Below are positions 1-61,046 of a DNA stretch of 61,046 bases, piece by piece (the first letter of the stretch is position 1; each line of letters opens with the position of its first letter). The position numbers were made by a program, and so were the translations under genes. Under the pieces are notes generated by a model. That model had not been told where the DNA came from. It searched no databases and saw only the letters and a program-made list of their open reading frames with translations. Source of the DNA: Candidatus Cloacimonadota bacterium (GTDB lineage: Bacteria > Cloacimonadota > Cloacimonadia > Cloacimonadales > Cloacimonadaceae). Location: positions 1 through 61,046 of the forward strand of contig JAJBBD010000138.1 of NCBI GenBank assembly GCA_020532355.1, given 5' to 3'.

Positions 1-176
1 ACTCTGGAAATAAAAAACTTGACAGAAAGCAAAGTAAAATTATCTTAGATAAACATGTAAGTATATATAGTAATAATAGCCTTTAGCAGTTTTTAGACTT
101 TACAATATGCCTAAACTAATACTGCTAAAGATAACGCTTATAAAGCATGATTTTATTTGAATAAGGAGAATAAACA

Positions 177-539
177 ATGAAACGCTTAATATTCTTCATT
201 TTAATCGTAGTGCTCTTTTTACTTGGCGCTTGTGACGATACCAAGGTAAAACTAACGGAAGTAAAAATGCAAGATCTGGTTGTTCCTGATAACTTCAATT
301 ATGAAATGAATAATCAGATAGATGTAAATTTACAAGGTGCATGGCGATTACCCGTCTACATCAAAACTACGGGCGGAAACCTTTTGTTTAAAGCACAAAT
401 GAACCCTGCATCCGGGATTAACACTAAGCTGATTCTTCCCAATACAATAAAAGAAGTTGTGGTTGAATACCAAACTTTTGCCGAAACGATCAATGTGTCT
501 GGAGGCAACTTAGATTTCAACTTCAGAGCAGAACAATAA
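177..539 (+). CDS. small putative lipoprotein (hypothetical)
   Basis: AAGGAG RBS about 8 nt upstream of the ATG. N-terminal signal peptide ends in a lipobox-like LLGAC. The stop lies 12 nt before the next gene. Confidence 0.5.
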   Translation: MKRLIFFILIVVLFLLGACDDTKVKLTEVKMQDLVVPDNFNYEMNNQIDVNLQGAWRLPVYIKTTGGNLLFKAQMNPASGINTKLILPNTIKEVVVEYQTFAETINVSGGNLDFNFRAEQ

Positions 540-551
540 GGGGGAGCATAA

Positions 552-2297
552 ATGAATAAAGTACTTTTGATAGTAACGTTTAGTCTCATCAGTTTTGCCC
601 TTTTTGCTCAAGGTACTATAGCTGTTTGGGGAAGCCCCCATAATCAAGTAGCCCGTAACGTTCCCGAAGGTGACGATTTCATTGATATCGCTGCCGGCAA
701 CAAATACGGTGTCGCCCTGCGTGCAGATGGCAGTGTTGTAACTTGGGGACAAGCAAACCAACTGGTAAATAATTCCCCTGCCGGCAACGATTTCGTTGCC
801 ATTTCTGCCGGAGATCAACACGCAGTAGCATTAAAAAATGATGGAACAGTAGTAGCTTGGGGTAGCAACTCCTATGGGCAACTTGAAGTCCCAACTAATA
901 GCGATATTGCTAAGGTAGCCTCCGGAATATATCATTCTGTTGCCTTGCGCACTAACGGAGAACTCGTTGCCTGGGGTAACAATAGCAATGGGCAATGCGA
1001 TGTACCATCTGGCACATTTATCGACGTAGCAGCCGGCAATACATTTTCATTAGGCATAGCTTCCAGTGGAGAAATTGTTGCTTGGGGACAGGGCTGGAAT
1101 AATGAGCTTAACGTTCCTAGCGGAAACGACTTTGTGCAGGTTTCGGCAAAGTTCCTCCACGCTATTGCCAGAAGAAGCAATGGTAGCATTGTAGCTTGGG
1201 GAAATAATACCGAAAACCTTAATGCTCCTACTACAGGTAACTACATCGATCTTGAAGCTGGCTGGCAAGGAAATGTTGCCATACGAGATGATGGAGAATT
1301 GGTAGCCTGGGCAAACCTTTGGGTGCTAAGAACCATTCCGGAATGGGTACAAGAACTAGATATCGTAAAAGTAAGCGGCGGCGATGCCTTCTTCCTTGGA
1401 CTTACTGGAGAATTTGGCGAAAGTGATGCCGATAGTGACGGGGTGGCAGATTCTATGGATTCCTATCCCGATGATCCCCTACGCGCCTACAATCTTAGTT
1501 ATCCGCTAGAATCAGCTACCGGATGGGGCACACTGGCATACGAAGACTTGTGGCCTCAAAAAGGTGATTACGATCTAAACGACTTGGTGCTTGATTATAA
1601 GATCAGCCTTGTCTTAGACGCCGAGATGAAAGTGAAGGATATTCAAGGAGATTTTATGCTGCGCGCTGTAGGTGCATCAAAACTTAATGCATTTGCCATC
1701 GAATTCCCCTTCCCCACCTCCAATATCGATATTCCTAATTCTACCTTAGGTGTTGGAGATGGTTCAGAATACTCGATGCCGGTAATTGAGGCCGGAACAA
1801 ATAGTATTCTTAAGGTTATTTCTTCTACAGCGGATTTTGTGAATGTTCCCGGAAATGGTGTGTACTGGAATACTCAGATGGAACAGCCCTATTTTGATCC
1901 TATCCCTATTAGTTTCGAAATTACTCTCATCGAAGCCTTAGATCAAACCACATTACCCTTCTGGGGCTTTTGGAATCCATATTTGATGGTAGATCGAATT
2001 GATGGACATGAAGTCCATTTACCCGGATATCCTCCTACAGTTCTTGCCAATGAAGAGCTTTTTGGTGAGGAAGACGACACTACAAATCCTGAAATGAACA
2101 GATATTATAAAACAGCCTCAAACCTGCCTTGGGCACTTGATTTGCCAATACACTGGAAATATCCCATCGAAATGAAGGAAATCAGCCAAGCATATTATAG
2201 ATTTGCTCCTTGGGCTGAAAGTGGCGGAACCATTTACCAGGATTGGTATGACCTTGGCACCGGAGATTTAAATCTGGATTTTATTTACGATAGATAA
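552..2297 (+). CDS. secreted RCC1-repeat beta-propeller protein with C-terminal LruC (DUF4842) domain
   Basis: Signal peptide. Seven RCC1-like repeats each ending in a V(A/T/V)WG-type motif (IAVWGSP, VVTWGQA, VVAWGSN, LVAWGNN, IVAWGQG, IVAWGNN, LVAWANL). Asp-rich DADSDGVADSMDSYPDDP linker. LruC-type motif AYEDLWPQKGDYDLNDLVLDY. Confidence 0.8.
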   Translation: MNKVLLIVTFSLISFALFAQGTIAVWGSPHNQVARNVPEGDDFIDIAAGNKYGVALRADGSVVTWGQANQLVNNSPAGNDFVAISAGDQHAVALKNDGTVVAWGSNSYGQLEVPTNSDIAKVASGIYHSVALRTNGELVAWGNNSNGQCDVPSGTFIDVAAGNTFSLGIASSGEIVAWGQGWNNELNVPSGNDFVQVSAKFLHAIARRSNGSIVAWGNNTENLNAPTTGNYIDLEAGWQGNVAIRDDGELVAWANLWVLRTIPEWVQELDIVKVSGGDAFFLGLTGEFGESDADSDGVADSMDSYPDDPLRAYNLSYPLESATGWGTLAYEDLWPQKGDYDLNDLVLDYKISLVLDAEMKVKDIQGDFMLRAVGASKLNAFAIEFPFPTSNIDIPNSTLGVGDGSEYSMPVIEAGTNSILKVISSTADFVNVPGNGVYWNTQMEQPYFDPIPISFEITLIEALDQTTLPFWGFWNPYLMVDRIDGHEVHLPGYPPTVLANEELFGEEDDTTNPEMNRYYKTASNLPWALDLPIHWKYPIEMKEISQAYYRFAPWAESGGTIYQDWYDLGTGDLNLDFIYDR

Positions 2298-2320
2298 ATT
2301 TAGCCTCAAACTATAAAAAA

Positions 2321-2349
2321 CACCCCGGTTTTTTGGACTGGGGTTTTTT
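2321..2349 (+). terminator. rho-independent terminator after the RCC1/LruC gene
   Basis: CCCCGG-tttttgga-CTGGGG stem (one G-U pair) followed by TTTTTT. Confidence 0.6.
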
Positions 2350-2404
2350 CTATACTTAGTATCTCTTCGGCACTTTATTAAACATAGTAGCCGACTGCTG
2401 TCCC

Positions 2405-2582
2405 CTTATGACTCACATGATGCAGAACAAGACAGTTTAATAATTGGGGCATGGAGCAAAGCCCCATACTACAAGGATGGTTGGTGGGCATAACTACGAT
2501 CAAAAGGCTCACCAAGCCGATGTTTGGTGCAGAATAATCTGCTAAATATGGATGTACAACGGTCTCATGACAGTCTATTGGA
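2405..2582 (+). repeat. dispersed intergenic repeat, copy A (reference orientation)
   Basis: Shares the blocks GACAGTTTAATAATTGGGGCATGG, CCCATACTACAAGG, GGTGGGCATA.CTACGATC...GC.CACCAA.CCGA and ATATGGATGT.CAAC.GTCTC with the copies at 9119, 10651 and 44079. Contains hairpins GGGGC/GCCCC and GGTTGGTGGGC/GCTCACCAAGCC. Confidence 0.8.
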
Positions 2583-2687
2583 ACTCTCTTGGGCTTCGTT
2601 CAAGAAGAATTTATGCGACTTATTGGAAGATTATATCCCAAATAAGGAAGTGGGGATGAATGTATAATTACAGAGGAGATTACAAGC

Positions 2688-2714
2688 AAAAAAAAAGAGG
2701 ATCCGAAGACCCTC
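2688..2714 (-). terminator. rho-independent terminator after the MBL-fold hydrolase gene
   Basis: The minus strand reads GAGGGTC-ttcg-GATCCTC followed by nine T. Confidence 0.75.
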
Positions 2715-2725
2715 AAATAAGTAAT

Positions 2726-3523
2726 TCACACTCTAAGCGAGTTGATGGGAATCTCCCACTCTCGAGTATCGTGATCCAAGAGCAGTGTTCCGTTTTTAGC
2801 TTTTAGGCGGTCATAGATCTGCCGTTTAGCTTTAACGGTATCTTGACGGCATACATCATAGGCAGATGTTATCGCCAATGAAGTGTGAAATTTTGTGGCT
2901 ATGATGTCTCCGGCATAGATGTAAAATGCCTCAGGGCTGTCAATTTGCACATATTGACTGCCGACGGTATGCCCCCCGGCTTTTACACAAGATATCTCTG
3001 GATATATCTCTGCTTCCCCATCAATGAGCTGTACATCACCTTTTTGTTCCAACAAGCTTAGTTGATAATCGAAATCATAGGCAGCCTTGTTTAGTCGATC
3101 TGGGCTTTTTGCTATTTCCCATTCGTCTTTCTGAATCCAATACTTTGCTTTGGGAAAAGTTAAGGCATGGTGATCTTTAAAACCGGTAATGATACCACCG
3201 GCATGGTCGAAATGGAGATGTGTCATAACAACATCTGTTATATCTGTATCCTTATAACCAAGCTCTGATAATGAATAGGGCAAAGTAAATTCACTCGGTT
3301 GATAGATATCCCGCTGCTTCTCACTGAATCTGTTCCCCAAGCCTGTATCCACCAATATCCTTTTTTTATCGCAGACGATGAGGAGTAAATTCAAATCCAT
3401 CTTTTGTCGACGACGCTCATCCGTTGTTATCTTATCTTTCCAAATTGCGTAGGGCAAAACACCCATCAAAGCACCGCCATCAGACCAATAATTCCCAGCG
3501 TATACTTTGAAAATCTTTGTCAT
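2726..3523 (-). CDS. MBL-fold metallo-hydrolase
   Basis: THLHFDHAGG metallo-beta-lactamase motif. Downstream His/Asp positions (GGHTVGS, LLLDHD). Confidence 0.8.
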   Translation of the reverse strand: MTKIFKVYAGNYWSDGGALMGVLPYAIWKDKITTDERRRQKMDLNLLLIVCDKKRILVDTGLGNRFSEKQRDIYQPSEFTLPYSLSELGYKDTDITDVVMTHLHFDHAGGIITGFKDHHALTFPKAKYWIQKDEWEIAKSPDRLNKAAYDFDYQLSLLEQKGDVQLIDGEAEIYPEISCVKAGGHTVGSQYVQIDSPEAFYIYAGDIIATKFHTSLAITSAYDVCRQDTVKAKRQIYDRLKAKNGTLLLDHDTREWEIPINSLRV

Positions 3524-4419
3524 TATGAATCTCCACCTTGCGTTTTATTGTTTTTTCGGCGCGGTCGATAGTTAGATTTTCGGGGTGGTTTGGGGGAAGG
3601 CTCTGGTTTGTCCTTAGCAGTATCGCTTGTTTTGGCAACAGCTGATGGTTTATTCTCTGTTTTCTTTTGAGGACGGCGATTGCGTTTGGGGCGAACTGAA
3701 GTACTAACGTTTTCTTTTACTACAGTATCTTTTACTTTGGTTTCATTTTCTTTGGCTTGAGTTGGTTTGGGGTTTTTGAGAACTTCACTCTCTTTTTGTT
3801 TGGCAGAAAAAACGACAATACGCTTGATTTCACCTTCACCAATTGTGAGAGTTTTTAGCCCTCTTTGTTTTTCGATATGACGATGGATAATCCTGCGTTC
3901 TGCCGGATTCATTGGCTCTAAAGTTATTGCCTTCCCATTAAGTTTGATCTTTTTAAACTGGGGTAAAAACTTGTCTAAAAACTGGTTCTCCTTGCGCTGT
4001 CGATATCCGTTCGCATCCACATAGATGCGTTCAAAAGTGTTATCAGATTCAAACACGCGATTTATGAAATATTGAATAGTTTCCAGCATTGAGCCATTTT
4101 TCCCGATAACAAAACCGGTTTCTACTATACCCTCAATTGTAATAAAAAGAGTTTTGCCCTCTTTTCTGGTTTTCATTTTAGCAAAGCTTATACCCATTTT
4201 GCTTAGTAGTGTTTCTAGAAAGAGGCGGATTCTATCTTCAGGTTCGGGAAGCTGGAAGCGCACTAGAGCAATCTTATTGGCAAAAAGCCCTAAGAATCCC
4301 TTACTGGGTTTTTTTATGATTTCATAGTGAAGCTCATGATCACTAATATTGTGCTCACGGCGAAAGTTGCGGATGATCTCTTCAACAGAGACTCCGCTTT
4401 TATCGATTGTTGTCATCAA
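3523..4419 (-). CDS. jag: Jag/KhpB-type RNA-binding protein (Jag_N-KH-R3H) with a long basic C-terminal tail
   Basis: R3H motif region PMNPAERRIIHRHIE. Position directly downstream of yidC. The last ~100 aa are Lys/Pro/Arg-rich. Confidence 0.8.
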   Translation of the reverse strand: MMTTIDKSGVSVEEIIRNFRREHNISDHELHYEIIKKPSKGFLGLFANKIALVRFQLPEPEDRIRLFLETLLSKMGISFAKMKTRKEGKTLFITIEGIVETGFVIGKNGSMLETIQYFINRVFESDNTFERIYVDANGYRQRKENQFLDKFLPQFKKIKLNGKAITLEPMNPAERRIIHRHIEKQRGLKTLTIGEGEIKRIVVFSAKQKESEVLKNPKPTQAKENETKVKDTVVKENVSTSVRPKRNRRPQKKTENKPSAVAKTSDTAKDKPEPSPKPPRKSNYRPRRKNNKTQGGDS

Positions 4420-4420
4420 A

Positions 4421-6097
4421 CTATTCCTTATTATGTCTTTTTAGCAGATAGTACTGCTGAATCACCGAAAAGATATTGAACACTGTCCAGTATAAAACCA
4501 ATCCAGCCGGCATATTACGAAAGATGAAGAACATCATGATCGGCATCATCCAAGTCATCATCTTCTGAGAAGACTGAGCCGCCTTCTGTTTATCGTCCAT
4601 ATCTTCGGTTTGTATTTTTTTAGGTTGCATCATTAGGGATTGGATAATCATAAATAGCCCCATAATGATGGGAAGAATCATGTAAGGATCCGGCTCAGAA
4701 AGATCCTTTAACCAAAATATAAAACCTGCATTACGCATATCCAGAGAATAACGTAACACATTGTAAAGGGCAAAAAAAATGGGCATTTGCAATAGCAATG
4801 GTAAACATCCAGATAGTGGGTTTGCGCCAGCTTCTTTGTAAAGTTTGCTCATTTCAAGCTGAAGAGTTTTAGGATCATCCTTATACTTCTTTTGCAGATA
4901 TTGCATTTGCGGCTGAATCTTCTGCATTTTGAGCGATGCATCCATGCTTTTATGGGTAAGAGGATGCAGTATGATTTTGATTACAAGCGCAAGAATTAAT
5001 ATCACAACTCCGTAATTCTGGATGTAGCCATGTAACCAGCTAAGGAACCACGCTATGATATTAGCCAACCAGCGTAGCCAAGAAGCACCCCTCTCGGCAA
5101 TGTTTTCCATCTGTCTTCCATAAGACTTCAGGATTTTCGCATCGGCTGGACCGGCATACAACACAAAGCTTTGTTGCCAATTTGCTTTAGATTCTGCACT
5201 AAAGCTATCGATGGCAAAGCCCGGATTACCGGTATCGGCATTTATCTGTGTGTTAAAACTCTTGCTTAGGGGAGGCTCGTTTTCTTTTAAAGCCAGAGTG
5301 AAATACTTACTTCGTACCGCAGACCATGCATAGCTGCCAAAGCTACCCTGAGGTGGGTTTTTACGCATTTTAGAAAGCGTAACTTTCAGGATTTCGTTAT
5401 CGGCATACAAATAGAATCGATAGTCTTGTGCCTTGCTCTTAGTATTATTCTCGCTATCCGCAATTCCTGCCAGTAGATCATAACGTACACCATTTACGCT
5501 ACCCATGTTTTGGATATTCGTATCCATTATAATGCCATATTGCTCATCAAGTCGATAAACTCTTTTTACTACTGCATCGTTGGCACTGGCTAAACTGAAT
5601 TCTATGCTTCGAGATTGTTCATTTAGCGTATAATTAAAATTGTAAGCACTCAAATCTATTGTATTTCCGCCACTGTAGATATTGGCTCCGAGTATTTGTG
5701 CGTGATTGGGAATAAGATCTACCAAGTTTTCGGGACCGAAATCGAAATGCTTTAACTGGATGGAATTAATCACCGCTCCCTTTGTGTTAAAACCTACCTT
5801 GATGTTTTCATTCTCTAAAAAAAGGATCTCAGCTTCGGCGCTTTGGATAAACAGACTATCAACATTCACTGTTGCAGCAAGAGCTTGATCTGTACTATCG
5901 GTAATAGTATTGTGGGGGCTTTGAGAACTTTGTGGGCTTTCCACAACTTCGCTGTTTTGCGTGGCAATGCGGGCATTATCGCGTCGTGGTTTCCAAACAA
6001 AATGATCGAAAACCAGATACAACACTAGCATCATAAGTAAAGCGGTGATAGTACGTTTATCCAAGCTTATCTCCTTAGGGAAGAGGATCGTATCCAC
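4421..6097 (-). CDS. yidC: membrane protein insertase YidC
   Basis: N-terminal TM, large periplasmic domain, and a conserved C-terminal core ([24 protein letters not shown]). Sits in the rnpA-yidD-yidC context. Confidence 0.9.
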
Positions 6098-6317
6098 CCT
6101 TACAGAAAGGGTTGCAACGCAATATCCGCCAAGAACTTAAATATGTAGCCTTAAGCAGATTATAGCGTTGATACGCCTGTAATGCGTAGGTGGAACATGT
6201 GGGGGTAAAACGGCAAGTCTTAGGTAAAAATGGCGATATACTTAACTGGTAAAATCGAATTAGCATCATAATTAGTTGCGCTGGAATGCTCACAATAAAA
6301 TGTAGTTTTATAAGCAT
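6075..6317 (-). CDS. yidD: membrane protein insertion efficiency factor YidD
   Basis: [11 protein letters not shown] ... [12 protein letters not shown] motifs typical of YidD. Confidence 0.9.
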
Positions 6318-6622
6318 TGCATCATGTCTCCGAGATGCTCACATAGTTGCTGCCAATTAAGGCTGGCAGCACCCGGTTTTGCAATTATATTCATCTTCAA
6401 ATGAGAGGGTAAATTGTTTTCGTGTTCCCGAAACCAAGCCTTCATTCTTCGCTTCAGTCGATTTCTTGATGCCGCATTTGATACTTTTTTGCTGATTGTA
6501 ATACCCAGTGCCGGACCGATAGAATATGGCAAGATGGGTATATAGAAATACTCTGTCCGAATCGCTTTTTCCGCGCGGGTAAACTCCATATATTCCTGAT
6601 GATCTCTGATCCATCGGATCAT
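6308..6622 (-). CDS. rnpA: ribonuclease P protein component
   Basis: Basic RnpA motif [19 protein letters not shown]. Located between rpmH and yidD. Confidence 0.85.
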
Positions 6623-6625
6623 GAT

Positions 6626-6760
6626 TTATACGCAGAGAGACTTTCTCCCTTTGGCTCTGCGACGGGCTAATACCTTACGACCGTTCCTGGTAGCCATGCG
6701 ACTACGGAAACCATGGGTATTCTTACGAGATCTGTTTGAGGGCTGGTAAGTCCTTTTCAT
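6626..6760 (-). CDS. rpmH: 50S ribosomal protein L34
   Basis: Translated by hand because it is below the ORF-track length cutoff: [44 protein letters not shown] (44 aa). Canonical L34 sequence and position upstream of rnpA. GGAG-containing RBS upstream. Confidence 0.9.
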
Positions 6761-6844
6761 TTATCTATTCTCCTTTGAATTTCACTATTTTCGATTAGAT
6801 TGTCAGGATTTTTTAATAGGCTATTAAGTCAAGGGATTTCATGC

Positions 6845-6874
6845 AAAAAAGGGCGAAAGCAATAACTTCCGCCC
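6845..6874 (-). terminator. rho-independent terminator after trxA
   Basis: The minus strand reads GGGCGGAA-gttattgc-TTTCGCCC followed by TTTTTT. Confidence 0.7.
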
Positions 6875-6894
6875 ATTCTTTCTTGTGAATCTTC

Positions 6895-7215
6895 CTAAAG
6901 AAGCGGATTCAACTTGTCCATTATCTTTCCTTTTTGAACTAATCCTACCAGTTGGTCGCTAATCACACCATCTTTGAAGATTAGTAATGTCGGGATGGAC
7001 ATAATGGAATACTTCCCGGCAATATCTGGACTTTCGTCTATATTCACCTTGCAGATTTTTACCTTGCCCTCCATTTCGTCGGTAAGCTTTTGGATAATAG
7101 GCAATAAGGCTTTACAAGGACCGCACCAGGGAGCCCAAAAGTCCACCAATACCGGTATATCGGATTTTAAAACTTCTGCCTCAAAGGTATCGGTCTTTAC
7201 TTCTATAATAGCCAT
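6895..7215 (-). CDS. trxA: thioredoxin
   Basis: WAPWCGPCK active site. 106 aa. Confidence 0.9.
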   Translation of the reverse strand: MAIIEVKTDTFEAEVLKSDIPVLVDFWAPWCGPCKALLPIIQKLTDEMEGKVKICKVNIDESPDIAGKYSIMSIPTLLIFKDGVISDQLVGLVQKGKIMDKLNPLL

Positions 7216-7221
7216 AATGCT

Positions 7222-7506
7222 CTACTCGACTACTGCTAAGATGTCACTCTTGGATAGAATGAGATATTTTTCGCCATCAAGCTCGATTTCAGTGCCGGCA
7301 TATTTGCCATAAAGCACCTTGTCGCCTACTTTTACTATCTTTTGCAGGTCCTCATCGGTGCCTACGGCAATGATCTCTGCTATCTGTGGCTTTTCTTTGG
7401 CGGTATCCGGAATAATGATTCCGCCGATTTTCTTTTCTTCGGCTGCCGTGGCTATCTTTACCACAACATGATCTTCAATAGGTCTCAGTTTCATATTAAC
7501 CTCCAT
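7222..7506 (-). CDS. groES: co-chaperonin GroES
   Basis: [11 protein letters not shown] ... [14 protein letters not shown] ... [13 protein letters not shown], typical Cpn10. 94 aa. Confidence 0.9.
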
Positions 7507-7553
7507 AGTTTTACGTAAGATTCCTATGCATTATAATAGTCAATTTCTTGTTC

Positions 7554-7580
7554 TTAGCAAACACTTTTTTGGAGTGCTAA
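7554..7580 (-). promoter_or_regulatory. CIRCE (HrcA operator) inverted repeat upstream of groES
   Basis: TTAGCAAAC-N9-GAGTGCTAA versus the consensus TTAGCACTC-N9-GAGTGCTAA. It lies 48-74 nt upstream of the groES start. A TATAAT hexamer on the minus strand (7530-7535) lies between it and the gene. Confidence 0.8.
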
Positions 7581-8028
7581 TTTTTGTCAAGACTAAATGA
7601 CTTAATTGGGTTTCTTCATATAAGAATATAACAAGTCACTCAATTTTTAAACATAACAATGCAAAAGGATGCAAAAGAAAAAGTAAAGTGTATAACATCT
7701 CCCAAACAGCAATAAACACAGCCGCTAATCCTTATTGTGGCCAATCACAGGCATTTTTACAGTTGACGAATATCAACAAGCTGCAGATGGATAGTTTCGT
7801 TCATGACAAAGAAGTTTTTTTTCTTGAAAGCGAGTATGGCAAAAGCTTCGAATCTCTTCATTGCATTTTTTAAAAAGATATCATTTCCTCAAATATGGCG
7901 GCAAATGAGTGGAAGATCAGCAGGTCATAATTCTATTTTTGAAAAGTAAGGGATGCCTGTGGCATTTTAAGCTTGACAAAACCTTCGATACTATTATGAA
8001 TATTTTTAATAAAAATATGGAGTGATTT

Positions 8029-8490
8029 ATGCGTACACTTGCAAACATTATCTGGCACTTCCCGTTCTTCGGGTTTATTTCTGCATTGGGTGTATTTTTA
8101 GTTGGTGGGTTATTTGTTATAACGGTAATTGGGGCTCCTATTGGCTTAGGTTTGATCCAGTTGAGTAAATTTTTGTTGTCTCCATTTAGCAGTTCTATGG
8201 TTAGCAAATCTGACTTGAGCATAGAACAAAACAAAGCATGGAAAACATTTGGAATTATCGCAACTATTGTGTATATTCCTTTTGGTCTAGTGCTTTGTGT
8301 TGTTACTGTCTGCCAGATTGCGGGTTTGTTTATTTCTATTATCGGCATTCCTATTGCTTTAGTGCTTGCAAAGAGTCTTGGGACATATTTTAATCCGGTT
8401 AATAAAGTCTGTGTTCCAGTGTCAGTTGCCAAAGAGCTTGAGAATCGCAAAGCCAATGCTGATGTAGATAAATATCTGAACAAACAATAA
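8029..8490 (+). CDS. YccF-family inner membrane protein
   Basis: MRTLANIIWHFPFFGF... and the repeated (V/I)IG(A/I)PIGL/IALV motifs are characteristic of YccF domains. A possible TTGACA (7973-7978) / TATGAAT promoter lies upstream. Confidence 0.75.
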   Translation: MRTLANIIWHFPFFGFISALGVFLVGGLFVITVIGAPIGLGLIQLSKFLLSPFSSSMVSKSDLSIEQNKAWKTFGIIATIVYIPFGLVLCVVTVCQIAGLFISIIGIPIALVLAKSLGTYFNPVNKVCVPVSVAKELENRKANADVDKYLNKQ

Positions 8491-9118
8491 CCCAAAATTA
8501 CTCAGTAATTCTTAATCAATAACTCTGTCTCAGCCTGCAAAACACTGTAGATGGTGAATTGTGCTTAGACTTCATCAATGACTAAGTCTTGGTAGATTAT
8601 GCGTATGCAAGAGTCATTATTGTAAGATAACGGAAACTACCCTTCGATAGTCCCCGTGCGCTTGCAAGTTATTCATGCTTATTTAATATGTTTGTGCCTT
8701 ATTACCTTAAAGAGTCAGGGAAATCGCCAATTCCGTACACCGGTTTTGCAATATTAAATGCAATATTATTCTATCCATTTATCGCCATTTGTAAATTTGG
8801 GTAAATCTTTATACGATAACTAGAACCCCACAGTTTCAAGCATATATTAGCGATAGTTCCTCCTGCCATTATCCTGCCGATATAGCAGAATATCCGCCTA
8901 AACCTTAGTTATTTATTCGCTAAGGCATGAGGGTGAGAGGCGGATTGTTTAGTGCTTAAAGCTATTGGTTTCTAAGTTAGCAAAAACCAAGCTGTCATTG
9001 TTGATACTTCTCTCTTCACGAAGTTTTCAAGCCTTTTTTATCATTACTTAAGATCTGCTGATGAATTGATCAAGGCCCAAACTGTGATCATTCCTTATCT
9101 TGGTGATATTTATTATAA

Positions 9119-9266
9119 CCAATTAGAGTCTGTTGCACATCCAGATATAACAGACTTATATGCACGAGATCTCGGTTTGGTGGGCTTTATCAGATCGTAG
9201 CTATGCCCACCCACACACTTGTAGTATGGGAATCCCCCTTCCCCATGCCCAGATTACTCAACCGTC
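9119..9266 (-). repeat. dispersed intergenic repeat, copy C (inverted orientation)
   Basis: The reverse complement aligns with copy A over essentially its full length: GACGGTTGAGTAATCTGGGCATGG, CCCATACTACAAG, GGTGGGCATAGCTACGATC..AAAGCCCACCAAACCGAGATC, GGATGTGCAACAGACTC. Confidence 0.8.
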
Positions 9267-9382
9267 ATAATTATATAATTGAGAGCGACACCTCGAACTG
9301 ACTGAATAATATTTAGATAAGGAATAGAAATTGCTTCATAAATATAGGTGTTACATTGTCATCCCGAGCGAAGGAGGATATC

Positions 9383-10615
9383 ATGAAAGCTATGCTTATA
9401 GCGTTAATATCGCTAATGATTTTACCGATTTTTGCATTGGACTGCTTACCTTATGGACCGAACGCCGATCAGATAACGGCGGTGCATCTGGCTGGCTGGC
9501 CTGAGTGTTATGGAGTAATTGAAGATGCTCAGAAAATGTTGGTGATATTCGAATCTGGGCTTTATCAGGAATATTCATTTAGTGGAGGGGGGCTTAGCAT
9601 AAAATCCATATTGCTAAAAGACGAAAATACTCTGATGGTTCTAATGGGAGATGGCACATACAGCGATGGATTATGGGATTTTGATCTCACTGAACATAGC
9701 TGGACAATCAATGAATGGTTTGCATTCCCAAATTTCCTGCGTTATTCAGGGTACAATTCTACCTACTATCTGGGTACGGAACAGGGACTCTACCATTCTG
9801 CCGATGCGGAAACCTGGAATAGGATTTGGGATTTGGGCGAGGGCGATTTTACAGAACTAACATGCTTTGAAGGTCATTTTGCCTGCCTCAAAGACAGTTT
9901 TGTGTACACATCGCATAACGCCGGAGAGAACTGGCAAAGCACTACTTCGCCCTTTTTTGAATCAATTCGCTATACCGATAATGGAGTTTTGTACGGCATA
10001 ATGGCAAGAATGAGCGATTCAGACGGACTTTGGCGCTCTTGGGATTATGGCGAGAATTGGGAACTGGTATTTTACAGTTCCAACCTTAGCTGTATTGGCC
10101 CGAATTTTGGTAATAAGCTGCCTTTGGGCTGGTCTGATGGCGAAACAAATAACTGCACAGTATTTCTTTTGGATCATCATGATAATCTGATTGAGCTGGA
10201 CCATCCTAATCTGTATGCTCCCAGTATTCAGATGGACATATTTCCCTTTGTGAATACACCGTCATTTTATGTGGTGAACGACAATGGATTGTTCTTTATT
10301 ACGGGATTTCTTGAAGTCGAAGTAGATGACCTCGTTTCTGCCCCAGCACATCCCATGACTATATATCCCAATCCAGGAAAGGCAAATTTGAAGCTAAAGC
10401 TTGGCAAATGTGAGGCAGGAGAAAGCTTGAGACTATACGATATAAAAGGAAGAATGCTTTGTAGCATGAATATTGATAACTCACAAGCGGAGCAGATAGA
10501 ATGGAATCTGAACCGTACCTTGAGCAATGCTCTGCCCGCTGGAATCTATTTTGTGCGTAGAGTTAATGCCTTGGGCAAAACTCTTGCCGTTAAAAGAGTG
10601 ACATTGATTAACTAA
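9383..10615 (+). CDS. secreted BNR/Asp-box repeat protein with T9SS-type C-terminal sorting domain
   Basis: Start moved from the TTG at 9356 to the ATG at 9383, which follows an AAGGAGGA RBS. Signal peptide. Asp-box-like SHNAGENWQ and SWDYGENWE. C-terminus IYPNPGKANLKLKL...YDIKGRML...AGIYFVR resembles the Por secretion tail. Confidence 0.7.
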   Translation: MKAMLIALISLMILPIFALDCLPYGPNADQITAVHLAGWPECYGVIEDAQKMLVIFESGLYQEYSFSGGGLSIKSILLKDENTLMVLMGDGTYSDGLWDFDLTEHSWTINEWFAFPNFLRYSGYNSTYYLGTEQGLYHSADAETWNRIWDLGEGDFTELTCFEGHFACLKDSFVYTSHNAGENWQSTTSPFFESIRYTDNGVLYGIMARMSDSDGLWRSWDYGENWELVFYSSNLSCIGPNFGNKLPLGWSDGETNNCTVFLLDHHDNLIELDHPNLYAPSIQMDIFPFVNTPSFYVVNDNGLFFITGFLEVEVDDLVSAPAHPMTIYPNPGKANLKLKLGKCEAGESLRLYDIKGRMLCSMNIDNSQAEQIEWNLNRTLSNALPAGIYFVRRVNALGKTLAVKRVTLIN

Positions 10616-10650
10616 TAGAGAGTTTAAAAAGAGGAAATCTTAGATTTTCT

Positions 10651-10782
10651 GCCTGTGATGAATAATTGAGATATGTGGCAGAGCCCCATACTACAAGGGT
10701 GCTAGCTAGGCTCAGATAAAGCCCACCAAACTGAGATCCCGTGCATAAAAATATGCTATATATGGATGTTCAACAGTCTCAT
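10651..10782 (+). repeat. dispersed intergenic repeat, copy B
   Basis: GATGAATAATTGAG..GCCCCATACTACAAGGG ... AAAGCCCACCAAACTGAGATCCCGTGCATA ... ATATGGATGTTCAACAGTCTCAT. The 5' arm of the central hairpin is degraded. The 3' end abuts the stop of the methyltransferase gene. Confidence 0.75.
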
Positions 10783-10785
10783 TTA

Positions 10786-11484
10786 CTAATGCAGATTCGG
10801 TTTCTGCGCTGTTACAAATAACTCGCCATTATCTTCTTCATCATATTGAGCTTTACTGTGCAAGATGCTGAACCCTGCACTGGCAATCTCAACCTGAATG
10901 CTTTGTGCCGTACCCAAATAGCGGAGGGCAACTCCTTCCCTCAATAAGCAACGGCTTTCAGAATCAAATCCAAGCAAGATGTCACTATCCGTTCTCTCGT
11001 AACACATTGTACTCACCAAATAGTATCCGCCTGGTTTTAGTAGTCTGAACACATTTTGCAGGTAGTTTCGGCGATCTTTTCCAATGATGCAATGCAGAGA
11101 GTGATTATCCATCACAAGCTTAAATGAGTTCTCTGGGAAAGGTAGGCTTTTTGTGGCATCGTTTACAGAAAACCTGACCTGTGAGCCGCGCTTGCTTGCT
11201 TCTGCTTCAGCCCACTGTATGGCTTCAGATGCTACATCCGTACCAAAAACCTCGAAGCCCATGCTTTCCAGCCAGAAGGATAGATTGCCCGCCCCACACC
11301 CCATATCCAATACTTTGGCATGCTTGGGCAAAGCAATTTTATTCATCATTGCCTCCATCTCCCGAATGCTTTGTTCTATAACCTCCACACTATCCCAACC
11401 AGGATAACCATCATTTTTGCGTTTCCGATAGGCTTTGTTGTGTAGTAAGTAATTGATGATGGGAGCTAAGTATTTCATTATCAA
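10786..11484 (-). CDS. class I SAM-dependent methyltransferase
   Basis: Motif I VLDMGCGAGNLS, followed by GTDVASEAI and a post-I acidic residue. Confidence 0.75.
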   Translation of the reverse strand: MIMKYLAPIINYLLHNKAYRKRKNDGYPGWDSVEVIEQSIREMEAMMNKIALPKHAKVLDMGCGAGNLSFWLESMGFEVFGTDVASEAIQWAEAEASKRGSQVRFSVNDATKSLPFPENSFKLVMDNHSLHCIIGKDRRNYLQNVFRLLKPGGYYLVSTMCYERTDSDILLGFDSESRCLLREGVALRYLGTAQSIQVEIASAGFSILHSKAQYDEEDNGELFVTAQKPNLH

Positions 11485-11491
11485 ATTCCTC

Positions 11492-12442
11492 TCATTCTTG
11501 CGCTACAACCCGATAAAATTTGTGCGCAATCGTTGGGTATGCATCTTGCCAGAAATTGGTGATAATACCCGATTCTTCAAGCGTCCACCCGACTGGAAAA
11601 GCAGCGAGAATATCTTCCGAAGAATATATTCTATAAGAGCTCGCCACATCTTGGAGATCCCAAGAGATAATGACCCCTTCTTCTGAACGGTCAATTGTCA
11701 CATTATTTGGAGCCACAACCATGTCATACAGATTGCGGATACTTGTTTCATCCAAAGCATAGTCATAGATACTGATCTCATCCAGTTTGCCTTTAAAGTA
11801 ATGACTGCTTGATGCATCGGGATAAGCAGTACCAATACATAATGGGAAATTGGAGTAGGATATCTGCCCAACCAGAGCCACGGAATTGCAGAGTTCGCCA
11901 TCCAGATATAGTTTAAACGCGGTTCCGTCGTAAGTAGCACAAAGTAAATGCCAGCTATCGTATTCAACCGCTTGAGGTGACGTAATGATGTTTTGTACAT
12001 TATTAGCTGCAACATGAGCTTTGGGCACGGTAGAATCGTTACTTACTTCTAAAAGATACGATCCATAGGGAGCTGTAGGTATTCTGTATCTCTTTTCTAA
12101 GATTCTGGTGTAATCTGGTTTGAATTCACTACTGAACCAAGCGGTGAGAGTGAATTGTTGTGGTCTTAGCAGGGGGGTATCTGCAACCCAGAAATAGTCG
12201 CTAATTCCATTCAATTGATAAGCATGGGCAGATAGACCATGACGATCAGGGCAAAGTTGTGGATTACCCTCGATAGTAAGATGCAATCCGTTTATGCTGC
12301 TATCTAAGGCATTGCCATCAAAACTGTAATTAACAACAGGTGCAAGGGTTTTACTCTGTACCTGAGCCAGCGTATTGCCGATATTCAATATCAATGGTAA
12401 TATAGCCACGATCTTAAGGTATATTGTCACATTTCCTCCCAT
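11492..12442 (-). CDS. secreted LamG/concanavalin-A-like lectin domain protein with C-terminal Fn3-like module
   Basis: Signal peptide. LamG-like features (WHLLCATYDGTAFKLYLDGEL, FKGKLDEISIYDYAL). Terminal segment VIISWD...SYRIYSSED...KFYRVVA. Confidence 0.65.
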   Translation of the reverse strand: MGGNVTIYLKIVAILPLILNIGNTLAQVQSKTLAPVVNYSFDGNALDSSINGLHLTIEGNPQLCPDRHGLSAHAYQLNGISDYFWVADTPLLRPQQFTLTAWFSSEFKPDYTRILEKRYRIPTAPYGSYLLEVSNDSTVPKAHVAANNVQNIITSPQAVEYDSWHLLCATYDGTAFKLYLDGELCNSVALVGQISYSNFPLCIGTAYPDASSSHYFKGKLDEISIYDYALDETSIRNLYDMVVAPNNVTIDRSEEGVIISWDLQDVASSYRIYSSEDILAAFPVGWTLEESGIITNFWQDAYPTIAHKFYRVVAQE

Positions 12443-12632
12443 TTGTTTGGGATTGGCAAACGATTTACTGATATTGTCATTATCTGGGATATTTCAAAAC
12501 TTGTCAAGCAGATTATCAACCTCACTCCCCCCGTTTTTTAAGCGCCAGCAAAAATTATCAATACATTTTGCTTGACCGATCTCATTGAGCACAGTATAGC
12601 AATTATTATCAAAAGTGCGTTAGGAGTGAATC

Positions 12633-13487
12633 ATGCATAACAAGTCCGAGCTGGATAAAGCAATCCGCTATATAGAAGCAGGGTTAAAAACAAAACTGAT
12701 ATTGGAAGATATCGCCGAACAGGCTAACATGTCTGCTTGGCACTTTCACCGTGTTTTTATGGCTTCCACAGGAATCACGGTGGGTGAGTATATTCGTAAA
12801 CGCAGAATGTGTGAAGCTGCCAAAGAATTAGTATTCACCACCAAACCCATCAAACAATTAGCCAGTGAATATCAGTATGAATCACAAGCTTCTTTTACCA
12901 GATCATTTGCGGGGATAACCGGCGTCACTCCCGGGAAAATTAGACGCCAAATAGGTCCCTTACAATATTTTAACGCACTATCTTATACACCAAAAGGAGA
13001 AAACATGTTATCAGCTCAAATTAAACACAAAGATGCTTTCCGCGTGGTTGGTATCACCTGCCAAAACACAATGAAGGACAATAAGATCCCCGCTTTGTGG
13101 AACGACTTTAACCAAAAGATTTGCGGCAATGTACCAGATGCCGTTAATCCCGGTGTAGCCCTGGGAATTTGTTACTATCTCGAACATTTGGAGATGAATG
13201 AAAACACACCCTTTATATACCTTGCCGGTGTAGAATATCCCAAAGATACACAATGTCCTAAGGACTTACAACTAAGAGATGTTCCTGCCGCCGATTATGC
13301 AGTTTTTGAGCACCATGGAGCATTGGACACGCTAAACCAGACATATATTGCCATCTATAATGAGTGGTTACCTAAGAGCGGGTACAAACGCAAAAATACT
13401 GATGATTTTGAACTCTACGATCAACGCTTTAATTATGGAGAGCCCGATTCCGTGATGGAGATCTGGGTTCCTATCGAAAAAATCTAA
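12633..13487 (+). CDS. AraC-family transcriptional regulator with GyrI-like effector-binding domain
   Basis: N-terminal HTH_18-type region (LEDIAEQANMSAWHFHRVFMASTGITVGEYIRKRRM). C-terminal GyrI-like half (FRVVGI...FELYD). Confidence 0.8.
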   Translation: MHNKSELDKAIRYIEAGLKTKLILEDIAEQANMSAWHFHRVFMASTGITVGEYIRKRRMCEAAKELVFTTKPIKQLASEYQYESQASFTRSFAGITGVTPGKIRRQIGPLQYFNALSYTPKGENMLSAQIKHKDAFRVVGITCQNTMKDNKIPALWNDFNQKICGNVPDAVNPGVALGICYYLEHLEMNENTPFIYLAGVEYPKDTQCPKDLQLRDVPAADYAVFEHHGALDTLNQTYIAIYNEWLPKSGYKRKNTDDFELYDQRFNYGEPDSVMEIWVPIEKI

Positions 13488-13503
13488 ACATCAAATTCTT
13501 GCT

Positions 13504-13560
13504 AGCACCGGTTTGGACAACTGATTGGTATATACTAATATCCCATCCGGTGCTTATTTT
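13504..13560 (+). terminator. possible terminator after the AraC-family gene
   Basis: AGCACCGG ... CCGGTGCT 8-bp stem followed by TATTTT. The loop is long (about 35 nt), so the call is tentative. Confidence 0.4.
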
Positions 13561-13740
13561 CTGCATATTGTGCACCATCTACATAACCGTAGGCTTAGAA
13601 AAGGTTAAAGCAGACATAAAGCTATCCGACGGGAGTATCTCGGGGGGAACTATGCCCAAAACTAAGCTGAAGCCATAGGGAAGCAAAGACTGAGGATATG
13701 AGCATCAAAGACTAGTGGATTATCCAAGTCCATAAGTGTC
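13561..13740 (-). repeat. degenerate copy of the dispersed repeat (copy F, inverted)
   Basis: The reverse complement contains CTTATGGACT, GGGCATAG, GAGATACTCCCGTC and ATGTAGATGGTGCACAA in the same order as the family blocks. It shares the exact 14-mer GAGATACTCCCGTC with the copy at 21124-21137. Confidence 0.45.
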
Positions 13741-14001
13741 CAATTCCTGATAATTAGAAATGTACCATAGTAGATGGCAAAACCAAACGAACTAACCTAT
13801 CCGGCATATTCCAGACCCAATATTGAAATACATTTGTGGCAGAATTTCCAACACATTCACAATATTTGGTCAAAAAGTTCTTGACAATCTTGATTCCAAA
13901 ACAAAAATCGGTACACATAAGATAAGAATATCTATAACAAAGTGTTATGAACATTATATAGAAGTATATAAGCTAGTATAGTTAAAGGAGATATTGGAAT
14001 A

Positions 14002-15381
14002 ATGATCAAAAATGTGCAGATTGTGTCGCAACACTCCCAAGTAAAAGAATTAGCCAATGACCTTAAGTTTGAAATGCTCGGTCAATTGATTGGCTCAGCT
14101 GCCACTTGCCAACAATTGGCGACAGTCTTGGGTGTTAGTAAGCAAAAAATACACTATAACCTGAACAAGCTATTAGCTGAAGGTTTGATTGTGATAACTG
14201 ATGATACTGCCGATAATGGCAAAGAAGTATATTATCGGGCAAAGGCAAAGAACTATGTTTTAGATTTTGCTTTGGGAAAACATATCAGTGATGGTACAAT
14301 TAACGGACGTGGAGTTATTCAGAGCATATTAGAAAGCGAATACAAGCTTCCACTCTCCGTAATTGCAGCCCGCATTTTGAAGGAATCATTAAAACTGAAA
14401 TCGAGACAGAAGCTTGTTATTGTTACTGGAAAATTCAATTTCCCTTTGGTAGAGAAGATACTTTCTGAGGCGGGGCGGCTGGGTATTCGCTGCACATTAA
14501 TATATCAGGATGAAGAAATGATCCGCTCCAAGTATGAAGATTATTCGCTGGCTGCCTTCAATGCTGATTATGAGAATTTTAACCGCTTATTGCGCAGCAA
14601 TGATGCATATTTAAACCTTAATGGAGAAGCGCGCTATATTCCGCTAAAAGATCCAGACAAACTAAAACTTAGGCAATCTCATTTCTTTAAGAGTTCTCAG
14701 ATCATCAAGCAAAAAAAGATACGAGTGGCAATGATGCCCGGGCTTTTAAATGATACCCTTTCTGAAAAAGCTATTGAAAGCGAATTGCAATTTTGGAAAG
14801 CTTTGGATATCAACTATGATAGTTTGGCTAAAGATACAATCCAGATCTGTAAAGATTTTTCTGAAACTGAACACATTCAGATTACCGGTAATGGATCACA
14901 ATTAAAATTCATGGTAAGTCGGGTGTTAGCCGAAACTGGGTCATTTACCAAAAGCGAATATCAAAGCCCGATGATAAACTTGCCGGGAGGTGAGATTTTG
15001 ATAGTACCCCAGTCTTTTTCCATGAATGGGGAAATCCGTGGCGATGTAGCTTATGCTTTTGGAGAAAAAATACTCAAGCCTGTATTACAGATAAAGAATA
15101 ACGAAATAAAAAAATACGATGCTGAAAGCAATTCTAAACTCTTGGGCAAAGCAATTCTGGGGGGTGGTTTGGATGGCAGAAAAATCGCCCTAATCTGCAT
15201 GGGCACCAATCCCAACATTACCTTGGGTGATATCGACAATTCATTTAAACAAAAAACTCGCGGACTGCTTTCTGTGTATTGGGGTGACAATCGCGCCTTA
15301 GGCGGTGATGTTGCCGGCACCCTTGAATGGTTTATCCAAATTGAACAACCCAATATCCAGCTTACAAAAAAAGAGGTATAA
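14002..15381 (+). CDS. winged-helix (ArsR-like) DNA-binding domain fused to an M29 aminopeptidase-like domain that appears catalytically degenerate
   Basis: N-terminal HTH (CQQLATVLGVSKQKIHYNLNKLLAEGLI). C-terminal M29-like landmarks NLPGGEILIVP and CMGTNPNI. The positions expected for the His/Asp metal ligands read SVYWG and TLEWF. Confidence 0.6.
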   Translation: MIKNVQIVSQHSQVKELANDLKFEMLGQLIGSAATCQQLATVLGVSKQKIHYNLNKLLAEGLIVITDDTADNGKEVYYRAKAKNYVLDFALGKHISDGTINGRGVIQSILESEYKLPLSVIAARILKESLKLKSRQKLVIVTGKFNFPLVEKILSEAGRLGIRCTLIYQDEEMIRSKYEDYSLAAFNADYENFNRLLRSNDAYLNLNGEARYIPLKDPDKLKLRQSHFFKSSQIIKQKKIRVAMMPGLLNDTLSEKAIESELQFWKALDINYDSLAKDTIQICKDFSETEHIQITGNGSQLKFMVSRVLAETGSFTKSEYQSPMINLPGGEILIVPQSFSMNGEIRGDVAYAFGEKILKPVLQIKNNEIKKYDAESNSKLLGKAILGGGLDGRKIALICMGTNPNITLGDIDNSFKQKTRGLLSVYWGDNRALGGDVAGTLEWFIQIEQPNIQLTKKEV

Positions 15382-15383
15382 AA

Positions 15384-18300
15384 ATGAAAGCTATCTTAGG
15401 AATAATACTTATGCTGATTTGCTCTGCCATGTTGATGGCTCAATGGCACATCAACGAAGGCTTTGAGGACATTACTACCATTCCACAAGGCTGGAGCGTT
15501 TTTGATGATGGCGATGGTTTGGCGTGGAGAAATCTGCAACATGCAAACGCTCACGGCGGCAGTAGGGCAGCCTTTGCAGATAACTATCTACCAAATCAGA
15601 ATGCCGATTGGCTTATCACTCCCCAGTTCAACGTGAATGCGGGAGACTTCTTGGAGTTTTATGCCAGAGCTTGGTATGGTAGCGAAAATCTGCAAGTGTA
15701 TGTATCCACAACAACCGCACAGCCGGGTGCCTTTAGTAATGAGATTTTAGATTTGCAGGGATTGGGATCCACCTATCAATTAGCTCAGGTAGATTTGGAT
15801 AGTTTTGTTAATATGGATATTTATATAGGTTTTTTTTGGCAATGCAGCACCTACGGAATCTTAGTTGATGACATAAAAATTGGGCAAACAGAAATAATCC
15901 AGCCCGAGCTTAATCTACCAGATTCCATCAGTTTCTTTAGTGGTGAAACATACAATATCAACGCCGAGGAATACATTGTTTGTACCGATATATCCGCTGT
16001 TTCGTTAAGCGTAGAAGCAAACCTCAACATAGATGTGGAAATTGAAGAGTTGAGTATTAGCATCTCTGCCCCAGATTACAGCGGCGAAGATGAATTAGTG
16101 TTTACTCTGCACGATAACAGCAGTGGCTTGGACGTAACCGATACCATAATTGTAAATGTTTTAGAAGAACCCGCGGTGGATTTTGTAATAAATCAGATAC
16201 GATCCCCTCGTGATGTTGAGTATCAAAACATCCCCCTCATCCCTCAGTTGGATGTATCAAATATGGGATGGGCTGACTTTCAGAATAGCATTAACATCGA
16301 AATGCAGGTATTTAGTGAACAAAACATATTATTGTATACCGATAGTGTAACTGAGGATGTCTATCTTCCCGCACAAGAAAGTGTTTCAGTTAGTTTTGCA
16401 AACAGCTTTAGCCCTGCACAAGAAGAGGTGCTCCGCTTTGTTTTTACAATAGTCACAAGCGATTCATATCCCGATAATAATAGTGCCGACAAGCTCTGTT
16501 ACGTATTGTATAGGCATACATCTGGGGGACCGGATGACTTTGGTTATCGCTTTCTGGATAGCAACGATCCTTTGGGTCCTGATTATGAATGGATAGATAT
16601 AAGCGAAAGTGGTACTTCAACCATCATGTACAACGTTCCCGAGTTTTTAGGAGACGATAACTTTAGTGAAGCTATTCCTTTGGGATTTAGTTTCCCATTC
16701 TACGGATCTTCCTATGGCAGCGCTTATGTGGATATTAATGGCGAAATTCTCTTGGCAGAAAACTCATGGCAAACTGATTATCCTGCGCAGGGTTGGGGCA
16801 ATGACGGTAATATGTTCAACTACATGTATCCCATTCCAGGTTACTCTCAAATGCCAGCATTGATTGCTGTTTACTGGGATGACTTGGAAGCTGATGAAGG
16901 TACTGGAGATGTTTATTTCCAAACCTTTGGCACAGAGCCTGATCGTTACGCAATTGTCCAATGGAACGATCTCCGTTTTCGTTCCGGAACAGGAGCTGAG
17001 AACTTACTAACGTTTCAAGTAATACTACATGAAGACGGCTCTATCAAGATGCAGTATCATACCGTGGCAACCGCTCAAACAGGTGCCAGTATCCCACATG
17101 ACTTTGGTGCTAGCTCCACCATCGCCCTGCAAAATGAAGCTGCTACAGTAGGTATTACATATTTGAGAGAGATTGTACAGAACAATAGCTATGTGGGTGT
17201 AGAACCTTATGGCAATCTCTTGCACGACAATTTGGCAATCCTGTTTTATTTCTCAGAAGATGATCAGGCTCCCATCATCGCTCATGATGCTATTGGCAAC
17301 ACTCTATCTCAGGATATTGAGATTAAAGCAAACATCATCGATATGACACAGCCAATTAGTGCAATGCTACATTATGACACTGGCTCAGGATGGCAGTCAA
17401 CAACCCCCACCACAAACTCGGATAACAATTACTATTTCAATTTAACCGATTTACCTCTAGGAAGCACAGTGAACTACTATTTCAGTGCCGAAGACGGAGC
17501 GGGAAATTCCGTTTCTTTGCCTGCAGACGCTCCCCTTACGTTTTATTCCTTCAAGGTATTGCCTACAGTAGACGCTCAGGTATTGATTGCGTTTAGTGGC
17601 AATCAAGACTACAATCGCATCGAACTGCCAATATATGAGGCCTTACTTACCGAGCTTGATATTGCCTACGATATCTATAATTGGGAGGAATACGATAGTT
17701 ATATACTACCAACATCTTACAAAGGGATTCTCGCTTATGCCAATACCGGTACAGCCAATGAGAAGATGCAATACTTTGCTTCTCAATTAACCCAATATTT
17801 GGATAGTGGTACTGACGAGCAACCTCGAAATCTGTGGTTTGCATCGGATGGACTCGCCTCTTCCCAACACGCACATTCGAATTCAAGTAATATCCGCCGT
17901 TTGATGAGTGGATATTTTCGTACATATTATGTTGCTACTGGTTTGGGTGGGGGAACAAACGGTCTGGCTGGTCCCGATAGCTTTTCCTATGAGAACGGTA
18001 CTCTCCTCGCCTTGCCGGGTACGCCTGTGGGAGCTGTAGATCAAGAGTATCCCGTATATGCCAATAGCCCCGATTGCATTTTCCCTAACGATGCGGCTGG
18101 AGATCCGTACTTCGATTCAGTTCCTCATCCAGAAATTGGCGCAAATTACATCTATGCGTTTGAGGATGGACCCATCAACGGCCATGCCTATTTATATCAT
18201 GGAGTAGCAGCAACAGCAGTAGAAACACCATCCTTCAGAGCGCTATATTTCAGTTTCGACTTCTCTCAGCTTACAAACCCCAATCATCGTTATGAATGGA

Positions 18301-18644
18301 TGGAAGACCTTATGGATTGGTGGAATATTGTGCCTTCAGCAACTGATGATCCACAAATTCCAGCTTCAAATAGCGGCTTGATTAGCATATACCCCAATCC
18401 CTTCAATCCCAATACCAGTATCTCTTATTACTTAGAAAAAGCTGTACCTGTTAGATTGGAGATTTTCAACCTCAAGGGTCAGAGAGTAAAGACACTATTA
18501 AATGAACAAAAAAGTGCTGGAATGCACATCATTGCCTGGGATGGTAAAGATAACAAGGGAAACACAGTAGCCAGTGGCATTTACTACCTTAGCCTTGTTA
18601 CGCCAGATATCAAACAAGCTCGCAAAATCACAATGTTAAAGTAA
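15384..18644 (+). CDS. 1086-aa secreted protein with N-terminal choice-of-anchor-J-like domain and T9SS-type C-terminal domain
   Basis: Signal peptide. N-terminus WHINEGFED...IPQGWSVFDDGDG...NADWLITPQFNV...LEFYAR. C-terminus IYPNPFNPNTSISYYL...LEIFNLKGQRV...GIYYLSL. Confidence 0.75.
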   Translation: MKAILGIILMLICSAMLMAQWHINEGFEDITTIPQGWSVFDDGDGLAWRNLQHANAHGGSRAAFADNYLPNQNADWLITPQFNVNAGDFLEFYARAWYGSENLQVYVSTTTAQPGAFSNEILDLQGLGSTYQLAQVDLDSFVNMDIYIGFFWQCSTYGILVDDIKIGQTEIIQPELNLPDSISFFSGETYNINAEEYIVCTDISAVSLSVEANLNIDVEIEELSISISAPDYSGEDELVFTLHDNSSGLDVTDTIIVNVLEEPAVDFVINQIRSPRDVEYQNIPLIPQLDVSNMGWADFQNSINIEMQVFSEQNILLYTDSVTEDVYLPAQESVSVSFANSFSPAQEEVLRFVFTIVTSDSYPDNNSADKLCYVLYRHTSGGPDDFGYRFLDSNDPLGPDYEWIDISESGTSTIMYNVPEFLGDDNFSEAIPLGFSFPFYGSSYGSAYVDINGEILLAENSWQTDYPAQGWGNDGNMFNYMYPIPGYSQMPALIAVYWDDLEADEGTGDVYFQTFGTEPDRYAIVQWNDLRFRSGTGAENLLTFQVILHEDGSIKMQYHTVATAQTGASIPHDFGASSTIALQNEAATVGITYLREIVQNNSYVGVEPYGNLLHDNLAILFYFSEDDQAPIIAHDAIGNTLSQDIEIKANIIDMTQPISAMLHYDTGSGWQSTTPTTNSDNNYYFNLTDLPLGSTVNYYFSAEDGAGNSVSLPADAPLTFYSFKVLPTVDAQVLIAFSGNQDYNRIELPIYEALLTELDIAYDIYNWEEYDSYILPTSYKGILAYANTGTANEKMQYFASQLTQYLDSGTDEQPRNLWFASDGLASSQHAHSNSSNIRRLMSGYFRTYYVATGLGGGTNGLAGPDSFSYENGTLLALPGTPVGAVDQEYPVYANSPDCIFPNDAAGDPYFDSVPHPEIGANYIYAFEDGPINGHAYLYHGVAATAVETPSFRALYFSFDFSQLTNPNHRYEWMEDLMDWWNIVPSATDDPQIPASNSGLISIYPNPFNPNTSISYYLEKAVPVRLEIFNLKGQRVKTLLNEQKSAGMHIIAWDGKDNKGNTVASGIYYLSLVTPDIKQARKITMLK

Positions 18645-18654
18645 AGGGGAAAAC

Positions 18655-20319
18655 ATGAGAAAAACTATGTTCTTTATCTTGGGCTTGATTCTAAGCCTAT
18701 CCACGCTCCTTGCTGGAGACTTCATTATCGGAATCGATGACGACACCCAAAACAAAGTACCGCTCTACGGCTATGCAAATTATGGCTGGACAAAATTCTT
18801 TTACAAAGCCGATGAATTGCAGGCTGCAGGATTCACATCTGCTCAAACAATCGAAAGAATTGCCTTTTATGTGGGCAACGATCAAAGCAATTATCTAACC
18901 GATGATCAGCTAGTATATATGGGTTATTATTACAATAGCGATTACAGCAATGCTAGCTATCAAAACCCCGTAAGTCACACGTTAGTATTTTCTGGTACAG
19001 TTTCCTGGAATGGACCCGGATGGCAAGAAATTATCTTGGATAATCCCTATTCGTTTGATCCATCTTATGGATGGAATCTCGAAATACTATGGGAAAACCA
19101 CGATGGTTCCAGAATTGGAGGTCCACCCAATTTCTACACGACCGATACATCTTTCTACAGTGCTGTATATAAAAACGGTACTTCCTGGTCAACAACCAGT
19201 GGAACGCGTTCCAAATATTATCGACCAAACATCTGGTTAATGACAAGTCCCGATGCCCCTCCTCCACCAGCAACAGCAACTCAGCCCCTAAATGGAGCTG
19301 AAAATGTACCTATAGATACTATGCTCAGTTGGGACCACAATGGTGGCATGCCCACTGGTTATATGCTCTGGTTTGGCACAGACAATCCTCCCACGAACAT
19401 CATTAACGCCGAAAGCGTAAGTAACACCAGATATACTCTTTCCGAAAGACTGGAGTATGATACAGATTACTTTTGGAGAGTGGTGCCTATAAATGACATC
19501 GCACCAGCAATGGACTGCCCGATATGGACATTTAAAACAGAGGCTGATCCTTCTATTGTTGAGTACCCACATCTGGAAACCTTTGATGGAGATTTCTTAG
19601 CTCCCGGCTGGACTCAATATGCCGGGACCCTTACAGATCCAATCAGTTTTGTTAGCGGAAATCTTTGGGAACAAGACGACTGGTTAAACTATCCTGGGGA
19701 TGATAAAGCTGCAAGAATTAATATCTGGGGTTCAATTAGCAGCTTTCTTATATCTCCCATGTTCAACATTCCTGATGAAAACTATGTAATGAAGATTGAT
19801 ACTGCAATACTTAAGTACGATCAGACCCCAGAAGGCACACCACCAAATTATAGCGCTACAGATGATCAATTTGCTATCCTGATTGGTGACGGGTATACTT
19901 GGTCTTTGGCAGATGTAGTAAGGGAATACAACAATTCAGGTTCGGAATATGTGTTGAACGATATCCCGATGGCGGGAGAGACCATTACCATCTCTCTAGC
20001 TGGACACACCGGACATATACGCATCGCCTTCTTTGCCGGATCACAGACTTATAACGACGACAACGACTATATGCTAAACAACTTCTGGATTGGTGATGCA
20101 GATTATAGCTATCCAACGCCTGAAGTGCAAATTGTTCAGGATGAGCTCACGGGTGAACTCAAACTCATCTGGAACCCCATTCCTTATGCTCGTAAGTATA
20201 ATATTTACAAGAGTGGTGATCCCTTTATGGACTATAACATTATCAAAAGTATCAGCAGTACCAGCTATAACTTGGAGACTGCAGAAGAGAAAGCATTTTT
20301 CAAAATCGGTGTGGAATAA
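18655..20319 (+). CDS. 554-aa secreted protein with Fn3-like modules (hypothetical)
   Basis: Signal peptide. Starts 10 nt after the preceding gene. Internal segment PPPATATQPLNGAENVPIDTMLSWD...DTDYFWRVVP resembles Fn3. Terminal module LKLIWNPIPYARKYNIYKSGDP...KAFFKIGVE. No Por-type tail. Confidence 0.6.
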   Translation: MRKTMFFILGLILSLSTLLAGDFIIGIDDDTQNKVPLYGYANYGWTKFFYKADELQAAGFTSAQTIERIAFYVGNDQSNYLTDDQLVYMGYYYNSDYSNASYQNPVSHTLVFSGTVSWNGPGWQEIILDNPYSFDPSYGWNLEILWENHDGSRIGGPPNFYTTDTSFYSAVYKNGTSWSTTSGTRSKYYRPNIWLMTSPDAPPPPATATQPLNGAENVPIDTMLSWDHNGGMPTGYMLWFGTDNPPTNIINAESVSNTRYTLSERLEYDTDYFWRVVPINDIAPAMDCPIWTFKTEADPSIVEYPHLETFDGDFLAPGWTQYAGTLTDPISFVSGNLWEQDDWLNYPGDDKAARINIWGSISSFLISPMFNIPDENYVMKIDTAILKYDQTPEGTPPNYSATDDQFAILIGDGYTWSLADVVREYNNSGSEYVLNDIPMAGETITISLAGHTGHIRIAFFAGSQTYNDDNDYMLNNFWIGDADYSYPTPEVQIVQDELTGELKLIWNPIPYARKYNIYKSGDPFMDYNIIKSISSTSYNLETAEEKAFFKIGVE

Positions 20320-20367
20320 TAGTTCCACTTAAACCTCAACTTTCGTAACAACTGTTATCGCACATTA

Positions 20368-20397
20368 CGGGGCGCCTTAAAAAGCGCCTCGTTCTTT
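20368..20397 (+). terminator. rho-independent terminator after the 554-aa gene
   Basis: CGGGGCGC-cttaaaaa-GCGCCTCG (8 bp, one G-U pair) followed by TTCTTT. Confidence 0.7.
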
Positions 20398-20610
20398 ATG
20401 GTCCAGTCCAATAGCACAAACCATTTGAGTTAGTACTTCGAGATAATGAACCTAAGCAAGTCATTGCCCAGTTTAGTTTTTAACCGCCCATCCCGCCCAG
20501 ATTTGCTAATAGCTTAGTTTTTACTCCCGAAGACCCCAATGATTATTCTCTTGACCTATAATAACACTCCTCAATCCTGGATTAAATGAATAAATCTTAA
20601 GGAGTAAACA

Positions 20611-20892
20611 ATGCTAAAAGTGAATGAATACTTTGAAGGTAAGGTAAAATCGATTGCTGTAAAAAATAGCCTTGGTAATTCTACGATTGGGGTAATGGAC
20701 ATAGGAGAATATGAATTTGGCACCAACACAGTAGAATACATGACTGTGATTAGCGGCGTTCTGATTGTTAAACTTCCCGGAGCTTCAGAGTGGAAAAAAT
20801 GTACTCCCAATGAAACCTTTATTGTGCCCGCAAATGAAAAGTTTCAATTGAAGGTGGAAGAACAAACCGCTTATCTCTGCCGTTACGAATAA
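20611..20892 (+). CDS. ppnP: pyrimidine/purine nucleoside phosphorylase PpnP (DUF1255)
   Basis: [16 protein letters not shown]...GEYEFGT...EYMTVISG...AYLCRYE closely parallels E. coli PpnP/YaiE. 93 aa. Confidence 0.85.
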
Positions 20893-21029
20893 ACTTACAA
20901 TAATCCACAGCAATAATCTTGGAGCACAAGCTTGATACTTTTTTGCTCCAAAAAACAGCTTCCTGGAGCTCATAATTCATAGAAAAAGTGAGTAGTAATT
21001 CTACTGTTTGCATCAAATGCGGATCGATA

Positions 21030-21180
21030 CCCTTACTGGGCGGCGTTTTATTCTAGATAGTTTGCTCATGGTTTCAACATGATACCCTGATGTTTTAACT
21101 AGACATTACCTATAGTTAAACGAGAGATACTCCCGTCTGCATACGAGGATCTCAAGATGAATCATTGTTAATACTAACCC
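21030..21180 (+). repeat. degenerate copy of the dispersed repeat (copy G)
   Basis: CCCTTACTGGG, GCTCATGG and GAGATACTCCCGTCTGCATA appear in family order. Exact 14-mer shared with copy F. Much weaker than copies A-D. Confidence 0.35.
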
Positions 21181-21447
21181 GATGCAATAAGGAGAGAAAG
21201 GTATAGGGATGGATTGAATCCAAATTTTTTCAATTGTGGAGCTTCAACAAAGTGCCACAAGGTTTGTTACGCCAAACTTGGGGGTACTACCACTTAAGAA
21301 ACTCTAGCACTAGGAAAAGATTACGATTAGCACAAACTTTATAGCGTTATCTTGATTCTTCTGACTACGATGGGGTAAAACTTCGAAACAACTTCAAGTA
21401 GTAATATAGAATTTTGAGTTAACTGACGTGCCAGATACAAGCAAGAT

Positions 21448-21636
21448 TTATACGCTATTAAGCGCATCTATAAAAAGATTTAGGGTCTCATCCGGATTTT
21501 CAACGCTAATGACGCGTTTGTCGCCATTATCGAAAGTGATAACGATTTCACCTAAGGCTTTGGTTACTTCTCTAATTTTTGAGATTACAATATAACTTTT
21601 GCCCAGATGCTCATCTTTGTATTCAAATATTTTCAA
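21448..21636 (-). CDS. small hypothetical protein (62 aa)
   Basis: TTG start 10 nt after the stop of the upstream gene, with an AAGG 7 nt upstream. No recognisable motif. Confidence 0.4.
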   Translation of the reverse strand: MKIFEYKDEHLGKSYIVISKIREVTKALGEIVITFDNGDKRVISVENPDETLNLFIDALNSV

Positions 21637-21646
21637 GGTATCGCCT

Positions 21647-22090
21647 TTAGTAGTGTTTTAGATTACAGCTTTGGCTATAGGTTTCGCCTGGACGCAGATA
21701 TTCGGCAAAATCTGGATCGAACTCGATGAGAGTGTAATCCGGATCGTCATAACCGCTAAAATATTGGTCAAAGAAAAAGCAGCGCTCGGAAGCCTCAACT
21801 TTGAGCGCTGCATTATTTACGATCGTGGCAATTCCTCTTAAACGGATGTAGCCGGTATGACCATCTTCCGCTAAAGGTATGCATACTTCCACGTTTTTGT
21901 TGTTTTGGATCTGGGCAACCTTAGAATCTCCGGTAAAAGTGGCAAAGAAATAACGCTCATCATGCAAAAAGAGCACAATGGGTCTTACTCTGGCTTGGTT
22001 CTTATCGCAAGTAGCGAGATAAACGTATTGGTTTTGCCGTATCCAAGCCATTAATTCTTGTTGCAGGGCAGATTCGTTGGTTTTTGCCAT
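21647..22090 (-). CDS. pyridoxamine 5'-phosphate oxidase-family (FMN-binding split barrel) protein
   Basis: Size and pattern (YVYLATCD...ARVRPI...FFATFTGDSKVAQIQNN..VEVC) are typical of PNPOx-like proteins. Confidence 0.65.
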   Translation of the reverse strand: MAKTNESALQQELMAWIRQNQYVYLATCDKNQARVRPIVLFLHDERYFFATFTGDSKVAQIQNNKNVEVCIPLAEDGHTGYIRLRGIATIVNNAALKVEASERCFFFDQYFSGYDDPDYTLIEFDPDFAEYLRPGETYSQSCNLKHY

Positions 22091-22101
22091 AGTTTTCTAC
22101 C

Positions 22102-22959
22102 TTATTTAGGGAAGGATACCCCATTAATGAAAGCTTGATTATCCTCAAGGGGATTATCTCTTTCATCGCGAGGTAGAGATTCGATGGTATGCACAATACT
22201 CATTCCGGATGTGACTTTACCAAATACGGTATGCCTACCATTCAACCACGGAGTACCATCTTCTTTTGTAACAATAAAGAATTGACTGCCATTGGTATTA
22301 GGACCGCTGTTTGCCATGGCAATACTACCGTAAATGACTGGGGCTTTTAACACTTTAGCGTAGATTATATCCTCGAATCCTATGAGTTCTTTGTAATACT
22401 CAACCGTGTTCTTTTTTATCGGTTCAAAGCTTTTGCTTACCTGGCAATCTTTCACAAGCTGGGCAATCTCCGCATTAGGAGATTTGTTACCATCCATATG
22501 CGGTGCAATTATCTTTCTCCAAATTTGCTCGGCTTCTTCATCGCTGGTAATATCGCCTGTAAGCTCTACTTCTTCATCGTAGCATTCATCTTCAAACATA
22601 TAGCCTGGTCCACCCTGACCATCGTTCATGCGGTTGTCGTCTTTAGTATTGGGATCTCCGCCCTGAATCATGAAATCTGGGATTACGCGATGGAAGTAAG
22701 TACCATTGTAAAAACCTTCTCTACTAAGTTTCACGAAATTCTCGACTGTTTTGGGGGCAAGATCTGGCCACAGTTCTAATTCAATATTTCCATAGGATGT
22801 TTCCAGAATTGTTTTCACAGTATTTTGAGCTGCTTCTTTCACAGGTTCCTCCTTGTCAGCATCGTTTTGGGTTCTATTTTGGGTATATAACATAGTTAAC
22901 CCCAAAACCAAAATAACCGGTATCAGAATCAGCGCTAGATAGTTTCTCTTTTGCATCAT
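22102..22959 (-). CDS. cyclophilin-type peptidyl-prolyl cis-trans isomerase with N-terminal membrane anchor and a large internal insertion
   Basis: FHRVIPDFMIQGGDP, SIAMANSGPNTNGSQFFI, HTVFGKV. An extra segment lies between FEDE and the MANSG motif. Confidence 0.85.
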   Translation of the reverse strand: MMQKRNYLALILIPVILVLGLTMLYTQNRTQNDADKEEPVKEAAQNTVKTILETSYGNIELELWPDLAPKTVENFVKLSREGFYNGTYFHRVIPDFMIQGGDPNTKDDNRMNDGQGGPGYMFEDECYDEEVELTGDITSDEEAEQIWRKIIAPHMDGNKSPNAEIAQLVKDCQVSKSFEPIKKNTVEYYKELIGFEDIIYAKVLKAPVIYGSIAMANSGPNTNGSQFFIVTKEDGTPWLNGRHTVFGKVTSGMSIVHTIESLPRDERDNPLEDNQAFINGVSFPK

Positions 22960-22973
22960 GCTGTTTCTCCTTT

Positions 22974-23708
22974 CTAACTGTTATATTGTTTAAGTTCTAT
23001 CTTTCCGGAAATTATTTCCACATAACTGTGATGTGAAATCCAATCTCCGCTGTTTACATAGCTTCCGCCCTCAATTTCTTTGAGAATCGGATAATGACTG
23101 TGTCCCATAATAACATAATCTGCTTTTGAGCTTTTAATTAGATGCTTTGCATAAGCTTCTAAACCACTGTTTTTCTTTTTGCGAAGAGATGGAGTGTCTT
23201 TGCGAGCGCGGCTGCTGCGGGAAAGCTTGCTGCCCAAACCCAAGGCCAAATCGGGATGCAATAAGCCAAATATACGCTTCATCAGCGGGATTCGAATAAC
23301 CCTGCGAAACACCTGATACCTGAGATCATTTACCGTGTGGGTATCACCATGGCATACATGAATTTTTTTGCCATCAGTTTCCAGGCAAAAAGCCTCATCG
23401 TAAAGCTCAAAATTCAAGAAATCGGGTAAAAAATTTCCAAACCAGAAGTCATGGTTTCCGCTTATATGTACAATTCGGCAGCTTTTCTGAGAAATCTCAT
23501 AGAGCTTTACCAAGAGTGGGAAATACTGCTTGATGATGGTGTAATTCCAATCGTACCACAAATCAAATATGTCTCCGGCAAGAATCAGTAAATCATATTT
23601 CCCGATGATGCTGTTTAAAAAATCTAACACTATTTTGCTGTTTTGGATGTCCTCAGCATTCGGCTTTGTATATTTGAAATGTAGATCGGAGATAATACAG
23701 ATTTTCAT
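22974..23708 (-). CDS. lpxH: UDP-2,3-diacylglucosamine diphosphatase (LpxH-like calcineurin-fold phosphoesterase)
   Basis: ISDLHF, AGDIFDLW, GNHDFW, CHGD and GHSH metallophosphatase motifs. 244 aa. Confidence 0.7.
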   Translation of the reverse strand: MKICIISDLHFKYTKPNAEDIQNSKIVLDFLNSIIGKYDLLILAGDIFDLWYDWNYTIIKQYFPLLVKLYEISQKSCRIVHISGNHDFWFGNFLPDFLNFELYDEAFCLETDGKKIHVCHGDTHTVNDLRYQVFRRVIRIPLMKRIFGLLHPDLALGLGSKLSRSSRARKDTPSLRKKKNSGLEAYAKHLIKSSKADYVIMGHSHYPILKEIEGGSYVNSGDWISHHSYVEIISGKIELKQYNS

Positions 23709-23709
23709 A

Positions 23710-24402
23710 TTAATGAGTAGTTATATAGTGGATAATGTTAAGTCCAAAACTTAATGCAATTTCTCTCAGTTCTTGGGGATTGCCGTGAGTATCCGGATCT
23801 GCCCACCCATCGCTGATGTTGGTCTCATAAGTATAGAGCATCATCATGCGTCCACTATCGTCAAACATAGCAAATGCTTGAGCTGGATTATTGTCATGTT
23901 CGTGGATTTTAGGCAATCCTGTAGAAAAATCGAAATAAGAGCTAAATAAGGGATGTCTTGCATCCAATTCTATAAATTCACGTTCGGGGAATATACGTTT
24001 GATCTCGCGGCGAAAGCTTTGATCCATACCATAATCATCGTCTGCATATAAAAAACCGCCTCTAAGCATCCAAGTTCGCAAATTGGAAACTTCTACATCC
24101 GAAAACCTGATGTTGCCATGGCCGGTAAGATATACAAAGGGGAAATCAAAGAGCTTAGTATCGTCTGCCTTAACAACGCTCTGATCGATCGGAATACTGG
24201 CATCAAGCTGCTGATTTATGAACCTTGCAAGATTTGGCAAGACCTCTGGATCGTTGTACCAATCGCCACCACCATCATATTGCATGCGGGCAAAGCCTGT
24301 TTTAATGGGGCTATCCACTACCGACCATCCCCAGCTGAAAACAAACAGCATTATAATGATGAGTATTCTACGCAAATATGAAATGGAAAGTATCCGGCAC
24401 AT
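23710..24402 (-). CDS. DUF4159 domain-containing protein
   Basis: MQYDGGGDWYNDPEVLPNL ... FVYLTGHGNIRFS ... GGFLYADDDYG ... GLPKIHEHD, as in DUF4159 family members. Confidence 0.7.
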   Translation of the reverse strand: MCRILSISYLRRILIIIMLFVFSWGWSVVDSPIKTGFARMQYDGGGDWYNDPEVLPNLARFINQQLDASIPIDQSVVKADDTKLFDFPFVYLTGHGNIRFSDVEVSNLRTWMLRGGFLYADDDYGMDQSFRREIKRIFPEREFIELDARHPLFSSYFDFSTGLPKIHEHDNNPAQAFAMFDDSGRMMMLYTYETNISDGWADPDTHGNPQELREIALSFGLNIIHYITTH

Positions 24403-24412
24403 ATATTAATCC

Positions 24413-25822
24413 TTAATTCGCTATCTTGAGTTGTATGCAAATAAGTCCATCGGCAACAATAGCATAGAAGCAATTAGAAAAGCTGTCGTATGCAGAAAGA
24501 CTGTATAAGTCTTCTTTAAAAGTTATGGTCGAAAGGTTTTCTCCCCTCTGCGCATCCACTACGGATATCATTTTTGAAGATGGCACGATGATGATCGATC
24601 TATCCAAGCGTGGATCCTCATCTGGACTGATTCGGCTTGGCTCGAGGATGCCCAAATCTGTTATGGGACTATTAATGGTTTGTTGCCATATTTCGTCACC
24701 ATCCTCAGCATAACCATGTGCTACATCTCCCTCCAAACAGACCATCAACACGTTATCGGAAAAGAACAACGAGTTGATGCGCATGTCGAAAGACTTTTTC
24801 CAAAGCAATTTGCGACTCTTTTTTTCGAACGCCACTAAGTGATTACCGGCGGACAGAAAGATGTTGTCTACACTAAATACAGGAGCTATAGTAACTTGAT
24901 AATCCAGAGTTGAGTTCCATAAAATGTCCAATTCAATATTGCGAGCCGGAAGATTAACGATTCGTTCTAAATACTTAATCAGGTTCTGAGTATCTACAGT
25001 AAGATTATTGGGAATCTGATCTAAACGAAGAGTAGTATTGCGTTTAACGGTAATGCGGGTTCGATGGAGCAACTGATCCAGATAGCGGTTACCAAAAAGT
25101 ACATAGATTATAGCCGACATAGTAACGAATATAATCACCACCGTGCTGATCTGCAATCTCGAAAGCTTTCTACGCCTGGGTTTGATTAACCTTGAACGAC
25201 CATCTATTACCAGCCAAAGAGGATTCTCGGTGTCGGCAAAGCTTTCAATATAATGATCCAAACTTTCCGGATCATTACAAGTTTCAAACACTTTGGCACA
25301 GAGGTTCCCACTTAGTAAGACAAAGCGTTGGTTTTCTCCGATAAAAAGGCGATTAACTTTGACCGATATATCCTTGTCGGCAAAACCCAAAAGGTTCAGT
25401 TTTTCCAAAGTTTGCATCTGATGATGCCGATAATCTGTTCCGATTGTTCGCAGTTTCTTCCGATCGGAAATACTACAATACATACGGCCAAATTGGACAA
25501 AGAAGATTTCATGGTCGTAAACTACGGCAAAGAATACCGAAAGTCCTTTTTCCGAAAAATCGGAGCGCCGCAGTGCCGCATGCATCTTCCAATGCAATTC
25601 GCCCATGAAGTTTTTTAACCACTTCTCCACTTCCATTTTGCTGATTGTGGCAACATCAGAATTACGCACCGCTAACCTTAGCTCGGCAGCCATCTCTTCC
25701 AGGTGTACGCTTTGTTCAGGGTGCCACATCGCGAGAAACCAACCAAATCTACCATCTTGGCTCAAGTTTTTTTCTATAAAAGTATATGGAGGATTGTCGT
25801 GAATAGTCTGAACAGCAATCAT
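24413..25822 (-). CDS. bitopic membrane protein: cytoplasmic PP2C-like (apparently inactive) domain, one TM helix, periplasmic PQQ/BamB-like beta-propeller
   Basis: N-terminal region has a PP2C-like strand pattern (GLSVFFAVVYDHEIFFVQFGRMYC, FVLLSGNL) but lacks the DGHGG/GDSR/SDG acidic motifs. TM ISTVVIIFVTMSAIIYVLFG. The C-terminal repeats resemble a PQQ-like propeller. Confidence 0.5.
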   Translation of the reverse strand: MIAVQTIHDNPPYTFIEKNLSQDGRFGWFLAMWHPEQSVHLEEMAAELRLAVRNSDVATISKMEVEKWLKNFMGELHWKMHAALRRSDFSEKGLSVFFAVVYDHEIFFVQFGRMYCSISDRKKLRTIGTDYRHHQMQTLEKLNLLGFADKDISVKVNRLFIGENQRFVLLSGNLCAKVFETCNDPESLDHYIESFADTENPLWLVIDGRSRLIKPRRRKLSRLQISTVVIIFVTMSAIIYVLFGNRYLDQLLHRTRITVKRNTTLRLDQIPNNLTVDTQNLIKYLERIVNLPARNIELDILWNSTLDYQVTIAPVFSVDNIFLSAGNHLVAFEKKSRKLLWKKSFDMRINSLFFSDNVLMVCLEGDVAHGYAEDGDEIWQQTINSPITDLGILEPSRISPDEDPRLDRSIIIVPSSKMISVVDAQRGENLSTITFKEDLYSLSAYDSFSNCFYAIVADGLICIQLKIAN

Positions 25823-25823
25823 A

Positions 25824-26906
25824 TTAGCTCCACCATCGAATAAAACTTCGATAACTAACTCGAATTAAGGTAGGAAGATGCATCAGCATATTTGTATAAG
25901 AAGCATTTGCCAAAGGACACCAGCACTCTTTGTGGTGAATACTGCGTCTGTCTAATTTGGCTTTTTTTGAATACCATACTTTCTTGAATTTGTAGCTGCT
26001 CTCGCGCAGATTCCCTAAGGATTTTGCTCTTACACAGCAACTCCAAACATCTCCATCCGGAGATATTTGACATGAAGCGAGACCCGAATAGCATGGAATT
26101 ACTTGTTTTTCATCTCTTAATATGGCTTTTACTAGATTGTAGTATTCAATTCTAAAAGCCATAGTGATCTTGCTCATACCTTTGTATTTCTCGTTCTTAA
26201 TGCGATGAATCAGATAATCTATGGCAGATTTATAGGCCACTTTACCAGGACTTATATCTAAACCAACAGTGTCTAATTCAACTCTTTCTTCAGCTATTTC
26301 GGTAATGTAGCTATCTGGCTTCAATCGCATCAGCTCATTCGCTACTGAATAAAAGTTTTCCACATTAAAGCGCGAGATAACCGTATGGATGCCCACACTT
26401 AGATTTCTTAGCTTAAGCGCATTAAGCTTATTGAAAGTGGAAATTGCTTTTTTGTAATTTCCTGGTACATTTCTTATCTCGTCGTGCTGAGCTTCAATGC
26501 CGTCTATAGATACATTGATTATTATCTGTGCTTTGGGGCAAGCCTGTGCGATAGCTTGCACTTTTTCCACTATTGTGCTTACCAAAAGACCGTTGGTAGG
26601 AATATTGATAATGCGAGGCTTGCTTATTTTGTAAATTGTTGAGATAACCTCTACAATATCTCGCCGCAAAAATGGCTCGCCGCCGCTAAAGGTTATCCAG
26701 TAAGGGCTCTTCCCCACACTACGGAATATCTTTGCATACTCATCGGGACTTAAGTTTTTAGCTTTCTTTTTCCAAATTCTGCATGTGCTGCAGCGGGAAT
26801 TGCAGGAGTATAACAAACTCACCGTGTAATTCATGGGCATTACACGCGGAAAGCCCAAGTACTTCATAAACCAATATCCAACGATGCGAAACATTATAAA
26901 CAGCAT
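25824..26906 (-). CDS. radical SAM protein with SPASM/twitch-like C-terminal Cys cluster
   Basis: CNSRCSTCRIW (CxxxCxxC), GGEPFLRRD, C-terminal CYSGLASCQISPDGDVWSCC ... CWC. Confidence 0.8.
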   Translation of the reverse strand: MLFIMFRIVGYWFMKYLGFPRVMPMNYTVSLLYSCNSRCSTCRIWKKKAKNLSPDEYAKIFRSVGKSPYWITFSGGEPFLRRDIVEVISTIYKISKPRIINIPTNGLLVSTIVEKVQAIAQACPKAQIIINVSIDGIEAQHDEIRNVPGNYKKAISTFNKLNALKLRNLSVGIHTVISRFNVENFYSVANELMRLKPDSYITEIAEERVELDTVGLDISPGKVAYKSAIDYLIHRIKNEKYKGMSKITMAFRIEYYNLVKAILRDEKQVIPCYSGLASCQISPDGDVWSCCVRAKSLGNLRESSYKFKKVWYSKKAKLDRRSIHHKECWCPLANASYTNMLMHLPTLIRVSYRSFIRWWS

Positions 26907-26914
26907 TGTAATCC

Positions 26915-27802
26915 TTAATTTTTTAGCATTTTTGTGCTTTGGGATATTTCCCAGTTAAACGGATTTTTCCCTCTTACATAAAAATCCCATGAGCCCAATA
27001 ACCGGCAATAAACCTCCAAAAGAACGGCTGCAAAAAGGCGGAATACTTCAAGAGGTCGCTCTTTAATCTCAGTTTTTAAAATGCGCACAAGAATGCCCTT
27101 ATCCTGCGATATAACTTGGTAGTTCTGATTTTTGATAAGCCATAAATGCCCGTTTTGAATACGGCGCCGTTGCTTGATAAAATCGCTTATGTTTTCAGGT
27201 CCTTTATTCGTTATTAGTGCTGCGGGGAGATAACGCAATGAAAGTCCTTTGGCACGCACAATTGCCTCTATACTTGCCTCATCTACGGCTGAATCTTTGG
27301 GGATGGCATCCATGACCTTTCTAAATGCGATCATTTCTCCCAATTTTGGCGATATCAGTGCCATGCGATGGTGCAAACGCCAAAGAAGATTAACTGAATA
27401 ACCAACAAAACTATCATTACTATTTATCGGCACAGGTCTGCCTCCGCTTGCTCCAACTCTCTCATCCTCAAAAACAGATACGAGTTGTTCAATTGTGCTT
27501 TTTGCGGGGATCACATCAGCGGAAACAACAAGCAAGATATCTTCTTTTGCATTTGCCATAAACAAATTGATTGCACTAGATTTGCCCTCCCTCTTTTGTT
27601 GCGTAAAAAGCTTAACCAATGGGTGTTTGAGGGCATATTCTCGCACCAAATCATCCGTATTATCTGTGCTGGCACTAGATACTACAATTATCTCGCTAAT
27701 AGACACCTTATCAAGTATCTGCTCGCTTAAAGCTGAAAGCAGATGCAAGATATTTGCTTCCTCATTATGGGCAAACACGCCAACGCTGCAACAAATACTC
27801 AT
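26915..27802 (-). CDS. family 2 glycosyltransferase
   Basis: VGVFAHNEEANI..., SSASTDNTDD, SADV.. DxD-like region, QRRRIQNG. GT2 fold pattern. Confidence 0.8.
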   Translation of the reverse strand: MSICCSVGVFAHNEEANILHLLSALSEQILDKVSISEIIVVSSASTDNTDDLVREYALKHPLVKLFTQQKREGKSSAINLFMANAKEDILLVVSADVIPAKSTIEQLVSVFEDERVGASGGRPVPINSNDSFVGYSVNLLWRLHHRMALISPKLGEMIAFRKVMDAIPKDSAVDEASIEAIVRAKGLSLRYLPAALITNKGPENISDFIKQRRRIQNGHLWLIKNQNYQVISQDKGILVRILKTEIKERPLEVFRLFAAVLLEVYCRLLGSWDFYVRGKNPFNWEISQSTKMLKN

Positions 27803-27805
27803 TCT

Positions 27806-28276
27806 TTATGTGGGCAATTGCCTTCCTGGCATACTATGAGGTATCCCTTTGTTAATCGCATCCAAAATTCCGTTAATAAACTTTCCGGTGTGTTCACTGC
27901 AGAATTTTTTAGCTATTTCAATACCTTCGTTTATAATTACTGGGGCTGGAGTATCGGTAAACATCAGCTCATAAACGGCAACTATCAATATGCTCTTATC
28001 TAAATGGGCTATGGATTCCAACGACCAGTGCTCGGTATACTTATCAATCTCTGCTTCAATATCTTCAATATTAATGATGGTGTTTTTAACTAATTCATCG
28101 GCAAAAGCATAAACCGTTGAGGATGGACTAATATTCTCTGCCGAAGTTAATTGACGCAGAATCTCCGGATATTCATTTAGTAATCCATATTCGCGATATT
28201 CTGCTTCAACATCGGCAAAATCCAACGCATAAATGCACTGAACGGCAAATTCCCGCGCTTTACGACGCTGCCCCAT
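27806..28276 (-). CDS. nusB: transcription antitermination factor NusB
   Basis: RRKAREFAVQCIYA..., size, and the classical ribH-nusB adjacency. Confidence 0.85.
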   Translation of the reverse strand: MGQRRKAREFAVQCIYALDFADVEAEYREYGLLNEYPEILRQLTSAENISPSSTVYAFADELVKNTIINIEDIEAEIDKYTEHWSLESIAHLDKSILIVAVYELMFTDTPAPVIINEGIEIAKKFCSEHTGKFINGILDAINKGIPHSMPGRQLPT

Positions 28277-28278
28277 TG

Positions 28279-28740
28279 TTACAACTCCTGCATCAAGTTC
28301 ACCATCTCTACAGCGTTTAGTGCAGCGGTAAAACCTTTGTTTCCGGCCTTAGATCCCGCTCTTTCAATTGCTTGATCTACGCTATCTGTGGTTAAAACCC
28401 CAAAAATAACCGGCTTAGATGTAGATAAAGCAACCTGAGCTATTCCCTTGCTTACTTCTGCCGAAACATATTCAAAATGAGGAGTACTACCCCGAATCAC
28501 CGATCCTAGACATATTACTGCATCTATATCATTTTTTTGAGCGGCTTTTTGTGCCACAACTGGGATCTCAAATGCTCCCGGTACCCATATAACCGTTATA
28601 TCCTCTTCCTGCACTTCGCTGCGGCGTAAACAGTCTAAAGCCCCTTCCAACAACTTTCCGCTTATAGCCTCGTTAAAACGGCTTACAACTATGCTAAAGC
28701 GATAGCCTTTGGAAACCAGATTTCCTTGTATTGTTCGCAT
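28279..28740 (-). CDS. ribH: 6,7-dimethyl-8-ribityllumazine synthase
   Basis: [11 protein letters not shown]..., [23 protein letters not shown]. Confidence 0.9.
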
Positions 28741-28802
28741 TTATAGCTCCTTTAATCAAAATTGGTCTATAGTGAGTCAAGATATATTAGGGTTAAAATC
28801 AT

Positions 28803-30089
28803 TCAAGTAAAATCTTCACTATAGAGCTGCCAATCTTCCCAGAGAGGATCAACAACCAGAATATCTCGTCTTAAATTATGCTTCAATTCCTCAAGACTCA
28901 TATTATCTAAAGTATATCCTTCATGATTAAAAATGCAAGAGGGTACCACTATACAGCTATGCTTTGAGGCTTGCACTTGGGATAGTATATCCTGCGCAGT
29001 GATGAGTCCTGCCACCGAAACCTGTCCGCCAAAGAATTCGTTACGAATCACTTGCAGGCTGATTTTTCGATCTCTTAGCCTATTTGACATCACTTTCACC
29101 AATCGCTGAATTAGTTTTTGCGCACTTGTTGAACACAAGAAGTGATAGTCATTATCTGTTTTCCTCAATTCCCTTAAGAAAGAGCGCTTATATAGATGAA
29201 AATTCCGTTCTCCCAATCTCAACATACCAATTCCATTCTCCAGTTGAGGGTAATCCGCATAATATTCCTCCGATGGAATCGATACATCTGCTAATACAAA
29301 GAATTCATCGGCTGCGAAGATGCGTTTGCCCGTTTCTAGAGCCCTTAGCTCATCGATGATTGCCAAAGTATCTCTTGCATTTTGGGGTGTAAATGAATCC
29401 AGTTTACACAGTTTATGGCGATATTTAGTAAGCCCCACAGGCACTACTCCGATAGATTTTACATTCAGTTTAGAGTCCATCAGATCCATTATGCTGTTTT
29501 TAAGCTCATCTTTATCGTTGTAACCTGGTACACACACAATTTGGCTATGAAAAGCAATGTCACATTTTGAAAGTCTACGTAAGATTTGGATCGGATTAAT
29601 GGCTTTAGCAGAGCGCATCATTTTTTGCCTTAGTTCAACATTAGTAGTGTGTATGGAAACGTATAATGGGCTAATATGCTGATCACAAATTCTGGTAAGA
29701 TCTTCTTCACTCAAATTGGAGAGGGTTATATAGTTTCCATATACAAACGAAAATATGAAATCGTCGTCTTTTGTATATAGTGTTTTCCGCATTCCACTGG
29801 GCATTTGATCGATAAAACAAAATATGCAGTGATTGTTACAAGTCCGCAAGCTATAGTCTTCTGGAATAATACCCAAAGGTTTTGAGTTTTCTCTATAGAT
29901 TGTAATTTCTTTTAAGTTTCCCAGCCTATCATCTAGTTCCAAATCAAGTTTGAAATCCGAAGCATAGAATTCCAAATCCAAAAAATCTCTGATAGCTTCT
30001 CCATTTACTCGGATAAGCGTATCACCTGGTGCAATTTCTGCCTCAGCCGCTAGGCTTTTTGGCTCCACAGATCTTATCCTAAGAGGCAT
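28803..30089 (-). CDS. PDZ domain / DUF512 radical-SAM-like Fe-S protein
   Basis: N-terminal PDZ-like segment (IAPGDTLIRVNGEAI), then CNNHCIFC (CxxxCxxC) and a DUF512-like C-terminal half. Confidence 0.7.
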   Translation of the reverse strand: MPLRIRSVEPKSLAAEAEIAPGDTLIRVNGEAIRDFLDLEFYASDFKLDLELDDRLGNLKEITIYRENSKPLGIIPEDYSLRTCNNHCIFCFIDQMPSGMRKTLYTKDDDFIFSFVYGNYITLSNLSEEDLTRICDQHISPLYVSIHTTNVELRQKMMRSAKAINPIQILRRLSKCDIAFHSQIVCVPGYNDKDELKNSIMDLMDSKLNVKSIGVVPVGLTKYRHKLCKLDSFTPQNARDTLAIIDELRALETGKRIFAADEFFVLADVSIPSEEYYADYPQLENGIGMLRLGERNFHLYKRSFLRELRKTDNDYHFLCSTSAQKLIQRLVKVMSNRLRDRKISLQVIRNEFFGGQVSVAGLITAQDILSQVQASKHSCIVVPSCIFNHEGYTLDNMSLEELKHNLRRDILVVDPLWEDWQLYSEDFT

Positions 30090-30853
30090 TAATGCAATTC
30101 CACAGGTATTTTTAGATGGAAGCAGCTACCAACCCCCAACTGCGAGCTTGCGCTTATTTCGCCGCCTAGCAATTCTACAATCTTACTGGAAATACCAAGT
30201 CCCAATCCCAAGCCAGGATACGCCCTCGTAATACTGTTATCAGCTTGTTCGAATGCTTCAAATATAATTTTTAGCCTTTCTGCCTCAATTCCGCATCCAG
30301 TATCTTCAACCTCAATATCCAGCCATTGATCTCCGGTATTGGTGCTTCTTAATTGCACTCGTAGTGTCACAGATCCGCTTGCAGTAAATTTAACCGCATT
30401 AGATATAATAAAGCTCAACACCCGCTCCAGTTTTTCCGAATCCACTATAACGATAGGCATATCACCACATTCGAAAATTGGTTTTAGTTTTTTGGCAAGT
30501 ATCAACGGATGATAATGCTCCCAAATCTGTTTAAGCAGTTTATCCAAATCACAATCCACAGGATGTAAATTTGTTTTCCCCATTTGCAGGTTAGATAGAT
30601 CCAATAAGTTTCCAATTAGAATCAACAGCTTTTTGCCGCTATCTAAAATCACATCCACATAATCTGCTTGTTTAGGGTTTAGATCTGTAGTTTTCAGCAT
30701 CTGCGCAAAACCCATGATCGCATTCATCGGAGTGCGTATCTCGTGGCTCACATTGGCTATAAAAGCATTCTTGGCATAGGTATTGGCATCGGGTTGAACT
30801 GGTTTGGAGCTTACGGTTTTTGCTTTTTCAGATTGTGCTTGTGTACAATTCAT
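30089..30853 (-). CDS. soluble histidine kinase core (HisKA + HATPase_c) without a sensor domain
   Basis: H-box FIANVSHEIRTPMNAIMGF, N-box ISNAVKFT, G1 DTGCGI, G2 GLGLGLGIS. Only about 35 aa precede the H-box and there is no TM segment. Confidence 0.8.
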   Translation of the reverse strand: MNCTQAQSEKAKTVSSKPVQPDANTYAKNAFIANVSHEIRTPMNAIMGFAQMLKTTDLNPKQADYVDVILDSGKKLLILIGNLLDLSNLQMGKTNLHPVDCDLDKLLKQIWEHYHPLILAKKLKPIFECGDMPIVIVDSEKLERVLSFIISNAVKFTASGSVTLRVQLRSTNTGDQWLDIEVEDTGCGIEAERLKIIFEAFEQADNSITRAYPGLGLGLGISSKIVELLGGEISASSQLGVGSCFHLKIPVELH

Positions 30854-31965
30854 GTATTGCGAATCCTATCATAATGGAATTTAAAGCGTTTTATTCCTTC
30901 AAATATAGTACGTGCAAGTCTTATTTGGTACTCTTCATTTATTAAAAGCCGTTCTTCATCCTGATTGGATAAAAACCCCAATTCTATCAGGATCGATGGC
31001 ATAAATGCTCCTCTTAACACATAAAAGTTTGCCTGTTTTACTCCTCTATCGTAAGCTTGGGTACCGGCAATAAGGTTTTGCTGAACATTACCCGCCAACT
31101 CATTACTGCTTTCCAAATGCTCCGTCTGACTCAAATCGCTCAATATGAAATCCAAATCGTCATATTTGCTGCGAGCAGATGCACCACCCTCATAAAGTTC
31201 AACTACCTGGTTTTCAAGCGCTTCCACTGCTCTGGCATCAGAGGTCATAGCCGTTGCCAGATAATATGTCTCAGTGCCCTTTGATGCAGGGTTCTTGGAA
31301 GCATTAGCGTGTATGCTAACAAACAGATCCGCATTATTTTCGTTGGCAAAACGAGTGCGATCGCCCAAAGAAACAAAACGGTCATCCTGTCTGGTCATCA
31401 ATACTCTTACGCCCAACTCTTGTTCCAACATCTGTTTAAGCTTTAGTGCCACAGACAAATTTACATCTTTCTCTTTTACTTTCATCTTTTTACCCACCGC
31501 ACCAGGGTCTTTCCCACCATGACCAGGATCCAGCACGATTACTTGAACGCTATGATCCACCGGTTTTTTAATACGCAATACGGAATCTTGAAACTGATTG
31601 TCGTTGGGAAAATGCATAGGTAGGTGAGCGGTAAAAAACTCAAGCGGCAAATAATAGTCTCCGGATATCCGTTTAAGCGGATACTGCATATTGTAAGAGT
31701 CTATTTTGTAGCTATAATATGCGCTACCTTCCAAAAAGATAAATGTTTCTCCATATATGTGCAGATATAGCCGTTGATCGGAGCGTTCCTGCTTTTGGAT
31801 GCAGCGGAATATAGGGCTCACATCTTTGATTGCCAGATACTTAACCCCCTTAATTTCGGTTTCTGGGATATTCTCCCTCCCACTCTCGCCAGCAATCTGA
31901 ACTCGCAAACTCCAGGCTATGTTTGCACATATCAGGATCAGTAATATTACATATATTTTCTTCAT
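30850..31965 (-). CDS. N-acetylmuramoyl-L-alanine amidase (Amidase_3, AmiC-like)
   Basis: VLDPGHGGKDPGA, SIHANA, IELGFLSN. Confidence 0.85.
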   Translation of the reverse strand: MKKIYVILLILICANIAWSLRVQIAGESGRENIPETEIKGVKYLAIKDVSPIFRCIQKQERSDQRLYLHIYGETFIFLEGSAYYSYKIDSYNMQYPLKRISGDYYLPLEFFTAHLPMHFPNDNQFQDSVLRIKKPVDHSVQVIVLDPGHGGKDPGAVGKKMKVKEKDVNLSVALKLKQMLEQELGVRVLMTRQDDRFVSLGDRTRFANENNADLFVSIHANASKNPASKGTETYYLATAMTSDARAVEALENQVVELYEGGASARSKYDDLDFILSDLSQTEHLESSNELAGNVQQNLIAGTQAYDRGVKQANFYVLRGAFMPSILIELGFLSNQDEERLLINEEYQIRLARTIFEGIKRFKFHYDRIRNT

Positions 31966-31968
31966 AAT

Positions 31969-32898
31969 CTAATTTCTCGCCGCATATCTCGGTAGTTTAA
32001 GTTCTTTATTTACTCTAAACTTAGGCGTCCATAAATCCGAACAGGATAGCTGCTGAATATATACATTGCTAAAACCCAGATCTGTTGCCACAGCCAATAC
32101 TTCCTGATACTCTTGAGCATAAATTCCACGATTTAGCTCAGGATAGTGATGCGCATTCCCGGCCGGATAATACTGCGCCATAATACTTAATGCCATTTCT
32201 GGACCAAACTCGTCGAATATCTTTAGCAAACTCTGCTTGGCGCCTGCCAATCCATGTGGCAAAACCAATAGGCGTATCAAAACACCGCTTTGGGCAATGC
32301 CATCTGCATCTAACTGTAACTTTCCTTTCTGGCGATGCATTTCCCGTATGGCTCCAAAAGCAATTTCTGGGTAATTTGCTGCATGAGAATACTTCTTGGC
32401 ATACAAGCTGTGATAGTACTTGTAATCTGGCAAATAGATATCTATCAAACCATCTAATGTTTTTAAGGTCTCAATCTTCTCATAAGCGCTACTATTCCAC
32501 AAAACCGGTATTTGCAAACCTAGATTTTTCGCTTTACGGATCACGCCAATAAGCTGCAAACTGTAGTGAGTAGGCGTTACCAGATTGATATTGTGCGCCC
32601 CTGCAGCTTCCAGCTCGAAAAACATTTCTACTAATGCCTCTTCGCTTATGTTTGTGCCATTCCCCTCAAAGCTTATAACACTATTCTGGCAATACTCACA
32701 AAGCAGGTTGCAATAAGCAAAGAATACCGTACCGCTACCTTGTGTGCCTGAGATGGGAGGTTCTTCACCAAAATGCAATTGCGTCAAATTTACTCTTAGC
32801 TCTGCCTTAACATTACAGAAACCTACTGCAGAATAACGATTTACCCCACATTCTCGGGGACATATTCGACATTGTTGCAATAGATCTCTTACAATCAC
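31969..32898 (-). CDS. radical SAM protein (PflX-like activase family)
   Basis: CNLLCEYCQN (CxxxCxxC) preceded by the Cys-rich CRICPRECGVNR...GFC. About 309 aa. Confidence 0.7.
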   Translation of the reverse strand: MIVRDLLQQCRICPRECGVNRYSAVGFCNVKAELRVNLTQLHFGEEPPISGTQGSGTVFFAYCNLLCEYCQNSVISFEGNGTNISEEALVEMFFELEAAGAHNINLVTPTHYSLQLIGVIRKAKNLGLQIPVLWNSSAYEKIETLKTLDGLIDIYLPDYKYYHSLYAKKYSHAANYPEIAFGAIREMHRQKGKLQLDADGIAQSGVLIRLLVLPHGLAGAKQSLLKIFDEFGPEMALSIMAQYYPAGNAHHYPELNRGIYAQEYQEVLAVATDLGFSNVYIQQLSCSDLWTPKFRVNKELKLPRYAARN

Positions 32899-33278
32899 AA
32901 CCTAAAAGCTCCCGGCAATAGTAGTTTCATAGTGCTTTCCACTGTTTCGTTCCGGTTAGCATACACCACCGGAATACTCGGGGCAAATTCGCTTATTACC
33001 TGCCTACATGCCCCACAAGGCGGAAAAAGCTTATTGCTATCAACATATATCGCAATCGCAGTAAATTCTTTATGACCCTCACTAACCGCTTTGAAGATGG
33101 CAGTACGTTCTGCACAAATGGTTAGCGAATAAGAAGCGTTCTCTATGTTGCACCCAGTATAAATGCTCCCATCAGTACATTTTATTGCACTCCCAACTTT
33201 ATACCCAGAATAAGGCACATAGGCTTGTTCTGCCGCTTTCTGCGCCAGCTTTAAAAGCTCACTTAACTCACTGTTCAT
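32895..33278 (-). CDS. cdd: cytidine deaminase
   Basis: CAERTAI and PCGACRQV zinc-binding motifs. 127 aa. Confidence 0.85.
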   Translation of the reverse strand: MNSELSELLKLAQKAAEQAYVPYSGYKVGSAIKCTDGSIYTGCNIENASYSLTICAERTAIFKAVSEGHKEFTAIAIYVDSNKLFPPCGACRQVISEFAPSIPVVYANRNETVESTMKLLLPGAFRL

Positions 33279-33288
33279 TTTAAAACTC

Positions 33289-34389
33289 CTAAGCCAATAA
33301 CGAAAGGATTATTCCGCCGGCAATGACACTACTGATTTGTCCCCCCACATTAACACTTACCGCTGGCATCAGCAAAAAGTTAAATGGATCTTCTTTCTGA
33401 CCCATCTGATGAATCACTCTGGCACTCATCGGAAATGCTGAAATACCGCAAGCTCCAATCATTGGATTCACTTTGTCTTTACGAATCAGGTTTAGCAATT
33501 TGGCAAATAGCACGCCCCCGGCAGTATCGAAGATAAAGGCTACCAAACCCAATACCAAGATGAATAGGGTTTGTGGGCGCAAGAAGTATTCTCCCTGCAT
33601 CTTGCTGGCAATAGTTATTCCCAACAAAATTGTAACTATATTCCCCAGTTCGTTCTGTGCGGATTTGGAGAGACTTTCCAATACTTTACATTCGCGCAGA
33701 AGATTGCCGAACATCAAAAAGCCAATCAACGCCAAAGAAGCCGGAACAAACACTCCGGCAACGATAGTAATGGCGATGGGAAAAAGTATCTTAACTGTTC
33801 TTGATACATCTCCGCTATGGTAGTCCATTCTTATCTGACGCTCTTTCTTGGTTGTTAAAGCCCTAATTACAGGAGGCTGGATAATTGGCACCAAAGCCAT
33901 ATACGAATATGCTGCTACGGATATTGGACCTAATAGATTTGGAGCAAAACGATTGGCTACATAAATAGAAGTTGGGCCATCTGCCGCACCGATTATCCCT
34001 ATTGAAGCAGCTTCTTTGATATCGAAACCCCACGCTGCGGCTACTACAATGGTAACAAATATTCCAAATTGAGCTGCTGCGCCAAACAGCAACATAAATG
34101 GATTTTTTAAGAGCGGACTAAAGTCTATCATCGCCCCAATTGCAATGAAGATTAAAAGAGGAAACAATTCTGTATCGATGCCTGCTTTGAATAACACAGT
34201 TAAAGGACCATGTTCGCCAATTGCTGCCGACATTGGAATATTCGTTAAGATTGTGCCAAAACCTATCGGTAATAGTAGCGCCGGCTCGTATTTTTTGCTT
34301 ATCGCAAGCCATATCAATACGATACCTACGATTATCATAATCAACTGCGTAAGTTGAAAATTCGTAAGAGCAGACAGCATTACTTCCAT
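33289..34389 (-). CDS. sodium ion-translocating decarboxylase beta subunit (OadB/MmdB/GcdB family)
   Basis: Polytopic membrane protein with family-typical segments (EPALLLPIGFG, IIGAADGPTSIY, ISAFPMSARV). Confidence 0.8.
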   Translation of the reverse strand: MEVMLSALTNFQLTQLIMIIVGIVLIWLAISKKYEPALLLPIGFGTILTNIPMSAAIGEHGPLTVLFKAGIDTELFPLLIFIAIGAMIDFSPLLKNPFMLLFGAAAQFGIFVTIVVAAAWGFDIKEAASIGIIGAADGPTSIYVANRFAPNLLGPISVAAYSYMALVPIIQPPVIRALTTKKERQIRMDYHSGDVSRTVKILFPIAITIVAGVFVPASLALIGFLMFGNLLRECKVLESLSKSAQNELGNIVTILLGITIASKMQGEYFLRPQTLFILVLGLVAFIFDTAGGVLFAKLLNLIRKDKVNPMIGACGISAFPMSARVIHQMGQKEDPFNFLLMPAVSVNVGGQISSVIAGGIILSLLA

Positions 34390-34947
34390 TATGACTCCAT
34401 TTGTTCAGATTAATATCACACTATTTATCCGGCTCATTTTTGTCAAGTTTCCTTAAGTTAATAATGATATTGCACTTTCACTAAAACTTTTTTTTCTTAA
34501 AAAAAGGCTCCCATATTTGCAGATTTAGTTGCTATATCGCCTTTGAGCTAGCAAGATTCTCTTGTAGCAAGGATCGAAGACATTGTTACAAAATGCTTTT
34601 ATCACTTCTTTGCACCTTTTTTAATTCACAGTATACAAAGCAAAATCCCAACACTCAAAAAATAATCCAGTTTCGGCTCAATATGCCACTACGGTAATCC
34701 ACACACACTTTAAAAGAGCAAAAACTGAGCAAACTGCAATTTCTTACCCAAACTTTCAAACCATAATTATCGTAGCTTCATCCCGTGATACTCCCCAAAT
34801 ACAGGATCATGGCCGCCTTAACCAAGCTTGATTGTGAGCTAGTCCATTGAGGGCAGCTCAACATTTCAATTGACAAATCAATACCAGATTATTTGTTAGC
34901 TATTGGTCTTAGTAAAAATTTTATTGATTATCCCAATCTTAGGAGTT

Positions 34948-36684
34948 ATGATGAAATTTGGATACTTATTGATTTGCTTTGTTCTGTGCTTCCTTAACTG
35001 CTCGCTTGGAGCAAAATCTTTTGAGGTCTACGACATTCGGGGAAGATATGTTGGCAACGCTCAGCTCCCCGCAAATACGAGTTCTGGAACTTGGGCAAAT
35101 ATACCTAATGCCCAAACATCAAGAATGTTATCAGATTTCCCAATTGGAAGATATATCATAAAAGAAATTATGCCTTACTCTTACACTAACTTTCCGAAAA
35201 ATAGCGACGCATTTGCATGGCAAGATGTAACATCTCAGGTTTACCCGCTACTAGAAACCAATACTAATGCCATAGCTGTAGCCGATTTTAATGGAGACGG
35301 TAGGGACGATATTTTTGAATATTGCGCACTTAGCCCAGATCAGTTAACAGGAGCGTCAAAACTCTATATTCGTCATCCAGAGGAGGGATTTGTTGAAGAA
35401 TCTGCAAGCCGTTTACCCGATATTTCTGCACAAGGCTTTACTGTTCAAGTTCTTGATGTCCAAAATGATGGGCATAAAGATATTTTGTTGATAGATGAAA
35501 GTTACAATGATCGCAGTACTACAAATGTGCTATTAATAAATGATGGCACAGGTCATTTTACTTATGCCAATCAGAGCGTGTTGCCACCAGTTAACGCACT
35601 GGATGCAGTAATTGGTGATTTTAATCAAGATAGCTTTGATGACATTGCATATCTGGTAATTGATGATGGTTTATTGAAACTACATCTATGGATCAACATT
35701 GACGGTGAGTATTTTATAGATCAGAGTGCAGAACGCTTGCCATTCTCAGAATCGGACATCATGTCGACGGATTTTATTTCTATATTGGATTTAAATCAGG
35801 ATTCTCATCTGGATATAATAATGACAAACAGCGTTGTAAATGACAGTCAAAATAACATCCTTCATAATGGAGAAGACTTGGTATTGTTGAACGATGGAGC
35901 GGGATTTTTTGATCTTCCCCCAATAAATCCCCTATCTAATCTTAACCGATTTTTAATGCACTACTATCCAATCGATTATAATAATGATGGAGTTCAAGAC
36001 CTGTTATTGAACTTCTCTATAATAGAAGAAACTGGAAGCAATTCCATCGGGATCTTTGAGCTTATTGATAGTCTATTTGTTGAAGTTGTAGATGCAATAC
36101 CCAATATCCAGTATCATCATAATAATATTCTAATAGATGATTTTACTCAAGACGGATATCCGGATATATTCCTTCCTTGTGTATTATTAGGAGAAGAAGC
36201 GGAGGATATATTTTTGGTTAACAATCAGGATGGCACTTTCGCCAACATGGCAGAAGCCCTGCCTGGAAATGTCGATTTTACTATTGATGCGGCAATCATT
36301 GACCTCAATTTTGATGATAAAGCGGATCTTGCGCTTGGAAACAGCGGCACAGATGCAGGCATACCAGCACAAAACAAATTGTATCAGAATTCTACAATTA
36401 CTAGCATAGACGACCCAGTAGCACCTGTTCCGGAAATATCAGTTTATCCCAACCCCTTCAAAGATTCTGTTCATCTGCAAACTAAAGACAAACACATTGA
36501 TGCGTGCACAGTGTATAATCTTAAGGGACAGATAGTTAAATCCTTCAAACAAACTGCCGCTGTGTCTTCCTTAACATGGAACGGTGAGGATGATCGAGGT
36601 AGTAAAGTGGCGCAAGGGATATATCTGTTACGCTTTCATAGTGGACCGGATACTTATAATCGGAAAGTTTTGTATTTAAAATAG
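34948..36684 (+). CDS. secreted FG-GAP/VCBS-repeat protein with T9SS-type C-terminal domain
   Basis: Start trimmed to the Met pair after an AGGAG RBS. Repeated DFNGDGRDD / DVQNDGHKD / DLNQDSHLD / DYNNDGVQD calcium-binding-like loops. C-terminus VYPNPFKDSVHL...VYNLKGQIV...GIYLLRF. Confidence 0.75.
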   Translation: MMKFGYLLICFVLCFLNCSLGAKSFEVYDIRGRYVGNAQLPANTSSGTWANIPNAQTSRMLSDFPIGRYIIKEIMPYSYTNFPKNSDAFAWQDVTSQVYPLLETNTNAIAVADFNGDGRDDIFEYCALSPDQLTGASKLYIRHPEEGFVEESASRLPDISAQGFTVQVLDVQNDGHKDILLIDESYNDRSTTNVLLINDGTGHFTYANQSVLPPVNALDAVIGDFNQDSFDDIAYLVIDDGLLKLHLWINIDGEYFIDQSAERLPFSESDIMSTDFISILDLNQDSHLDIIMTNSVVNDSQNNILHNGEDLVLLNDGAGFFDLPPINPLSNLNRFLMHYYPIDYNNDGVQDLLLNFSIIEETGSNSIGIFELIDSLFVEVVDAIPNIQYHHNNILIDDFTQDGYPDIFLPCVLLGEEAEDIFLVNNQDGTFANMAEALPGNVDFTIDAAIIDLNFDDKADLALGNSGTDAGIPAQNKLYQNSTITSIDDPVAPVPEISVYPNPFKDSVHLQTKDKHIDACTVYNLKGQIVKSFKQTAAVSSLTWNGEDDRGSKVAQGIYLLRFHSGPDTYNRKVLYLK

Positions 36685-36712
36685 ATATTGGCTTGTGCTC
36701 GCTTAAATGTTT

Positions 36713-36747
36713 GAGGGCTCATCCCCAAGGATTTGCCCTCATTTTAT
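36713..36747 (+). terminator. possible terminator after the FG-GAP gene
   Basis: GAGGGC ... GCCCTC stem (16-nt loop) followed by ATTTTA. Confidence 0.4.
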
Positions 36748-36760
36748 TAATTGCGCCTTT

Positions 36761-36785
36761 AAAAAAAAACCCGGTTTTCACCGGA
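36761..36785 (-). terminator. rho-independent terminator after lpxA
   Basis: The minus strand reads CCGGT-gaaa-ACCGG followed by G and nine T. Confidence 0.65.
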
Positions 36786-36810
36786 TTATAAGCTTTAATT
36801 AGTTACAAAA

Positions 36811-37581
36811 TTAGTTGGATATGCCTCGTTCTGCATTCCTTACAAAATCTACAAAGACCTTCTGATACTCATCCAGTTCTATCTTTTCAGTTTCAGCAAG
36901 CGCTTGCGTAGTATTTAGTTTGCTACGGTAAAAGAGATTATAGATGGCTTTAATGCCGGCTATTGTTTCATTTGAAAAACCCTTTCGCATTAGTCCCACG
37001 CTGTTTAATCCTACAGTAAGATAAGGATTGCCCTGCCCGCGTGAAAACGGTACAATATCTTTTTTAACCGCTGATGCCCCTCCCACAAAGGCATGCGTTC
37101 CTATGTGCACAAATTGATGCACGGCTGTAACACCACCAATCGTGGCAAAATCGTGAATGTGAACATGACCGGCAAGCTGCACCACATTAGCAATTATGCA
37201 GCTACTTCCGATCTGACAATTATGTGCAACATGTACATATTCCATCAATAAGTTATTGCTACCCAGCACAGTATCTTCTTCCATTTGATTACTGCGATTT
37301 ATGGTAACAAACTCACGAAAAGTGTTGTTATCACCAATTCTTAAGCTGGTTGGTTCACCAGAAAACTTCAGATCTTGCGGATCTGTACCCAGTACCGCAT
37401 AAGAGAATATTTTATTGCCATTTCCAATGCTTGTATGTCCATCTAAAATCACGTTGTTGTGCAGAATATTATTCTCTCCTAAAACAACGTTTTCACCTAT
37501 CACACAATATGGGCCTATCTCACAATTAGCGCCTATAACTGCGCCTTTCTTTATTATCGCAGTGGGATGAATCTTACTCAT
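36811..37581 (-). CDS. lpxA: acyl-ACP--UDP-N-acetylglucosamine O-acyltransferase
   Basis: IHPTAII..GAVIG..CEIGPYCVIG hexapeptide repeats plus a helical C-terminal domain. lpxD-lpxC/fabZ-lpxA context. Confidence 0.9.
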   Translation of the reverse strand: MSKIHPTAIIKKGAVIGANCEIGPYCVIGENVVLGENNILHNNVILDGHTSIGNGNKIFSYAVLGTDPQDLKFSGEPTSLRIGDNNTFREFVTINRSNQMEEDTVLGSNNLLMEYVHVAHNCQIGSSCIIANVVQLAGHVHIHDFATIGGVTAVHQFVHIGTHAFVGGASAVKKDIVPFSRGQGNPYLTVGLNSVGLMRKGFSNETIAGIKAIYNLFYRSKLNTTQALAETEKIELDEYQKVFVDFVRNAERGISN

Positions 37582-38975
37582 ATACTCCTCTTGGTTATCA
37601 TCGCCATAAAATCTCCCTCGGCCACCTTCTCGCCGTTCACATAGGTATCTCCGTGCATCTTAGCTAAGGAACGTTTTAATGAAATAACCGTTAACTCGTA
37701 GCGCAAAGTATCCCCTGGCATCACTGGCTTCCGGAATTTCACATTGTCTATAGAGGCAAAATATGCCACATAATCCTGAGGATTATCCAATTGATTGAGC
37801 AACATGATGCCTCCGGCTTGTGCCATGCCTTCGATAATCAGCACTCCCGGCATTATGGGATGACCGGGAAAATGTCCCTGAAAGAACGGTTCATTGATCG
37901 TAACGTTTTTCATCCCAACGATGCTTTCACCGGGAACAAATTCCAGTATTTTATCTACTAAAAGGAAGGGGTAGCGATGCGGTATGATGCGCATAATGGC
38001 GTTGATGTCGAATACTACTTCTTTGCTTTTGGTTTTCTGATAGATCTTTTGCAGTTCTTGCTTCTTCTGAATTTGACGCAGTTTTTTTACCAATTCCACA
38101 TTGGTCTTATGCCCGCTGCGCGCAGCTAGGATGTGCCCTTTAATTGGCACTCCTAATAGCATGATGTCGCCTAAAAGATCACATACTTTATGACGGACAA
38201 ATTCGTTGTAATAACGTAATGGATGGCTGTTTAGAATACCTTCTGAAGATACTGTTACTTTTTCATGATAACCAAAAACGTCTTGTAAATGTTTAAGCTC
38301 TTCATCGCTAATACCAGGTTCTGCTATTACCAGCGCATTCTCTAAGGAACCGCCTTTTATAAGCCCCATTTCTTTTAGCTGTAATATCTCTTTGATAAAA
38401 CAAAAAGTGCGGGCACCAGCAAATTCCTTCTCGTAAACATCAATATTGGGTAACCATGTGTATTGAGTGCCCAAATAGGGATGCTTGTAGTCTATCATAA
38501 AAGTAACTTTAAGTTCATTAGAGGGCACTATCACCACATCCACATTCTCTTTAGGGGCCGAGAAACTAATGGGACCCTCTATTTCAAAATATATTCTCTC
38601 GCTGTCTTGCTGAATCTTTCCCGCTTGCTTTAGCAAGTTAAAAAAAACGATGGGGCTGCCATCAGCAACAGGAGCTTCGGGGCCATCAATTTCTATGCGG
38701 ATGTTATCCAGATTCAAACCTTTAATCGCAGATAATACGTGTTCTATTGTGCCAACCGTTGCGCCGTTCACACCTATAGTGGTTCCTCTGGATATATCTA
38801 CAACATGATCTATGTCCGCTGGAATTTCTGGTTTATCTGGCAAATCTACCCTTATGAATACAATGCCATCATCACTACCGGCGGGTTTGAATCTTATGGT
38901 GGATATTTCTCCGCTATGTAAACCAATTCCGGTGTAAGATACCTCAGAACCTATAGTGTGTTTGTACTCTGTCAT
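37578..38975 (-). CDS. lpxC/fabZ: bifunctional UDP-3-O-acyl-GlcNAc deacetylase / 3-hydroxyacyl-ACP dehydratase (LpxC-FabZ fusion)
   Basis: ORF-track frame trimmed to the Met at 38975 (MTEYKHTIG...), which forms an ATGA overlap with the lpxD stop. LpxC-like N-terminal half (TIEHVLSA, HKTNVELV). FabZ C-terminal half (PHRYPFLLVDKI, FFQGHFPGHPIMPGVL). Confidence 0.9.
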   Translation of the reverse strand: MTEYKHTIGSEVSYTGIGLHSGEISTIRFKPAGSDDGIVFIRVDLPDKPEIPADIDHVVDISRGTTIGVNGATVGTIEHVLSAIKGLNLDNIRIEIDGPEAPVADGSPIVFFNLLKQAGKIQQDSERIYFEIEGPISFSAPKENVDVVIVPSNELKVTFMIDYKHPYLGTQYTWLPNIDVYEKEFAGARTFCFIKEILQLKEMGLIKGGSLENALVIAEPGISDEELKHLQDVFGYHEKVTVSSEGILNSHPLRYYNEFVRHKVCDLLGDIMLLGVPIKGHILAARSGHKTNVELVKKLRQIQKKQELQKIYQKTKSKEVVFDINAIMRIIPHRYPFLLVDKILEFVPGESIVGMKNVTINEPFFQGHFPGHPIMPGVLIIEGMAQAGGIMLLNQLDNPQDYVAYFASIDNVKFRKPVMPGDTLRYELTVISLKRSLAKMHGDTYVNGEKVAEGDFMAMITKRSI

Positions 38976-40009
38976 TGATCTCTTTCCTTGAGTCTTTTTT
39001 GATAGTCTCGAAGCATGTCTGGAAGGTGTTTTTGTGCCACAAACACACGCTTCATCTGATTTGCATCCCCAGCGGGTGTACCAAATAGTCTGGCCCCCGC
39101 GGGAACATTTCCGGCAATACCACTTTGAGCTCCAACCATTGCCCTTGAGCCTATTGTGATATGCCCTGCGGCTCCAACCTGCCCGGCAAGATAAACATAA
39201 TCTCCCACAATTGTACTGCCGGCTAAACCAACTTGCGCACAAAGTACGCTGTTTTCACCAATCACGCAATTGTGCCCTACTTGAACCAGATTGTCTATCT
39301 TCGTGCCTTTCCCAATAACTGTTGAGCCCAAAGTTGCACGGTCTACAGTACTATTGGCACCAATCTCCACATCATCATGGACTACCACATTCCCAACTTG
39401 AGGAATCTTGGTTTGGCGACCGTCAAGTACCAAATATCCAAATCCATCAGCACCCAAAACAACTCCACTGTGAATCTCACAGTTCTTGCCAAGCACCGTA
39501 TCATCATATATGCAAACTTGATTGTGAATGATACTCCCTGCTCCAATAGATACTTTTTTGCCGATGTTACAACCAGACCCAATGCGTACACCCTTGCCCA
39601 AAGTAGTACAAGCTTCAATCACGCTATAGGCACCAATGGCTACTTCACCCTCGAATCTGGCTTCTGGATCGATAATGGCAGTAGGATGAATGCGATACTC
39701 TACTTCTCCTGCATCGAGACTAAGCCAATAAGAAACAAGCTTCATGAAGCTAAAGTACGGTTTTTCACAAACAATAACATTGCGGTTTTCAAAATGTGCA
39801 GCAAAAGCATCATTGGTAAGGATTAGTCCTGCTTGGGATTGTCTAAGTGTTTCCACCAACCTATCTTGCTCGCAGAAAACAACCGATCGCGCATTTGCTT
39901 CGCTTACTTCGCAAACATTATCCAGTTTGAGTGTTTGCTTTGAGTGTCCTTCGCCCCCAGTAACGGCAACAATTTCATCGATTGCTAAGGCGTGTTTAAA
40001 CAGTTTCAT
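38972..40009 (-). CDS. lpxD: UDP-3-O-acylglucosamine N-acyltransferase
   Basis: Long run of hexapeptide (LbH) repeats. IHPTAIIDPEA start of the LbH domain. Operon context. Confidence 0.9.
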   Translation of the reverse strand: MKLFKHALAIDEIVAVTGGEGHSKQTLKLDNVCEVSEANARSVVFCEQDRLVETLRQSQAGLILTNDAFAAHFENRNVIVCEKPYFSFMKLVSYWLSLDAGEVEYRIHPTAIIDPEARFEGEVAIGAYSVIEACTTLGKGVRIGSGCNIGKKVSIGAGSIIHNQVCIYDDTVLGKNCEIHSGVVLGADGFGYLVLDGRQTKIPQVGNVVVHDDVEIGANSTVDRATLGSTVIGKGTKIDNLVQVGHNCVIGENSVLCAQVGLAGSTIVGDYVYLAGQVGAAGHITIGSRAMVGAQSGIAGNVPAGARLFGTPAGDANQMKRVFVAQKHLPDMLRDYQKRLKERDQ

Positions 40010-40011
40010 AA

Positions 40012-40668
40012 TCAGGGTTGTTTTTCTTCCGGCTTATAATCTGAGTTGAAGTCGTCCGTAAAGCCCCCGAACCCTTCCATATTCTTGTCTGCAAAAGGAT
40101 CTTTGGGTGGCTCTGTTCCAGCTTTCGGTTCTTCCGTGCTTTCACTGGGAGGAATAGTATCCTTATTCAGTTCCTGCAACACCTGATCGGTTAGATCGAT
40201 TGCAGGTGACGCATACAGCACAACGCCCATGCTTACATCCAAGATCATGGTATACTTTTCGTCTTCGGCAATTTTGGTGATAATATCATGAATCTTTTTT
40301 GTAAGAGGCTCGATGAGTTCACGGTAGCGCTGTTCAGCTCTGCCATTTTCACCAAAGTATTCTTCCAAAAGTCTTCCAGCTTCTTCTTTTTTGCTATCTA
40401 TCTGACCCTGTAGCTCTCGTTTACTGGCTTCACTAATAGATAGACGGCGTATCTCGAAATCACGTTCCATCTGTTTGATCTCTTCATCCAAAGAGCGAAT
40501 CTGATTGCTCCAGTTTTGTCTGTCGAGCTGGAATAATCTGGCAATCTCAGCCGCTTCATTGCTATCGAACAGAATTTGATCGGTATTTACGTACCCAAGC
40601 TTGGCATTCTGTGCATATATAGCTGCAATGCTTAAAAGTGCGAGTATTAATATGCTAAGTCTTTTCAT
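40012..40668 (-). CDS. skp: OmpH/Skp-family periplasmic chaperone
   Basis: Signal peptide, KLGYVNTDQIL start and coiled-coil-rich body. Sits immediately upstream of lpxD as in many diderms. Confidence 0.8.
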   Translation of the reverse strand: MKRLSILILALLSIAAIYAQNAKLGYVNTDQILFDSNEAAEIARLFQLDRQNWSNQIRSLDEEIKQMERDFEIRRLSISEASKRELQGQIDSKKEEAGRLLEEYFGENGRAEQRYRELIEPLTKKIHDIITKIAEDEKYTMILDVSMGVVLYASPAIDLTDQVLQELNKDTIPPSESTEEPKAGTEPPKDPFADKNMEGFGGFTDDFNSDYKPEEKQP

Positions 40669-40686
40669 TAATTCTCCTGTAAAATA

Positions 40687-42141
40687 TTATTCCCCAATCT
40701 TAAAGATTGGATCTAGTTCTTTTACGGCACGTACGTCATCCACTCTCCTAACCGGTGTGGTAATTGGTGCCTCATGTAGTAATTCCGGATTTTGCTCCGC
40801 TTCCTGCGCTATTTCTATCATCGCCTGAGCAAATGCATTTAGTGATTCCAAGCTTTCAGTTTCGGTGGGCTCAATCATCATTGCCTCTGGTATGATTAGA
40901 GGAAAATACACTGTTGGAGCATGAAATCCCTTATCCAACAAACGCTTGGCAATATCCAAGGTACTTACCCCTTTCTCTTTCTTCTGTTTGCTTCCATCTG
41001 CAACAAATTCGTGCATACAATATTCCTGATGCTGTATGTGATAATAATCTTTGAGCATAGCCATTAAATAATTGGCGTTAATAATGGCGTTTTCGCTTAC
41101 TCTGCGCAATCCTTCTGCTCCCAGCATCTTTATATATATATAGGCGCGCACCAATACCGCAAAGTTTCCGTAGAAAGTGTGCACTTTCCCGATTGATGTG
41201 CTTTTATGTGCATAATCCAGATGGTAACCGGCATCATCTTTGCTGATGGTGGGAACGGGCAAATAGGGAATCAGTTTTTCTACAACCCCCACAGGACCAG
41301 CTCCGGGTCCGCCACCGCCATGAGGGGTGGAAAAGGTTTTATGCAGGTTGAAGTGCATGATGTCAAAACCGATCTTTCCGGGTTGAACGATGCCCAAAAG
41401 CGCATTTAGATTAGCCCCATCCATATAGATCAGGGCATCAACGCTGTGCATAATTTCCGCGATCTCTTCAATCTGAGTTTCGAACAAACCCAGAGTATTG
41501 GGATTTGTAAGCATAAATCCGGCCGTGTTTTCATCCACCAATTCACGCAGACGAGCGATATCACAACGCCCTGCGGCATTAGATTTTAGCTCTATCACAT
41601 CATACCCCACTAAGTGACAAGTAGCAGGATTTGTGCCATGCGCACTATCTGGAATGATTATCTTTGTTTTATTCGTATTTCCTTTGGCCTTATGATAGGC
41701 ATCGATGATCTTGATGCCAGTAAATTCGCCCTGTGCTCCAGCTACTGGTTGCAAGGTCACTTTTGCCATACCGGATATCTCAGCAAGATCTTGCTGAAGC
41801 TCATAAAGAAGTTCCAATGCCCCTTGCAGTGTGCTTTCATGCTGATAGGGATGAATATTGGCAAAACAACTGTGTCTTGCCAGTAATTCATGAATCTTAG
41901 GGTTATATTTCATCGTACAGCTACCCAAAGGGTACAATCCTTTTTCGATGAAGTGGTTCTGCTGCGAAAGCTTAATGTAATGACGCATCACGTCCAGTTC
42001 ACTCAGTTCCGGCATACGAGCCGCTTTCTCCCGATGAAATTTGACAGGAATGATTTTGTCTAACGGAGTATCGATCTCGCGAGGAGGCAAAGTTACACCT
42101 CTGCGACCAACAGATGTATATTCAAAAATCGTCTTAGGCAT
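40687..42141 (-). CDS. gcvPB: glycine dehydrogenase (aminomethyl-transferring) subunit 2
   Basis: HFNLHKTFSTPHGGGGPGAGP PLP-lysine region. 484 aa. Confidence 0.9.
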   Translation of the reverse strand: MPKTIFEYTSVGRRGVTLPPREIDTPLDKIIPVKFHREKAARMPELSELDVMRHYIKLSQQNHFIEKGLYPLGSCTMKYNPKIHELLARHSCFANIHPYQHESTLQGALELLYELQQDLAEISGMAKVTLQPVAGAQGEFTGIKIIDAYHKAKGNTNKTKIIIPDSAHGTNPATCHLVGYDVIELKSNAAGRCDIARLRELVDENTAGFMLTNPNTLGLFETQIEEIAEIMHSVDALIYMDGANLNALLGIVQPGKIGFDIMHFNLHKTFSTPHGGGGPGAGPVGVVEKLIPYLPVPTISKDDAGYHLDYAHKSTSIGKVHTFYGNFAVLVRAYIYIKMLGAEGLRRVSENAIINANYLMAMLKDYYHIQHQEYCMHEFVADGSKQKKEKGVSTLDIAKRLLDKGFHAPTVYFPLIIPEAMMIEPTETESLESLNAFAQAMIEIAQEAEQNPELLHEAPITTPVRRVDDVRAVKELDPIFKIGE

Positions 42142-43468
42142 GGCACACCTCCTGCATCGCTTTTACAAAATCATCAATTGCAGCTTTGCTCTTCTTTTCC
42201 GTAACTGCCATCATCAATTCGTTTGTTCCTACCTCCACACCAGCGTATATGCCGTGAAGAAGCATCTTTTCAATGATAACTTTAGCTGGTTTAGGGCTTG
42301 TTATCACAAACTCTTTGAAGAAACTAGCAGCAGGATATTTTAGTTCTATTCCATTTATCTTGCAAAGCTCTTCTGCCAAATAGTGAGCTTTTTGTGTGCT
42401 TTGAATAGCTACTTCCCGCAAGCCTTCACGCCCCATCAGGCTCATATAGACGGTTGCAGCTAGAGTACATAGCGATTGATTGGAGCAAATGTTTGAGGTT
42501 GCTTTTGCTCTGCGGATATGCTGTTCACGGGCTTGCAGAGTAAGCACATAGGCTTTGTTACCATCTTTATCTAAAGTTCCACCAACTATACGACCCGGCA
42601 TTTGACGGTTCATTTCCAGCTTTGTGGCAAAGAAACCAAACAGCGGTCCACCCATATACATGCTATTGCCCAAAGCCTGCCCTTCGCCAACCACTATATC
42701 CGCTTGATACTCTGATGGTGCATTAAGAATCGCCAACGAAATTGGGTCTACTGCGGCAATCAACAGGCAATTTTCCTGAGTGTGAACCATTTCAGAGATT
42801 TCAGATGTATCTTCTATATTACCAAAGTAATTTGGGCTTTGCACCACTACAGATCCAACGCTTTCATCAAGCATCCGCTGCAATGCTGCCAAATCTGTTA
42901 AGCCGTCTTTTGCTGGAATAGTAACAAGTTCCACTCCTGCGCCTTGAGTATAGGATTCTATAACTTTTACAAATTCCGGATTCAATGTGGAGGGCAATAG
43001 AGCTTTTTCCAGTTTATTTTTGCGCACAGCCATCAGAATAGCCTCTGCAATTGCGCTGGCACCGTCATACATCGACGCATTGGCAATTTCCATGCCGGTA
43101 AGCTCGCAAATCATGGTCTGATATTCATAGATAAATTGCAACGTACCTTGGCTAACTTCAGCTTGATAGGGGGTATAGGCCGTAAAGAACTCCGGGCGCG
43201 ATACGATAGTATCTACCGCAGCGGGAATAAAGTGATCATACACTCCAGCGCCCAAGAAAGAATTGGCAGATTGAGCGCAGAGATTCTTACAGGTCTGCCC
43301 CTTGATCTTTTCGCTGATCTCCATTTCGGAGAGAGCTCTATCCAGTTTTAAGCCGCCCTTTATGCGGAATTTGGCAGGAATAGCATGGATAAGTTCGTCA
43401 AAATTATTCACTCCGATTTTGGCAAACATCTCCCGTCTATCTCTATCAGTATTAGAAATATACGGCAT
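42134..43468 (-). CDS. gcvPA: glycine dehydrogenase (aminomethyl-transferring) subunit 1
   Basis: YTPYQAEVSQGTLQ..., typical size (444 aa), and an 8-nt overlap with gcvPB. Confidence 0.9.
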   Translation of the reverse strand: MPYISNTDRDRREMFAKIGVNNFDELIHAIPAKFRIKGGLKLDRALSEMEISEKIKGQTCKNLCAQSANSFLGAGVYDHFIPAAVDTIVSRPEFFTAYTPYQAEVSQGTLQFIYEYQTMICELTGMEIANASMYDGASAIAEAILMAVRKNKLEKALLPSTLNPEFVKVIESYTQGAGVELVTIPAKDGLTDLAALQRMLDESVGSVVVQSPNYFGNIEDTSEISEMVHTQENCLLIAAVDPISLAILNAPSEYQADIVVGEGQALGNSMYMGGPLFGFFATKLEMNRQMPGRIVGGTLDKDGNKAYVLTLQAREQHIRRAKATSNICSNQSLCTLAATVYMSLMGREGLREVAIQSTQKAHYLAEELCKINGIELKYPAASFFKEFVITSPKPAKVIIEKMLLHGIYAGVEVGTNELMMAVTEKKSKAAIDDFVKAMQEVCHA

Positions 43469-43770
43469 TTGTGCTCCTTTTTACCGCTTGGTAAAATAGT
43501 ATTTTTTCCACGCTTTCGAATTGGCTGTTTATGTCAATGGAATTCTACGAGCCTGTCGAGCATGGACGAGCACTTTTGGCTATTATAATTTATAGGATTC
43601 ATCTTGATATCAAATAATATCGATAAAGTGTCTGAAAAACTGCAAACTGAGAAAAAGTACTACTGTGAGATTGATTTTTGAACTAATATTTTCATAGTTG
43701 TTCAACTATGTTACCATGCTATGAAGCATTCTCAATATTCTTGCAAGCAAAAGGATAATGATTGGGACAT

Positions 43771-43935
43771 CCTTATGCACTCACGGCAGAACCATAAATC
43801 TGTAGAGCGGGTAAAGGTGGTTGGTATGGCATGATTTTTATTCCCTAACGATTGCAGGCCTTTTCATAAAAGCATTTGCGATACTTCAGCCAACCAAGAG
43901 ATTGCCGGATCCACCATATCTCCCTCATCACCTTA
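43771..43935 (+). repeat. divergent copy of the dispersed repeat (copy E) with an expanded central loop
   Basis: CCTTATGCACTCACGGCAGAAC matches the 5' extension of copy A (CCTTATGACTCAC..GCAGAAC). AAGGTGGTTGGTATGGCAT ... GCCAACCAAGAGAT reproduces the central inverted repeat with a longer loop. Confidence 0.45.
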
Positions 43936-44078
43936 AGTATATTTCAAGCATGATTTAGGCAGGGATTCTCCTTTGCTCACAGGATGATGTCTGCTTAAAG
44001 CTTCGCTAGTGTTTACTTGAAAGAATGGGAAAACCACATGTAGTTATAAAAAAAAAGTAAACCCACTCCCAAATACAA

Positions 44079-44205
44079 GACCGTTGAATAGGCGGATACC
44101 AATATTACACGGGTGGTGAGTGAGCATAGATGCGATCCGAAGAAGCCCACCAAACCGATGTCTTGCACATAGATAATCTGCTATAGATAGATGTGCAACG
44201 GTCTC
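44079..44205 (+). repeat. dispersed intergenic repeat, copy D
   Basis: GACCGTTGAATAGG, TATTACACGGGTGGTGAGTGAGCATAG..GCGATC..GAAGCCCACCAAACCGATGT, ATAATCTGCTATAGATAGATGTGCAACGGTCTC. Lacks the first small hairpin of copy A. Confidence 0.7.
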
Positions 44206-44228
44206 TAAGCGCTCTATTTCAAACACTT

Positions 44229-44261
44229 AAAAAGCCCATCCCCTCTCGGAGACAGGCTTTT
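44229..44261 (-). terminator. rho-independent terminator after the AOR gene
   Basis: The minus strand reads AGCCTGTCTCC-gaga-GGGGATGGGCT (11 bp with G-U pairs) followed by TTTTT. Confidence 0.6.
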
Positions 44262-44280
44262 CATGTTATATTTTTCTGAT

Positions 44281-46419
44281 TTACAGGAAGCGTTTTACCA
44301 CTTCTATCACTTCCGGTAGATCCATGCCTATATTTTTAAGATGTTCCAAAGTCGGCACGCCTTCTTTGGTCCAGCCCTTACGTTCATAAACGGCATCGAC
44401 CAGTTGTTCATATTGATTTTCGCGATGCTTGCGGGTAATATCCATCTTTTCGGCTACGGATTTTCCGGCGGGGTCCACGCCAATCTTCTCTTTCAGAAGG
44501 TTATCGTAGCGTTCTTGGCGAGATATATACTCTTCCTCAGTAACAGGACCAACTGCGCGATACGGCGGCATATCGTCCTCGCGACGACCTCCACCCATTC
44601 TCATGCAGAAGACCTTCTGAAAATTATAAACCCTTTCACTTTGACGAATCAGCTCGTGTTTATCCATCGGTTTACCGGTGACGGCTTTATAGATATCCAC
44701 ATAGTTCTGCACGTGTTCAGGTACCTTTGCCGGTTCGTCGGTCTGAGCGTTATCGGAAGGCTCGATGTCGTTCCACGGCAATTTACATAATCCCTGCAAG
44801 CCAAACCAGGTACGAAACATGGGAAAATAATGCAAAGCTTCGGCTTTATCTTTGAATGTAGGAATTTGATTATTGACCATATCCATAAAAATTAACCAAG
44901 CTTCGTCGTGTTGCGGGCCTTTGAGCGCTAAAGTATATCCACCTTGTTGAGCCAGAGATTCTTTGCTCATATATTGGGAATATTCCAATCCTTTTGCTTC
45001 CATACCGATGTCTTGCAAAAACTGAGGATCAGCGCCATACATTTCGGCAAAGATCTTCTTCATGCGGCGTACGCCTTGACCTACGATCATGCCAAACCCT
45101 TCGCCGCGAGCCATTTGGTGAAGGATCTCCAAAGCGGCATCGGCATTGCCCCATGTGAGTTCCAAACCTCCGGTACGTTCTTTATTTAAAATACCGTTTT
45201 CGTAGCATTCCATAGCGAATGCTACGCTGGTGCCAAAAGAGATCGTATCCACACCATAGGTGTCACAATAAAAGTTGATTTCCACCACATCTTTGGGATC
45301 CCATACGCAGATATTTGAACCACAACCGCCGGCAGTCTCGTATTCGGGACCATCAACCGTTACGGGCTGGCCTTTGTAAGGACCGGTGCGTGGTTTGAAG
45401 TTATCCACCGCCTTACAGCAGGAAAGCGAGCAACCAAACCAGCAGCCATCTGCCATCCCTTGGGTAAAGAGCTTGGTAAATTCGCGAGAGTGCAATCCTT
45501 CGGCTTCGGGCATCTGACCGTATTTAAAGTTCTTGATGGGCAAAAGGTCATAATCGTTCATGATCTCCATCAAGTGAGCAGTGCCAACCTGATGCATGCG
45601 GCATTGAGAGTCATCTCCAGCTTCAATTTCTTTGTGGAGCTTGAGCCCGGTTTTCTGCAGAGAGGGCAAGTCTGCGGGATTGTTGGTATCCACTTTAAGA
45701 CCGGAATATTTCACCACTAAGGCTTTGATCTTTTTGTGTCTGAAAGCAGTACCCGTACCGCCGCGTCCGGCTTGTTTAAGGCGGGCAACCTTGCGGCGTT
45801 TATCCCAAAACGAGAAGTTCAGACAAGTAATAAGGACATTATCCGCCGCCTGTCCCGAAGAAACCACCGATACGTTCTGCATCTTGTCTTCACTATCGGC
45901 AAATTCTTTGTGCAAGGATTCTGCAAGCAAGTGACTATTGATTTCTTCATCAGGTGCACTCATAATCTTTACAATTCCTTTGTCGCCGTCGATATATACA
46001 ATAACCTCTTCATCGGCAATGCCTTGCAATTCCAGAGCATCAAAGCCGGCAAACTTGCAATAGGGACCAAAGTGCCCCCCTACGTTGCAATCCACCGGAA
46101 TGCCAGTTAAGGGGGATATTGTTGTAACAATGGACTTTCCGCTGCCAGGATATGAGGTGTTTCCACAAAGCGGTCCAAACGATATGCAGACTTCATTTTC
46201 GGGATCGTTCCATTTGGTGTTATCTTTTACACCATGCCACATCAAATAGAGGTCAAAGCCCTTGCCACCCGTGAATTTATCGATCATCATGTTGCTTACT
46301 GGCTTTTCTTTGATTTCTTTTGTGCCCACGTTAACATATAAGGTGCGGCGGTTATATCCTTTTTCGATAGGTTTTAAAGTGTAACGGTATTCAGCCAAAA
46401 CTTTCCGGTTCATCATCAT
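44281..46419 (-). CDS. aldehyde:ferredoxin oxidoreductase family (tungsto/molybdopterin) enzyme, long YdhV-like form
   Basis: AFOR N- and C-terminal domain pattern. 712 aa. Immediately downstream of a poly-ferredoxin. Confidence 0.85.
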   Translation of the reverse strand: MMMNRKVLAEYRYTLKPIEKGYNRRTLYVNVGTKEIKEKPVSNMMIDKFTGGKGFDLYLMWHGVKDNTKWNDPENEVCISFGPLCGNTSYPGSGKSIVTTISPLTGIPVDCNVGGHFGPYCKFAGFDALELQGIADEEVIVYIDGDKGIVKIMSAPDEEINSHLLAESLHKEFADSEDKMQNVSVVSSGQAADNVLITCLNFSFWDKRRKVARLKQAGRGGTGTAFRHKKIKALVVKYSGLKVDTNNPADLPSLQKTGLKLHKEIEAGDDSQCRMHQVGTAHLMEIMNDYDLLPIKNFKYGQMPEAEGLHSREFTKLFTQGMADGCWFGCSLSCCKAVDNFKPRTGPYKGQPVTVDGPEYETAGGCGSNICVWDPKDVVEINFYCDTYGVDTISFGTSVAFAMECYENGILNKERTGGLELTWGNADAALEILHQMARGEGFGMIVGQGVRRMKKIFAEMYGADPQFLQDIGMEAKGLEYSQYMSKESLAQQGGYTLALKGPQHDEAWLIFMDMVNNQIPTFKDKAEALHYFPMFRTWFGLQGLCKLPWNDIEPSDNAQTDEPAKVPEHVQNYVDIYKAVTGKPMDKHELIRQSERVYNFQKVFCMRMGGGRREDDMPPYRAVGPVTEEEYISRQERYDNLLKEKIGVDPAGKSVAEKMDITRKHRENQYEQLVDAVYERKGWTKEGVPTLEHLKNIGMDLPEVIEVVKRFL

Positions 46420-46425
46420 ATCTCC

Positions 46426-46809
46426 TTATACCTCTACTATTTCCAGTGCTTCTGCGGGGCAAGTTTTCACACAGGCTCCGCAAGCAATGCACTTGAATGG
46501 GTTATGCTTGCCAAAAGCTGTACGCATGCTGTTTGTAGGGCATACTGCCACGCACATCAAACATCCGATGCAAAGGTTACGGGAAAGCATCACTACACCT
46601 TGTTTGTTTACAGTAAGTGCCATAGTGGGGCAAACTGCCACACAGGCTTGACATTGGTTGCACACATTCATTTGGGGGGGATTTGTTTCGTCATGAATTT
46701 GGATGCAAGATAGTTCGGGATTGTCTTCTTTAAAATAGAGATTAGAACAAGTGCTCTCACACACGTGGCACGAGATACACTTATCCGGATAAGTTTTCAG
46801 CATTTTCAT
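46426..46809 (-). CDS. 4Fe-4S ferredoxin with four CxxCxxCxxxC motifs
   Basis: CISCHVCESTC, CNQCQACVAVC, CIGCLMCVAVC, CIACGACVKTC. Confidence 0.85.
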   Translation of the reverse strand: MKMLKTYPDKCISCHVCESTCSNLYFKEDNPELSCIQIHDETNPPQMNVCNQCQACVAVCPTMALTVNKQGVVMLSRNLCIGCLMCVAVCPTNSMRTAFGKHNPFKCIACGACVKTCPAEALEIVEV

Positions 46810-46961
46810 CGCCTTATGCTCCTATGAATTATATGATTATCTATTGGTGACAACTTTATGTAAGAGCATTTAGTGGTCAATCATAATCTTTGTAGATAAC
46901 TTAATTAAAGATTTTGGCTTGACAGAAAGACGCCGTTTTACAGATTGGCAACACTGTTTGT

Positions 46962-47049
46962 GCTGAAGTGGTGAAATTGGTATACACGCTAGTTTCAGGG
47001 ACTAGTGAGCAATACGCTCATGGGGGTTCGAGTCCCCCCTTCAGCACCA
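46962..47049 (+). tRNA. tRNA-Leu (anticodon CAG)
   Basis: Hand-folded. Acceptor GCTGAAG/CTTCAGC. 3-bp D stem GTG/CAC. Anticodon stem CTAGT/ACTAG with loop TTCAGGG. Long variable arm GAGC-aatac-GCTC. T arm GGGGG-TTCGAGT-CCCCC. Encoded ACCA end. A TTGACA hexamer lies at 46919-46924. Confidence 0.9.
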
Positions 47050-47194
47050 TTATTTTACTCCTAGTTCAGCAATTATTCTCTCTAATCTCGTAAGTTAGGC
47101 AAGCTATCAATCTTTGGTTCAACGTTTGAATAAAAAGATTGACTTATAGTAGCATATAGCTTTTTATTGTTTCATCATCAAAAAGGAGAATGCC

Positions 47195-47713
47195 ATGCAA
47201 AGCTATCGAGATATTATCGAGCGGTTAAACCTTTTGCCTCATCCAGAAGGAGGTTACTATCGTAGAAACTGGCAATCTGAGCTAGAGGCAGAAGCACAAG
47301 ATACAACTGGCAAAAAGATACATTCCCGACGCAGTATTGGCTCATCAATACTATATCTGCTTCCATTTCAGGAAGTTAGTGCTTGGCATAGGGTATCTTG
47401 TGATGAAATGTGGCATTATTATGCAGGCAGCCCGCTTAAGCTTATTCTTTTAAGCAAACAACACGGCATGCGGCAACAGGTTTTGGGAAATAATTTGCAT
47501 AATGATGAACTGCCCCAGTTTATTATTCCACGCAATACCTGGTTTTGTGCAGAAGTGATCGAGATAGATTCATACAGTTTTTGTGGTTGCACCTTATGGC
47601 CTTCATTTAGCTATGCAGATTTTGAATTGGCAAATAAGGAGAGACTTTTGGAAGAATTTCCCGAACATCGTGATCTGATAAATCACATCTTCGACAAACA
47701 GAAATTTGAATAA
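47195..47713 (+). CDS. cupin-fold protein (DUF985 family)
   Basis: LNLLPHPEGGYYRR ... SILYLL ... WHRV..DEMWHYY.G.PL, typical of DUF985 cupins. Confidence 0.75.
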   Translation: MQSYRDIIERLNLLPHPEGGYYRRNWQSELEAEAQDTTGKKIHSRRSIGSSILYLLPFQEVSAWHRVSCDEMWHYYAGSPLKLILLSKQHGMRQQVLGNNLHNDELPQFIIPRNTWFCAEVIEIDSYSFCGCTLWPSFSYADFELANKERLLEEFPEHRDLINHIFDKQKFE

Positions 47714-47723
47714 CGGAGTTAAA

Positions 47724-49061
47724 ATGGAAAAAAAGATATTTGTGCTGGATACAAATGTGCTGATTCATAACCCACGCGCTCTTTTTGCTTTTGAGGATAA
47801 TCGAGTAGTAATCCCAATAGTAGTAATTGAAGAAATAGATCAGTTTAAGAAGGGTCTCGATGAAAAAAGTCGTAATGCCAGACAAATTGGCAGGTATTTG
47901 GATGATCTTCGCAAGAACGGAAAGCTTCAAGAGGGTGTGCCAACAGATCAGGGGGGCATAATCCAAGTAACGGTAAATCGAGAAGTTACAGACGCAGCAT
48001 CGAAACTAATATTTATGGATAGAAACGATAACCTGATAATCGGAACCGCTTTATATTTTCAACAAAAATATCCGGATTCTAAAGTAATCTTAGTATCGAA
48101 AGATGTTAATGTACGCATTAAAGCGGATACTATGGGTATTCAAGCTGAGAACTTTGAGAACGATACAATCAATTTTGATGAATTTTTTACTGGCTGGACT
48201 CATGAAGAACTACCTGGAGAATTGCTGGAAAAACTCAATCAAAATGACTATATTAATAACCCTCTTGAGAACCTGTTTCCCAATCAGTTTGTGCGGATTA
48301 CTTCTGAAGGGCACAGCGAAAGAATTCAAACCTTACGCTACAATGCAGAGAGTAACAAATTGTTTAAACTTAGCCATTATAAGGGGCAGGATGTTTTTGG
48401 CATCACAGCGCGAAATTTTGAGCAGGAAATGGCTTTAGACTTGTTGTTGGATGACGATATTAAGCTGGTTAGCCTTTCCGGTAAAGCCGGCACCGGAAAG
48501 ACGCTTTTGGCTATTGCCGCCGGTTTGGCAAAAGTGGTCGATGAAGAACGCTATACTAGACTGGTTATCTCTCGCCCCATCTCTCCACTGGGGAAAGACT
48601 TGGGTTATCTGCCCGGCAATAAAGCCGAAAAATTTAATCCTTGGATGCAACCTATTTATGACAATATGGACATTCTTCTTTCCTTGCATGACGAGAAGCA
48701 AGAAGGACAAAGAACTAAAAAGAAAGCCACCATTGATGATTATATGGATTATGGATTCTTGGAATTGGAGCCACTCACCTATATTCGTGGGCGTAGCCTT
48801 CCAGATCAGTTTATAATAATTGACGAAGCGCAGAATCTTAGTCCCCACGAGATGAAAACTATTATAACCCGAGCAGGGAAAAACACCAAAATTGTGCTCA
48901 CCGGAGACCCATATCAGATCGACATCCCTTACCTGGATGCAATAAGCAACGGTCTTTCTGTAGCTGTAGAAAAGCTAAAGGGAGAACCGATGGTAGGTCA
49001 TATGACTTTAGAAAAAGGAGAGCGCTCCGCTTTAGCAGATCTGGCGGCAAAATACTTTTGA
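47724..49061 (+). CDS. PIN-domain / PhoH-like ATPase (PhoH2/YlaK type)
   Basis: Start placed at the ATG after a GGAG RBS. PIN N-terminus (IFVLDTNVLIHNP). PhoH core with Walker A GKAGTGKT and Walker B FIIIDEAQN. Confidence 0.85.
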   Translation: MEKKIFVLDTNVLIHNPRALFAFEDNRVVIPIVVIEEIDQFKKGLDEKSRNARQIGRYLDDLRKNGKLQEGVPTDQGGIIQVTVNREVTDAASKLIFMDRNDNLIIGTALYFQQKYPDSKVILVSKDVNVRIKADTMGIQAENFENDTINFDEFFTGWTHEELPGELLEKLNQNDYINNPLENLFPNQFVRITSEGHSERIQTLRYNAESNKLFKLSHYKGQDVFGITARNFEQEMALDLLLDDDIKLVSLSGKAGTGKTLLAIAAGLAKVVDEERYTRLVISRPISPLGKDLGYLPGNKAEKFNPWMQPIYDNMDILLSLHDEKQEGQRTKKKATIDDYMDYGFLELEPLTYIRGRSLPDQFIIIDEAQNLSPHEMKTIITRAGKNTKIVLTGDPYQIDIPYLDAISNGLSVAVEKLKGEPMVGHMTLEKGERSALADLAAKYF

Positions 49062-50947
49062 TGGAACGTAAAATAGTGGAACGCAGCTGGGTAGAAATTG
49101 ATCTGGCGGCGTTTAGAAAAAATCTTAGCTTTCTCAAGACTTTTCTGCAACCGTATCAGTCATTTTTACAGATCGTAAAAGCAGATGCCTATGGACATGG
49201 CGCAAAAGAGATCGCCGAAACAGCCCTTTCAGAAGGGGCAGTTTATCTGGGAGTTGCAAATGTGGAAGAAGGCAAATTGCTTAGAATACAGGGTATATCT
49301 GCCCCTATTCTCATCCTGTCTCCCAGTTTAGCATCTGAAACTGATGAAATAGTAAAATACGATCTTGTACCAGCAGTTTCAGATTTGGACTTTGCCGATT
49401 CTCTGACACAAGCAGCCATCAACGCAGAGCAAAGCGTTAAGATCCATCTAAAAATCGATACAGGTATGCACCGCAGTGGAATACGCATAGAAGAAGCCAA
49501 TAGTTTTTATACAAGTATTCTCCAGTACAAAAACTTGGAAGTAGAAGGCATATTTAGTCATTTTAGCTCGGCGGAAAGCGATCCGGATTTCTGCCATGAA
49601 CAGGAGAAACTTTTTGAAGCATTCATAAGAAATATTGTACCAAAACCTAAATACATCCACATCTCAAATAGTGCCGGAACCATTAATGGGCACGGGAAGC
49701 AGTGCAATCTGTCCCGCTTTGGAATATCCAGTTTTGGGGTAGATAGCATTGGAAAATACCACAATAAACTTAGTCCGGTAATGACCTTCAAATCCATTCT
49801 TAGTCAAGTTAAAACTATTAAAACCGGTGAAAGTGTAGGCTACAATAGAGATTGGGTGGCCACTTCACCCGGCTGCTATGGCATTATTCCTATTGGCTAT
49901 GCAGATGGTTACGACTTCATGCTTTCGGGCAAGGGGCTTGTGTCTGTGCGCGGTGTTTTATGCCCAGTAATCGGAAGAATCTCGATGGATATGATTACAA
50001 TAAATCTTAGCGCTCAACCAGAGGCCAAAGTTGGCGATGAAGTTGAGCTTCTGGGCAATCAAGCCTTGCCTTTACGAGCCGAAAATTTGTCAAAACTATA
50101 TGGTGGTTCTGCTTATGAGCTCTTATGCCAGTTGGGAAGAAGGGCACGCAGATTCTATAAAAGCAATGACCACATATTACATAGCACTCCTTTGGCAAGG
50201 CGGGATTTTATCGCAACAGATTTTGGCGATAGCAAGTTGAATCAGATTATCTCTTCTGCCTTAGCTAAACGTCTGGAAAGTGAGGAAATAGGCGAGCTAA
50301 TCTATCGTGAAATCTTACGAAGCTTTTTTTACGATAAAGATCGGGATGTACATTATCGGCGAAATTTTGTTCATAAAATCAGTTTTGTGGATTGCAGTGA
50401 AAATGGATACTTCCGAGTAAAAACTCTGCTTAGCTACCGCAAGATATTGGATTACAACTATTTTATTGTGGCTTGTGCCGGCTCGGACGAAATATTGAGG
50501 AACTACTTTATGCGCTCTGATGTTGAATATAGATGGCTTCTAGATTCAGGCGTGAGCATCAATAGTAGTAACTTCAAAGTGGATTCGGTAAAAGTGAACC
50601 GACTGGATATGTTAAAGGAGTTAAGATTTCAAAAAGGCGCTTTGGAAATACACTGTCGTCATGTAGAGCTTGATGCCCTGCGAGGCACAGAAGTTGAATT
50701 TGAGATTTGCACAAGCACTCTGTATCCGGCAAATATCCATCAGTTATCTGTATTTATTAGCGAACTAACACGAGGCATAGAAATATCCTTTGAATACCCA
50801 ACAGAACTTGGTAATGTAGAGCCTGTCAGTATATTCTCAGGACAAGAAAAGAATCCTGATGTGAGCCGAGAAGAAAACAAGATCACAATCAAGACCAAAC
50901 CAGATGAATGGGTATTCCCACTTTCGGGTGTTGTTTTCACATATTAA
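49058..50947 (+). CDS. alr: alanine racemase fused to a ~260-aa C-terminal domain of unknown function
   Basis: Residues 1-~370 contain VKADAYGHG (PLP Lys), GESVGYNRDW (catalytic Tyr region), GYADGY and GRISMDM. Residues ~371-629 have no motif I recognise. ATGA overlap with the PhoH2 stop. Confidence 0.8.
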   Translation: MMERKIVERSWVEIDLAAFRKNLSFLKTFLQPYQSFLQIVKADAYGHGAKEIAETALSEGAVYLGVANVEEGKLLRIQGISAPILILSPSLASETDEIVKYDLVPAVSDLDFADSLTQAAINAEQSVKIHLKIDTGMHRSGIRIEEANSFYTSILQYKNLEVEGIFSHFSSAESDPDFCHEQEKLFEAFIRNIVPKPKYIHISNSAGTINGHGKQCNLSRFGISSFGVDSIGKYHNKLSPVMTFKSILSQVKTIKTGESVGYNRDWVATSPGCYGIIPIGYADGYDFMLSGKGLVSVRGVLCPVIGRISMDMITINLSAQPEAKVGDEVELLGNQALPLRAENLSKLYGGSAYELLCQLGRRARRFYKSNDHILHSTPLARRDFIATDFGDSKLNQIISSALAKRLESEEIGELIYREILRSFFYDKDRDVHYRRNFVHKISFVDCSENGYFRVKTLLSYRKILDYNYFIVACAGSDEILRNYFMRSDVEYRWLLDSGVSINSSNFKVDSVKVNRLDMLKELRFQKGALEIHCRHVELDALRGTEVEFEICTSTLYPANIHQLSVFISELTRGIEISFEYPTELGNVEPVSIFSGQEKNPDVSREENKITIKTKPDEWVFPLSGVVFTY

Positions 50948-51094
50948 TTTTCTGGGATTGTAATAAATCGGAGTAATGGACAGCACTACACCCAATTAGT
51001 ATGGTAACCAAAAAGACCATCATTACAAAACCTAAATGTGGCTATTTCCCAAACCATCAATTGTTTTAAGCTATATGACAGCAATCTTAATAAG

Positions 51095-53026
51095 TTAGCC
51101 AATTTCAGGATGCTTATAGTCTATCACAAGAAGTGTAATATCATCCTTACTTCTTGCCCCTTTAGCAAAAATATGTACTTCTTCCAGTATCTTTTTTGCC
51201 GTAATTTCAGGATTGGATAGAGTAAGCTTCCCCAAAATTGTCTCCAAGCCTGTTAAACCTAAGAATTCGTCGTGAGCATTCATTGCTTCGGTGATTCCAT
51301 CCGTAAACAAAATGATTTCATCACCCATATTAAGTTGGATCTCATCGCTACCAATCTCCAGATTCTCAAAAACTCCCAATGCAGTAGAATGAGTTTCGCC
51401 ATACTTAATGAAACTTCGGTCCATTCTGCGTATGTATAGGGGCACATGCCCGCAATTTGAGTATTGCAACGTACCGGTTTTCAAATCCAAGATTCCCAAA
51501 AGTGCCGTAACAAAATTAGTTTCAATATTGTTTCTGCACAAAAAGTTATTAAGTTGCAGCAAAAGATCACTACTTGTTTTATAGAAGGGCGCTATAGAAG
51601 GTAATAATGTAGAAGCCATGGTCATTGCCATTGCAGCCACTATTCCCTTTCCTAAAACATCTGCAATTACAAAGCAGAAATGCTCATCATCAATTAAAAA
51701 ATAGTCATATAGGTCACCGCCAATATCTCCTGCTGGCTCCAGAATGCCATAAGCCCTTAATTCGTTTATCCCGAATGGGTGTTCACTGTTTACTGGAATC
51801 AGCTTGTTTTGAATCTCGCTGGCATATATTACATCTCCGCGAATCTGGTTCTTTTCTTCAGTAGTGATCCGCAAGTTCTTGATATAATCCTTTAGCGATG
51901 CCTGCATTGCCGAAAAGGATTGAGCCAGCGTTGCAATTTCTGCAGTTTTATCAGAAACAGGAATTTGAGCATTAAAGTCTCCGGTCCCAATACGATCAGC
52001 TACTTGCGCAAGCCGCTTGAGGGGGCGCGATACATTTAATACCCTAGCATAGATCATTATTGCTACACTCAAAAAGATCAAGATGTAGGCAACTGTTTGG
52101 ATCATTAGTACTAGACTTACGTCACGCATCAAATAATTTTCATCAATTGCCACACCCACTGACCAACGGTTACTTAATAAGGGCTGGTAATATATCCAAG
52201 CCTTTCTAAAAGGAGAGTTACCTCTAATGCGTACGTGTCCTTGTTTGCCGGAAACCATTGCATAACCCAAGTCGGATAGATCTTTATCGTTATACTCTTC
52301 GGCTAAACTAAATAAGCTTTGATTCATGATCAAATCCGAATTACGGTGTGCCACCAGTGCCCCCGTGGTAGAAACAAGAAAGCTGGAACCAATCTTAAAA
52401 TACCCACTGCCAGAAATAAGCTCTTGTAGATAGCCTAGTTCTATATCAAACCGAATCATCCCTGTGCCTTTACCTGCTTCAAAAATGGGTAATGAGTACG
52501 AAATAACCAGTTCTCCCTTACCTTCGGTATCTACCCAAGGTTCAGACCAATAGGGCAATTCGGTTATATGGGGGATCTGAAACCAATCTTGAAAGCGGTA
52601 ATCTAAACCACTTATGCTTCTGGTTGTATATCGATGCCTAAGCGTAAAATGAATAGTTGGTTCAATACCTTTATCCAAATTCTCCGCAATACAAATAGAA
52701 TGTATTTGGGGGTTATCTAGAAGAATATCGTGCAAAAAAATCTCTTTCTTTTCCACAGTGATATCATGCTCGGATAAAACCTTTCGTGTAATTCTGGCAA
52801 AACCTTCTATTCTAAATAATATGCCATCAATTAGATAGATCCGTTCGTGAGCAAGATGGCGCATATTATCTAATTGATTATCGAGCATGATCTTATGATA
52901 TAAAGAGCGAGTAATCAGAATTGATGCTAAAAAAATTATCAACATAAAGACAAAGACAAAGGATATCAAATGATATGCCAGAGTCCTATCTTCATTTTTG
53001 TACGCCATAGGGGAAAAACTCCTCAT
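51095..53026 (-). CDS. membrane sensor phosphatase: Cache-like periplasmic domain - HAMP - SpoIIE/PP2C
   Basis: TM1, a ~260-aa extracytoplasmic region, and TM2. HAMP (SRPLKRLAQVADRIGTGDFNAQIPV...). PP2C/SpoIIE motifs (GGDLYDYF, VIADVLGKGIVAAMAM, LFTDGITEA). Confidence 0.8.
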   Translation of the reverse strand: MRSFSPMAYKNEDRTLAYHLISFVFVFMLIIFLASILITRSLYHKIMLDNQLDNMRHLAHERIYLIDGILFRIEGFARITRKVLSEHDITVEKKEIFLHDILLDNPQIHSICIAENLDKGIEPTIHFTLRHRYTTRSISGLDYRFQDWFQIPHITELPYWSEPWVDTEGKGELVISYSLPIFEAGKGTGMIRFDIELGYLQELISGSGYFKIGSSFLVSTTGALVAHRNSDLIMNQSLFSLAEEYNDKDLSDLGYAMVSGKQGHVRIRGNSPFRKAWIYYQPLLSNRWSVGVAIDENYLMRDVSLVLMIQTVAYILIFLSVAIMIYARVLNVSRPLKRLAQVADRIGTGDFNAQIPVSDKTAEIATLAQSFSAMQASLKDYIKNLRITTEEKNQIRGDVIYASEIQNKLIPVNSEHPFGINELRAYGILEPAGDIGGDLYDYFLIDDEHFCFVIADVLGKGIVAAMAMTMASTLLPSIAPFYKTSSDLLLQLNNFLCRNNIETNFVTALLGILDLKTGTLQYSNCGHVPLYIRRMDRSFIKYGETHSTALGVFENLEIGSDEIQLNMGDEIILFTDGITEAMNAHDEFLGLTGLETILGKLTLSNPEITAKKILEEVHIFAKGARSKDDITLLVIDYKHPEIG

Positions 53027-54023
53027 ATCTTATGTTTCGTGGAAAATTGTTGTATTCTACCAATGCATTTAAAGCCAGGTTGAAATCTGTCCTTTTTAGC
53101 CAACCTAATTGCTCTTTTGTGGGAGCAATTGCTTCTTTCATGCCTTCCAACATCCATTGTTGATGAGCCCTGTTTGCCTTAAGATTATCTGCTTGCATTC
53201 TTTTTAGTACTACATCCAAGGTTTCATTTATGTGGCTAAATGCATATAACCAACCATCCATTGTTGCCTTTGCGAATGCCTCACACTCTTTGGGATGAGA
53301 CTTGTAGAAACTGGGGGTCACATATAAACCTTCATCTGGTATGGATAAGCCGAATTCGGCAACATCTACCACAAATAAATCCTCTTCTTTGATACCGGCT
53401 TGCAGCATCTGATGGTACTCATTATAGTGCATGGCATTGATAACATCAACTGCATTTTGAGTGAAGAGATTTATCGACCAGTCTATATCAATTACTTTCA
53501 TGGGGATTTGTAGTTTGTTCATAAAGATCTTGGAAATTAGAAATGAAGCACTGCGCCATAAGCCGATTTTTTTCCCCTTAAAATCTTCAATAGAGTTTAT
53601 CCCTCGAGATCTCTTGCCTATAAGGAGTAAAGAATTCTTCTGCGTAATTTGTCCTATATTTACGATCTTGGTGCTATCTCGACAGTGCTCCAAAGCATGA
53701 AGAAGATCCAGGTGTACGATGTCGGTTTTACCCGCAACCAAACTGTCTAGAGCGTCATGAGATTGTAATAGTTCTTGAATTTGTACATTCAAACCGTGTT
53801 GCGCATAAAAACCCTTTTCCAGCGCCATGTATATTCCTGCAAATTGAGCTTGAGTATGCCATTTGGGACGATAGCGGATAGTAAATAGGTCTTGCGTTGA
53901 GTTCGCATCATTGGTAAAAACACTGGAATTATGTTCGCGCAACTTATCTGATTTGCACGACACAAGAGTAAATAGACATAATAGAGCAAGCGTAACAAAA
54001 CTTAAGTTACATCTATCCTTCAT
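52992..54023 (-). CDS. NMT1/THI5-like periplasmic substrate-binding protein
   Basis: Signal peptide with lipobox-like LVSC. RPKWHTQAQFAGIYMALEKGFYAQHGLNVQIQE, typical of the NMT1-like SBP fold. 35-nt overlap with the downstream phosphatase ORF. Confidence 0.7.
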   Translation of the reverse strand: MKDRCNLSFVTLALLCLFTLVSCKSDKLREHNSSVFTNDANSTQDLFTIRYRPKWHTQAQFAGIYMALEKGFYAQHGLNVQIQELLQSHDALDSLVAGKTDIVHLDLLHALEHCRDSTKIVNIGQITQKNSLLLIGKRSRGINSIEDFKGKKIGLWRSASFLISKIFMNKLQIPMKVIDIDWSINLFTQNAVDVINAMHYNEYHQMLQAGIKEEDLFVVDVAEFGLSIPDEGLYVTPSFYKSHPKECEAFAKATMDGWLYAFSHINETLDVVLKRMQADNLKANRAHQQWMLEGMKEAIAPTKEQLGWLKRTDFNLALNALVEYNNFPRNIRYEEFFPYGVQK

Positions 54024-54197
54024 ACTTTCTTCTCCAATGCTTTTTATAGTTTATGGTTTCTATTACAAGCCGAAGAACAGACGCTCATCAACTCAACTAT
54101 AAATTCATTTAATATATTATAGCGCTGTGATTGCAATAAAAATATTGGGATTTAGCCAAAACAACTGTAGAAATAATTCAACTACCCTAATTAAGTT

Positions 54198-55277
54198 CTA
54201 TTCTTCCAGCAAGATAGAAACGGCTAATGCTACAGGTATTTCACCCTTCGCTACCTGTTCACGCAACCTAGGTAGGCGAGATTTTGTAGAATTAGATTGA
54301 TAGAAGCGAGTGAGTACTGCCTCCGAAATTAGATCTTCAAACCAAGCGGCAACTTGATTGAGCCGTCGCTCTGTAAAAATGCCTGATGCCTTTGTTTTAT
54401 CTTGAAATTCAGTTATTGTCTTCCATATCTCGGGAATGCCCACACCATTTTGGGAGGAACAAGTAAGAGCTTTTGTTTTCCATCCTTTAGTAGCATTGCG
54501 GATATAATGTAAAGCATTGTTATATTCACGAGAAGCCAGTTCTGCATTATGGATGTTATCCCCATCTGCCTTATTCACTACAATCAGATCTGCCAATTCC
54601 ATAATACCTTTTTTTATGCCTTGCAATTCGTCTCCAGCTCCGGCTATCTGCATCAAAAGGAAGAAATCTACCATCGAGCGTACTGTGGTTTCGCTCTGTC
54701 CTACTCCCACAGTCTCAATTAAGATTACTTCAAAACCTGCCGCTTCACATAGGACAATGCTTTCTCTGGTTTTTCTGGCTACTCCTCCCAACACTCCGGC
54801 TGCAGGTGAAGGGCGAATGAAGCTCATTTGATTGCGGGCAAGTTCTTCCATGCGAGTTTTATCCCCCAAGATACTGCCGTGTGAAAGGGTGGATGAAGGA
54901 TCCACCGCTAAGACTGCAATCTTCTTTCTCTGTTGGGCAAGATACAAGCCAAAGCGCTCAATGAAGCTGCTTTTCCCCACTCCAGGAACTCCGGTAATTC
55001 CGATACGGATGGAATTACCGGAAAGTGGCAGGAGTCTTTTTAACAGCTCCTGTGCAATCTCGAAATGTTTGGGAGAGTTGCTCTCCACCAATGTTATAGC
55101 CTTAGCCAAAATGGTCCTGTTGCCTGCTATAACTCCGCTTTCCAGGGCATCCAAATCCCAGATTTTTCTGGGATGCCCTTTGTGGGGCTCAGCTACGGAT
55201 TCCTTCTTGCTTATAACCGAGCTGGCAAAAGCTACGCCCGCATTTTCTGGAGTCCATTCTGGTTTGCGTTTATTCAT
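54198..55277 (-). CDS. meaB: methylmalonyl-CoA mutase-associated GTPase MeaB (ArgK family)
   Basis: Walker [24 protein letters not shown]. 8-nt overlap with the end of mutB. Confidence 0.9.
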
Positions 55278-57411
55278 TGTGCTCCAGCAGTTTTTCCATC
55301 ATTTTCGCTGCTGCCGTAGGCAAATGCGTTCCCGGTCCAAAAATTGCCGATGCTCCATGTTGATACAGATAATCATAATCAGCTTGGGGAATCACGCCTC
55401 CAACAATAACCATAATGTCTTCTCTATCATGTTTTTTAAGCTCTTCCATCAGTTGAGGCAGCAGAGTTTTGTGTCCTGCCGCCAAAGAACTCATCCCAAT
55501 AATGTGTACATCGTTCTCTATTGCTTGACGCGCAGTTTCTTCCGGTGTTTGGAACAGCGGTCCCATGTCCACGTCAAACCCCATATCGGCATAAGCCGTT
55601 GCCACTACTTTCGCACCCCGATCATGGCCATCTTGCCCCATTTTGGCAATCAGGATACGGGGTCTACGCCCTTCCTGTTCTGCAAATTTGTCGGTTAAGG
55701 CTCTAACTTTTTCGATGTCTTCCATATTTGCATACTCGCTACTATAAACATTGCTTATTAGTTTTATCTCTGCCTGATGGCGTCCAAACACCTTTTCCAT
55801 AGCATCTGAAATCTCACCCAAAGAAGCTCGGGCACGAGCAGCTGCGATAGCCAATTCCAGCAGATTCCCGTCCTTATTTTCTGCAGCATTGGTAATGGCA
55901 GCCAATTTATTCTGTACTACCGATTCATCCCGATTTTTGCGCAGCAACTCCAAGCGTGCAAGTTGGGCAGTGCGTACTGCTGAATTATCTACTTCTAAGG
56001 TTTCGATGGGATCTTCTTTATCCAGGCGGTATTTATTAACTCCCACAATTGTATCTGCGCTACTATCGATCTTTGCCTGGCGTCGCGCAGAGGCTTCTTC
56101 AATGCGCATCTTAGGCAAACCGGTTTGTATTGCTTTAGCCATACCACCCAGTTTTTCCACTTCCATTATATGATCCCAAGCCTTATGCATCAGTTCATTG
56201 GTAAGTGTTTCTACGTAATAAGAGCCAGCCCAAGGATCTATAACTTTACACACATTGGTTTCATGCTGTAAGAACAATTGTGTATTACGTGCTATGCGTG
56301 CCGAGAAATCGGTAGGCAATGCAATCGCCTCATCCAGTGAATTTGTATGCAGACTTTGAGTATGCCCCATCGTTGCCGCCAAAGCTTCGATACAAGTGCG
56401 AGCCACATTATTGAATGGATCCTGCTCGGTGAGGCTCCAACCCGATGTTTGCGAGTGTGTTCTTAGCGCCATGGATTTTGGATTTTGAGGCTTAAATTCC
56501 TTGATGATTTTTGCCCAAAGCATGCGTGCACTACGCAATTTAGCTATCTCCATAAAGTAGTTCATACCCTCTGCCCAAAAGAAGGACAATCGCGGTGCAA
56601 ACACATCAATATCGATTCCCGCAGCTATTCCCGTGCGGGCATATTCCAGCCCATCTGCCAGAGTATATGCCATTTCCAGATCTGCCGTAGCGCCGGCTTC
56701 ATGCATGTGATATCCGGAAATACTGATACTATTGAACTTCGGCATCTTACGAGAAGTATAACTGAAGATATCGGCAATAATGCGCATGGATGCTTCCGGT
56801 GGGTAGATATAGGTATTGCGTACCATATATTCTTTCAAAATGTCGTTTTGGATAGTGCCGTTAAGTTGCTCCGGTTTCACCCCCTGCTCTTCGGCAGCCA
56901 CGATGTAGAAAGCCATAATCGGGATCACAGCCCCATTCATTGTCATGGATACACTCATTTTATCCAAAGGAATCTGATCGAAGAGAATCTTCATATCCAA
57001 AATGCTATCCACTGCCACTCCGGCTTTGCCCACATCCCCTATAACGCGAGGATGATCCGAATCGTAGCCCCTGTGTGTGGCAAGATCAAAAGCTATTGAA
57101 AGCCCTTTCTGCCCCATTGCCAGATTGCGGCGATAAAAGGCATTAGATTCTTCTGCTGTCGAGAATCCTGCATATTGACGAATAGTCCACGGCCTCTGCA
57201 CATACATGCTGGGATATGGCCCTCTTAAATACGGTGCTATGCCGCTCAAATAATCCAAATGTTGCAATTCTTTAATATCTTCGGCGCAATAAACTGGTTT
57301 AACGGCTATCTGTTCGTTTGTATGCCAAACATTGTCTATTGTATTAGTTGATACTTCCTTATTTATGATAGAGGAGAAATCCGGTTTGAGTGTCGTAAAA
57401 TCTGGTTTCAT
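55270..57411 (-). CDS. mutB: methylmalonyl-CoA mutase large (catalytic, B12-binding) subunit
   Basis: TIM-barrel substrate domain ([25 protein letters not shown]). C-terminal B12 domain with [12 protein letters not shown] (DxHxxG). Confidence 0.9.
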
Positions 57412-59285
57412 TAGTTCACCTCCATTTGTCGTGCTAATTCTTTGAGCGTATCGTAGACATTTGCGCGTATGTTTATAAACATATCGATCCCAGATTTCTT
57501 GTAGGATTCCACCATATCAGACGGAAATCCTGCAAGTATCTTAATTCTACCGCTCAACTTTGCACATAATGCCGGTACCAATTCCTGATATTTCTCATCT
57601 GTGCTGCAAATACACACAGCAGAGTAGTCTTTGGCTGCTTCCACCGCTGTTTCCACATCGTCATAACCCGTTTTGTACACAACCTTAAATCCTCCCACTT
57701 GAAAGAACCCGGAAGAAAAATCTGCCCGTGCTTTATATTCTGCCAAAGTGCCCATCGTTAGCAAAAAGACTTCCTTTCCAGCTTGTTGCACCTTTGCTCT
57801 AAAAGCTTCCAAAGCCTCCACTGCTCTAAGCCTCGGTAATGCACCCCGTTCCAAGCTTACCGCCGCTTCATTCGCTTTACTCAGGCTTCCAATTATTGTT
57901 AAGGCTTGATCTTCGGGATTGGCATACATATTGACGCCCACAAATACATCACGCCGTTTGTGTACTGCATCAATCTTGGCTTTTGCGGTTTGGGCAATCA
58001 TATCATGCACCTTCCCAGCTCTTAAAGCACGTATCATCCCCCCTTCGGTTTCCAATTTCTGCATTATCTGCCAAGCGAGTTCTGCTAATTGCGCAGTTAG
58101 GCTTTCAATATAATAGCAACCTCCTGCCGGATCTACCACTTTGCTGAAGTGTGCTTCTTCTGCAAGAATCAATTGCTGATTGCGAGCTATTCTGCGAGCA
58201 AAAGCATTATCCTCTTTTACGAGTTGATCAAAAGGATCGGTTTCCATGCTATCCACTCCACCTATTACTCCCGAAAAACTCTCGGTTGTGGTACGTAGCA
58301 TATTTACATACAGATCGTATGTAGATTTGTTGAAGCTTGCCGTTTTGCCATGAATCCAGATTTTCTGAGAATTTGCATCGCCTCCAAAGGCTCTAATCAT
58401 CTCAGCCCATAGTAGGCGGAATGCACGCACTTTAGCAATTTCCATAAAGAAATTTGACCCCAAAGACAGCTTAACAGCAAAAAGCGGTGCCACTGTATTG
58501 ATATCCATCCCGGCAGCCAGCATCCCATGAATGTATCCAATGGCAGTATCCAGCACAAAAGCTAATTCCTGCGTACTAGATGCACCGGCAGCTTCATATA
58601 CCGTACCGTCTACAATAAACGCTCGGATTTTCGGTGCCCGATTTGCCCTTTGAATTACGCTATCCGATACTTTTTGCCAAACTTCTTCCAAAGGTTTAGA
58701 AAGATATCCCTTGCGTGCAAATTCACTGGTTGGATCATAGCCCAAAAATGCTTGCAAATCGCGCAAATTCTTCTGCTGTTCTTCCAGATACTCATCAAGA
58801 ATGCCCAACACATCTTCATCATCGGTATCCATCTGAATAAACAGCGGAGCCGCAGCCAAATCTATACCATCTAATGCAATACGCAGATCCTTTAGGCTTT
58901 TAAGCTTGATCCCACCGGGAAAATCGTCGTGTGCCAGCTTCAGATTTACCATCGAAAGACCACGCATCAGTTCGTACTTTAAGTTCTTATTCAATTCTTT
59001 CAGGTCCGGATTTTGTTGCGCTTGAGCTACTTTCCAGCCCTCTGCTATAAACTTCTGCGGATCGTTGCCTCTTACATAGGGTGTTTGCCCAGGTTCACTT
59101 TTACAAAATCCAAATCTGGCAATATCTTCTTTACGGTAGATCGGATTTAAAGTGATTTCTTCAATCGTGCGAGTTTTCATCACCTTGTCGTAATCCGCAC
59201 CCTTCAAAGAATCCTCTACCAACTTCTTCCATTCTTCCCATTTGGGTGGAGAAAAATCTTTACTTAAGTTCAATTTAGTATCCAC
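57411..59285 (-). CDS. mutA: methylmalonyl-CoA mutase small subunit
   Basis: Homologous mutase fold ([22 protein letters not shown]) without a DxHxxG cobalamin-ligand motif. 1-nt overlap with mutB. Confidence 0.85.
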
Positions 59286-59303
59286 TTAGCTGAACTCCTT
59301 ATC

Positions 59304-60590
59304 TTATTCTTGTATTAAAGCTTGAACTGGTTTCATGCCCATTGCCGAACCACTCTCGATAGCTGAAAGAATAGCACCGCCGCCTGTAAAAAAATAGTAC
59401 GATGCATTTCTTTGCGCTTGAGCAAACATACCCGGGAGATAGGTACCAAAATCTTGAATTGTATCTCCTCCCCCAAATAACTTGCGTGCCAGCGAGTTCT
59501 CATCGATCAGGCGATACATAGCCATGCTGCCCTCAGCAAAAAGCGCCGTATAACCCATTACTGCATTTACAAATACAGTGCCGGCACCAGCAAATACCTT
59601 TTTAATCTCTTCTTGCGCAAACGATTCCGGAGCCGCATCCAAAATATAACCAATGGCTTCACTTTGATCCCATTCTGCTAAATCCTTGATGTTATATACA
59701 TCCCAGTTATCCTCTGTACGCTCATCAATACTGCTACACAATACTACATAGGGCAGTTCTACCACTTTCCGGATACTTTCTCCGCTATCACGGATGAACT
59801 GCTTGGCTGCCGAAACATCAGCTTCGTTGATGCCGCTAATATTAATGCCATATTTTGCAGCTAGATAGGCATTGTAGATTACCCCTCCCAAGACCAGATG
59901 GTCTGCATTTTGGATTAGAGCGGAAAGTGGTCCGATCTTGGTATCGAATTTACTCCCCGCTACCACTGCCACTAAAGGACGCTTAGGCTTAAACACTTTC
60001 TCCAGACTGTCGATTTCTTTTTGCATCAACAATCCCGCATAAGATGGCAAATACTTGGTGATATGATAGGTGCTCGCATGAGCCTGCCAACTACCAAAAG
60101 CATCGTTAATATACACATCGGCAAAAGCCGCCAGAGCTTTGGCAAAATTATCCGCACTTTCGTCTTTGGCTTCTTCGCCTTTGAACCAGCGCGTATTGGG
60201 TAAATAAACAAAATCGCATGCGCCCTTTTTTAGGAGGGAAACACCTTCTGCTAACGGATTTAAATCGCTAATCCCATAAGAATCTGTTGCCGGCATTTTC
60301 GGAACAAAACCTTTTAGCTGCAATTTTTGGCCTAGATAGTCCACAATCGCATCTACAGATTCCAGCTCAGATATACTTATCTTTTTTGTTAGCTTATCGT
60401 AGGGACGTCCTACATGACTCATCAGGATGGGCATGCCGCCCTTTTTAAAGATATGAAGCAAAGTAGGAATTGTGGCATCAATGCGCATGGGATCTTTGAT
60501 CCTGCCTTTTTTTACCACATTATGATCCATACGGACAAGCACAATCTTGCCCCTAAGATCTGCATCCATCATGCCTGGTATGTAGCTCAT
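59304..60590 (-). CDS. pgk: phosphoglycerate kinase
   Basis: VRMDHNV...RIDATIPT...MSHVGRP N-terminal signature and FGGGDT near the C-terminus. 428 aa, somewhat longer than typical PGKs. Confidence 0.8.
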   Translation of the reverse strand: MSYIPGMMDADLRGKIVLVRMDHNVVKKGRIKDPMRIDATIPTLLHIFKKGGMPILMSHVGRPYDKLTKKISISELESVDAIVDYLGQKLQLKGFVPKMPATDSYGISDLNPLAEGVSLLKKGACDFVYLPNTRWFKGEEAKDESADNFAKALAAFADVYINDAFGSWQAHASTYHITKYLPSYAGLLMQKEIDSLEKVFKPKRPLVAVVAGSKFDTKIGPLSALIQNADHLVLGGVIYNAYLAAKYGINISGINEADVSAAKQFIRDSGESIRKVVELPYVVLCSSIDERTEDNWDVYNIKDLAEWDQSEAIGYILDAAPESFAQEEIKKVFAGAGTVFVNAVMGYTALFAEGSMAMYRLIDENSLARKLFGGGDTIQDFGTYLPGMFAQAQRNASYYFFTGGGAILSAIESGSAMGMKPVQALIQE

Positions 60591-61046
60591 GTTTCACTCC
60601 AGTTTTATGTTTTTTAGCTCAATTCAACTTAGAGATTTCATTGTTTGTGCAATTGGCTTTACGTCAAGAACTTTTTGGATTCTGAGTAAAGTGAATTTAG
60701 CAACAGATGAATATAAAGAGTCACTCATATTTACAAATGGAGATCGCTTGGATAAATGGGAATGAAGTCTTATGTGGTTGGGAGATAGAAAAGACTTTTT
60801 ATGGATAATTGCTTGCTTGGGTTTAGACCTTTTTGTGCGTGTTTGGATCACCAATTATTGCAAATTGAGCTTACTTCGGACAATTTATGGTCTTTGGCGT
60901 TTAGCTCTGAATTTACCGAATTTCATAAGCCGCAAAGAAGTAACAATACTCCGATCAGAAATGCATCACCCCCCTTTTCTTCGTCTATAATCCTAACCTT
61001 GTAATCTGAATGATTAAGTCGCATTTCTACCAGTTTAGATAATAAA

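Follow-up and report, generated by a model that had tools for sequence, protein, structure and literature searches.

A lineage-restricted family of short, decayed intergenic repeats in Candidatus Cloacimonadota, probably of the MITE type

Candidatus Cloacimonadota is an uncultured phylum that is common in anaerobic digesters. A first-pass annotation of 61,046 nt of DNA from a member of this phylum (the window, by which we mean the whole stretch analysed) described an intergenic repeat with a hairpin, in four clear and three weaker copies, and left two readings side by side: decaying mobile or REP-like DNA, and an RNA or protein-binding structure whose central stem had been retained. We asked which kind of element this repeat is. 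Our analysis indicates that it is probably a family of MITEs, that is, non-autonomous, non-coding DNA transposons, of ~130-143 bp.

We searched the window with an nhmmer profile built from the four clear copies, A to D. Exactly these four were recovered, with E-values from 4e-39 to 9e-54, and the next-best match had an E-value of 4.8; a covariance model likewise found A-D. A MAFFT alignment bore out the common ordered blocks that had been described for these copies, with a mean column identity of 67% and long invariant runs within the 3' half, and a repeat search of the window that was independent of the profile matched B to C over 78 nt at 85% identity. The true limits of the copies are tighter than those first given (Table 1). 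The three weaker relatives (43771-43935, 13561-13740 and 21030-21180) did not hold up: they were missed at E <= 10 by the covariance model and by nhmmer with both four-copy and seven-row profiles, as well as by blastn of intergenic sequence at a word size of 7. Hence, we count four copies in the window, not seven. An exact 14-mer, GAGATACTCCCGTC, had been put forward as common to two of the weaker relatives; this is at the level of chance, with ~14 such pairs expected in 61 kb on both strands. The 14-mer lies inside a 26-nt inverted match of 81% identity (13628-13653 and 21112-21137) that is no better than many chance matches, and the sequence around it bears no likeness to the repeat at either place.

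Table 1. Full-length and deleted copies of the repeat, with their gene setting and the 5-mers that flank them (flanks are given as 5'/3' of the element; positions refer to the window).
Copy	Position	Strand	Form	Gene setting	Flanking 5-mers	Identical flank positions
A	2429-2566	+	138 bp, full length	between convergent RCC1/DUF4842 gene and metallo-beta-lactamase-fold gene	AGAAC (2424-2428)/ATGAC (2567-2571)	3/5
B	9126-9268	-	143 bp, full length, every hairpin intact	between yccF (8029-8490, +) and T9SS-tailed protein gene (+)	TAATT (9269-9273)/TAATT (9121-9125), on element strand; perfect match	5/5
C	10651-10780	+	130 bp; degenerate 5' terminus; 5' arm of central hairpin deleted	nearly fills 170-nt spacer between convergent T9SS-tailed protein gene and methyltransferase gene	TTTCT/ATTTA	2/5
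D	44077-44205	+	129 bp; a 12-nt deletion removes the 5' arm of the first hairpin	812-nt spacer between aldehyde:ferredoxin oxidoreductase gene and gcvPA	AATAC/TAAGC	2/5
E					TAGCA/TGGCA	4/5
F					TTAAT/TTAAT	5/5
H					AACTA/TACAA	3/5

Gene context confirmed that all copies are intergenic and that they occur in both orientations. Gene calls in sister contigs identify the gene on one side of copy B as yccF (153 aa, PF03733). A 192-aa ORF on the opposite strand (7917-8495, -) was rejected as spurious, since yccF occupies the + strand there; copy B therefore sits between two + strand genes. The window also encodes T9SS sorting tails (in the flanking genes), an LpxC-FabZ fusion, a split GcvP and an aldehyde:ferredoxin oxidoreductase. 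The GcvPA homologues that we found are assigned by their sources to Candidatus Cloacimonetes or Cloacimonadota. A cluster of jag, yidC, yidD, rnpA and rpmH, which in many bacteria lies near the replication origin, is found at 3523-6622, and copies A, B and C, together with a truncated copy, G, are all within 10 kb. Two hairpins with T runs lie outside the repeat: one at 2319-2348, 3' of the RCC1/DUF4842 gene and beside copy A, and one at 44230-44262, beside copy D and after the oxidoreductase gene (-), which could work bidirectionally. The ~90 nt directly upstream of gcvPA (~43469-43565, -) are the sole part of the 812-nt spacer that is conserved in two sister species. This stretch reads GAGAATTCCATTGACATAAA...TGGAAAAAATACTATTTTAC...AAAGGAGCA-ATG and is probably the promoter and leader of the gene; a search of it with Rfam detected neither a glycine riboswitch nor any other family.

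The window copies range from 129 to 143 bp. The element starts with AAGACCGTTGA and ends with GCAACGGTCTC, and in the consensus 9 of 10 positions of AAGACCGTTG match the reverse complement of CAACGGTCTC, the inverted termini continuing imperfectly to ~17 nt. In A, B, C, F and H the inverted match is short and imperfect, and of all the copies D has the best one, GACCGTTG / CAACGGTC. Over the whole alignment, 81% of the cells in the terminal helix are paired. Three internal hairpins lie between the termini, which read, in the orientation of the first-pass annotation, GGGGC...GCCCC (5'-proximal), GGTGGGC...GCCCACC (central) and a small GCA...TGC (3'-proximal). The central inverted repeat had been listed among the blocks common to all four copies; we found it in A, B and D, its 5' arm being deleted in C. 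Loss of a hairpin arm had been assigned to B, which is intact, and it is C that has lost one; for D, described as having lost a whole sub-hairpin, the loss is of the 12-nt 5' arm of its first hairpin. Towards the 3' end, the block TGGATGTGCAAC.GTCTC is nearly invariant among copies.

Protein coding is ruled out. The short ORF in copy A, already judged not to be conserved, stops after 18 codons in B and after 2 in E. Pfam annotation of the loci and of the remaining ORFs detected no transposase or integrase in the window, in agreement with the earlier observation, and no transposase was found in the additional same-species loci that we examined. A search of the retrieved loci for the terminus motif returned the known copies and scattered single matches, and nothing further; neither the window nor the retrieved loci contain an autonomous element with matching termini.

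Same-species contigs searched with nhmmer and the covariance model added three full copies (E, F and H) and two truncated ones (G and I). An exact-pattern scan of JGI metagenomes yielded three contigs, all from the sample pair Ga0265294/Ga0265295. One of them overlaps the window start and carries the truncated copy G as well; the other two carry the new full copies E (contig L012) and F (contig L011). Both are like the window in composition (GC 41.4%; tetranucleotide r of 0.96 and 0.91), and the sister-species loci have a GC content of 46-51% and lower tetranucleotide r. The full copy H and the partial copy I were found on an ENA contig that runs past the window end. The neighbouring genes are divergent for copies E, F and G, convergent for A and C, and co-directional for B, D, H and I, and they lie at distances that vary from ~6 to ~600 nt. 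In total, we identified seven full and two truncated copies in ~95 kb of same-species sequence. Five of the full copies and both truncated ones lie within ~75 kb of contiguous genome; by extrapolation, if this density holds, the genome would contain ~150-230 copies, amounting to ~1% of its length.

A check for target-site duplications had been proposed at first pass, and it gave a positive result. We scanned every combination of boundary offsets for duplications of 2-9 bp, and the strongest signal came from repeats of exactly 5 bp placed directly against AAGAC... and ...GTCTC. Only two of the seven copies, B and F, have perfect 5-bp duplications (Table 1). Summed over six copies, the two flanks agree at 21 of 30 positions, compared with 31% in flanks paired across copies (binomial 1.5e-5). 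When the flanks were deranged and rescanned over lengths of 4-9 bp, none of 100 derangements matched the observed signal, and the best null value was 2.7e-3. The left flanks are all different (AGAAC, TAATT, AATAC, TAGCA, TTAAT, TCTTA and AACTA). A duplication of this kind is what transposition with a 5-bp stagger, whether cut-and-paste or copy-in, leaves behind. We also considered a composite transposon formed by the inverted copies B and C around the T9SS-tailed gene, and found no support for it: B is flanked by a perfect duplication of its own, and the outer flanks of the pair agree at only 4/5 positions.

Pairwise identity among the seven full copies is 71-84%, with no close pairs, such that their relationship is star-like. 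The numbers of alignment columns with 0, 1, 2, 3 and 4 departures from the consensus were 49, 34, 22, 6 and 2, compared with 42, 45, 20, 5 and 1 for a single-rate binomial. There is no sign of strongly constrained versus free segments, and the divergence fits uniform neutral decay. Two copies (G and I) are truncated, and two others (C and D) have internal deletions. Together with the inverted termini and the 5-bp duplications, these truncated and deleted copies uphold the original description of the repeat as non-coding, decaying mobile DNA.

The family is previously undescribed and restricted to one lineage. Rfam at gathering thresholds detected tRNA-Leu as the only match in the whole window, in keeping with the failure to recognise the family at first pass, and a permissive Rfam search of copies A and B gave no element-overlapping match with an E-value below 3. 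There was no blastn match in plasmid and phage collections, and viral contigs gave 17 chance pattern matches (nhmmer E > 0.2). An exact pattern that fits all four window copies and F had only 2 chance matches among the genomes of 185,579 species (one genome per species), and in JGI metagenomes it matched solely in samples of the window's own species. We found no described Cloacimonadota MITE or IS element in the searchable literature. Using nhmmer and the covariance model, we detected no copy in 58 kb from three sister species, in two of which (L013 and L014) GcvPA is 84-86% identical and in the third of which (L016) the methyltransferase is 64% identical. The syntenic oxidoreductase-gcvPA spacer of L013 and L014 is shorter and lacks copy D; it is unalignable except for the ~90 nt upstream of gcvPA, and hence offers no precise empty site. 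The window sequence recurs in several MAGs and metagenome assemblies of the species, and none of those that cover a copy lacks it (3-7 assemblies, 99.3-99.9% identity). Insertion polymorphism, which had been suggested as a test of mobility, was thus not seen among these assemblies of close strains, and the family looks inactive today. It appears to be an old burst that was confined to one lineage.

A second mobile element, unrelated to the repeat and ~1033 bp long, lies at the end of the window, which contains its right 335 nt (60712-61046) and ends inside it; the whole element is on the ENA contig (L041:3532-4564). It is bounded by 16-bp inverted repeats, TATTAAGAGTCACCCA and TATAAAGAGTCACTCA. 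The filled site has an 8-bp direct repeat, ATATTCAT, on both sides, and the empty site reads ...GTTAATATTCAT|CTGTTGC.... The element is present in the window strain and in L041 and is cleanly absent from two other contigs, L042 and L019 (99.7% identical); it is thus demonstrably polymorphic, unlike the ~140-bp repeat family. Four other assemblies break exactly at its junction. The element contains a 191-aa ORF, for which no Pfam hit is recorded, as well as two ~100-bp GC-rich direct repeats, and we recognised no transposase in it and no Rfam match that reaches a family's threshold. An apparent polymorphism of copy H near 60714 (contig L019) was rejected, as H is in both alleles and it is the ~1033-bp element, 13 nt away, that differs. 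A stretch of 33 nt at 8781-8813 matches, in reverse complement and at 85% identity, the right end of the ~1033-bp element (60712-60744) and may be a solo end or remnant of it, ~300 nt from copy B.

In a rival reading, the internal hairpins are the functional structure, and the copies would be paralogues of a small RNA gene, or a cis-acting mRNA element, on the complementary strand. The best four-helix consensus structure on that strand has 88% of cells paired and a better consensus fold energy than the other strand (-11.1 versus -6.0 kcal/mol); single-side changes in the central stem mostly give G-U on the complementary strand (6 versus 1); and B, D, H and I, all between co-directional genes, have the same orientation and point the way of those genes (chance p ~0.06). 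However, covariation was no higher than in shuffled alignments (0.132, a score that 343 of 500 shuffles equalled or exceeded, versus a shuffled expectation of 0.140; for seven sequences and hence with limited power), and pairs changed on both sides numbered 2 among these seven sequences, where 1.9 are expected. RNAalifold covariation terms were unfavourable on both strands, and single-sequence folding z-scores were weak (-0.4 to -2.6). The G-U asymmetry falls to ~4:1 independent events after allowing for shared ancestry of D and H, and is not significant. No promoter- or terminator-like site recurs inside the element, and the promoter-like sites of pgk and of the gene beside F fall between element and gene. 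Added to this are the absence of an Rfam match, the persistence of truncated and deleted copies, and the 5-bp flanking duplications, which are unexpected for RNA genes. A structured RNA is thus distinctly unlikely, and the suggestion that the central stem was kept as an RNA structure gained no support from these tests. Given the absent covariation and the uniform decay, we attribute the stems to a palindromic master copy from which all copies descend. A single-stranded-DNA hairpin element, either REP/REPIN-like (RAYT) or derived from IS200/IS605, would be recognised by its enzyme through subterminal hairpins and not through its termini. The REP signature is GTAG followed by a palindrome, and RAYT is the REP-associated Y1 transposase. 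The complementary strand of our repeat has GTAG twice, each time before a stem arm (GTAGTATGGGGC...GCCCCAT and GATCGTAGCTATGCCCACC), and one strand keeps its pairing better. Nevertheless, we regard this reading as very improbable: the repeat, ~140 bp long and with three unlike hairpins, has neither the form of a single palindrome of 20-40 nt nor that of a symmetric REP doublet; its inverted termini are flanked by variable 5-bp duplications; and none of the genes in the window codes for a Y1 transposase. IS200/IS605 and RAYT systems produce no duplication and insert beside a constant 4-5-nt target, whereas the left flanks here all differ; elements derived from IS200/IS605 also have no inverted termini.

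Maintenance by the host at the level of DNA, for example as a site for a nucleoid or regulatory protein that was spread by recombination or old transposition and then kept by selection, would be in line with the intergenic position of all copies, their fixation in all strains and the nearly invariant 3' block. Yet the divergence fits one neutral rate, copies with large deletions persist, the sister species lack the element, and its position relative to genes is inconsistent (convergent, divergent and tandem settings, over the range of distances given above), so that we give this explanation hardly any weight. An integron attC site was also rejected: the core order is reversed (GTTGA...CAAC versus RYYYAAC...GTTRRRY), the copies lie in both orientations over 42 kb, and there is no integrase. 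The shared orientation of B, D, H and I, the better fold and the G-U/G-T bias in the stem are hints that the complementary strand might be the working one, either as single-stranded-DNA hairpins that a non-DDE enzyme recognises or, transcribed together with its neighbours, as an RNA module. These hints are weak, being not significant at the present sample size, and we consider a working complementary strand unlikely. If true, a phylum without cultured genetics would possess a new hairpin element, regulatory or mobile, whose action depends on orientation.

We therefore favour a MITE family. The repeat is small (MITEs being shorter than ~600 bp) and non-coding, with inverted termini, an abutting duplication of fixed length and multiple dispersed copies, all of them features of MITEs. 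Beyond what these features show, we infer a transposase-mediated mechanism, a single burst and present inactivity. A transposase encoded elsewhere would have recognised the ~10-bp termini, imperfect to ~17 bp, and would have inserted the element into AT-rich intergenic DNA with cuts staggered by 5 bp, giving rise to the 5-bp target-site duplications. One amplification burst would have taken place in this Cloacimonadota lineage, after its split from the nearest sampled relatives. Later neutral decay by point changes, internal deletions and truncations would have left copies that are now fixed and apparently immobile, and the internal hairpins would be palindromes inherited from the master copy, without selective upkeep.

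The family is real, but it is of an ordinary and well-known kind, and the result is a modest one with no bearing on long-standing open questions. It documents a MITE family in Candidatus Cloacimonadota, a phylum whose mobile DNA is apparently little known. Such repeats break short-read assemblies, and they could be used as strain or lineage markers. The termini provide a concrete query for the parent transposase.

How does the repeat compare with known systems? Like REP and REPIN elements, it is short, abundant, intergenic and hairpin-forming, with GTAG beside a stem on one strand. Unlike them, it is much longer and does not take the form of a simple palindrome or doublet, inverted termini and 5-bp duplications mark its ends, and we saw no RAYT gene. 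Among insertion sequences, what we take to be the IS903 inverted repeat (GGCTTTGTTGAATAAATC) agrees exactly with GTTGAATAA, positions 7-15 of the 5' terminus, in the same register counted from the tip. In Tn903, IS903 adjoins aph(3')-Ia; the 32-mer that we assume to be from IS903 is found at 100% identity in more than 5000 plasmids, beside aph(3')-Ia, and is unlabelled as IS903 in their feature tables, which are incomplete. The presumed end of IS5, GGAAGGTGCGAATAAGCGGGG, has GAATAA and CGGGG in register with the repeat. In contrast to IS903, the outermost 6 bp of the repeat differ and its 3' terminus (GTTGCACATCC) lacks the motif. Target-site duplications are 9 bp in the IS903 group and 4 bp for IS5, and hence the 5-bp duplication of the repeat is a misfit with both groups. 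There is no IS5-family transposase near any copy, and an IS5-family parent element is a lead only. The closest likeness in kind is to the MITEs of other bacteria, which include Correia/NEMIS in Neisseria, RUP in Streptococcus pneumoniae, Nezha in cyanobacteria and Chunjie in Geobacter. The Cloacimonadota repeat differs from Correia and RUP, which duplicate TA, in that it duplicates 5 bp at AT-rich sites, and its inverted termini are ~10 bp long, compared with 26 bp in Correia. Like bacterial MITEs, it is a non-coding element of ~100-200 bp with terminal inverted repeats and short target-site duplications, and it can form hairpins and is present in many dispersed intergenic copies, in both orientations, within one lineage.
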